Assembly (NCBI GenBank): GCA_964016885.1
Contig: OZ024749.1
Location: forward strand, 30,876,001 to 30,940,000
Length of the DNA stretch: 64,000 nucleotides
DNA from: Eledone cirrhosa
Taxonomy: Eukaryota
Direction: 5' to 3'
A program made the position numbers and the translations under genes. Shown piece by piece: positions 1 through 64,000 of this stretch. The notes under the pieces were generated by a model, which had not been told where the DNA came from, searched no databases, and was given only the letters and a program-made list of their open reading frames with translations. Numbering within the stretch: position 1 is the first letter of the stretch; each line of letters starts with the position of its first letter.

Positions 1-88
1 CTGTTGTTGCTTTTGTTGGTACTGCTGATAGTGAAGGTGGTAGTATTACAGGTGGAGTTCTTGCTTTTGGTGGTGGTGGTGGTATTAG

Positions 89-585
89 TTTGATAATTCT
101 AGTGGTGGTGGTGGTGTTGTTGGTGACTTTTTTTGATAATTCTAGTGCTGGTGGTCTTGTTGGTGACTTTTTTTAATAATTCTAGTGCTGGTGGTCTTGT
201 TGGTGACTTTTTTTGATAATTCTAGTGCTGGTGGTCTTGTTGGTGACTTTTTTTGATAATTCTAGTGCTGGTGGTCTTGTTGGTGACTTTTTTTGATAAT
301 TCTAGTGCTGGTGGTCTTGTTGGTGACTTTTTTTGATAATTCTAGTGCTGGTGGTCTTGTTGGTGACTTTTTTTGATAATTCTAGTGCTGGTGGTCTTGT
401 TGGTGACTTTTTTTGATAATTCTAGTGCTGGTGGTCTTGTTGGTGACTTTTTTTGATAATTCTAGTGCTGGTGGTCTTGTTGGTGACTTTTTTTGATAAT
501 TCTAGTGCTGGTGGTCTTGTTGGTGACTTTTTTTGATAATTCTAGTGCTGGTGGTCTTGTTGGTGACTTTTTTAATGCTGGTGGT
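89..585. repeat. 40-bp minisatellite, ~12 near-identical copies
   Basis: Unit TCTAGTGCTGGTGGTCTTGTTGGTGACTTTTTTTGATAAT repeated head-to-tail, no spacers. Confidence 0.95.
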
Positions 586-782
586 ATGGATTATGAAGCA
601 TGACGATGAATCGAGCGTATATAACGTTACATTTTGTGGGTCCTTTGCTTAGTTTCATAAGATTATATTTATCTGTATATATATGCCAAACTATTACTTG
701 GGGAATTTTGAAGAGTTTACAAGAAATGCATCAGCGCATGCGTAATAAATAAATAAATAAATAAATGAGTAATATTTATATA

Positions 783-825
<43 letters not shown>

Positions 826-827
826 TG

Positions 828-860
<33 letters not shown>

Positions 861-1004
861 GTAAATATATATATATATATGTAATATATATATATGTAAA
901 TATATATATATATGTATATATATATATGTAAATATATATATATATGTAATATATATATATGTGTAATATATATATATATGTAAATATATATATATATATA
1001 TAAA

Positions 1005-1117
<113 letters not shown>

Positions 1118-1982
1118 TTGTGTGCGTGTGTATGTGTATATATGTATATATATATAGAGAGAGAGATCGATATTCATGTATATCAATAAATGCACGTGTT
1201 ATCGTGAATGAAAACAAATACAAGACGGAATAGAATTATATGTAAAGCAAAAAATACGGCTAAATACCACCAAATAGAACATATGATGTGTTTATGCTTG
1301 TATATATATATACATATATATATAAATATGTGTGTGTGTGTCTTTGTTATAAACACACACACACATGTATGTATGCTGCATATCGAAGTTAGATTCCGCT
1401 TGCGTATAATCTTCTGTCATCTTTTGTATCATTCTGTGAGGTAGTTGAAGTTGTTGTTGCTGTTGTTGTTCTCTTCTTCTTCTTCTTCTTCTTCTTCTTC
1501 TTCTTCTTCTTCTTCTTCTTCTTCTTCTTTTTCTTCTTCTTCTTCTTCTTCTGCTTCTTCTTCTTCTCCTTCTTATCATCATCATGATCTAACTCTTCCT
1601 TATTCAGATCAATATCTTTCTAATAGTTTAGGAATATAGGGGAAGTTTTCTTGAAACCGGAAAATTAGAGCGAATGGTTACAAGATCCCGCCATTCCAGA
1701 AGAAATAAAAACGATCCATCTTTCCTTTCGTATAAATTTTCCCAGAGACTTTGTTTGCCAAATTTCAGTCATGAATATTTCGTTGACTCGACGCCATATT
1801 TAGAAAACATTAATGTTAGGTGACATGAAATGAAGTAGAACCCAAACGCAACGTAGTTGTAAAGCGAACGTCTTAACTCTGGCGCATTTTACGATAGCGA
1901 ACGAGTCACCGAACCCACACGGATTCTTACTTTCCTAAGCAAATGATTCAAACAAATGTGAACGAAGCAATTAATACACACA

Positions 1983-2218
1983 AATTTAGCCGCTTTATTC
2001 ACTTCGAAGTAACTAAGACTCGGAAGTTTGGTCGCTTTATTCATGACAAACAACAACGACACAATTGTATTCGCATCATTCATCTCGAAGCAGCAGAGAC
2101 ATAATTTTAGTCGCTTCATTCATGACGAAACAATTAAGGCACATCATTTTGGTCGCTTCATTCATCTCGAAGCAACTAACTCACAGAACTTTCGTCGCTT
2201 CTTTAATTTGGAAGCAAT
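1983..2218. repeat. Degenerate ~40-42 bp tandem repeat (~6 copies)
   Basis: Recurring TTTRGTCGCTTYATTCATYTCGAAGCA-like core at about 41-nt spacing. Confidence 0.75.
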
Positions 2219-2304
2219 TTTAAAACTCGGATGAAAGTTACACAATCATCCGAGCAGGATGAAATTTGAATAATCAATCGTACCTTGCGTTGTAATATGA
2301 TGTA

Positions 2305-2352
<48 letters not shown>

Positions 2353-2779
2353 GGGGGGGGTGATCATCCCAGCAACCCAGCTCCACGAAAACTGGCTCCC
2401 ACACATCGCTCATATATCTTATGATACAAAACATCACCAGATAAAATTGACATATCTTCATATAATTAAGGTTATTGTCACCTCAGTCGGAATAACGCTT
2501 ATTGCCATAAATATATATTTGACTTGTATTAACGATAATGAATTAATGATCATGATCAAATTAAACAATAAATATTTCACACTTACAGACAATGACCTAT
2601 AATTAGTATAGATATAATGTCGCGCCCTTATAATATCTGTCTGTATGTCTGGTGTTTGCATTGCGACATTATGATACTATATGTGTGTGTGTGTATATAT
2701 GTATATATAGTGTGTGTATATATATAGTGTGTAGCGTTTTTCGAAATATTTACTTCTGCGTTCACAGATTGATTATTTT

Positions 2780-2830
2780 AGTTTCAGAAGATCTCGTTTA
2801 GGGTGAAAGCAGCGATTCTTTGCTTAAACT
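2780..2830 (+). ncRNA. Type I hammerhead-like fold, family B (core CAGAAGA)
   Basis: AGUUU-CAGAAGA-stem II-GAAA-GCAG..UUGC-UU-AAACU; stem I AGUUU/AAACU. Confidence 0.6.
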
Positions 2831-2974
2831 TTAATATGTTATTTAAATATATATATATATATTCGTGTACACATATTTTCGCATACTGAATAACAAAATA
2901 TAAACAAACGTATTTATTTCACGAGGATCGATAAGGATAAATATATTCAAATATATAAGAACCCTAGAGAAAAC

Positions 2975-3002
2975 CCCGAGCAGCGCCGGGCCATTCTGCT
3001 AG
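2975..3002 (+). mobile_element. Helitron-type 3' terminus
   Basis: GC-rich hairpin CCCGAGCAGCGCCGGG followed about 8 nt later by CTAG|T. Confidence 0.6.
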
Positions 3003-3116
3003 TCTTTGTTAATAGATTTTTGGTAATTTAAAAGATTGGTAAGAAACAACACAAAATGCCATACACATATATATTTCGATACACATACACTTACCTACAC
3101 GCCTACATACACACAG

Positions 3117-3170
<54 letters not shown>

Positions 3171-3208
3171 ATACATATCTGTGTGTGTGTTAGGCATGTA
3201 AGTAAGTG

Positions 3209-3246
<38 letters not shown>

Positions 3247-3816
3247 CAGAGACATACACACATATGCCCACACATATAACTGGATTCATTCGTACACATA
3301 TAGTGACATACACGTTTACATACAAACATCCATGCATACATATGTACACAAATAAATATAATTACACTTAAAGAAAAATTCACTGATAGATAAGATAAAT
3401 AGATAGATGAAGAGAGCGATAGTAGGAGAGAGAGAGAAAAAATAGACGCAAAGATAAATACATAGATAGATAAATATTCATACATATATATTACATACAT
3501 ACATGCATACATAAATGCGTACTTGTATACCAGCATACAAACATACATAGGCATACACAGTCACACATATATATATAAGTATATTGAAACACAAAGTCTT
3601 TTCTTAAAATCAGATGTGTGTTCTGTCAAAATGTTCTTTTCTTCTTACACTCTGGAGGAGAATGAAGACACACCCACACACACGCACGCACACATACACA
3701 CATACACACACACACACATTCACACACACACACACACACCTATATATATATATATATGTATGTGTGTGTGCATGTGTGTGCGTATGTGTGTGTGTATGTG
3801 TATTTGTGTGTGAGCG

Positions 3817-3858
<42 letters not shown>

Positions 3859-3866
3859 TACATACG

Positions 3867-3897
<31 letters not shown>

Positions 3898-3906
3898 ATA
3901 TATACG

Positions 3907-3938
<32 letters not shown>

Positions 3939-3976
3939 CGTATATATATATATTTATATATATATATATATTTATA

Positions 3977-4040
<64 letters not shown>

Positions 4041-4041
4041 C

Positions 4042-4076
<35 letters not shown>

Positions 4077-4129
4077 CGTATATATATATACATATATACA
4101 TACGTATATATATATATATATATACATAC

Positions 4130-4230
<101 letters not shown>

Positions 4231-4499
4231 CGTATATATATATGTATGTATATACATGTAATAGTGAATTGGAGGACATTTGCAAGATTACAGTGAAACT
4301 AATCAATGCTCCAGGCATTTAATGTCATATATTGTATATATGTTATATGTTGTATATATAGATATATATTGTATGTATATTGTGTATATTGTATATGTTA
4401 TCAACACATTCACAGCAAATATAGTAAACAATGTTTGGAGTGATTTATTTAAACTTTAACAAATATTTTACATTCAGCAAGTTGACATTGATAAGATAG

Positions 4500-4568
<69 letters not shown>

Positions 4569-4614
4569 TCATACAAATATATATATATACATATATATAT
4601 ATACATTCATACAA

Positions 4615-4696
<82 letters not shown>

Positions 4697-4717
4697 TAAT
4701 ATATAGCTTCATATATA

Positions 4718-4762
<45 letters not shown>

Positions 4763-4835
4763 ATGTGTGTCGGTGTGTGTGAAAGTACAGAGAGATATAA
4801 TCCTATATAAAATCTATTTATCTGTTGTTATATGT

Positions 4836-4878
<43 letters not shown>

Positions 4879-5217
4879 AGTGTGTGTGTGTATGTGTGTG
4901 CGTGTACGTGTGTTTGTCTATATGTATGTAATGTAGAGGGAAACATCTGTATTTAGATATGCACGGGTGCACAAGCTTACATATAAGTAAACATAAGATG
5001 AAATCTATATGTAAGCACACATTTGCGTACCTGTGGTTTGCAATCTATAGATTGTAGACAAGCTTTCGTATGGTTACATACATATGTAAGTATACATACA
5101 AATTTACACGGATATATACATATATATAAATATACACTCATGTGTGTGTGTGTGTGTGTGTTCGTGTGTGTGGATATATATGTATGTATACATATATAGA
5201 CATACACACATATAAAT

Positions 5218-5345
5218 GCAGAGGCGTGACAAACCACAAACCCTCCATCTCAATTTTACTTTTGAAATGCATAAGGACTGTGAAACCGGTAAAGGAAATA
5301 AATGCTCTTAAAAAGTTTCCATTTGCATTTTCGGTTTCTTTTCAA

Positions 5346-5352
<7 letters not shown>
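5218..5352 (+). mobile_element. Penelope-like terminal fragment, family E, with degenerate HHR (5259-5294)
   Basis: Homologous to 18805-19018 and 61950-62065; CUU-UUGAAAU-GCA..UGU-GAAA-CCGG-UA-AAG; ends in (TA)n. Confidence 0.55.
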
Positions 5353-5407
<55 letters not shown>

Positions 5408-5718
5408 GATGTGGTACGTTGTGTATCCGATTGCGTATATATGTGTTAATGTGTGTGTATGAGGGAGTGAGCATGTATATAACTGCATGAATGTGTATAT
5501 GTGTCTATGTGTAGGCGTGAAAACATTATATACTTATCGTTATTTGCACAATGACATTAATTCCGTTGTATGACTTATGTCTATTTACAGTCTTGGCGAC
5601 GGCTACAGCAATGATGCACGATTTACAGTCTCTTTAAGGTTAACCGCACAAAACCGTAGTCATATCGAATATGAAATAAATTCATATATATATACTTATA
5701 TAATATATATATATATAT

Positions 5719-5761
<43 letters not shown>

Positions 5762-5950
5762 TAATAATAATAAATTTGAAGACTAAAATCCAAAGAGGGC
5801 TCGATAAGGATAAATATATATGAAATATATAAGAACCGTAGAGCAAATATTTATTAAAATAACAAATATATATATATATATATATATATACTATTTCCTG
5901 TCAGCATGGCTTGGCAAGATATTTAGAACGCTGGTTTGAGACATTTATTT

Positions 5951-5987
5951 CCCTCTGAAGAAGAGATATTATCTCGAAAATTAAGGA
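5951..5987 (+). ncRNA. Minimal type I hammerhead candidate
   Basis: CCU-CUGAAGA-AGAGAUAUUAUCUC-GAAA-AU-UA-AGG; stem III is only the palindrome AAUU. Confidence 0.5.
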
Positions 5988-6101
5988 CATTTAAATAAAT
6001 CTAAGGTAAAAGACGAATTGTCAACAATATCTTTTGCAATTGCATTCTTTTTTCTATGTCTATACCTGCATTGTTTTGGCTTTATTATACATATTCAAAC
6101 G

Positions 6102-6188
<87 letters not shown>

Positions 6189-6257
6189 ATATATGTTTAT
6201 ATAAAGATAACTTCACACAAAGGATGATGTCCACACCATATACTTATATATATATAT

Positions 6258-6790
6258 ATGTACCTGGGAGCAAATATTGGGAACACAGAGGATGGTGCGG
6301 GGGAGATTGAGAGCCAGGCCTGTCCGTCTTATCATAGTTTGAGATCGGTGTAGGAGTTGGACCTCTGCAAAAACCTGAAGATCCGTCTCTTCGTTGCTGT
6401 AGTGGAGTATGTGCTGATGTAAGGGTCTGAGACTTGGACACTGACCAAGAGACACACCCAGATGGTGGATGGGTGCTACGCGAGAATGCTGAGGATGGCT
6501 CTGAACATTAATCACTGAGAATGAAAAAGTCAAAGCGGTACGGGAGCCTCCCAAAAGTCACCTCGAAAGTAGCACAGAGGAGAGTGAGGTTAGCTGGACA
6601 TTCTCACCGACATTCAGAGTTGACACTGCAATCAGTGATCCTGAGAGAGCCCCTACACCGACATTACAAGAGGGAAACCGAAGACGACATATATTGATGC
6701 CCTAAGGACAGACACTGGTCCCTGGGAGAAGCATGACAAGGAGGAACTGATGAGGGACAGAGACCATGGGAGAGAACTCCTCCATGGGAG
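6258..6790 (+). mobile_element. Degraded RTE-clade LINE 3' fragment
   Basis: Broken frames give YLGANIG, GSETWTLT, DGCYARMLRMALNI, RLAGH; homologous to 29883-30437. Confidence 0.75.
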
Positions 6791-6929
6791 ATGTATACTC
6801 TGCTATGAATTGAGTACCCTACTTACTGCGGCAACCCCGGATTTAATTCGGTATACACACACGCACACGCGCACTCACACTCACACACACACACACATAT
6901 ATATATTTATATATATATATATGTATGTA

Positions 6930-7043
6930 ACAAAACAAAGAAAGTGTGGCAAGAAACCAGGTGGACCTTAACGCACCAGAGTACTCAATACTTAGGCTAG
7001 TAAAGTGGGTAATAGGAAAAGCAGTCGGGGTCCAAACTCTTTT

Positions 7044-7045
<2 letters not shown>
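6930..7045 (-). mobile_element. Family A Penelope-like tail with a tiny inverted arm
   Basis: Reverse complement of the family A tail, followed by GTCGGGGTCC..TTCC|(TA)n. Confidence 0.75.
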
Positions 7046-7077
<32 letters not shown>

Positions 7078-7087
7078 AACCAGTAAG

Positions 7088-7181
7088 ACCCCGACAGCTG
7101 AGCTCAAGCCGTTTCGACGGCTAATTCTGGACTAAATGAAAATTTATCCTGGTATTTAAATAGCCGATCTTCTCAAGGGGT
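7088..7181 (-). ncRNA. Type I hammerhead, family A, U3-A8 core (UUGAGAA)
   Basis: Stem I ACCCC/GGGGU; stem II GAUCGGCUA..UAGCCGUC; GAAA; stem III CGGCU..AGCUG; GUC cleavage triplet. Confidence 0.7.
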
Positions 7182-8282
7182 AATTCCATATATGGTCAAA
7201 GTGATTGTCAAAAATCAGTAGTAATTCTGTGGTTGCAAATCAGTAGGGGAGATGGTGGCTAAACCTGCCAGTAGGAGAAAGAGGGGAGGGGGTGGAGTAG
7301 ACCCAATCAAGCGTTGGTAGTGCCAGCTACAGCTGGGCATGAGGTCAAAGAAGATACAGGGGAGGGGGAGGGGGAGGAAGTCGGAACGGTAGGTAGAACA
7401 ATGGGGGGTAGAAATAGGAAAGAAAAAATACTGAGAGTGAAGAAAAGCAAATAAGTGTAAAGAAAAAAGTAAAGTAAATTAAATTCTACGACCTAGGTGT
7501 CAGGCTATTGTTAGGCGAGAATAAAATAAAGAAAGAAAGAAAGAAGTAAATAAATAAATAAATAAATAAGGAAATAAGTAAGAGAACTAGGTGGGACGGA
7601 TAAGGCAAGGACCCTTTTAAGAGGTATAAGTACGTAAATGATACGGTGACGGGTCAACCAAAGGGGCCAAAATACTAAAGAGACTACCACGAAATAAACA
7701 ATAAAGGTTTCCATCCCGGGCCAGCAACGACCCAGTGCAGCAAAGTGAACTTGTACGAGATAATAATTCTGAGTCCCGAGAAAAATATATACTAATGCTA
7801 ACTCTAAAAGATCTAAAACAAGCTACATGAAAGTTCGTACGAAATAAAGGTAGAATACGGAGAAATAAGTTCAGAATCCACCCCGCCCAGAAGAAAAGCG
7901 AAGCAAGAAATACTGAAACGAAAAAATAAGGCATAAGTGCCACTAAGAAATATAGAGGGCACAGAGAATAGTGGGAGCGGTCGGAAAAAGGGGGAAAGTA
8001 TCCGGGGTCTAAGCCAACTGCTATAAAGGGCGGAGTCCGTCAAATCTATCAAAGACTAGGGAAGGGAGGGGGGGTACTAAGGCTACATGGGGCCAAAGGG
8101 CAGCCTCGGGTGGGCGAGAAAAGACGCCGACAAAGGAGAAGAGCTGGGGTAGAAGGACAAAGGAGAGAGGGGGGAAGGAAATAAAGGAAGCGATAAAAGA
8201 ATACAAAGAAGATCTTACGTCTTCCTTGGCAAGCAGGGGTTACCCATTGCAAAATCGGCAACTGGGGTGTTATAGCCCTAGT

Positions 8283-8603
8283 CTACCCCCCCGGGTCATT
8301 ATGGGGTTTGAGGGCGAGGTAAGTCCTACGCAATCTATGTTTACATGCAGTAACCAGTTCATCTTTCTTGTTTAGGAGTTGGTCCGTCGAAAACAGCATT
8401 TGTAAAGTTTCCTCCGAGCATAAATTGCACGGACGGCGTCCTCCCGTGTAAGAATTGGCTCTGGACAGTAATCTCCAAGTGAGATCATAGGTGATGTTGT
8501 TGTCCTTGAGGTCCCATATGTGGCCCGAAAGTGTAGTGGCGTGACGCCGGGCCGGGTTTCGGAAGGTATGTCTATGTTGGTATAGCCGGGTCTTGAAGTC
8601 ACA
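8283..8603 (-). pseudogene. GIY-YIG endonuclease C-terminal fragment (107 codons)
   Basis: Manual translation: CDFKTRLYQHRHTF..TTLSGHIWDLK..W..CNLCSEE..LLNKKDELVTACKHR..stop. Confidence 0.88.
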
Positions 8604-8680
8604 TATTACATAACTAATAAGCTCTGTAGGCTACATAGAGCACTCTCTTTTCATGTACCTTTCCTACGGAAATACTTCAC

Positions 8681-8733
<53 letters not shown>

Positions 8734-9067
8734 GCCTGTACGTTCGTATGTCTGTCTACGTTTTGGGATTTATACGTGAATTTATCTGCAATGAAGAAAA
8801 CATTAAACCGCAACTATATACCATAATATGAGTATAAAACTCTGCATAACTATCGAAAAACCATTCACACTTATTTAGCTTTGTGATACAAGAAATCTAT
8901 ACATAAATAGATTCAAAGAAGAAGAAATATATCCAGTTTTTCCAAATTTAACATAGTTCCAATGTAAGAAACTTAATATCCGGACTTCGAATTTTTTTCC
9001 TAAGGTTTGTTTAGAGGTAGAAAAAGAAGAGGTATATATGTTTGTATTATATATATGTATATATATA

Positions 9068-9154
<87 letters not shown>

Positions 9155-9311
9155 TTATATTGGGTATGCGTTTATTTACCTATCTAAATATTTTTCATTA
9201 AACATTTATAAATGAATTTACGAACATACATACACTCGCACATCTATACATATAGAATGGCGGAACCGTTGTTATGTTATGAAGCTAGAGCAGGCATGTA
9301 TAGGAATATAT

Positions 9312-9488
<177 letters not shown>

Positions 9489-10400
9489 GTTGCATTCACA
9501 AAGGTTTGATAAATATAAGGAAATTGTCTGACGCTATATTGAAATACAAATATTTATATTATGCAATTTAGTATTGGCTCACCGATCGATCGCTTGTGCA
9601 TGTGTTAATGGGACGTAATCGATACCGCAAGTTTGTAAGTTATGTTGAAGCTGTTGTTTGTGTTAAACCACACTTGAATATGTACTGTGTCGATCGATTC
9701 TCACAACGATATTTTCAGCTGTTCCATTCACAGTAGCGTAGTTCTCCTGGAATTACCATGAAATGACTAAACATTCACAGACACGTGTACCCTTAGCACA
9801 GTTCATGGAATGATTTAGCTGAACTATATATCTGCCTTACATTTTCGTCTAATTTTGGGAGATGTCTCTATTGGAACAATCTATTTGTTGGTGCCTTCAA
9901 CAAGGACACGATGTACCAATGCGAGTTAAACTTATGATCTTACGATAGTGAGCAGAATATTATGACCCCTAATCTGCGGTAGGTATGGGATTGTAAACGT
10001 TTCAACCATGACAATCATGTTATATTTATGGGTATGAAGCAGGAACAGCAACACCAGGCTATTCTACCCGCTAATATTGGAGTTAGCCTTCTTAGCTCGA
10101 TGTAAAAGGACATCTTGCTTAATGTCGTTTTTTAAGCAAAGTTTTTTCCGGCCTTATTCAATTCATGGCGACAAAATACTGTGGAGATTTGAGCCAAGGA
10201 TTGACAGAGTCGCGGGGTAGAATTTTTTTGGTATTCATCCCGGCTTTATCTCTGTTCTGAGCTCAAATTAAAACTTTGCATTTTATTGTTTTGCTACCAA
10301 TAAAATACCAATATGTTATTGAAGGTTGTTCATCTCTTATTCTAACGCCCCCTGTTCTCTCTCTCTCTCTCTCTCTCTCCATCACACTCTCTCTCTCTCT

Positions 10401-10460
<60 letters not shown>

Positions 10461-10615
10461 ATATATGATATATATATATATATATTCTTTGCTTAAACTT
10501 TAATCTGTTATTTTAATAAATATTTGCTCTAGGTTCTTATATATTTTATATATATTTATCCTTATCGAGCCCTCTTTTGATTTTAGTATTCACATGTATT
10601 ATTATAATTATTATA

Positions 10616-10675
<60 letters not shown>

Positions 10676-10761
10676 ATATATATATATATACACAGACACA
10701 CACACATATATATATAGTGACGAAACATAAGTCAATTGCATGAACTCATAATCCTTTATTT

Positions 10762-10818
10762 ACTGCTATATATATTTTCGATGATAGCCATTGAATAGCT
10801 ATGACCTTATCAGGCAGT
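10762..10818 (-). ncRNA. Hammerhead, family C, left arm (core mutated to CUGAUAA)
   Basis: Inverted copy of 12073-12128 with G8A. Confidence 0.6.
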
Positions 10819-12072
10819 TAGTCAGTTCTTAGATATGCCAGCTCTGTGTTTATAGTGTTGATGGTATCAGACCCTTGGGACATATGAGCTTGTTAGGAAT
10901 AATGTAATGCTGTCAGCAGGAATAGTCTTGATTCTCATTGGTCAGTTAGTAGATGCTAGTAGGGTTGGTATTTGACCTCAAAGAGGCAGGTGGTGTTGCA
11001 AAGTTCAAACCGTCAGGCAAGATGACAATAGTTCCATATGACTGATTTTCACAAAAAGCATTCATGGTCAGATATATATTCAATTAAGGTTAATAGTATG
11101 AAATAGATACTACAGGTCATTCCTAAATTGAGGAATGTATGTGGAGTGGTGCTACTGAAAATTATGGTTAGAGTAGAACATTTACAAATAAAAAGACTTA
11201 TGTAGGTTGGCTTGCACATACACTCACACCCACCTCCACAGACACACACACACATCCACACATACAAATTGAGGAATTAATGTGGGGTGGTAATACTTAA
11301 AATAATGGTTAGAGTAAAATACTTAGATAGTTTAGAAACTTTAGAAATAAAAAAACTTATGTTGGTTGACTTGTACATACACTCACACCTACCCCCCCCA
11401 GACACGCACACACCTACACACGCAAATCCATACAGGTGTGTATATATATATATGTACGCACAAGTGCATATATATATACAACAGAGGCCCCCAAATCCAT
11501 ATATAAGGCAGTCATAAAACTAGGTGGGTGTTTGGAAAATTTATTGTTTAGACTAGACAAAGGTGGAGTGTGATATATATCTTCACAGCAATTTGTATTG
11601 TGCATGTGTGGATGTGTGTATGGATGTATGTGTGGATGTGTGTGTGTGTCTGTGGAGGCGGGAGTGAGTGTATGTGCAAGCCAACCTACATAAGTCTTTT
11701 TATTTGTAAATTTTCTACTGTAACCATCATTTTCAGTAGCACCACTCCACATAAATTCCTCAATTTAGGAATGACCTGTAGTATCTATTTCATACTATTA
11801 CCCTTAATTTAATATATATCTGACCAGGAATGCTTTTTGTGAAAATCAGTCATATGGAACTATTGTCATCTTGCCTGACGGTTTGAACTTTACAACACCA
11901 CCTGCCTCTTTGAGGTCAAATACCGACCCTACTAGCATCTACAAACTGACCAATGAGAATTAAGACTATTCCTGCTGACAACATTAAATTATTCCTAACA
12001 AGCTCATATGTCCCAAGGCTCTGATACCATCAACACTATAAACACAGAGCTGGCATATCTAAGAACTGCCTA

Positions 12073-12128
12073 ACTGCCTGATGAGGTCATAGCCAGTCAA
12101 TTACTATCATCGAAATATATATAGCAGT
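12073..12128 (+). ncRNA. Type I hammerhead ribozyme, family C
   Basis: ACUGC-CUGAUGA-GGUCAUAG..CUAUCAUC-GAAA-UAUAUA-UA-GCAGU; predicted cleavage after 12123. Confidence 0.85.
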
Positions 12129-12259
12129 AAATAAAGGATTATGAGTTGATGCAATTGACTTATGCTTCGTCACTATTATAACTCCAGAACTTATATCTTC
12201 GTTGAGTGGTCCCTATCCCCATACTGAAGTACTGAATTTTACCAACACTTACTTTCTTG

Positions 12260-12326
<67 letters not shown>

Positions 12327-12445
12327 TCAGTTATGTGATAAAAAGGCGACACTCCAGATGAACAACATTCACATTTCAGCCTTAATATAAATGAATATTA
12401 AAACTCTACTTCGGTATTTAGCCATCCTTTCTCACAGTTGTCAAC

Positions 12446-12509
<64 letters not shown>

Positions 12510-13095
12510 CTTCTCCGGGTAAAATCGTGTCTCTTCGTAACTGGTGTGTGATGTAGTCCATCAGGTGTATGTTAAAGCGAAAGTTATGACATCCATTCCT
12601 ATCATACCCCTAAACACCAATTAGAATGTATGGTCAGACGGCGTGAATAGATCTTAAAGATGAGATAAGGCATATGTGTTAAATATAAATTGTGGACTAA
12701 CGTGTCAACACCATTACTATGTGATTTAAATATATAAAAATATCTGAACGTCAAACAACGGCAGAAATCATGAAAACATTGTAGAAATAATTAAATATCA
12801 ATGAAACTTGATAAATATGTTTATAATATTCCACCTTTGGTATTCCTGGATCTTTCTCTTTAATCATATGATCATCAAGACAGTTAACGGAAATAGCTCT
12901 GATATGAATAAACATTAAAATAAACATGCAAACATAGTCTCAGACACGCAAACAGAAAGACAAACAGACAAATACATCTACATCTACACGATACACACGG
13001 AATGCATACATAGATACATACATTATAAAATACAACATTAATACACACAGAAAAACACCCGCATACAAATATATATATATACATATATATGTATG

Positions 13096-13199
<104 letters not shown>

Positions 13200-13984
13200 A
13201 TTTGTTAGTTGGATATATTGATAGATACAGATATAGATATGATGTTAGAATTATAGTCTTGTAAACCATTGTTCAAATTATTATACCATTCTTAAGGAAG
13301 TATGGACTCCTAACTGATGAGGGAGTCGTAGGGGCGCCATATTGGCATACGGCGTTTCTAGAGTATTTTTTTATAACCTGGTGGATTGCATCACTTCTCC
13401 CTGTCTGAATAAAGCAGATTTCTTCCAGAGATGGATAGAGAGTGAGAGAAATGGAGTGAGAAAGATATAGAGGAATAATGGACTCCAGCACTGGACTGGT
13501 ACTTTTTCTTTGGTGGGAGGGACCTTGAAATGATAAAAGGCACAGTAGAGTTCGCCTGTATTTGAACTCAGAGAGAGAAGAACCGAAACGAACACAGCAG
13601 AGCCTTTTATCCGACGTTCTAACTACTCTGCGAATTCACCGCTTATAAGGAAAATAGTTTTAATTATTGTTATTGAATAGGGAACACGGAGATCAAGCTT
13701 TTTGCTTGTTCGCTGCTTTTTTGTCTTGCCTCAGTTTTCTTTTCTTTTGTCTTACTCCTCACATTTACTCTGTCCCTTTTCTACCCACCTCTCCAGATTT
13801 TTTCTGTAATCCCCCTAACTATTCATCACCACCCACATCATCATACCTTTCTTTATTTCTTTTTATTTCATTTTTATATATTCCTTCTTCATTATGAGTT
13901 TTATGACTGACAAGCGGCTCAGCGACCGCATCTGTATTAGTGAGCTCTCAACATTACCAAACTTAGACCAATTACATTAATTGT

Positions 13985-14235
13985 CATGTCAAGAGTACTC
14001 AAACTATACGTTCATATAAAAAGATCAACTCGTGGTGTGAGTAGGTTTTGTCTGGAAGGAAGGTTGGCTGGTAAGAGAAGCAGAGGCCGGCAGCCAAAAC
14101 GATGACTTGATAATGTCAACCTATGGACTGGACTTTATCTTTGCTCTTTGAACTCTGCTGCTGGTGATCGAACTTTGGGGAGATATCAAATGTTAATGCG
14201 CAGTCTTCAACTGACGGAGTTTAGTGTCACAAGAG
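13985..14235 (+). mobile_element. Degraded RTE-like LINE 3' end
   Basis: Remnant LEGRLAGKRSRGRQPKR-like motif typical of RTE C-termini. Confidence 0.5.
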
Positions 14236-15251
14236 AGAGTGCATGACTGGTACTTTATTTTATCGAACCTGTAAGGTTGGATGAAAGGCAAAGCTTATTT
14301 GGTTTCTCTTTAGCCCGAGAGGTTGAATCTTTCAAATTTTACTGCTCTAATCAAGAAACAATAATAATAAAAACAACAACAACAACAACAATAATGACCA
14401 TATTAGTCCCCAGAAAAAGTACATAAGTATATAACACATAACAGAAAAAGCCAATTACGTTTTTTTTTTCTTTTAGTTATAATCTCCCGTATTCTTTTAG
14501 TTATAATCTCCGTATAGATAACTTTAGCCATAGTTTAGCAATGTAAATATATTTCACAGATTTCTCATGATAAGCAGGTCTCCATCAACGTTATTTTACT
14601 TTGATCACTAAATCATCATTTCTAAACACATTTATAACTTATTTAAAACCCAGACGTATATAACAAGATGAAAGCCGACGGATGGTCTATTATTGAATAG
14701 TCTTATATCGGAATACTTTGAATTAAGGAAACCTACGAATTGCAAATATACGTATAGGTATTTAGATATAGATTTTAATCTTCATCGCCTATTGAGATAG
14801 TCGTCTATCTCTTTATCTATCTATCTACCTATCTATCTATCTATCTATGTAACTATCTATCTATATATATATATATACCTATCCATATATTTGTCCGTTG
14901 CCTTGTTATGTGTATATGAACGCATGCATGTAAGTATATATGTATATTCTTATAGGCACGTACGTAGATATGTATATGTACATATTTCTGTGTGTATATT
15001 TGTATGTATATTGCGTGTATATTGTGTGTATGTATATATATATATATATACAAATATATATAAAGGTATATATATAGGTATATAGGTATATATATCTGTG
15101 TATGAATGAGATATGGCTCATCTTTTCAATATTATATTTTGAATATATTAATATCTCGCAGTTTTTGTTGGATATCATCAAAGAAAACCTTTATTTTGTA
15201 GCAATACCTAGACCAACGTCACCTCATCACCACTATGTCAGCAGCTGTTGA

Positions 15252-15324
<73 letters not shown>

Positions 15325-15544
15325 GCTGCTGCTACTGCTGCTGACAGAGTGCTAGTTTAGTGTACAATGTGAGATTTATGACGAAAAGACCAGAGACAGA
15401 CTAATGAAGGACATCCAGTTTGTCGTCATGCTAATTGGTCATTGATACCAAACATTAAAATCGATTATAAACTTTTTATTGTCGATTAAAAACAAACGGC
15501 CATACATGAACATGTATATACATATATGTATATAAATATGCATA

Positions 15545-15607
<63 letters not shown>

Positions 15608-15610
<3 letters not shown>

Positions 15611-15722
15611 TGAGTGGTTAGAGAACTGGATTCGCAATCGTGAGGTTGTGAGTTCGATTCCTGGACCGGGCGATGCGTTATGTCCTTGAGCAACACACTT
15701 TATTTCACGCTGCTCCTTCTAC
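15608..15722 (+). mobile_element. tRNA-derived CORE-type SINE (truncated)
   Basis: A box GGCTGAGTGG, B box GTTCGATTCC, CORE-like GTCCTTGAGCAACACACT. Confidence 0.75.
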
Positions 15723-15885
15723 CTGGAGTTGCGACCGATAGATAGTATTAGCAATTGGAAAGACCAATGGAAACACTGTTTCCTCGGTCCGATTTGACGA
15801 AAGTCGATCGTTAGGAATCGTTATGAATATATATATATAAATTAATTCAAAATATTAACAAAATAGATATTCTTGTGATAAATTA

Positions 15886-15952
15886 TATTTTATTATACAT
15901 ATTTCAGAGGTACTGAGTTAAGTTCAACAGTACGTACTCATCAGATAAAATA
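15886..15952 (-). ncRNA. Type I hammerhead, family D, left arm
   Basis: UAUUUUAU-CUGAUGA-stem II(GUACUG/CAGUAC)-GAAA-UAUGUA-UA-AUAAAAUA. Confidence 0.78.
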
Positions 15953-16041
15953 AGATGATGCATGACATACCCTGACATAGTAGATGGTTAAGATTCAGAC
16001 CATGACTGAATCTTAACCATCTACTATGTCATGCATCATCT

Positions 16042-16108
16042 TATTTTATCTGATGAGTACGTACTGTTGGACTTAACTCAGTACCTCTGAAATATGTATA
16101 ATAACATA
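16042..16108 (+). ncRNA. Type I hammerhead, family D, right arm
   Basis: Same fold with CUGAUGA at 16050-16056 and one stem I mismatch. Confidence 0.75.
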
Positions 16109-16298
16109 TCATTTATCACAAGAATATCTATTTTGTTAATATTTTGAATTAATATTAATAACTCTGGAAAACCTTTTCTGTTGAGTGCTTCCAATCTAGT
16201 GTAAAACTCATTCTTTGATGTATTCATTGAACCTTGTTTAACTTTTAAATATAATGTATATATATATATACATATATATATATATGTATATATGTTTG

Positions 16299-16404
<106 letters not shown>

Positions 16405-16631
16405 TATGTATATACATGTTCATGTATGGCCGTTTGTTTTTTTATCGAGAGTAAAAAGTTTATAATCTATTTTAATGTTTGGTTTCAATGACCAATTATC
16501 ATGACGACAAACTGGATGTCCTTAATTAGTGTGTCTCTGGCCTTTTCTTCATTAACAACCTCACATTTAACACTAAACTACCACTCTGTCAGCAGCAGTA
16601 GCAGCAGCAGTAGTAGTGGTAGTAGTAGTAA

Positions 16632-16678
<47 letters not shown>

Positions 16679-16691
16679 TATATATATATAT

Positions 16692-17090
16692 CTAGGGAGT
16701 GTAACTTGGAGTTACTGTAGGTTCACCCGGGTGAGCACTCGATGTTTAGGTTCACTTCAGTGTCGAGGTGTAGAGCTAGACAGAGTGTATTATAGTTAAA
16801 TAAGATAACAAGGACGATTGGTTACTCCTTCATTATGTTTATTGGTTGGTGACGCGGGTTTCGCCACTGACCAGCTCAAGGTTCGATCTGTATCGATCTG
16901 ACCTGAATCTGAAATCCTAGGCTCGTCAGACGCCTTGTAATGTTAATGGGGTCTGACGACCCGCAGATTCAGAGTCAGGTCAGATCGCTACAGCTTGAAC
17001 CTTGAGCTGGTCAGTGGCGAAACGCCCGTCACCAACTAATACACGTAATGAAGGAGTAACCAATCGTCCTTGTTATCTTATTTAACTATA
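16692..17090. mobile_element. Fold-back Penelope-like insertion, family F (tail on left arm)
   Basis: 16792-16931 mirrors 16951-17090; HHR folds at 16848-16932 (-) and 16950-17033 (+) with CUGACGA..GAAA..GUC. Confidence 0.8.
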
Positions 17091-17539
17091 TATATATATA
17101 AATTACACAATAATCAAAGCTATTTTCAAATCATTTTATTGCTGACAATCGTTTCTTCCAAACTTTCGTTTGGTATCATTGGAGCAGTAGCAATATTTGT
17201 ACATATAATTAACCTCCTATTCTACTGAACAATCATATATATACATGGTTATTGAAGTTGTCAACAACAGTTTCTTATTTACAGAGTGGAGTGGATGCGA
17301 CATAGATTACAAGAGAATTGTACAATAATTAAAAATTAAAACGGCACAGAGTGGAATGCATGCGATAGAGATTGTATAGTTGTTTACAGCTCCAATTAGT
17401 TAAATTATTTGTGCTAATATACATTATATTGTGTTAGAGGTTAATCCCTTTTATATATTGCTATTTGATTATATTTAATTTTAAATACAATCTATTTTCC
17501 TATAATACATTAAAGGTCTCATTATATTGTTATCTAAAG

Positions 17540-17727
17540 GGCGGTGGATTGGCAGTATCGGTACATCGGACGACATGCTTTTACGCATAGAGTTACGGCC
17601 CTTGCCATTCTTAGATCAAATCCCGCCGAGGTTAACTTTGCCTTTCATCCTTACAGGGTCGATAAAATAAAGTACCAGTAATGTACTGGGTAAATTCTGG
17701 CCTTGTGCCTAAAGTAGAAACAATTAT
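17540..17727 (+). mobile_element. Octopus OK-like tRNA SINE (Meta-type core)
   Basis: GGCGGTGGATTGGCAG head; CTTTGCCTTTCATCCTT..GGGTCGATAAAATAAAGTACCAG core. Confidence 0.85.
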
Positions 17728-17767
17728 ACTGTTATCTATCCATTACTGAATAAAGTATAAGTATTGC

Positions 17768-17820
17768 TACTGCTCCGATGATTCCAAACGAAAGTTTGGA
17801 AGAAACGATTGCCAGCAATA
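17768..17820 (+). ncRNA. Hammerhead fold, family G (core CCGAUGA)
   Basis: Perfect 8-bp stem II UUCCAAAC-GAAA-GUUUGGAA, then GAAA-CGAUUG; the sister copy (17137-17189, -) keeps the GUC triplet. Confidence 0.65.
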
Positions 17821-17971
17821 AAATAATTTGAACATAGCTTTGATTATTGTGATATGTATATTCCAGCTCTGTATAACATCTGATGTATTTATTTCTTACT
17901 AGTAATAAGGTAGTAATGAACTACTGACCTTTCCTATTTATAGTTGTATATAGTGTATACATAACTATAAA

Positions 17972-18054
<83 letters not shown>

Positions 18055-18059
18055 TTATA

Positions 18060-18219
<160 letters not shown>

Positions 18220-18407
18220 AAAAGAAATTTAGTTAGCTAGAATGAAATATACCAATTATAATATTACAATTATAATATTACAATATAAATGCAGATATGT
18301 TGGTATTTGTGTTTCATCATATATATTAATTTCTATTTAAATGTTTTACACGACTCAGAAATATTTCTTTCTTTGAGCTATTTTCATTGTAAAGGAACTC
18401 ATTACAC

Positions 18408-18511
<104 letters not shown>

Positions 18512-18804
18512 TATGTATATATATATATATAACCACTTATATATTCGTACATATGATTTCCTTTAGATTTGTTTGCCTTTCTATACGAAGATTTTTCAAT
18601 ATCTCAAATTTACGAGTGATGTGATTGTAATAAGATTTCTATCGTTGTGGCATCGAAATATACAGTAGCACACATACATGCACAGACACTAACACAGACA
18701 AACACATATTCACACACACACTACACACAAATACATATAGACACACACATAACTATACACACAAGCAGGCACACACACTTACATACAAATGTATATATAT
18801 ATAT

Positions 18805-19018
18805 CAGAGATGTGAGAAAAACCACAGACCCTCCATCTCAATTCTACTTTTCAAAAGCCGAAGAGCTGCGAAACCGGTAAAGGAACCAAATAAACATATA
18901 TATATATTTTTAAGTGACTCCAGTTGCATTTTCGATTTCATATTTTTTTCTTTATACTTTCACTTGTGTAGGACACCTCAGTTATTTTTCATCTTGTAAA
19001 AAAAACCTCACTTTCTAA
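18805..19018 (+). mobile_element. Family E terminal fragment with degenerate HHR (18847-18882) and tail
   Basis: GAAA-CCGG-UA motif; tail homologous to 62001-62065. Confidence 0.6.
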
Positions 19019-19035
19019 TATATATATATATATAT

Positions 19036-19161
19036 ATTTCTGAAGACAGCATATATATGTGTAGGTATGTATATTCCCTCTGATAGTTTGTAAACATTTT
19101 ACATAGATCTATATGATATACATACCAACACACACATATGTCCTAGAAACGTTCGTAAAAT
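19036..19161 (+). ncRNA. Type I hammerhead candidate with ~100-nt stem II
   Basis: AUUU-CUGAAGA-long hairpin (GGUAUGUAUAU/AUAUACAUACC)-GAAA-CGUUCG-UA-AAAU. Confidence 0.6.
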
Positions 19162-19217
19162 GATGAATTTTTAAATATAAGGAACTGTTTCTTTGTTTTT
19201 ATTCATTATTTTTATTA

Positions 19218-19294
<77 letters not shown>

Positions 19295-19312
19295 ATTATA
19301 TATATATATATA

Positions 19313-19459
19313 TTTATTAAAGTAACAGATTAAAGTTTAAGCAAAGAATCGCTGCTTTCACCCTTAACGGGATCTTCTGCTCTACGGTTCTTATATATTT
19401 GATATATATTTATCCTTATCGAGCCCTCTTTTGATTTTAGTCTTCAAATTTATTATTAT

Positions 19460-19463
<4 letters not shown>
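19313..19463. mobile_element. Family B mini fold-back (inverted HHR arm joined to tail)
   Basis: Reverse-complement HHR arm 19313-19379 fused to the + strand tail GCTCTACGG..TCGAGC. Confidence 0.75.
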
Positions 19464-19493
<30 letters not shown>

Positions 19494-19664
19494 AAGCAAA
19501 TTATAAACGTAAACATGTAAGTATGTTTTTGAAACGGTGCGCGAGTTTGAAATTAGAAATTTGATATTATAAGCTTTCACCGTATTTTAGACTAAAGAAA
19601 TGTCTAGCCTGATAGTGGGGTTTATAACCCTCGGAGAAATGGAAAAAGATGAGTGTTGCCGTAC

Positions 19665-19792
<128 letters not shown>

Positions 19793-19895
19793 TGAGCAAT
19801 GCGCATAAGAATTATAAAAATATTGTAAATTCCGCCTGACCCCTATGATATATCATTTATTGCCATGATATATATATACATACATATATATATAA

Positions 19896-19977
<82 letters not shown>

Positions 19978-20084
19978 ATATCATATATATATATATGCCT
20001 ACATAAACACACAGGTACACATATATATATACATGCATACACACACACACACATATATATATCCATACATATACAACACACACA

Positions 20085-20141
<57 letters not shown>

Positions 20142-20147
<6 letters not shown>

Positions 20148-20508
20148 GATTCTACAGGACTAGAACTGTTTCATTCATTAGAAATCATCAGGAATCTGGG
20201 TATCAAAAAATAAATATGGTATTTATAGGTCTCTACAAGTGGTAGGAGAGGGTGGGGAGTGGGATGGGTGCAGGTCATTGGTTTCTATCAACCAATGACC
20301 TGCACCCATCCCACTCCCCACCCTCTCCTACCACTTGTAGAGACCTATAAATACCATATTTATTTTTTGATACCCAGATTCCTGATGATTTCTAATGAAT
20401 GAAACAGTTCTAGTCCTGTAGAATCTCATCTATATTAAAACTGTTATACTCTGCTATGTATTGAGTACCTTACTTACTGTGGTTACCTCCGATTCAACCC
20501 GGAATAAC

Positions 20509-20510
<2 letters not shown>
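20142..20510. mobile_element. Perfect-palindrome Penelope-like insertion, family H
   Basis: ~141-bp arms with no mismatch seen, 6-nt loop at 20284-20289, ~80-nt tail on the right. Confidence 0.9.
20376..20426 (+). ncRNA. Type I hammerhead ribozyme, family H (mirror copy 20147-20197, -)
   Basis: AGAUUC-CUGAUGA-UUUC UAAU GAAU-GAAA-CAG..CUG-UA-GAAUCU; predicted cleavage after 20420. Confidence 0.85.
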
Positions 20511-20558
<48 letters not shown>

Positions 20559-21309
20559 ATATAACTATAGCCAGAAACATTGTCTATACATAACATATCT
20601 AATGTCTTATATATTTTATATGGATAAAACATCGTATGAGAATCAGAAATACCGTTATTTTAATGTCATTTTCGGAAAGGGATAATAATTTATTCCGATC
20701 CAAGTCATAATGATTTAATGATACCATTTTATGTTCGTATCTATTTATTGCAGTACATATATTTTGGTTGAAACATATCCAAATATCTTATGGTTTGTTC
20801 ACATGTAATTTCCGGACACTCTTTATTCCTTATACAGAATGGCTTTAAGAAATAAGTATGAAATATGTCACAATTTTCATATTTTATATATGTGGTGGAT
20901 GCTATTGGACACACGTCACGTTCCTTCCCTTGCAATTTCAGGGTTTTCTGTAAATTCCATTCCCTTGTGAATTGTCAACTCGTATTTTGTTTTTTTTCAC
21001 CATTATATGGTATATATCAAACGAAATGTAAATCAATGATGACATCAAAATGGAATTCGGGCTCTCGATAAATATGCCAAGATATATATTTTGCAACGGC
21101 AAATTCTTATTCATCAACAATATAATTTATTAGAAAATGATATGATAATAAAAGAATTAGAACCAGAAGAAACCATCCAGCAGATGAAAATGAGGGATAT
21201 GGAATATAGCATTGACTGATGAAATATGGAAAGAGTTTTTATCGAAGTCCTGGATCCATTCTAAAGCGGGAATTAATACTCGAAACATAAAAGTAAAAAA
21301 TCTTTCTTA

Positions 21310-21575
21310 AGCCAGAAAGCTCATTTGGCCGCTGCTTATCCCGGTTTCATGACGTGAAGCGGCTGATAATAGAAGACCACTCTCCTGGACAGAACGACAG
21401 TCCATCGCAGGTTTAAACCTCCAGCTATTGCTGGTACTCCTTTTCAGCTAAGTATACTGGAGCAACGTTAAATGAAGTGTTTTGCTCAGTAACACAACAC
21501 GCAACCCAGCCCAGGAATTGAACCCACGACACTATGATCGTATGTCCAACACCCTTACCACTAGGCCACGAGCCT
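21310..21575 (-). mobile_element. tRNA-derived CORE-type SINE
   Basis: Reverse-strand tRNA head (GTGGCCTAGTGG..GGTTCAATTCC) and CORE-like segment. Confidence 0.75.
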
Positions 21576-21749
21576 CCACCCAGAAACATAACAAAGGTCA
21601 TTAATATACTAGCCCAATAGTTCCGAAAAAAGGGTTCCGTGGAACCCAAGTTTTCCACAAAGGATGTCCGGCTTCCGTGAGAGAAGTTAGAGGAGTATAT
21701 TTATATTACGACCATATTAATATTATTAAACTTTGGAGTTCCCAAGGAT

Positions 21750-21966
21750 TGCGATGGGCAGAATCGGTAGAGCGTCGGACAACATGCTTAGCGGTATAGA
21801 GGTACGGCCCATTACGTTCTGAGTTCAAATCCCATCGAGGTTAGCTTTGCCTTTCAACCTTACAAGACCGATAAAATAAAGCTCCAATAATACACTATAG
21901 TCAATTTAATCAACTTTACCCTCCACCAAAATTACTGACCTTGTGCCTAGATCATAAATTATTATT
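21750..21966 (+). mobile_element. OK-like SINE
   Basis: GCAGAATCGGTAG..GAGTTCAAATCCC..CTTTGCCTTTCA core. Confidence 0.8.
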
Positions 21967-21979
21967 ATAAAAAGTTTAG

Positions 21980-22348
21980 AAGGACATTATCTACAGAGTG
22001 TCGGGTAACATGGTTTCTGGCGTAATCGACCAAGCATAAACGAGTTGAGAGTGAAACTGTGTATAAGAGACATAAACTGTACTGAGTTGGAGACAAGACG
22101 TTTGTATGGCCATGTGATGCGCATGGAAGATGACCGCTGGGACAAGAAATACCAAGAAATTCCTGTGGAAGGAAGACGTTTAGAAGAAGACAACGAAAAA
22201 CAGGGGCGGATGTGGTGAGAGGTGACTTAAGATCACTGAAGCTCACAGAGGAGATAATGAAAGACCGTGACGAATAGAGAGATGCTGTGCTGAAAAGAAC
22301 TCGCCCGACTCCTGCAAGCAGGGAAAAGTGGATGTAAACTGATGATCA
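21980..22348 (+). mobile_element. RTE-clade LINE 3' fragment
   Basis: Remnant LYGHVMRMEDDRW..VEGRR motif; ends in TGATGAT. Confidence 0.7.
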
Positions 22349-22889
22349 TTTACCGCCTTTTATACAGTCGATAAAATAAAGTGGGGTCGATATAATCGAA
22401 TTTACCCTTGCCCGAAAAATGTTGGCTTTGTACCTGAATCAGAAACCATAATCAAAATATCTGTTATAGATATCGGAGCCCCAGCTGAAAAAAACAGTTC
22501 TGTAAAAGATATTTGAGAAACACAGTAAATACGAGGATCTTGGGGTAGAAATTAGCAGAGTAAGAGCAAAATCATCTGGCAGCAGCAGCTGCAATAGTAG
22601 TAGTAGTAGTAGTAGTAGTAGTAATAGTAGTAGTAGTAGTAGCAGTAGCAGTAAAAGTAGTAGTAGTAAATATTTCCAACGATTGCTTAATTACCCTTGA
22701 GCCGTTTTATACGTAGAGTGAACAGTAATGTCTTTTATTGAGGAAGAGCAAATTACAAATATATAGTTATAGCAGTCTAATCTCCACCATTTATCTTATT
22801 CGGCAGTTATTCAAATTGTAAGCAACGTTATCACAGCGGACAAAGTGGGATTTTTTGTGATCGAGTGGAAGTCAGAGAAAGAGAACGGA

Positions 22890-22940
<51 letters not shown>

Positions 22941-23004
22941 AAGAAAGAGAAATTGACGGAGTGAGAAGAAGGCGAGACTGGGGGAAGAAAGATGGAGGTA
23001 TACA

Positions 23005-23320
23005 ATAATTGTTTCTACTTTTGGCACTAGGCCAGCAATTACCCAGTGTATTACTGGTACTTTATTTTATCGACCCTGTAAGAATGAAAGGCAAAGTTAC
23101 CCTCGGCGGGATTTGAACTCAGACCACAAAAGGCCGAAACTGTATGGTGCAAAGCATGGCCTCCGAATCTCTCCCGATACTTCCAATCCAAAGTCGATAA
23201 TACGACTATAAGAATCCTTCGACTTGGCACAAGAAGTTTTGTTTAAGATAGAAGACTGATTTGTCAAAATTGGTGCAAAGCATGGCGTCCGACCCTCTAC
23301 CGATACTGCCAATCCACCGA
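23005..23320 (-). mobile_element. OK-like SINE, interrupted
   Basis: Reverse complement of the SINE 3' part and core at 23005-23160, head at 23265-23320. Confidence 0.75.
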
Positions 23321-23499
23321 TGATTTCAGAACAAATGTCTCGAGCTTTATATTTATATATTTTATATTTATATATTTTATATTTATATATTTTATATTTA
23401 TATATTTTATATTTATATATTTTATATCGATGGCTAATTCTGGACTAGCATTTATGTAGTTTGCATTAGAATTTATGTATTGTAGCGGCACTCTTATAT

Positions 23500-24246
23500 A
23501 TCGTATTAGTATTCATTTTCGGCATCTGAATTAATATTTCGTATTAGTTTCGGGTCTCTGAATTATTATTTCGTATTAGGTTTTTTTAGTATTTTGGCCC
23601 CCTACTTGTTGACCTGTCATTGTAAGATAGATTAGGCCAAGTACTACTAACTCATAAAATTCTTTCACTACAATCTCGTATTTAGTATCCCGCTCGACTT
23701 TTCTATAGTCTAGTGAGGGATTTGATGATTGTGGTAGGGGAATAGTAACCAGAAATTGTGTTTGTTTATGTTTTTAACATTCTTATTTATCTATATAGAT
23801 TTAATCCATATAGATCTACTTATTGTTTCGATTCCTCCCCTCCCCTCCCCCTCTTGACCTCTTAGCCTTAGGATTCTGCTGTAGTCCTCACTTTCAACGC
23901 ACGACTGGGTTTCCTCCAATCCCTCTCCCTCTTTCTTCTACTGGCAAGTTCAGCTACCCCTTTCTTCCACAAAATGCCATGATAGAATTATGTCTCTCAA
24001 CAACAAACTTTTGACCAATCCTTGTGACAATCACTTTTACCATATATGGAATATTACCCCCTGAGAAGCTCGGCTATTCATTTACCAGGATAAACATTTT
24101 CATTTAGTCCAGAATTAGCCGTCGAAACAGCTTGAGCTCAGCCGTCGGGGTCCTACTCGTTCCTATTACCCACTCTACTACCCTAAGTATTGAGTATTTT
24201 GGTACGTTATGGTCCATCTAGTTCCGTACCACATTTCCTTCGTTAA
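23500..24246 (+). mobile_element. Family A Penelope-like 3' region with HHR (24056-24151) and tail
   Basis: Homologous to reverse-complement 7076-7300; ACCCC-CUGAGAA..GAAA..GUC-GGGGU; 5' boundary uncertain. Confidence 0.7.
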
Positions 24247-24272
24247 ATATATATATATATATATATATGTAT

Positions 24273-24311
24273 GGCCGCGAAATAAAGGTTCGTTAATACT
24301 GTACTAAAATT

Positions 24312-24371
<60 letters not shown>

Positions 24372-24411
24372 AATTTTAGTACAGCATTAACGAAGCTTTA
24401 GTTCGCGGCCA
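24273..24411. repeat. Inverted repeat centred on (TA)n
   Basis: GGCCGCGAAATAAAGGTTCGTTAATACTGTACTAAAATTTG mirrored across a TA tract. Confidence 0.85.
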
Positions 24412-24580
24412 AGCTAACGATTGCAAATTCGGTATGTAGCTTTAGCACTCGGATGGGGAAAATTACCCCAGAGTAATAACAATACTTTAGACAGCTTAGC
24501 AAATCAAATATAGCGATCGGCAGTCCAGTCGCATCACCAGAGCAACGAAAATACAGGACTCAGGAAAAGATTTTAGATAT

Positions 24581-24627
<47 letters not shown>

Positions 24628-25294
24628 TATATATAATATATTGTTTCAACACACGATTTCAGATAAAGAATCTTGCTAAACAAATTCAGAAACGAAATAT
24701 ATATATATATATATATCCCCCACACACTTACAGACACATTCCTACTGACCATCCCTCTACCACGAATTACTCTGCTACACACACACACACACACACTTGT
24801 CTTAATAGGCATTTGAACTGTCACAGGCAGCGGTTCGCACACACATCCCTGCTGACGATTATCACAACAGCGAACCTCTTTACTACTACTACACACACAT
24901 ATTTGTTGTGAAATATTTATCTCTCAGTCAGCCGACACAAACCTACATTTGGCGCAAAATCAATTTTTTACATTCACATGACCTCTACCGACCAATCAAA
25001 ATTGTTTTGACCACAAGAATTTTTGCAACACGAATTGGCGCAAAACTTCTTTTAATACCGCTGGAGCCACCTTTTTAACATAAAAACAGGTAGAATTCCC
25101 AAAACTAATCAGATCAGAGCAAACATCACGGACGCTCTATCTCAAAATTATTTTTGAAAAGCATTAGAAATGCACAACCGGTAAAACTTAAAACCAAAAC
25201 TTAATACTAACCAATACTATTACTAATTATCACTTATTCCTAATTAAACTATTTTTCACTGTGAACAATTTGTCAGCATTTTCTATTCCGTTTA

Positions 25295-25355
<61 letters not shown>

Positions 25356-25358
<3 letters not shown>

Positions 25359-26456
25359 CGAGTAGGACCCCATTGTTATCCTTGAGGTCCCATATGTGGC
25401 CCGAAGGTGTAGTGGCGTGACGCCGGGCCGGGTTTCGGAAGGTATGTCTGTGTTGGTATAGCCGGGTCTTGAAGTCACATGCGGTTAATCCTATGTAAGC
25501 TTTGTTGGAGGTGTCCGTCCTCACGTTGCACTGGTAGATCACATTACGATCTCTGCATCTGTTGTCGAGGGGGCAAATGGATTCATCAGGACAGTTGCAC
25601 TTCCTGGTCGGCTCTCCACTGCTATTTAGGTTATTTCTTCCATAGGGGTTGAGTTTTGTGTTGTTAGAGGAGACGATGTTTAGTGTAAAGTTTGGTGTGG
25701 TGCTGTAGGAGAGTTTGATGGTATTTTTGTTAATTATGTTGGGGTAGCGGTGTTGTAGTGGGAAGTGTTTTTCAATGAGCCTAAAGAAGATTTTCCCGAT
25801 AGGAGTTGTCATCTCGGCGTTGTGGGGAGGATTGAACCATGTTATATTGCGTGAGCGGCGGTGTCGCCCGCTGGTTCCGCTAATGGAAGCTGGACAGTAG
25901 GATATTTCCTCCCGGAAACCACCCTGCTTGAGGGCCTGGTTGTAATAAGGCGTATGTTCCTCGAATATCTGCTCATTAGCGGACAAACGAGAATTGTTTA
26001 CGGATCCGGTCTGTACTACTGGGGTTGTACCCTTTAAGGGTAAGGAGCCCATCATCACGGTACAATCCACCGCCGAATGCAGGAAACATAACGGTGAGTT
26101 TAGCTAGTAGAAATAATCCTATAAGATCTGTGACCTCAGCCGAATCGGTCGCGCCCATGCTGGCGTCAAAGGGGGAGTCGGGAGCTCTATTTATCCATTT
26201 GGAGTTGTCGAAGAGTAGGACTGTCTTCCTGGCGTGGATGATGATGTTTCTTTCATTGTCGGTGATGGGCGCAAGTGTTTCGGCGAAGTCCAAGGCAGCC
26301 GTAAGTAGCGTCACGCCACTACACTTTCGGGCCACATATGGGACCTCAAGGATAACACTGGGGTCCTTCTCGTTCCTATTACCCACTCTACTACCCTAAG
26401 TATTGAGTAATTTGGTACGTTATGGTCCACCTGGTTCCTTACCACATTTCCTTCGT

Positions 26457-26458
<2 letters not shown>
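25356..26458 (-). mobile_element. Rearranged Naiad-type Penelope-like element (RT + GIY-YIG fragments), family A fold-back
   Basis: RT motifs MGATDSAEVTDLIG and LYRDDGL; WFNPP; CNCxxxxxCPLxxxC linker; VIY..YIG; internal deletion near 25990; inverted tailed arm 26308-26458. Confidence 0.9.
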
Positions 26459-27092
<634 letters not shown>

Positions 27093-27720
27093 ATACCCCA
27101 TTCTGCAGTTTTGCTTTTGAACTTTCTTCTTCTTTCAAATAAATACATGCAACCCTAATGTGCATGGTTTTCCAGACCTGAGGTGTACCATAAAATACCG
27201 TGGGTCTAATTCTCAGGTTTAAAGTTCGTGCATCATAAAATAAAAGTGGTTACAATTTATACATCAATACACATGTTTGCTTTTGAACTCCCTCCTTATT
27301 TCAGATCAGCAGATTCAGTCTTAATGCCGAAAGTTTACCTACACCTAATATATATCATCAAAGACCAAGGGCCTAATATTCAGGAATAGTGTTCCTGCGG
27401 CATAAAACTGGATGAAGATAATCTATATGCGTTGCTTAACACACTTACCTATGTACCATTCTATGAGCAACAACATTTCTTTTATTATATACATATGTAT
27501 ATATACATATATATAGTAGTAAAAGGAAAAGAAAAAGCTGACAAATTTTTCCCAGTGAAAAATAGTTTAATTAGGAATAAGTAAAAATTAGTAATAAGTA
27601 TTGGTTAGTATTCAGTTTTAGTTTTAAGTTTTTACCGGATGCGCATTTCTAATGCTTTTCAAATATAATTTTCAAAAATAATTTTGAGATAGAGCGCCCG
27701 TGATGTTTGCTCGTTGATAC

Positions 27721-27828
27721 CTCTACAGAGATCTGAACATGGTACTCTTCTAAATCCTTCAAGGAAATCTCAAGATGAAGCTCTCCAGCACCAGTTCCAA
27801 TATGCTCTCCAGATTCTTCAATTGTATA
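27721..27828 (-). pseudogene. Orphan eEF2-like exon (108 nt, phase 0-0)
   Basis: ttttgcag|[36 protein letters not shown]|gtatca; resembles eEF2 [30 protein letters not shown]. Confidence 0.82.
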
Positions 27829-27903
27829 CTGCAAAAACAGAACCAATATATATATATATATATACATATATACACATATATACATATATATATATATACA
27901 TAC

Positions 27904-27936
<33 letters not shown>

Positions 27937-27962
27937 CATATATACACATATATATATACATA

Positions 27963-28235
27963 TACCAAATCAACTTTTTAAATGGAAGTTGAAGTTGTAA
28001 GGTATGTCAAATCTATCTATTTATAAGACTGTTTATATTGTATTTTGTCTGAAGAAGGCATACCATATTTTTAATATGATATCCCTGAAATATATATAGT
28101 GAAATAAATATGGTTTTATAAACATAGTTTCCATTTATTTAATATCGTAAATATACTCCAAATACTTGTTGAGTGCTTTTATATCAGTTATAAATATTTA
28201 CTCGTTGTAACCCAACAATTTAAATAAAACTTTGC
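27963..28235 (+). mobile_element. Family I terminal fragment with HHR (28041-28106) and tail
   Basis: Near-identical to 60135-60320 plus the tail seen at 57213-57300; CUGAAGA core. Confidence 0.85.
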
Positions 28236-28602
<367 letters not shown>

Positions 28603-29061
28603 TATACACACACAATATACATATGTATATATATATAGATGTATATATATATATATACATATGTATATATTTGTGTGTCTATAAATATATATGTGTGTGC
28701 GTGAGTGACATACAGACAATAATTTGCATTTTCGTTCTTACTTTCTTTTGATCACATGAACGAATGAGTAAAAAAAATCGACTAAGGGTAAATGGAATGC
28801 AGGATTTTGCTCTAACATCGGACTATATCTCTGGCTATCTAACTATGTATCTATCTCCCTATCTCTTCTCTCTTACTCAATATCTCCCTCACTAACTCTG
28901 ACTATGTCTCCCTCAAATTAGAAACGTATATATGTATGTGTATCCCCGTAAATACATATGTAACTGCATAAAAAGACACACAAGCATGAGACGCCTATAT
29001 ATAAATGTCTGTCATCGTAATATGTCCATCTATAAGTATATATATCATATAAATATCTATA

Positions 29062-29132
<71 letters not shown>

Positions 29133-29134
<2 letters not shown>

Positions 29135-29323
29135 CAAAGGAAATGTGGTAAGGAACCAGATGGACCATAACGCACCAGAGTACTCAATACTTAGGGTAGT
29201 AGAGTGGGAAATAGGAAAAAGTATGACCCCGACAACAGAGCTAAAGCCGTTTCGACGTCTATTTCTGTCCAGAAATAGCCGTCGAAAGGGCTTGAACTCA
29301 GCCGTCGCGGTCATACTTTTTCC
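29133..29323. mobile_element. Family A mini fold-back
   Basis: Same architecture as 28283-28470, more diverged. Confidence 0.85.
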
Positions 29324-29329
29324 TATATA

Positions 29330-29851
<522 letters not shown>

Positions 29852-29882
29852 ATATATATATATATATATATAGATATATATT

Positions 29883-30437
29883 CTAGGGCGGGTAAAATTC
29901 CCGAGATCCATGGACGAGTTCTCTCCAGCGGTCTCTGTCCCTAATTATCGCTGCCATGTCCTGCGTCTCCAACAGACCAGTGTCTGTCCTTAGGGCATCA
30001 ATATAGGTTAACCTTGGTGTTCCTCTTCCAGTATGTCAATGCAGGGACTCCCACATGATCACTGGATGAAATGTCAACTCTGGATGCCGGTGAGCATGTC
30101 CAGCTAACCTCAGTCTCCTCTGTGTCACTTTTGAGCTGGCTTTTGGGATGCTCCCATACAGCTCTGAGATTTTCATCCTCAGTGTATACTGTATTTGGGA
30201 GCAAAGATCGGGAATACAGATGATGAGGTTGAGAGGAAGAGCATGTCCTGGGCGGCGTGCCACAGCTGGAGATCGGGGTAGAAGTCGGATCTTCGTAGAG
30301 ACCTGAAAATCCGCCTCTTCATTGCTGTAGTGGAGTCTGAGCTGCTGTACGACTTGGACACTGACCAAGAAACTCACTCAGATGTTGGATGGGTGCTACA
30401 CAAGAATTTTGAGGATCGCTCTGAACATTAATCAGTA
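29883..30437 (-). mobile_element. RTE-clade LINE with 5' inversion
   Basis: 3' part on - (ELYGSIPK..RRLRLAGH), upstream part on + (YLG..LDGCYTRILRIALNINQ). Confidence 0.8.
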
Positions 30438-30550
30438 TATATATATATACATATATATATATACATCAGCGCGTGTGTGCGTGCGTATGTATATATCTAT
30501 ATTTATCTATTTGTATCTCACGCTATCTCTCTCTCTCCCTCTCTCTTTCT

Positions 30551-30604
<54 letters not shown>

Positions 30605-31162
30605 ATCTATCTATTTATATATATCCGTCTGCCTTGACCACTTGCCACGTGATAATTCTTAGTCATTTTGAATTCATTTCTGGCGGAGGTCATGGTAGAA
30701 AAATCTTAGTCCTGTTGAGTTATCTCCTGGTGAGTTCCAAGACTCGTTGATTTATCCAAGACCGGATATATCCAAGACCGGATATATCCAAAAAGTGAAC
30801 GAAACCGCCAGGTGGTAGAGATTATGAAGATTTTGGTAAAGTTTATGTACATTTTTTCTTCTAACTTCGATTTTATACCTAATTATGTTTAGTTAATTAG
30901 ATGTCTAGTTAATTTCTACAGGATAGTAGGAATATTAGGTAAATATTTTGTAGCTGTACGTCGTGGAAAAGAAGCTATAATATTTGTCTAATATTTCTTC
31001 CTAAGTACATTTTAAAAATATAGCCTCGTTTATAGGATTTATTATGTGGTTGATTTATACTGATTGGGAGAGGAAATACTGTATATATTTTATCTAATGA
31101 TTCTTTGGACTTACTTTTATATATATATAACCCCCACTCTCACTAAGCGTGAACCTAATACA

Positions 31163-31695
31163 TTGATGATGATGATGATTGTAATGTTGTTGATGATGGT
31201 GATGATGATGATGATGATGATTTTAATGTTGATGACGATGATGATGATGATGATGATTGTAATGTTGATGATGATGATGATGATGATGATGATTGTAATG
31301 TTGATGATGATGATGATGATGATTGTAATGTTGTTGGTGATGATGATGATGATGATGATTGTAATGTTGTTGGTGATGATGATGGAGGTGATAATTATGA
31401 TGTTTTCCACCATTTAAGTATATCTAAAAAATAATGACAAAAGAACTGCATGATAATAATAATAATAATAACAATAATAATAATGACGTTGTTCATGATG
31501 ATGATAATGGTGATGATGATGATAAACATGATGATGATAGTGATGATGATGATGATGATGATGGTGATGATAAATATGATGATAAACAGAAGAAAAAAGG
31601 ATTAATTGCAAACAAAAAAAAATAAAACGAAAGAGTGATGAAGAAGAAGAAGAAGAAGAAGAAGAAGAAGAAGAAAAAGAAAAAGAAGAAGAAGG
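31163..31695. repeat. (GAT)n/(AAT)n/(GAA)n compound microsatellite
   Basis: Trinucleotide runs. Confidence 0.9.
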
Positions 31696-33249
31696 GAAAA
31701 TGTAAAGACAAATTAAAGAGAGTGGTAAAATAATGTAAAATCAATAAACATTCTGTAATCGATAAATTAGAAAAAAATCAGTCTAAAAATAAAACTAATT
31801 TTATATCGATTATTTATTGGATTTAAATTGTAAAAATCGTAGATTTGTCTTTGATCATTTTGTTGGTTTATTTTTTCCTTTCTGTATTGATTATAGCGCA
31901 TTGGTTTAAACTGTGAAACGGAAGAAATATTGCACTAATTACCTTATATTTTGGGATTTTGAATTGCAATTTCTGGGTTTACAGAAAGAAAAAAAGTATT
32001 CATTATTGATATTAACTTCCAGTTGAAACGTTCCGCCAGAAAGCCCCCAGGGACCGAGACCTCTCTCCATACTAATTGCTAGCTCATGAACCTTGAAGAA
32101 AGAAACTAGTGGAATGTTTAAAAATGAATGATACAGTTTATTGAATAAATTAAATGAGAAACAGTTGTGTTGTTAAGACTTTTAGTCCTCAAATATACTC
32201 TCAGGTTTATATATACAAGTAAACAAGAACAAGCACGCAGAATCATAGGGTAAACGTTTTTAGGGGAAATATTATAATGTCTTATGCTGGAGGGGGTAGA
32301 GCGCCTGAAACGCTTAACTTGAGGGAAACACTTTCCATGTGATGAAATTTCTTTTACTACCCACCTAAAAAATTTTAAAGAATAAATATTTAAAAAGCAT
32401 AACTAATTTACCAGTATTTGGTAGGGTCATGCTGCCAATAAAGACACACGCAACTGATGATTTTCACTACAATTTATTACAAATTTCCGGTTGATTGTTT
32501 CAATAGCCGGATGGTTGATTATAGATTGCCAAGCTCTTTCGTCACACATTTTGTGACCTCCTCAATGACGGATTTTCTTATTTTGTGACTCTTCTTTGTT
32601 CTGTCCTACACCATCTTGTTATTATGTATTGTGTGCTGTGTTGTTGGTTCGCGAATGCCTTATATCCAGGTGTGTGTGAGCTTTTATTTATTTATACGTT
32701 TATTTACTTGTCACTAGTTGCTTGCTTGTTCTATCTGAGTATGTCTGGTTTGTTTTATTAGTTTGCTTCTTGTGTGTCTCTTCATGACTTCATCTTGTAC
32801 TTAATTCCGAGTTGTGATTTTGTTGCTACTCCACTCATGTTTTCTGTTTAATGGAGTTCGTTCATGTTCATAGCTTCCGTATTTTATCGGAGCATTTACC
32901 AGTGTTTAATTCCAATTTACTAGGAAAGGAACTGAAAACTATCAGACATTGTCTTATATGCCCAACAACTTTTTCACAATTTTATAAGAACTAAGACGAG
33001 CCAACATCTGAATGCTTTGCTTGAGGAATATTCAAAGTCGATTCATCAAAATTCATAAAAATTGGTAAATACAGAGAAAAACCTAATACATAAAATCTTG
33101 AAAGGGGAATAAACACATTTGACACTAAAATTTGAGCTACCGCTTCAGATCATGGTCTTAGAACGGTACCATTTTGGATAGAGGCCAGAAATGAAGGCGA
33201 GAATCGAAGCTAGTTTATTTCTACGATAACCCAGTAGTTCTCTTTCATG

Positions 33250-33369
<120 letters not shown>

Positions 33370-33384
33370 CCACACGACATCCCA

Positions 33385-33678
33385 CCATGTCTAAAATCTA
33401 TGGCAAACTCTCTCGAGCCTCTGCCCTTCCAAAATCCCGGAGAGCTCAATTTGCTGGCCACTGTCACCGTGCCAGCAATGAAATCATATCCGCTCTCTTG
33501 CTCTGGAACCCTGACTCCAGCCTGACTAGGAGTAGGAAGCTGTCATTCCCTGACCTTATCTCTAGGGATACGGGAATCGGTAGACAGGACCTGGGGGCGG
33601 CGATGGGGGAGAGGGAATTCTGGGGCATGAGAGTGAGGTCCATCATCTCGACAGTAGTCGACGAATGATGATGATGAT

Positions 33679-33680
<2 letters not shown>
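33385..33680 (+). mobile_element. RTE-clade LINE 3' end
   Basis: Open frame IYGKLSRASALPKSRRAQFAGHCHRASNEIISALLLW..; (TGA)n tail. Confidence 0.75.
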
Positions 33681-33720
<40 letters not shown>

Positions 33721-33721
<1 letters not shown>

Positions 33722-33942
33722 CACAGAACAAAGATGTTGTAAGATACAAGTTGGACCATATTGCACCACCATGCCTACTCGAAACTAGTCGTAGTAGAGT
33801 GGGTAATATGAAAAGTTTGAGGACCCTAACGGCAGAGCACCGGCCGTTTTAACAGCTAAATCCTTTCGGATATAGCTGACGAAACGGCTGGAGCTCTACC
33901 ATCATGATCCTGAATCTGTTCATATATATATATATATGTATG

Positions 33943-34021
<79 letters not shown>

Positions 34022-34153
34022 CGAAGGAAATGTCGTAAGGAACCAGGTGGACCATAGCGCACCAAAGTACTCAATACTTAGAGTAGTAGAGTGGGTAATA
34101 GGAACGAGTAGGACCCCGACGGCTGAGCTTAAGCCGTTTCGACGGCTAATTCT
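33721..34153 (-). mobile_element. Two family A terminal insertions (33721-33921 fold-back; 34020-34153 tail arm)
   Basis: Homology to the 28283-28470 tail and HHR stem III. Confidence 0.8.
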
Positions 34154-34455
34154 ATATATATATATAAAGTTTTCGTGAAATAGTCTTTGTCGAGACTATA
34201 CAGAAAATGTGTAGTTGTCCCAAATTGAAGGATGAGTATTTTAAACTTTATTTTATCATGAGTTAAGGCTCTATTGATTTTTCCCTGGATTTTACTAAAT
34301 TCTGTTGGATAAACCTATATTCTGATTCTTTTTTAATTAAGTTTGAATTATTTTTCCCACATCTTACGTTAACTATTTTCCCATTTTGACGCTATAGTCA
34401 CTTATATATTATGGAATACTGTTGGCTTCTTGCTGCAATACTTTCTATACCTTTC

Positions 34456-34517
<62 letters not shown>

Positions 34518-35718
34518 AATATTTACGTAGATACATACTAGCGCTACTGGGCAAATGCATTCGATGTTCAGCGAGTGGGATTGACCCCTTGCAAAGCCTC
34601 TCCTAACTTAAAAACGCTTCATGCACAGGCACTGCTTTGTATGTGACATTATTTGCAATTTTTGTCCGACACTCTAACGATTCTGCTATTTCAGAGCCTT
34701 TTTTCATCCTCTTACTATGTTATTTAATATCATTGACATAGATTATTTCCAATCCAAGCTTTGTAAGCTTCCATGTTTGTTTGGATTTACGGGGTCGATA
34801 AAATAAAGTACCAGTAATGTACTGGATAATTGCTGGCCTTGTGCCAAAAGTAGAAACAATTATTTGCGATACTCGGCATTGTTGGCCTTAGCCAAATCCA
34901 TTTCAGGATGAAAAATCCACATCCGTGATGCTCCTGCTTAAGTATCAAGCGATGGCATTACTCGAAATCGAGTTGCAGCCATCATCATGTAGGTGTATAT
35001 ATTGCTCATAAACAAACGATCTGTTTTTGTAATTCTCTTTAGGATTTTTCATAGGCCAAGAGACTTTTGAAAAGTTATTGAAACAAGCCAATTGCCTGGA
35101 AAGATGAGTAGAATTGAGATTTAATTGGTATTTACTGTGGTATATACATATTTATAAACACATACATTCATACATGTAGTGTGATATATAGATATATATA
35201 AACACATACATACATACATATGTAGTGTTGTATATACACATATATAAAGACATACATACATATATATGTAGTGTGATATATACATTTATATATAAACATA
35301 TACTTACATAATCACTAAAGGAAGCAATGAAAGAGATTGAGATGATAAAAAGATGATAGTGGATGATATTTAAATTTATGGCGTAGACAATAAGATGTCT
35401 TATACGTACGTCTATATATATATATATATATATGTTAGTATCTTATGTTTGTATGTAAGTATGTAACATTTGTAAATTCAATAGATTGTTCGCCAAGATT
35501 CCGGCTGTTGTACAGTTTTCTGTCTCGGCAACAGTCTTTAGTGATTTTCATTGACGGATATTATTGATTCAGAAGGTATCATAAATCATGTCACCTTCTG
35601 AATCAATACTACCCATCTGGCAGTTTGTAGATATATACCTATTTAACTATTTACCCAACCGTGTATCTATATATAACCCACCCCCCTCTCTCCTTATATA
35701 TATATATACTTATATATA

Positions 35719-35831
35719 TAGGAAAATGTTTGACCCCGACGGCAGAGCTCAGGCCGTTTCGACGGCTATTTCTGAGTACTCTCAGTTCTGCTGGGTTATG
35801 GTCCGTCTGGTTCCTTGCCACTCTTCCTTCG

Positions 35832-35833
<2 letters not shown>
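35719..35833. mobile_element. Family A fold-back remnant
   Basis: Inverted HHR 3' half joined to a + strand partial tail. Confidence 0.75.
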
Positions 35834-35903
<70 letters not shown>

Positions 35904-35908
35904 CTATG

Positions 35909-36017
<109 letters not shown>

Positions 36018-36024
36018 ATATATG

Positions 36025-36061
<37 letters not shown>

Positions 36062-36064
36062 GTG

Positions 36065-36114
<50 letters not shown>

Positions 36115-36120
36115 TATGTT

Positions 36121-36170
<50 letters not shown>

Positions 36171-36214
36171 TATATATGTATATATATATATTTATATATG
36201 TATATATATATATT

Positions 36215-36349
<135 letters not shown>

Positions 36350-37025
36350 CATATATTATTAACACAGATAAAATGTAAGGAAACAATTTCTGCCTACGAC
36401 CTAAATGAACGTTGTATTTAAGGTGTAAGCAGGCATTGTTTAGTTAAAGTTTTAATCTCATTAAGAATAAATATTTGACCTATGAGTTTATCTATAATTT
36501 TATCTATACGACAGTTGACGGGGTCTCTGTAAATTTTGCTCTTAGTATTTAATATTATATATATATAGGACATAGTGAATAATGTATTTTTTTCATATAA
36601 TATAGCTGAAATGAAAATAAGGAAACGATATTTTCACGGCCTGACAGAACTTTGAACATGAGTGTGTTCTATTGTAACTTACACCGTGTGGTTAAACAAG
36701 AAAATAGACAAAATATGACTAATCATAACAATATGAAAAAATAACAAAAATATAAACAACACCGATAATAACAACTATAACAACAATAATAACAACAATT
36801 ATCATAATAAACACATTAATCTTACTCTATAAAAATGTTTGACGCCGTGCCAATAACACGGTGTAATTTCAATTCAATATTTACTTTTGGCACATGAAGT
36901 GAAATACTGGAATAAATAAATTCTCGCCTCTTACTTGAAAGTACGCTGAAATACTCTCCGAATTAACTACGGTCTGTCTCTCTACCTCATCCACCTCTAT
37001 ATATCTATCAGTCTATCCATGTATA

Positions 37026-37122
<97 letters not shown>

Positions 37123-37228
37123 TGTGTATATGACTCTCATTCTCAATTTCCATCACATCCTCCCTTTTTCACTGACACAATTTGATGCGGAGGATGTCAC
37201 TTCTGATGGCAACTTGGAGGGAGATGTA

Positions 37229-37311
<83 letters not shown>

Positions 37312-37428
37312 TGAAAGAGAGAGAGAGAGAGAGAGAGAGCGAGTGACATATGTACTTATAATTATATATATCTATGTTTATGCATATATATATATATGTT
37401 TATGTATATATGTATATATATATTTATA

Positions 37429-37462
<34 letters not shown>

Positions 37463-37546
37463 TTTCTATCTATATATCTATCTTTCTATCTATCTATCTA
37501 TCTTTCTTTCAATCTATCTATCTATGCGTCTATCTATTTATCTATG

Positions 37547-37577
<31 letters not shown>

Positions 37578-37661
37578 GTTTGAATATAAATATATATATA
37601 TATAATATATATATATATATCTATATATCTATATATCTATACACATATACATATATATATA

Positions 37662-38000
37662 TAGTAATAATAATAAAATTGAAGACTAAAATCCAAAGAG
37701 GGCTCGATAAGGAAAATATATATCAAATATATAACAACCGTAGAGCAAATATTTATTAAAGTAACAGATTAAAGTTTAAGCAAAGAATAGCTGCTTTCAC
37801 CCTTAACGGGATCTTCTGAAACTAACAAAGTCAATCTGTAAACGCAGAACTGGATATTTCAAAAAACGTTGCAACCGGAGGAAGACAGGAAGACGATACT
37901 TTGGTTCGTGGTAACGTTCGCTGGCAAAGAACGGGAAAAAACGAATAATACGTCATTAATAGGAGCGGTGAAAAACAATTACGCGCAAAGACAGAATCAC

Positions 38001-38002
<2 letters not shown>
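37662..38002 (-). mobile_element. Family B terminal fragment with HHR fold (37773-37823) and tail
   Basis: Homologous to 56561-56905; CAGAAGA core. Confidence 0.8.
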
Positions 38003-38065
<63 letters not shown>

Positions 38066-38068
38066 TGT

Positions 38069-38144
<76 letters not shown>

Positions 38145-38169
38145 GTATAGATATATATATACATATATA

Positions 38170-38224
<55 letters not shown>

Positions 38225-38267
38225 CAAACATATATATATATACATGCATAGATAAGTAGATATGTTT

Positions 38268-39082
38268 CTTTTATTTGCCACAAGGGCATCAAAAGTTGGA
38301 CAAGTACAAGGCGTCCTCAATAAGGAGGAGGCAATAACAATATATAAAAATAAAATAAAATATAACAACAAATAAAATTTATAACAAAGTCCTCAATAGA
38401 GAGGAGGCGCCTTGGGGGGTCGCACACACCCCCGAAAAAAGTGTGCAACCCTTTTCCTCGGGAGCACAGAGAAGGGGTGCTCCCTTGGTCTTTCATCTTC
38501 CTCACCTATAGTCTGATGTAGAGTGAAGGCCCATTCACACGGGCCATTCTCGCCACTTCCACCCATCTTTCATAAAAACGGCTGGGGTGCAGCACCTCTC
38601 TCTCCATCCTGATCCTTCTTCCGAAATGATATCGGAAGAAACGGACCAGTTGTTGGCCAGAGAGAAAGGTGTCTGACCTCAGTCCTTTCAGACGCGTCCA
38701 CCATACAACCTCTTTCGCCATGGCTATTACGCACAGAAACACCGCCTCTTCTTTGTTTTTGAAGAGGGGAGGCAGCTTGATCGTTACAATAGACTCGGTG
38801 GTCAACCGGATCGGTCCCACCCTTGACAGCAGTTGTTCGACATAGCCCCACAGATCGGCAATGCCCGAGCAGTGTACCAATGCGTGGGCAACGGTTTCCT
38901 CGTCGCACACGCATCTGGGACAGATCTTTTTCGAGGGGTCCCTACCCGGGCGCCCGTGTCTGTAGAGCCTTTCTCGAACGGGCAGAGCCCTTCTGTAGTA
39001 TTGACAGGCCAGGGACCTCTGGAAGTTATCCATGGGTCCTGGGCTGAATGTCCTACCGAACAGGTTTGCCAGTTCGTCTTAT
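38268..39082 (-). mobile_element. L1/Tx1-like LINE 3' fragment
   Basis: ORF 38506-39033: ALPVRERL..CPRC..ETVAHALVHC zinc-binding C-terminus; AATAAA-like end; TAGA flanks. Confidence 0.8.
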
Positions 39083-39217
39083 GCATAGATAAATAGATAG
39101 ACGCATAGATAGATAGATGAACAGATCGTTATCTAGCTAGCTAGCAAGATAGTTAAGATAGGTAGTTAGATGTGTAGTTAGATTGATAGACAGGCAAGTA
39201 GGTAGGTAAATAGATAA

Positions 39218-39715
39218 ATTTCTTTATTAGCCACAAGGGCACAAAAGAGGGGTTAAATACAAATGGGGAATTTACATACAGGTATATGAAAATAAAACTA
39301 TTAATAAAATAACAAATAACAATTGAAATCCCCAATAGGGGGGAGGCGTTACACAGGGGTTGTACACACCCCGAAAAAATGTACAACCCTCATCTCCAGG
39401 AGCACCAAGAGTGAGTACCTCTTTCCTCTCTTCCTCTTTTTCCTCAACCTACAGGCTTATATAGAGAGAAGGCCCAACCACTCGGGCCATCTTTGCCACA
39501 TTCATCAACCTTTTATAAAATTTGGTGGGGTACAGCCCCTCTCTCTCCATCCTGATTCTTGTTCCAAAATGATATTTGAAAAACCGAATCAGTTGCTCGC
39601 AGGAGAGAAATGTGTCTGACCTCAGCCCTTTTAACCTCGTCCACATGTAACCTCTTTCACCATAGCCATAACACATAGGAAAACCGCCTCTCCCTCGTTT
39701 TTGAAAGAGGGTGGG
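39218..39715 (-). mobile_element. Second, shorter L1/Tx1-like 3' fragment
   Basis: Homologous to 38268-38770 ([14 protein letters not shown]). Confidence 0.8.
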
Positions 39716-40048
39716 CAGGTAGGAAGGTAGGCATGTAGGTAGGTAGATAGGTAGGTAGGTAAGTAGGTAAGTAGGTATGTAGGTAGGTATGTAGGTAGGT
39801 AGGTAAGTAGGTAGGTATGTTAGTAGGTAGGTAGGTAGGTAGGTAAGTAGGTAAGTAGGTAGGTAGGTAGGTAGGTAGGTAGGTAGGTAGGTAGGTAGGT
39901 AGGTAGGTAAGTAGGTAGGTATGTTAGTGGGTAGGTAGGTAGGTAGGTAGGTAGGTAGGTAGGTAGGTAAGTAGGTAGGTAGGTAGGTAGGTAGGTAGGT
40001 AGGTAGGTAGGTAGGTAGGTAGGTAGGTAGGTAGAAAGGTATGTAGGT
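39716..40048. repeat. (TAGG)n microsatellite
   Basis: Tetranucleotide run. Confidence 0.95.
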
Positions 40049-40373
40049 CGATATATGTCAAATAATTATAACAATAGCTTGCATAGTTCTTTTGCTTTCA
40101 ATGTGTATTACACAAGGTTTTATCGCATTAAATTTCCCAATACACTTTCTTATACAATCGCTGCTACGTTACATAAGAATGTGAGAATATGATCAACGTT
40201 TAACAGACCAACGTCGAAATATATAATTATCACGTAGATCCGATATCACCGCATGAAAGACTTCCCATATCTCCTCAATAATATGGAATATAGCTTCATT
40301 AAATATCTATGTCATAATCGATATGATTAATAGTAATATTAATAACAGTAAACATAATAGTAATAATTAAAAG

Positions 40374-40404
<31 letters not shown>

Positions 40405-40721
40405 GGGGGAAGAAGAAGAAGAAGAAGAAGAAGAAGAAGAAGGCAAGTAAGAAGAAGTACGAGTAATGCACAAGTATAATTGCTGGCCTTGTGCCAAAAG
40501 TAGAAACAATTATTATTATTATTATTATTAATTGAGGTAGTAGTAGTATTATTATAGAAGAAATCAGTAGTAATGTAATCTAGTTTTATTAATCCTCTGT
40601 TTTTGTTTTTTTTACACGCAGAAATGCCCATTGGTACCGTCCTGTATTGTCCTGTACTGTCCTTATTGTCTTAATTTGTATAAACCCTTGTGGTTAATAA
40701 AGAAAGCGTTATTTATATTGT

Positions 40722-40912
40722 TGGAGGATTGCGAGTATCGGTAGAGAGTCGGACGCCATGCTTTGACGTATAGAGTTACGGCCCTTGCCATTCTGAGTTC
40801 AAATACCGCCGAGGTTAACTTTGCCTTTCATCCTTACGGGGTCGATAAAATAAAGTACCGGTAATGCATTGGGTTATTGCTGGCCTTATGCCTAAAGTTG
40901 AAACAATTATTT
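40722..40912 (+). mobile_element. OK-like SINE
   Basis: Homologous to 17540-17727 and 52888-53078. Confidence 0.85.
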
Positions 40913-41109
40913 ATATTATTATAAATGTTTTTCTTTTCCGATGAATTTTCTTAATACAGATATGAGGAAAATGGCGATTAGACATAGAGGCGGAGATATC
41001 GCACCTCATAAGTTTTACCGTGACATTTATCAATCACAAAATGGCCTCTTTTCTCTTATAGTTTAGAATGCTCTCTCTCCCGCTCTCTCTCTCTCTATAT
41101 ATATGTATG

Positions 41110-41175
<66 letters not shown>

Positions 41176-41414
41176 GACACATATACACATAAATATCCAG
41201 GTACGAAACAGATTTGCCAACAACAGAATTTATAGAACGACAGCACCAGAAAAGTGATTATAAGTGAATTATCTGGAGTAATATTTGCAAGGATATCAGA
41301 TAGCTGTTAGTAAGTCTCAAGGCACCAATCGTAACTTTTCGTAACGTATATGTATACGGGTATGCTCATTCTATCTATCCATATCCACCAGTATAAATAT
41401 GTACTTATGTATGG

Positions 41415-41495
<81 letters not shown>

Positions 41496-41544
41496 TATGG
41501 AATACTGTTAGCTTCTCGCTACAATAATTTCTATACCTTTCATT

Positions 41545-41580
<36 letters not shown>

Positions 41581-41594
41581 GGGAAATGTTCAGG

Positions 41595-41690
41595 ACTCCG
41601 ACGGCAGAGCTCTAGCCGTTTCAATAGCATATTTCTGGACTAAATTAGAATTTTTGGCGTGGTAATAAATAGCCGAAATTTTCAAGGGGT
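41595..41690 (-). ncRNA. Family A hammerhead fold, core UUGAAAA (degenerate stem II)
   Basis: Homologous to 7088-7181. Confidence 0.55.
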
Positions 41691-42641
41691 AATTCCTTAT
41701 ATGGGAAGATTGTAGTTATCAAAATTTCATTTGGGTATATGGAAGATTTTATTGGCTTATCAGCGGCTCCATGTTCTGCATATCCTTAACTTTAATTTGC
41801 GATTACAGAATGTATTCGCTTCAGTAAATTGACTATTTCATGAAATGTGCTTTCTCATATAGTATGTACTTTCCTATTTAGGACAAAGTTTGTGACAATA
41901 TCAACCTTTACTTCACACTTCGACATTATCAACCTTTACTTCACATGTCGAAATTTGCCGTTATGTAGTGGGTCATTAGGCCTTGAATTCTATTTAAATT
42001 TCAGCTTGACCTTAGTATTTCTCTTCCATAGTCATTTGAGGAATTTGTCCAGCCACTTGATTGAGACTTTTCTTTCCTGTCTCCTTCACTTTTATATTAA
42101 TCATATCGTCTGCTTTTTTTCCGACGGTGATCACATCCTTATTAAACTATAAGACAACAATATATATTTTTCTGTGAGCAGCGAGTTTATCTCTATAAAA
42201 TATAGCCAATATCTTGTTAGAATCTTCCAATCAAGTTTCCCGGTCAATGCAGTCACACATGTACCTCCATAATTCTAAAATATCTGGATTGCATAAAGAC
42301 TTCAGTCAGTATATATTACTCGTTATTCTCCCTCAGCCATTCCACGATTTCCCATCGATTTTTCTTGATACCAAGTATTTAATGTAAAAATGTATTTGAC
42401 ACCTAGTCACATACGATTATATATACCTGGCAATATATCCGATATGTATATATATATATATATATATATAAAGAATTAGTATATCTACCAACATATGTAT
42501 ACAGATGCATACCTATGTTAGTAAATATATATGTTTTGTCTTAGTAACTTTGTGGCTCTATGCAAGGGGATGCAGAACAATTATATGAAAGACGTAAAAT
42601 TTAGTAAGTAAGTCAATTTTCATAACTTTCTTATTTACGTC

Positions 42642-42704
<63 letters not shown>

Positions 42705-42948
42705 CATAAACGGAGAAAGCTAATAGAGATACTCCGACCAATTTTCAACTTATTCAACACACATTAGGATTTACCGGAGTATATTCCCAATTAAACGTTT
42801 GGAGTGCTAACTATATTATATAGTATGGATAATTGGGTGTATTATTTTATATGAGATATATTAAAGATCTCATTTGCCAAACGAATCGTTTCATCGTAGG
42901 ATTTCTACATTGCGGGTTAAATTATACCAAATTATGTAGAAACGTGTG

Positions 42949-42983
<35 letters not shown>

Positions 42984-43061
42984 TGATAATAAATTTGAAG
43001 ACTAAAATCCAAAGGGGGCTCTATAGGATAAATATATATCAAATATATATATATATATATA

Positions 43062-43555
43062 TATTATTATAATTCATGTCTACAGAATTATTAGATAAAC
43101 AAAATATATACTCCATTTCCTCTGCCAAACAGCACAATCAACCATATAAAAAATCAATTATACTAAGCCATAAGGATAAAAGCTCCTATGAATAAATCCC
43201 CGACAAATAAACGAGAGTGGCTTCTTCGCGGTATCCACAGCAGGTTATTTATCCAACATTTCGACAGCATGCATAAATCGACCTGCTGTAGATACCGCGA
43301 AGAAGCCACTCTCGTTTATTTGTCGGAGATTTCTTCATAGGAGCTTTTAACCTTATGGCTTAGTATAATTGATTTTTTATATGGTTGATTGTGCTGATTG
43401 GCAGAGGAAATGGAGTATATATTTTGTTTATCTAATAATTCTGTAGACATGATTTATAATAATATATTGTTCTGAGTATTTAATTTATTAATTCTTCATA
43501 GAGCTAAAAAGTGATCGGTTGTAACATATATAAATTTATGTATATGTAAACCTTT
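43062..43555. mobile_element. Fold-back insertion, family K (~190-bp arms, tail on right; no HHR recognised)
   Basis: 43062-43250 mirrors ~43275-43465; TA flanks; tail hairpin GUUC-UGAG..UUCA-UA-GAGC. Confidence 0.8.
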
Positions 43556-43680
43556 ATATATATATATATATATTAGCTCTGTTTCTCGACCGTTATATCG
43601 CGTGACTATCTCCCCCTCCGCCTTTTGGGATTCTTTCTCACGTCGTGTAGACGCGTTCTTGAGGCTATTAAAATGAGGTA

Positions 43681-43770
43681 TCCTCTTGATAAGTCGGCAG
43701 ACCTCGCAAGGACTCTATATCTTTATGATGTATTGTTTTTGTTTATGCCACGAAACTACGTAGTCGAGGA
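43681..43770 (+). ncRNA. Type I hammerhead, family L, U3-A8 core (UUGAUAA)
   Basis: UCCUC-UUGAUAA-GUCGGCA..UGCCAC-GAAA-CUACGUAG-UC-GAGGA. Confidence 0.75.
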
Positions 43771-43839
43771 ATCTAGGAGCAGTTTAGGTATAATACATTT
43801 TATTACTTATTATATCTAAATGTTTCTTCTCTCTTCATA

Positions 43840-43917
<78 letters not shown>

Positions 43918-43944
43918 TATTTTAATATAGAAATGGTTTTGACT

Positions 43945-44055
43945 TTTACAGGACTAGAACTGTTTCATTCGAGAGAAATGAGCAGGAAGCCGTATATACT
44001 CTGCTATGCATTGAGGACCTTACTTTCTGTGGATACCCCCGATTGAACCAATGAT
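43945..44055. mobile_element. Family H fold-back remnant
   Basis: Inverted HHR piece (TACAGGACTAGAACTGTTTCATTC) joined to the family H tail. Confidence 0.7.
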
Positions 44056-44082
44056 ATACTTATCTATCTAGCGATCTATCTA

Positions 44083-44156
<74 letters not shown>

Positions 44157-44522
44157 AGTATATATATATATACGTATGTATGTGTGTATATAATGTGTGT
44201 ATATATATATATACATATATGTATGTATATATATGTACGCACACACACTCATATATATATATATAATAACAATGTAAAGCTCTCTCATTAATGTTCGCCA
44301 TCTCCTCACTCTACCAAGATCTGTCTGTAGCGTGATGTTTATATTTTAATCTAGGAACGCTCGCGTGTATTGCTTCTAGCCTCAGCTCCAATCCTCAGAA
44401 GTAAATGGACTGTCTAGGCACGTAACTTGTTAACTATGACATTTTTTGCAGTGTGATTTTACACGAAACTCCATGTACATTCATATATATATTTATATAT
44501 GTTTATGTGCGTGCGTGTATTC

Positions 44523-44682
<160 letters not shown>

Positions 44683-44876
44683 TGTATGTATGTATGTATG
44701 TATGTATGTATGTATGTATGTATGTATGTATGTATGTATGTATGTATGTATATATATATGTATGTATGTATGTATGTATATATATATGTATGTATGTATA
44801 TATGTATATATATATATGTATGTATGTATATATATATGTATATATATATATATATATATGTGTGTGTCTGTATAAA

Positions 44877-44952
<76 letters not shown>

Positions 44953-47433
44953 CCTCTATTTCCGTATTTGTGTCTGTATTTTTTTACATATTTACTTGCA
45001 TTAACAGATCTTGGACTTTCATCAATTTAAAATCAATTACCTGATCAGGAAAAAAACATTTTAGTCATTGAATGCAACACACTAAAACATTTAAGTTCAC
45101 TTTTCATTCATCATTTCTTTCCTGTTGGCAAATGTTTCGTCGCACAGTTCCCATTGGGACTGTCACCAAATATTAATTAATAAGTATAATATATATACAC
45201 AATCCTGTCAATTCGTGTTTTTTTTTAAACGCTTAAGAAAAAATTGATAAAATGATTCATGAGATCTATTTGACCGACTAAATGAGGACGAGGCCCCAGC
45301 AAGGCCACTGCAATCTAATAACTGAAAATTGGGTAATAATTTTGGGGGTTCTTAACATATGATGTGCTTGTAGGAGCACCAACTTGGCACATAGCATTCC
45401 TTGAGCATTGTAGCATGGAACACATACCTCTCCAGTTGCCACAGAGAATGAAATCGAGGAAAAGAGCTATAAAGATCGATAGCATATGAACCAAACTATG
45501 TACTTAGCTGGTACTTTTTTATCGAACTCAAAAGGATGGAAGGCATAGTTGATCTTTGCTGGATTTGAATGCAACGCAGTGTGCTCGAAAAAAACAAGGC
45601 ATTAGTAAACCGACGCCATAAATAACAAAAAGAATATTACGAATGCAATAATATATTTTTTAGTAGTTTTGTTTTCTTCTTAAATAGCTTATAATATGTT
45701 TCTTATAATCAATGTTCTGGGAGCAAAACTATATTTTATGTATACTTTTATGCCAATAGATGTGCGAACATTTTAAAGAGTAATGCTTTTTTCTATTCAA
45801 CCTAACTGAATCTTCATTCAATATATTATCAATTTAAAATAAATATAATAACACAAATAATGTACTACCAATATTCTATTGCAGAATATACAAACTCTGT
45901 TTTGTTGGTATTTTTAATCGTTCTTAACTTTTAGAACACGATAATCTATTGATTATTAATTTTTATATACATTAGATATATTATATTAAAAATTAAATTT
46001 AAATATTTTGAAGTGAATAAATTTAATTACATTCAATTCTTACTAAATAAAATAACAAAGCTAAAAATATTGAAAAATATGTTAAACCCCCAAAGATTAA
46101 TTTCATTGCACTAACTTATCGTTTATTCTGCATTTTTAGAATAAAATATATTAAACCCATTTAACTAAAACATTACTTTTTTTTTTCAATAAAAACATCA
46201 GTGATTTCTTCAATTATCAATGTTCGTACCTAATTAATAAATTATTTTGCTATTCATCTTTGTATTATATTTTCAATTATAGATTTAATTATATATATAC
46301 ATTGGAAGATTTATATTATGTTCAGTAATTAATTTTAAATTATTAAAAAACAGTGAATTGGATCATATTTAAATAACATATTCTTGATAATAGTTTCTAA
46401 TCAAATGAGAAGCCAACATAAAACCCGCATTATACAGACATTCAATGGTTATCTTGAGGCGATATGTGTAAAGATTGTTAGAACTCAATCACGAAGTACG
46501 AATCATTTTCTTAGAAATTAAGTTTAAGTATTTCACACTATATTTTTCTGCAAATAAAAATGGCCGTTATTTAGAAAACAAGACTAAAAACATGTTTTCA
46601 TTCGTTCTATTTAAGCAGTGGGTTTCTCAATCCACTCATAAGCAAATGATAAATAGTTAATATTAGAAAGTATGGAAAGCAAAAATCGGAAATTCCTCGA
46701 ATGTATTCACACGAATGGTTTGATAAATTAAAAATACTTGCTTCCTACTTGTTTAGTATAGCAAACCAAGAAAACATATCTTTATCGAAATGCATTTACT
46801 TTTTCATTTCTTAGTTCGGTTTCTTTATAAATATACTCTTACAAATGTAGTTTTGCTAAATGTATTTATATAAATATCGTGTTTTCCATTTATATGTACA
46901 TATATTTTATGTGTATATTAAATAATATATTTTTCTTTTCATACATGAACAAATCAGGAAGATTTCCACCTTTATGGCTTCACAGATATATAGAATTAAT
47001 ATAAAAGGAGAAATGAATCCACAATGGGCCGTCTGTTTAACTTGGAAGGCTTTAACAAAGAACATAAAAAAAAACGCTTCGGCAATATACTACATTTAAT
47101 GGAACTTTCTTTAATATGACCAGAATGAAAAAGATAATTCTTAATTACTCGCAGTTGTACAACATTTTGAGTCGAGGGTCTAAAGATATGTGATATGCAT
47201 GTAATTCTCATAATGATTAACTGCATAAATGTAGCAAATTGGCTTCAAACAGTAATGAATACAAATAGGAAAATTGAGCTCCTAGAAGCTAATATTCTGT
47301 TCTATATCATGTCATATTATTAGCTTTAATATAATTCATTACATACAGAAATATACTAGAGAATTATTTGATTGAGACCAGGCATACCATTACAGGATAC
47401 AAACAGAAACAGTACTTCATAAAAGTAATCATA

Positions 47434-47668
47434 TACGAGGAATGGTTGAAGGATTCATAGGCTGAAACGTGCAAAGGGTAGAAAAGTTCGTAGGCTGACC
47501 AAGATACTCTCATGTAAAAACCACACAAGGTTTATTTATCAAAATAGGGCCTTGAGACAAAAATAATGCAGTTAATGATAAGAAGAGTTGAAATTAATGT
47601 TTGCAAGATTTCACAGCATAACATAACTCCTTTATAGTCAGCCTATGAACTTGTCAGACAACCCTCCT

Positions 47669-47669
<1 letters not shown>
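47434..47669. mobile_element. Degenerate mariner-like MITE
   Basis: TA|CGAGG..TTCATAGGCTGA and inverted TCAGCCTATGAA..CCTCC|TA; partial duplicate at ~47850-47990. Confidence 0.5.
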
Positions 47670-47706
<37 letters not shown>

Positions 47707-47707
47707 G

Positions 47708-47844
<137 letters not shown>

Positions 47845-48479
47845 CATATGTAAGATTTCACAGCTTTAGGATCACTCCTTCATAGGCTGACAATGATACT
47901 CTCATGGAATGAGCAAATGAGGTTTATTTTTCCCTATAGTCCTTGGAAAGAAACAATGCAGTTATTAATAAGGAGTGTTGAAGATAATTCATGAAAGCCA
48001 CATCTACGAAGTGAATCAATACCAGGCTGTATTCATTGTAAATCGAACAACTTATTTAAGGGTAGGACTTAACAGCATGTTTGGTCCCCACTTCCCGGTA
48101 TTTAATGAAGAATTTATTTCATAGACCCTAGAAAGATGAGAAATTAAGTTGACGTTAGCGTCATTTGAATTTAGAAAATAAATGATTACAACTAAAATAA
48201 CTCAACCGATGGGGCCAAGTTTATTAATGATGATAATTCTTCGAATACGTCAGCATGATTACGATATCCAGCCCCTTCTCCCACCACAACCATCACAAGT
48301 ACTTCCCCTCACCCCAAAAACAATCACCACCGTCAATAACAACAGCAACGACAACAGCAACAACAGCGACAATATCAAAACGCAAAAAATAAAATAAAAC
48401 AACACAAATGTAACAAAATAATAAGAAAAAAATCAAGACATGTAATTAGAAACAACGCTAGTTCTCTCATCCTTAATTC

Positions 48480-49245
48480 CATACCACCCACCATCATCAC
48501 CAACAGCATCCCCATCATCATTACAACAACAAACAACAGTATTGAAAACAGTACCACCACAGTCACAAACACAGGCACCAACACACTAACCACTACCACC
48601 ACTCCAACTACCACAGTCACCACCACAATAACAACCATCAGCACAGTCATCACACCAACCGTCACAGCCACAACCACACCAACCACAGGCACCACCACAC
48701 CGACTACAGATACCAACACACTAACTACCACCACACCAACTACCACAATCACAACCACACAAACCACCATCAGAGTTACCAACACACCAACCACCACACC
48801 AACCACAACAGTCACCACCACACCAACCACAGTCACCACCAACACAATCACAACCACAAAAACCACCACCACCACCACACCAAACACCACAGTCACAACC
48901 ACACAAACCACCACAGTCACCATCACACTCACAACCACAACAGCAACCATCACACCAACCACCACCACCACTATACCAACCACCATATCAACCAACACAG
49001 TCACCACGCCCAGACCACCACCACCACAACCACCACCACAACCGCCACACCAACCACCACCACAACCACCACCACAACCACCACACCAACCACCACCACA
49101 CCAACCGCTATAACAACCACCACAACCACTACACCAACCACCACCAAAACCTCAAACACTACTCCAACCACTACCACGACTACCACACCAAACACTACAA
49201 CAACCACCACCACCAACACTACCACCACCACAACAAGCGACACCT
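48480..49245. repeat. (ACC/ACA)-rich low-complexity region
   Basis: Degenerate trinucleotide periodicity. Confidence 0.8.
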
Positions 49246-49969
49246 CTTAAAAATGGCCAAACGCTACATTAGTTGCTAGATTCAATCTAAAACTAACCGT
49301 ATTTCTTTTTGTTTATTTATTGTTTCACTTATTTATTATTAATTTTATTAAAATATTTTATAAATTTGTTTGTTTTGTGTTTGTTTATTCATTTGTATAT
49401 ACATAGCTGTATGTTGTTGTTGTCGTTGTTGACGTTGTTGCTTGTTGTTGTTGTTATTTTTGCTGTTGTTATAGATATCGTTGTTGATGTGTTATTATTA
49501 TTGCTGTGGTTGTTGCTGTTGTTGTTGATGTGTTGCTGCTGTTATTATTGCTGCTGTAGTTGTTAGCATTGCTGGTGCTGTTGTAATGAGCTGAAATTAC
49601 CATATTTTCCATTGGATGGTCACGAGGACAAATAATACGTTGATTAATTTGAGGTCAAAGAAACCAGAATTGGCAAATGATCAGCCATTTTGAATTTGAC
49701 ATTTCATATTGAGCCTGCATTAGGGTTGATGTGGTTTGTTGCTCAAGCGAATCTTCTTCCTGGTCAACATAGTAGTTGTGGTCGTTATCATCGTCGTCGT
49801 TGTTGTCGTTGTTGTAGCTGTTGTGGTCGTTGTGGTTGTTGTTGTTGTTGTTGTTGCTGTTGTTATTGTTGTTGCGGTTGTTATTGTTGTTGTCGTCGTT
49901 GTTGTGTTGGATTGCTGCTGTTGTATGTTTTGTTGTTTTTAATGTATCTATTGCTATTGTTGAAGCTGC

Positions 49970-50012
<43 letters not shown>

Positions 50013-50229
50013 GCCGTTCTCATCGCTGTCGTCGTCGTCGCTGTTGTCGTCGTTGCTGTTGTCGTTGTTGTTGAGGTTGCTGTTGTTGTTTTTGCAAAAA
50101 TTATGATGATGAAACATAACGGGAAAATGTGGAAAGAGTGAATGAAAATAGCGAACAGAGAACAAGAGAGGAAAACAGAACGAGAGGAGGGAAGATAGAA
50201 AGAAAGAGATATATAGAGTAAAAGAAAAT

Positions 50230-50950
<721 letters not shown>

Positions 50951-51035
50951 GTGAGCAACAGCAATAACTACAATAATACTATCAACAAGAAAATAAATGC
51001 ACACACAAAAAATTCGTTCGATGCACAGACATACG

Positions 51036-51116
<81 letters not shown>

Positions 51117-51204
51117 AATGCTGCTGCTGCTACTACTGCTAGCACCAATACCAGCACCACTACTACTACTACACTGATATTAATTCTACCTTTACATGAG
51201 CAAC

Positions 51205-51410
51205 ATGGACACGAAAATGCACACAACTGTGGTGGATGCTTAGACTTGGTAAGAATCTAGTGGGATGAAAGAGAATGGACTAAATTGATCAACCGTCTCG
51301 GGATGTCCACCTGGAGATTGATGAACTCAAGAATGACATGGAAGATTGTGACTCATGGAAGGGAAATGTAGAATCGGTCCGGGGCAATTCGTCCAACTTA
51401 AAGAAAAGAG
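51205..51410 (+). mobile_element. Degraded RTE-like 3' end
   Basis: Remnant resembling the RTE C-terminus (ELKNDMED..W). Confidence 0.45.
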
Positions 51411-51444
51411 GGAAGAAGACTAACGCAAATATAATTAAATATGT

Positions 51445-52027
51445 CCCTCTGAAGAACATAATGAACTACTGAGTGTCAACATATTAAACCTCTGAGGATC
51501 AACATAATTAACCACTGAGGATCAACATAATGAACCAGTGCGGATCAACATAATGAACCAGTCAGAATCAACACATTAATCCACTGAGGATTAACATAAT
51601 GAATCACTGAGGATTAATATAATGAACCAGCGAGGATCAAAATAATGAACCAATGTGGATCAACTTAATGAACCAATGAGGATCAACATATTGAACCACT
51701 GAGGATCAACATATTGAACTTCTGAGAATCAACATAATGAACCAGTGAGGATCAACATAGTGAACCACTGAGGATCAACATAAGGAACCACTGAGGATCA
51801 ACATAATGGACCACTGAGAATCACCAGAATAAACCACTGAGGATCAACATAATGAACCAGTGAGATTCAACATATTGAACCATAAAGATCAACATATTCA
51901 ACCACTGAGAATCTACATATTGAACCACTGAGAATCAACATCACGAACCAGTGAGCATCAACATAATTAACTACTAAGAATTAACATAATGAACCACTGA
52001 TAATAAACATAATGAACCACTGAGAAT
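51445..52027. repeat. 23-bp minisatellite, ~25 diverged copies
   Basis: Consensus AACATAATGAACCACTGAGGATC. Confidence 0.92.
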
Positions 52028-52887
52028 GGACCTTACAACCATTTGATCTTTAGCCGAAAACCTTGCCCACTAAATCACGGACCATTAAGAAGTCGGAAAT
52101 AGATTTGAAGATAACAATTTTCTGATTTATAGCATTACTACTATTAAACAAACACAAGCTCATACATACGCTTATACAGAAACACCCACCCAACCCCACA
52201 CATCCCCACACACACAATTTATTAACAGCTGCTTCATAATGTTGCTCGTAATTCATCAATGATGGCAAACTTTTGGAGTTCTTCGACTAAAGTGATATTA
52301 GTAAAAAGCTCGATATATTGGCATTTAAATAATGCCATGAGCAGAAGAATATTTCTTTGAAAATCAAAACCCAGGTGAAATTAAAATTAAAACAAAAGGA
52401 GAAATTTCGGAAGAAAAAAATAATAAAAAAATTCAATGTCCAAAGAAGGAAATCAAGGAAGATGGAGAGATATAAATAAATAAATAAATAAAAAAGAAAG
52501 GAAGAAAGAACTACACCTGGAAATCTTGAAATATTTTAATTGATGGCACATATTTTGTTTTTTTGGTATTGTTTTAAATTTTAAATTCTATTTTTCTGTC
52601 GTTATATATATATTTTTTTAGATCTAAAAAAAGTGGTTTTGTTTTTTAATATCCAATATATTTTCATTTCTTGAAGGTATTCTCGTGAAAGGAATACTTT
52701 ACCGTTGGATAAACATATAATGAACGAGAATTTAAATGAGCATAGCCACATACGCTTTAATGGTTACAGGCATTTAATGGTTTATTTCATTATTTTAATT
52801 ATTTGATTTTTTAGTTATTTATTCATTTATGTATATTTAAATTATTTGTTATAATATTGTTATTATTACTAATATTGTCATTATTAT

Positions 52888-53078
52888 TGCGGTGGATTGG
52901 CAGTATTGGTAGAGGGTCAGACGCCATGCTTTCCAGCATAGTTACGTCCCTTTACGGTCTGAGTTCAAATCCCGACGAGGTTATCTTTGCCTTTCATCCT
53001 TACGGGGTCGATAAAATAAAGTACCAGTAATGTACTGGGTAATTGCTGGCCTTGTGCCTAAAGTAGAAACAATTATTA
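52888..53078 (+). mobile_element. OK-like SINE
   Basis: Head, core and (ATT)n tail. Confidence 0.85.
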
Positions 53079-53114
53079 CTATTATTATTACTATTATTAT
53101 TATTATTATTATTG

Positions 53115-54065
53115 TTGTTCTTTGAGTCTCAGTCATTGATGTTAGTTAACTGGAAAGTTTTGTTGAAATGAATATCAAACCACTACCTGCAGCCTCAGAT
53201 ATTCAGGACGTATCAGAGGGTTCTTGCTGTTCCCAGCAAGCATGCCTTTTAAAGTGTTCCAAAAAGCGGGGCGGGGCCAATTTTCTTTAACCATCCCTGG
53301 AAACTCTTTGAGATAGTACCTAGTGTGCCTATGAAAATCGGGACCACTTTGACTTCATGGCAGTTCCAAATCCTTTTTACCTCCCACTTTAAGTCCTGGT
53401 ATCGGTTAATTTTCTACCTCTCCTTCTCTTGCATTCTCGTGTCGAATGGGCAGGCCACATCCACAATCAGGCACGATCTTTTTTCCTTGTCCAAAACCAC
53501 CAGGTCAGGTCTATTGTGTTCCAGTTTCTTGTCCGTCTGTATCCTAAAATCCCACAGCACCTTCACCTGATTGTTTTCTATCACCGACTCTGGCTTATGC
53601 TCATACCACTTTTCAGAATGTGGCAAATTGTTTACTTTGCATAGATGCCAGTGGATCACCCTGCCCATCACATCATGTCTCCAGCCTTTATAGTGAGGCT
53701 GGGCTAGGTGTTTACACTCGGATACAAATATGAGCCACAGTCTCCTCTCTCCACAGATCCTGCATAGTGGGCTAGCCTCCTCCTTGTAAATATGGTGTTT
53801 CAGCCACTTCGTTTTGAGGACCTGCTCTTGCGCAGCCATTAGAATTCCTTCTGTAGCCTTTATAAGGACTCCTCTTTTCAACCAGTTCCATATCTGTGGA
53901 TCTCTGAATTCAGTTTTCTCAAAGAAGGTACTATGAAGGGATTTTTCATGAAGGCTGCTCTTTCTCCTTGTTGTTATTTCCTCCTTGGACATCCCCTGGT
54001 CTATTGTCTTCTCATTCAGTACAATTCTGAGCATTGGCACCTTACTATCAGTCCCGTATTTGTGT
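53115..54065 (-). mobile_element. R4/Dong-clade LINE, 5'-truncated (CCHC + restriction-like endonuclease)
   Basis: TEGILMAAQEQ, CRIC, RHD, VLWDFRIQTD..HNRPD..IVDVACP; flanked by (TAA)n. Confidence 0.85.
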
Positions 54066-54089
54066 ATGTTATATTATTATTATTATTAC

Positions 54090-55893
54090 AGCTGCATTTA
54101 TCTTGCTTTATGTTCATACGAGTTATCACCATGTCACAACCAATGACCTCAAGAGATAACAAGGTCCGCCATGTTCAAGAAAGAACATACATACTCACAC
54201 ATGCATCTTTAGGTGTTTAGACTTGTGATGTACTTATATTGACAGAATCTTCCTTAGTATATGGGCAGTTCCCATTAGTACTATCTTTTGTATTTCTCCT
54301 ATACGCGGGTTTCCTGGGATTGGCGATAAGTAATCATTAGACCCCTTAGGTATCATTCCTAGATCGCCCACAACCACTGGTATTGTTTTAGTTCTCAATT
54401 TCCACATTTTCCAATTTCTATCTCCATGTCCTTATACTTGCTCAATTTTTCAAATGTTTTTATAGATACATTCTTGTCTATTGGAACGGACATATCAATT
54501 AGCAGGCATACCCTCTTTTTAAAGTCCTTCAATATTATATCAGGTCAATTTGCATCTATTTTTCGGTCTGTTTGGATGCTAAAGTTCCACAAGATTGAGA
54601 TGAGATCTTTTTCAAGTATGGGAGGTGGTTGATGCTCCCACCAATTCTTTTGATGGGGCAGGTCAAAATGCTTACACATTATCCAATGTATGTATTGTGC
54701 AGCTCTGTCATGCCTGTTTAGGTATTCGGTTGGAGCTATAGGACTGCACATTGAAATTATATGGTCAATGGTTTCTGGTTGTTTTTTACATACACGGCAT
54801 AATGGGCTGCATCCATTTTTTATTATGTTGGCTTGGTAATTTGTTGTTGGCAGACACTGATCTTGTGCTGATATAATCAGTCCTTCAGTCTCCGATTTCA
54901 GTCCAGAGGATGCCAACCACTGATGGGTTAAAGTTTTGTCAACATCGGGATTGTTAGCTCGTTCTGGGTATTTTCCATACAGAGGCTTTTCTTGCCATTT
55001 CTTAGCCTGTTTCTGTAGCAGTTCTTTCTTTGCAGTTACTTTTACCTGCTTTGGTTTTTCTGCGTTTTCCATTTCAGCAGTAAATGGGACTTCTGAAATT
55101 TGTAGTCCATTACTGTATCTTCGTGCATCTTTTGTAATGAAGTATGATCTTTTGATGCTTTCGTGTTTCAAAACGAGTTTGATCATCCAATCATGTGATT
55201 CCCTTAGATATGTAGATAATCCAATTGTTGCAGTTTTCAACGCAATGTCTAACTGGATCAACCCACGTCCTCCTTCTTTCCTAGGGAGATATATTCTATC
55301 TGAATCTGCCTTAGGGTGATGCATTCTGTGCATGGTTAAGAATTTTCGAATTTTTGTATCGAGCCTACGGATCTCTGTGCTGACCAGTTGATGACATTGT
55401 AACTGTAGGTTACTACTGGTATGGCCAGCGTGTTTATGGCATCGATCCTATTCCTTGCATTCAATTCCGCTCTTACTCTGCGGTAACATTCCTTCCTTAT
55501 CCTTTCCCTCATTGTCGAGTGCTTGATTCCGTCTCCTTCACAAACACCTAGATATTTGTAAGTTTCCTCTTGAACAAGTTCTCTTATCACATTCCCCCGA
55601 TCAAGATTAATGTCTGAACTTTTCAGCAGCTTTCCTCTGGTGAACGTTGCTTTGGCGCATTTATCTAGTCCAAACTCCATTTCAATGTCATCACTTAACT
55701 GCTCCACGGTGGATAATAATAGCCCTTGCAATTGCTCATCATTTTTTGCAAATAGTTTCAGGTCATCCATGTAGAACAGGTGATTAATGGTTTTGTCATA
55801 GATTTTATACCCATGTTTTGTTTCATTGAGCATTTTACTTAATGGTATAAGTGCGATGCAGAATAAAGGCGGTGATAAAGAGTCACCCTGAAA
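54090..55893 (-). mobile_element. R4/Dong-clade LINE, 5'-truncated (RT + RLE), pseudogenised
   Basis: FQGDSLSP, HLFYMDDLKL, YKYLG, CRVC..H..C, RHD, N*PD; frameshift near 55335; (TAA)n flanks. Confidence 0.9.
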
Positions 55894-55894
55894 A

Positions 55895-55959
<65 letters not shown>

Positions 55960-55960
<1 letters not shown>

Positions 55961-56055
55961 TGCATTTATCTTGCTTTATGTTCATACGAGTTATCACCAA
56001 GTCACAACCAGTGACCTCAAGAGACAACAAGGTCCGCCATGTTCAAGAAAGAACA

Positions 56056-56057
<2 letters not shown>
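55960..56057 (-). mobile_element. Third Dong-like copy, 3' terminal ~100 bp only
   Basis: Near-identical to 54093-54190, between (TAA)n tracts. Confidence 0.85.
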
Positions 56058-56104
<47 letters not shown>

Positions 56105-56485
56105 TATAATATTTTATTATATATTATTTTTGTTTGATAATTCTATAATTTCATTTTAGCATCCGTGGGGTAGGAGTGATGGTATGTGGAGGCTGAAGAA
56201 AAGATTTGCAGCTTTAATTCATTCATTTCGAACTATGAGAAATTTTACGAAGAATTTCATTCTCTCGGAGAGAATTAATTGGATTCATTTGGCGGAATCT
56301 CTTTTAATTACTTTGGTTTATTATTATTATTAACCTTATTTTTATCATTATTACCATTGGGTATTGTTATTAGTATTATCATTATTTTCATTATTGTTAT
56401 TTTTACTGAATTTTAACAATTTTTAAATAAACAAACAAACAAATAAATAAATAAATAATAAATAAATAAATATATAAATAGATAA

Positions 56486-56560
<75 letters not shown>

Positions 56561-56565
<5 letters not shown>

Positions 56566-57011
56566 ATAATAATAAATTTGAAGACTAAAATCCAAAGTAG
56601 GTTCGATAAGGATAAATATATATCAAATATATAAGAACCGTAGAGCAAAAATTTATTGAAATAACAGTTTAAAGTTTAAGCAAAGAATCGCTGCTTTCAC
56701 CTTTAACGGGATCTTCTGAAACTAACAAAGTCAATCTGTAAACGCAGAAGTGGATATTTCAAAAAACGTTGCAGACGGAGGAGGACAGGAAGACGATACT
56801 TTGGTTCGTGGAAACGTTCCCTGGCAAAGAACGGGAAAAAACGCATATAATACGTCATTAATAGGAGCGGTGAAAAACAATTACACGCAAAGACAGAACC
56901 ACGTTTATGGTATAAAATAAGTCGTAGACTAATGTTCTCTTAGGTGGTTCGGTTCAGAAGATCCCGTTAAGGGTGAAAGCAGCGATTCTTTGCTTAAACT
57001 TTAATCTGTTA

Positions 57012-57018
<7 letters not shown>
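56561..57018. mobile_element. Family B fold-back (tailed arm -, tailless arm +)
   Basis: HHR folds at 56673-56723 (-) and 56951-57000 (+); TA flanks. Confidence 0.85.
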
Positions 57019-57096
<78 letters not shown>

Positions 57097-57170
57097 ACTA
57101 CCTGGAATACCATAACTGGACTTCACCTAAGTGGACTGCATTTAACTATTATTTGTTAATCCGTATATAT

Positions 57171-57215
<45 letters not shown>

Positions 57216-58411
57216 AAGTTTTATTAAAAATGGTTGGGCTACAACGAGTAAATATTTATAACTGATATAAAAGCACTCAACAAGTATTTGGAGTATATTT
57301 ACGATATTAAATAAATGGAAACTATATTTATAAAACCATATTTATTTCATTATATATATTTCAGGGATATCATATTAAAAATATTGTATGCCTTCATCAG
57401 ACAAAATACAATATAAACAGTCTTATAAATAGATAGATTTGACATACCTTACAACTTCAACTTCCATTTAAAAAGTTGATTTGGTAGTGAAAAATGTTAG
57501 GGACAGTTATAAAAAGAAAGAAAGAAAGAAAGCGAAGAAAAAGAAGAAATGCATGCAACGAAAAACAGAGAGAGATAGATATAGAGAGATAGATAGAGAG
57601 AAGAAATTCATGTAAATAAAAAACAGAGAGAGATAGATAGAGAGAGAAAAAAACACAGAGGGAGATAGATAGAGAGAGAGAGAAGAGAGAGAGAGAAAAA
57701 ATAGAGAGAGAGAGATATAGATAGAGATAGAGAGAAAGAAAATAGGTAGTTGGGCACCAGTTGAATGACGTATCAATGATATATTTATTTATTTATTTAT
57801 TTATTTAGTTCTAGTATTAAGGTATAGAGAGATATATGTGGTTAGGAGAGAAAACAGCCGTTACATAGAGAGAAAAGAAAAATATCCAGAGATAAACGAG
57901 GCAGATTTAAAACATTATGTTTCATCAATCTAAAAATATCAATTCGTATGAATTAGGTATTATAATGTAAATATCAGTATTCATGAATGAGACACGTATC
58001 AATAATGTGTGAAAAATAATGATCATATGTCTAATTTAAAATTCCTAGGTTTATAATCCGAACTGAGTTAAAAAAACTGAGATAAAAAACTGAGATAAAA
58101 AACTTCAAAAAAAATTGAAATACATAAGTATATATGCACTTTCATGAAAAAAGAAAAAGAAAATAGAAGGTTATCCCAGATTCGATACTATATACTTCCA
58201 TGTGAATTTACGTGATCGACTCTGCAAATTCCTATTTCACATGAAAACATTCTCATTGTGCTATAAAAATTCTAGTATACATATATGTGTACATACACAC
58301 AAATATATATAGAATCTACATTAATTATAACAATACTATTCTTGTCTTTACTCTACATGATTATCGTTCAAGCATAAATAGACAACAGAGATAGATCTGT
58401 AGAGATAGATC

Positions 58412-58831
58412 TGTAGAGATAGATCTAAATGTCCGTTAAATAACAATTGCTTAGTTAAAAATATAATATACAACTGTAATGTTAAAACGGACTTAAATTA
58501 TTTTAACTATGTTGGTTCCACCTCGACAGAATTTAAAATTCGCTATAATAACCACAAGATTTCTTTCACAGATCCAAGTAAAAAATCTTCAACATCACTA
58601 TCAGGCTTACTCTGGCAACTTAAGCATGATAACGTTGGATATTCGACGGCTTGGAATATAGTCTCAAGAGGGATTCCTTTTAATTCATCTTCTGAGACAT
58701 GTGACCTCTGCGCGGAGGAGATATTTATACTAAAATCTAAAAATTCCCTTAATTTACGGACAAATTTATTCAGTTGCTGCAGACATAGATTGAACTCAAC
58801 TTTTAAATATAAATATAAATTTAAAATGTAG
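58412..58831 (+). pseudogene. Naiad-type GIY-YIG endonuclease domain (140 codons, no start; missed by ORF track)
   Basis: CRDRSKCPLNNNCLVKNIIYNC..YVGSTSTEFKIRYNNH..TSLSGLLW..CDLCAEE..LN..CRHR..stop. Confidence 0.9.
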
Positions 58832-59915
58832 TATATTTACTTATGATTTGTAATTATTTATGAAACTCGCCGATAATTCTTTCAATTTCTTTTTTTAAAC
58901 ATTCTTCATGAATAATTAAACTACCCTAAAAGCTGATGCTCCAAATATATCGAATAAATTTTACACTAGATAAACTTCTCTAATAAATATAAGACCATCT
59001 GTAGATCAAATGGGTATCATAAACTTTTGGAATGATTTCTGCTAGACAGGATTTGGTAAATAATTTTGGTTTTGTTTGCTTTTGATTCTGATGCTTATAA
59101 TGAACTTGGCAATATATTGTCAATTAATTTTGAAGGGTTGATTTCTGTGGTTGATTTGCGGGGCATACTGTGTTTTATTTTTAATATTTTTTAATATTTT
59201 TTTATTTTTTAATATTTTTATTGATATATTGATATCTGTTGTCTATTTATGCTTGAACGATAATCATGTAGAGTAAAGACAAGAATAGTATTGTTAAAAT
59301 TAATGTAGATTCTATATATATTTGTGTGTATGTACACATATATGTATACTAGAATTTTTATAGCACAATGAGAATGTTTTCATGTGAAATAGGAATTTGC
59401 AGAGTCGATCACGTAAATTCACATAGAAGTCTATAGTATCGAATCTGGGATAACCTTCTATTTTCTTTTTCTTTTTTCATGAAAGTGCATATATACTTAT
59501 GTATTTCAATTTATTTTGAAGTTTTTTATCTCAGTTTTTTTTATCTCAGTTCGGATTATAAACCTAGGAATTTTAAACTAGACATATGATCATTATTTTT
59601 CACACATTATTGATACGTGTCTCATTCATGAATACTGATATTTACATTATAATACCTAATTCATACGAATTGATATTTTTAGATTGATGAAACATAATGT
59701 TTTAAATCTGCCTCGTTTATCTCTGGATATTTTTCTTTTCTCTCTATGTAACGGCTGTTTTCTCTCCTAACCACATATATCTCTCTATACCTTAATACTA
59801 GAACTAAATAAATAAATAAATAAATAAATATATCATTGATACGTCATTCAACTGGTGCCCAACTACCTATTTTCTTTCTCTCTATCTCTATCTATATCTA
59901 TCTCTCTCTATTTTT

Positions 59916-59947
<32 letters not shown>

Positions 59948-60212
59948 CTATCTATCTCCCTATGTGTTTTTTTTCTCTCTCTATCTATCTCTCTCTGTTT
60001 TTTATTTACATGAATTTCTTCTCTCTATCTATCTCTCTATATCTATCTCTCTCTGTTTTTCGTTGCATGCATTTCTTCTTTTTCTTCGCTTTCTTTCTTT
60101 CTTTCTTTTTATAACTGTCCCTAACATTTTTCACTACCAAATCAACTTTTTAAATGGAAGTTGAAGTTGTAAGGTATGTCAAATCTATCTATTTATAAGA
60201 CTGTTTATATTG

Positions 60213-60278
60213 TATTTTGTCTGATGAAGGCATACCATATTTTTAATATGATATCCCTGAAATATATATAATGAAATA
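60213..60278 (+). ncRNA. Type I hammerhead ribozyme, family I (mirror 57343-57408, -)
   Basis: UAUUUUGU-CUGAUGA-AGGCAUACCAUAUU..AAUAUGAUAUCCCU-GAAA-UAUAUA-UA-AUGAAAUA. Confidence 0.82.
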
Positions 60279-60477
60279 AATATGGTTTTATAAATATAGT
60301 TTCCATTTATTTAATATCGTATATATATATATATATATAAAATTGAAGGTGCAACACTATTCTGATCCGATTTTAGTTGTTTCTTGAAAACATAAATGTG
60401 TCAATGATATTAAAACTGCAGAGGTAAGAGGACTGAAACTATGTATGAAGCTTTAACCTTTAAGACATTATATCTTA

Positions 60478-61110
60478 TCGGTGTTTCCCTGAGTCTCGGC
60501 CTCCGGATCTGCCAGCCACACCAATGTCGCTGCGGTTCCACCGTGGACGCTTTCGGCCTCCACCCGCTTTCCTGTCGCCACAGTGCCGGCCGCATTCCAC
60601 ACCATGCTTCCCTCATCGAGGTCATTAAGCAAGGCTTGGACACTGCAGGCTTCCCTTCCCAGCTCGAGCCGGTAGGGCTGGATCGAGGGGACGGCAAAAG
60701 GCCAGATGGCATGACCATGTTCTCGTTCCGCGGTTGCAAACCCCTCGTCTGGGATGCCACTTGCACCGACACTTTCTGCAGCCGCAACCTGGTGCAGTCT
60801 GCGACTGACCCAGGTTCTGCTGCACGTCGGGCTGAGGGGGTCAAACTCCTCAGATACCGGTCGCTCTCCGACAGGTTTGCGGTCGTACACTTGGCAGTGG
60901 AGACTTCTGGTGTCCTCGGCTCCAGGGCTACCTCCTTACTCACCACCATAGGCGCTGAGCTGGCCATCCGCAGGTGTGAGCCCCGCGAGTTGGAATGGCT
61001 CTTCCAGCGTGTCTCCCTCGCCGTCCACCGGGGCACGGCTTTTCCGTTCTGTCTACCGGGGCTGTGAGTGGGCCGCATTGCGTACCGTTGTAGTTGTAGA
61101 AGAAACAGGA
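60478..61110 (+). mobile_element. CRE-clade non-LTR retrotransposon 3' fragment (Zn knuckle + RLE)
   Basis: CRCG..GLHPLSC..H..LEPVGL..DGKRPDG..LVWDATC..AVETSG..QRVSLAVHRG. Confidence 0.82.
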
Positions 61111-61271
61111 AGACAACATCTAATCTAATTTATGCTTAAATTATAATTACTGATCAATGAACACACACACAACCTCACCCTCTCCCACACACACATATAT
61201 ATATACACACACCTATATATATGTATGTATATGTATATATAAATATATGTGTATATGTATGTGTGTGTATA

Positions 61272-61356
<85 letters not shown>

Positions 61357-61851
61357 CGTTTCTGAATTTGTTTAGCAAGATTCTTTATCTGAAATCGTGT
61401 GTTGAAACTATATTGTTATAAGTTTGTAAATTTGTAAATTCATAAATTTATAAATATATAATAAATTGAAGTGAAAGCAACTGGTGCGTGTGTTTCTTAT
61501 TGGCAACATGACCCTCCCAAAGTATAACAATATATATATATATATATATAAACGGAAAAAATGAAACGAAATTTCATTTCTCACACTTAGTACGGCTGTT
61601 ACTTAAATATAAGTATGTATGCGGACATACATATATGTATATAGACGTACAATAGTATGTATATATATATATACATACATGCACACATATATATGTACGT
61701 ATGGATTCACCGAACATTTATTATAATGCTCGGTGTGTTTGTAAACAAACATCCCGAATTAAGCCGTACATATATATATGTGTGCATGTATGTATAAATA
61801 CATGTATACTACTGTACGTCTGTATACATATATGTATGTACGTACACATAC

Positions 61852-61905
<54 letters not shown>

Positions 61906-61909
<4 letters not shown>

Positions 61910-62058
61910 AAAAAGAGATGAAATCGAAAATGCAACTGAAGTCTTATTTTTAAAAAAAATAAGACTTCAGTTGCATTTTCGATTTCATCTCTTTTTCTTT
62001 ATACTTTCACTCGTGTAGGACACCTCGGTTATCTTTCATTTTGTAAAACAAACCTCAC

Positions 62059-62065
<7 letters not shown>
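61906..62065. mobile_element. Family E mini fold-back with tail
   Basis: ~45-bp perfect arms (61906-62000) followed by a 65-nt tail; TA flanks. Confidence 0.8.
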
Positions 62066-62096
<31 letters not shown>

Positions 62097-62208
62097 TGAG
62101 GTATTTTTCTTACTGGTAATAAAATAACGTGGTAATTAATTACTGACTTTTCCTGTTTATAATTATATATAAGTATAATGAAGTATATATAAGTTTGAAT
62201 AATATATA

Positions 62209-62258
<50 letters not shown>

Positions 62259-63188
62259 GTATAAAAATCAATACAATATAATTACCTCATTACCAGAGGT
62301 TTCCCGAATGAGGCGAATACGAAATAAACGTCTTCATTCGTTCGTTAGACGAGGCAATATAAAACATGGCTAAATACTTGGAAAGGCTCATCAAGAAAAG
62401 CAAAAAAAAATAAATATATATATAGACAAATGAATTACAATATGAAATATATAAAAATCTTTCAAGAAATATAGTTAGGTGTGTGTATGTGTATGTATAT
62501 ACGCTCACAGATGTGCATATATGTGTATGTACAAATGTATACGTATAGTGAAAAAGTGTGCGTAAATATATATTTTAGGGCGAATGTATCTGTGTGTCTG
62601 TAAACTACAGACAAACATGATGTGGTTTTCTGTTTGGCAGGTACACGGCAAAAATAGGGTAATAGATACATCATAAGAATATGAAGGCACGCGCATAAAC
62701 ACACCTACACACACGTACACTTATATGCGGAAGTAAAAGGGGTAAGGGAGTGTAATAATTAAAAGAAAGTATCGTTCTCGATATATTTATAAAAATGAAC
62801 AATAATTTAGAAAGAAAAAATTGAAGAAAAGAAGACACACAAGGTACACGCATACACACACACGTATATCTACAAGAAACGTATATCTATAAGAAATATA
62901 TATATATACACGCAAAAAACGTGCAGACAAAAGCGTATGCAAGTACATCTACATACACAGGATACACGTAAATACGAATATACGCCTCGCCCCATGTATA
63001 TCTAATCACGCGCACGCACGCGACTGTATACACACTCGCATACACACACACACACAAAAAACACAAAAAATATACATGCTTAAATACACACGCACACTTA
63101 CACATCAATACATTCGATACGTACACACACACACTTACACTCACGCATATTGACCTGTTTGCATGCACACGCATAAAAAAGAGGATGT

Positions 63189-63254
<66 letters not shown>

Positions 63255-63533
63255 GTATATATTTATATATATATTTATATATATATATATAAAGATATAT
63301 AACTGAGTACTAAACAGTGAATTTAAAATTTTCTCAACAAAATTTTGCGATTTTTCTAAAACCAAGATATATGTTAATATCAAATAATATTGACACGGCT
63401 GCAGATGCATTCATATATTATCTAAACATATATGTATATATGCATGTATTTATGTATGCATTTATGTGCGTATATACATCCTACTATTTCAAATGTGAAA
63501 CTTATGTATTTATTCATTGCACTCTGCTGTTTG

Positions 63534-63581
63534 ATTTGTTAATACTGTTTACTTTCCACATACAACAACTAAATGTGTATA

Positions 63582-63615
<34 letters not shown>

Positions 63616-63663
63616 TATACACATTTAGTTGTTGTATGTGGAAAGTAAACAGTATTAACAAAT
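63534..63663. repeat. Perfect inverted repeat centred on (TA)n
   Basis: ATTTGTTAATACTGTTTACTTTCCACATACAACAACTAAATGTGTATATGC mirrored across a TA run. Confidence 0.9.
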
Positions 63664-63679
63664 ATATATATATACATAC

Positions 63680-63751
<72 letters not shown>

Positions 63752-63802
63752 TTATATATAAATATATCTGCATGTGTACAAATACTTGTATATACATATA
63801 TA

Positions 63803-63871
<69 letters not shown>

Positions 63872-64000
63872 TGTTATACCTGGGGAGGGTAATATTGTTG
63901 TAATGATATTGCCAGAAATAATAACAGAACACACCTACTGTTTGGTTGGTTTTCGCTTCTGCATCTTTTATATCCCGATAGTATGTATTATGTATATATA

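Follow-up and report, generated by a model that had tools for sequence, protein, structure and literature searches.

DNA junctions at the predicted hammerhead cut of a Penelope-like element in Eledone cirrhosa suggest self-cleavage in vivo

The locus analyzed here raises the question of whether the RNA of a retroelement, cut in the cell by its own predicted hammerhead ribozyme, might have been joined to a second RNA end and then copied back into the genome. It is located in a window of 64,000 nt of the Eledone cirrhosa contig OZ024749.1 (the whole stretch of DNA that was analyzed) and consists of a Hydra-like Penelope-like element (PLE) whose insertion is twin-armed and in which both arms join a broken endonuclease (EN) coding sequence to the predicted cleavage site.

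Anatomy of the insertion and of its family

The region 25298..26499 is delimited by two (TA)n runs representing the target flanks, the left one at 25298..25355 and the right one at 26459..26499. The arm on the minus strand begins with a short tail (25356..25371), which covers the element from +1 to about +17 starting from the predicted hammerhead cut (GGGGTC). It continues with the C-terminal part of the reverse transcriptase (RT), the CxCx5C linker and the N-terminal part of the GIY-YIG EN (25372..25992, element 1508-2128), broken within the EN and bluntly fused to +1, and then with a second RT fragment (25992..26310, element 981-1299), separated from the preceding part by an internal deletion of 208 nt that is absent in the 40 best-scoring relatives of the ORF fragment. 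The inverted arm, on the plus strand, embeds the final 50-52 nt of EN ahead of the junction (26308..26359), followed by a long tail (26360..26458) that sequence comparison assigns to element positions +1 to +99, counted from the predicted cut. Comparison of the arms places the inversion centre at 26308..26310, a 3-nt microhomology common to both.

The two arms are very unequal, the minus one comprising about 940 nt of RT/EN and a tail of 16-17 nt, the plus one only 50 nt of EN and a tail of 99 nt; in the stretch that they share (25356-25423 on the minus strand, 26308-26375 on the plus strand) they differ at 3 of 68 bases. About 890 nt of the short-tail arm are absent from the long-tail arm, and 82 nt of the latter are absent from the former. 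Thus, each arm holds sequence missing from the other, and neither is a copy of the other. Both strands open at the TA flank as antisense element sequence, the pattern that would be expected if both target ends had primed cDNA synthesis. The contigs of four sequencing runs over the locus were repeat-family fragments, none of which spans the junction, and are uninformative on it. None of the sequencing runs listed is recorded as RNA.

Concerning the family, the unit, measured between successive GGGGTC boundaries, is 3,578 nt long in the near-full copy L163 (20 long genomic copies were compared), with a long 3' UTR, and exceeds the usual length of the Hydra clade (<3 kb). It contains a single ORF, with the RT followed by the GIY-YIG EN, which is open over 684 aa in the copy L167 and harbors the FDI and YRDD motifs of the RT and the VIYQ..YIG motif of the EN. 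This is the arrangement of a Penelope-like (C-terminal EN+) ORF; 156 homologues were retrieved, one of them with PF00078, and a Pfam scan of two ORFs matched no family. The partial tandems of the pLTR, the inverted truncated copy and the one-sided tail are further PLE traits. The translations contain RWR, DKT, CNCPDESIC (the CxCx5C linker) and CNLC..CKH (CxxC/CxH), and TA flanks are typical of the copies, as in the Hydra clade, for which the published description lists RWK-like and DKT motifs, the CxCx5C linker, CxxC/CxH flanking E and N, the absence of CxxC before GIY-YIG, and (TA)n targets (PMC8557442). By the description of its motifs and targets, the family appears to fit this clade. The typical copy is an inverted pair with one 17-nt and one 99-nt tail, so that the short/long pair of this locus follows the family norm; most insertions are near-perfect palindromes with private variants common to both arms, and the first 20 bases of the tail have 35,230 exact matches genome-wide.

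At least eight further copies were recognized in the window (at 7076, 23815, 28283, 29132, 33724, 34019, 35695 and 41553), several of which are short palindromes in (TA)n, and their ages differ. Two of the eight carry a whole hammerhead: the reference copy (7076..8604, minus strand), with the EN C-terminus, the 3' UTR, a U3-A8 core and the predicted cut at 7093|7092, and a neighbouring, independent copy (23815..24246, plus strand), with a C3·A8 core and the predicted cut at 24146|24147. As for other features of the window, a 290-bp inverted repeat of another family (16795-17086), with CTGACGA and GACCCC/GGGGTC, possibly represents a second hammerhead-bearing PLE. The near-perfect inverted repeats at 10717-12173, 15256-16677, 20145-20428, 43065-43461 and 63539-63658 are likely twin-armed insertions of other families, and tandem arrays are found at 68-573 (80-nt unit) and 51455-52027 (23-nt unit).

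The junction and the predicted ribozyme

On the minus strand EN extends up to 25372 and GGGGTCC starts from 25371, and on the plus strand EN extends up to 26359 and GGGGTCC starts from 26360, exactly as the first-pass annotation had placed the two joins. Its figure of about 1.4 kb lost with respect to the 7076-8604 copy was also correct: about 1.40 kb is missing relative to that copy (where the EN match stops near 8496 and the cut site is at 7092), and 1,450 nt relative to L163 (element 2128 to 3578). The same annotation had described EN as fused directly to GGGGTCC, with AT or CT at the join. The direct fusion stands for both arms; the AT/CT reading needs correction, in that the AT ahead of GGGG belongs to the element (it is the most frequent continuation in the 20 long copies) and the CT of the right arm arose from it by a subsequent A>C change. 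Since AT is native to the element, the join is blunt, without filler and without microhomology, and it is placed between the U and the A of a U-A step of the RNA within EN.

The EN|GGGGTC junction, searched in the 3.0 Gb assembly with one mismatch allowed, gave two matches, both at the 25356-26458 locus, so that the recurrence at other loci about which the first-pass annotation had asked was not observed. The annotation had attributed the shared junction either to a single chimeric molecule or to a deleted master element. An internally deleted master already carrying the junction would account for its presence on both arms, but it is hardly credible in view of these two matches and of the 40 relatives without the 208-nt deletion; the origin from the same chimeric molecule, instead, fits the fact that neither arm contains the other. 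For this reason both arms were likely primed on one template bearing the join. A deleted, non-autonomous subfamily (SIDE- or retrozyme-like) was also considered and rejected, the junction being confined to one locus rather than found at many. Other 3'-truncated pieces of the element are fused at +1 (L221, L120, L062, L223 and L124), and thus the 25356-26458 locus belongs to a class of such joins.

A type I hammerhead fold spans the unit boundary, with three helices and an NUH triplet, here GUC. Stem I is formed by ACCCC/GGGGU, stem II is long (G10.1-C11.1 plus a 6-bp helix), and stem III has 6 bp and a palindromic loop. The constrained fold has a free energy of -22.6/-22.9 kcal/mol vs -24.1/-26.9 kcal/mol for the minimum, i.e., 1.5-4 kcal/mol above it. 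The core reads YUGAGAA and not the canonical CUGANGA, in the variants U3-A8 (13 of 33 distinct copies) or C3·A8, a mismatch (20 of 33), C3-G8 occurring in none of the 33. In the subfamily sharing the tail of this locus, C3·A8 is found in 17 of 24 cores. U3-A8 is a described variant of the hammerhead core (PMC4209133). An Rfam scan of the 64-kb window revealed no hammerhead family among 150 of 276 matches listed, where microsatellite hairpins dominate. Self-cleavage after GUC is predicted from this fold, and we infer it from the DNA junction fossils considered below.

Breakpoints at the cut site

The junction of the 25356-26458 locus, if taken alone and before weighing its bluntness and its sharing by the two arms, would have roughly a 1-in-6 chance of being a coincidence, given the background rate. 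At the family level, the placement of junctions is beyond chance. Breakpoints were counted genome-wide as tails preceded by five non-native bases: among the 35,230 tail matches, 335 fall at the cut; a shift of one base downstream lowers the count to 47, and one of three bases upstream to 57, i.e., an excess of about 5-8-fold over neighbouring positions. This is the enrichment at GUC|GGGG that the first-pass annotation had set as a test of its interpretation. Part of the excess is represented by inverted-arm joins with GG microhomology, and about 15 of 100 listed among the 335 are single-G insertions; 84 junctions were examined from these 100, most of the G-insertion rows being left out.

Hand tallies refer to the first 100 matches listed, on contigs C1-C3. 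Considering the ends anchored to TA, 28 of 100 among the matches listed (of 414) begin at +1, and the 15 other positions between -9 and +7 average 4.8; when inverted-arm joins are removed, the ends at +1 are 22 of 62 among the matches listed (p ~1e-11). The next-highest position, +6, has 13 among the matches listed, nearly all attributable to inverted-arm microhomology. Where A7 lies directly upstream, the join is at +1 in 10 of 12 loci. By our estimate, about 97% of the copies cross the cut site unscarred and about 3% are scarred; unscarred crossing is equally compatible with RNA that was uncut, religated or seamlessly jumped.

It might be supposed that no cleavage occurred and that a DNA-level deletion, or the stalling of the RT at the stem III hairpin, hit this base by chance. 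The breakpoints at the neighbouring bases, the non-canonical core and the separate 208-nt deletion, an ordinary rearrangement of the same copy, are in agreement with this idea. A stall, however, would produce a peak at -1 to -3, where 2, 4 and 5 TA-anchored ends per 100 listed were counted, respectively, and a deletion following insertion would have to strike both arms identically, with no microhomology to guide it. Moreover, the tails, which pick up again precisely at C17, the U6 end and the partner arms stopping at +1, all described in the next section, would be left without explanation. We thus regard a cleavage-free origin as quite improbable.

RNA ends, partner arms and the origin of the join

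The sequences inserted between GUC and GGGGUC allow the two sides of the cut to be analyzed separately. Non-G inserts at this point are U/A-rich stretches of 5-30 nt in 16 of 27 matches (15 loci) and in none of 13 at the control position -7; single-nucleotide inserts, which make up 10 of the 27 matches at the cut and 4 of the 13 at -7, were excluded from the evidence. When inserts of at least 4 nt were searched from -3 to +1, 99 matches were obtained; untemplated U/A tails account for 18 of them (17 loci), and every one lies precisely at the cut; no such tail was found among the 99 at the three positions upstream of it, and the remaining matches are templated duplications. The 19 tail copies are composed of A (65%) and U (23%), and 11 of them start with U. 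The possibility that they are templated filler was rejected, as they match the element and its flanks no better than shuffled sequences do. Tails placed exactly between C17 and G1.1 require a free end at each of the two bases, regardless of whether a host tailing enzyme or the terminal transferase activity of the RT made them. As to the cores, U3-A8 is present in 13 of 17 tailed loci and C3·A8 in 4 of 17; by the evidence of this family, the U3-A8 variant, and possibly C3·A8, would suffice for cleavage. Separately, stem III is duplicated over 24 nt, with an 8-nt microhomology, between two copies of GCCGTC in about 45 of the 99 insert matches; this recurrent duplication could derive from slippage or from re-priming on the cleaved 3' end and was not counted as evidence.

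Pure poly(A) stretches of 22-28 nt also occur at the cut (L210 4543-4572 and L216 4510-4531), once between both cleavage products and once as the sole upstream sequence. At L063 (1510-1611; C1:148857807-148857926), the last ~40 nt of U6 snRNA, ending in five U, are fused to +1 on both inverted arms. This is the sole U6 locus found by exact pattern; an Rfam e-value scan recovered the U6 piece with E values of 2e-4 and 8e-4, below the gathering score, and at the gathering score no U6 match was obtained in five junction loci because the piece is only ~42 nt long. Two other loci display peculiar fusions at the cut: L124 (605-835 and 4315-4550) contains head-to-tail repeats of the element from +1 to +63/65, fused twice, 3.7 kb apart, which might reflect repeated jumps or a tiny circle, and L222 (4400-4502) a foreign hairpin of ~85 nt, MITE- or pre-miRNA-like.

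The partner arm of the 19 tailed loci starts at +1 in 11 cases (7 clean and 4 with one mismatch in GGGG) and just downstream in 3; it shares the tail in 1, never crosses natively, and is not in view in 4. The starts at +1 (11 of 15 tailed loci vs 1 of 30 unselected arms) are significantly overrepresented (p=1.4e-6), also under the strict count (7 of 15, p=9e-4). Since the partner arm was not selected for, its stop at +1 is independent evidence of insertion from a cut RNA with a free 5' end. The U/A tails, the poly(A), the U6 3' end and the partner stops all fall at the same base, and make the first-pass interpretation of the junction as a fossil of in vivo self-cleavage likely; on the basis of these genomic sequences, the hammerhead of this PLE family very probably cleaves itself in vivo. 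It may also be observed that ordinary arms (L003-L032) mostly stop upstream of the cut at a distance of 28-45 nt (native sequence extends beyond -110 in 3 of 30), and that arms past a tail (L190-L225) nearly all continue for hundreds to thousands of bases; the intact ribozyme fold may block the RT.

How the EN fragment came to be joined to the cut end is a further question. The reading that we prefer, with a confidence that stands midway, is that the RNA cut itself in the cell, that an RNA ligase probably linked the new 5' end to an RNA broken in EN, and that both arms were reverse-transcribed from the joined RNA. According to this scheme, self-cleavage after GUC would leave a 5'-OH end at GGGGUC; the RNA would also be broken within EN, at the U-A step, and RtcB-type ligation would unite the two ends, possibly into a 2.1-kb circle. 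Both ends of the cut (TA)n site would then prime cDNA at +17 and +99, and, as the anatomy of the locus suggests, the two cDNAs would cross the join, stop after ~940 and 50 nt, respectively, and unite through the 3-nt microhomology. Untailed RNA ends at U6 and at the U-A step could carry a cyclic phosphate. It is known that RtcB ligates U6>p to 5'-OH RNA (PMC6789731) and circularizes hammerhead-cut retrozymes (PMC7229834).

At the DNA level, the blunt join crossed by both cDNAs is compatible with RtcB-type ligation. Among the joins without a tail, three of five are crossed by both arms (the 25356-26458 locus, the U6 locus L063 and L120), against 1 of 16 among those with a tail (p=0.03; 0.09 leaving out the 25356-26458 locus). 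This difference, together with the possible cyclic-phosphate ends, a substrate of RtcB, leads us to place ligation slightly ahead of a double template jump at this locus. The latter would imply that cleavage was real and ligation absent, two RTs each having copied up to the cleaved 5' end and then switched, end to end, to the same RNA break in EN. Several findings speak for jumping: in 17 loci, tailed acceptors (3'-OH), unusable by RtcB, were joined at +1; the partner stops in tailed loci point to a free 5' end, which favors jumping over ligation there; in seven loci (L201-203, L205-208), 1-nt inserts are not common to both arms; and the RT of R2 jumps in vivo from a ribozyme-made 5' end to U12 and tRNA (PMC3414825). 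Besides, at L194 both arms cross the join through its tail, and thus the sharing of a join does not require ligation. The double jump nevertheless has to produce an identical blunt join on both arms at 25356-26458 without any added base, its second RT must jump onto an end already copied, and double crossing is rare precisely at tailed ends and commoner at untailed ones; we hold it to be rather unlikely.

A different possibility is that one cDNA crossed the join once and folded back to form a long palindrome, most of the long-tail arm being subsequently lost through a one-sided deletion. The abundance in the family of near-perfect palindromes sharing private variants is in agreement with this idea, and so are the other three double-crossing loci, which are small and near-symmetric palindromes. 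Such a history would, however, need an extra one-sided deletion of ~890 nt and would still need a cleaved end; the 3-nt microhomology at the centre also disagrees with it, and the tailed loci, in which either arm, short-tail or long-tail, is the longer one equally often and the partner ends at +1, fit two independent primings. This makes the fold-back origin improbable.

If the preferred scheme of cleavage followed by ligation is extended to the tailed loci, a more general and tentative model, to which we assign less than an even chance, can be advanced. PLEs would transpose via a hammerhead-cut RNA bearing two priming RTs, one at +17 and the other at +99. The 5'-OH end left by the cut would have two fates: either a host ligase would rejoin it (with the 3' end of the same RNA, with a broken end as at 25356-26458, or with U6) and both RTs would read through, or, after host U/A tailing of the upstream product, one RT would jump across and the other would run off. 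A C3·A8 core would be enough for this in vivo. If this is true, the cutting, tailing and repair of a PLE ribozyme can be read from the genome to the single base.

Comparison with known systems

In vivo self-cutting was previously an open point for hammerhead-bearing PLEs. For Poseidon PAc, the accessible part of the report describes no RNA-seq reads starting or ending at the cut, and cleavage as dispensable in vitro (PMC11167929), and the PLE hammerhead papers (PMC4209133, PMC11167929, PMC8557442), in the parts accessible to us, report no evidence of cleavage in vivo. No published report of junction fossils of hammerhead cleavage in PLEs was found in the open-access literature covered here. 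The family analyzed here gives countable DNA evidence that the cut would occur on RNAs later retrotransposed, naming the exact base, and the data also support twin priming as the way in which the inverted arms of PLEs arise. Counts of this kind can be repeated in any genome rich in PLEs, so that the question can be tested directly.

Ribozyme-junction fossils for R2/HDV and U6 ligation for L1 are already known, and what appears to be new is the occurrence of such fossils at a PLE hammerhead. The 5' genomic junctions of R2 mark the cleavage site of its HDV-like ribozyme (PMC3774820, PMC3414825), and the likeness extends to the non-templated bases at that site and to jumping in vivo, which in R2 leads from the 5' end made by cleavage to the small RNAs U12 and tRNA. 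Unlike R2, the ribozyme is here a PLE hammerhead, the cut lies within the element's own tandem boundary, the tails are placed between the cleavage products, and the insertion into (TA)n is twin-armed. The U6 locus resembles the U6/LINE-1 chimeras attributed to RtcB (PMC6789731), in which the U6 3' end is joined to the 5'-OH end of a retrotransposon RNA and then retrotransposed; the nuclease making the 5'-OH of L1 is unknown and its site varies, whereas here there is one predicted ribozyme site and one U6 locus. As in the hammerhead PLEs already described (min-HHRs PMC4209133, Poseidon PAc PMC11167929, Hydra PMC8557442), a type I hammerhead in the pLTR has a bulge before stem II and a palindromic loop 3. 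The U3-A8 variant is shared with Schistosoma Cercyon (PMC4209133), and the two RT start sites giving the tail (PMC11167929), the inverted truncated copy and the (TA)n targets recall described PLEs; the tail, in contrast, is ~82 nt here vs 30-40 there, and C3·A8 cores are common here. Lastly, non-LTR retrozymes (PMC7229834; bioRxiv 10.64898/2026.07.22.740005) show a similar type I hammerhead cleavage, a proposed RtcB-type circularization and a link with PLEs, but they are non-coding tandem repeats supported by RNA evidence, whereas the element of Eledone cirrhosa is a coding PLE known from DNA fossils alone.
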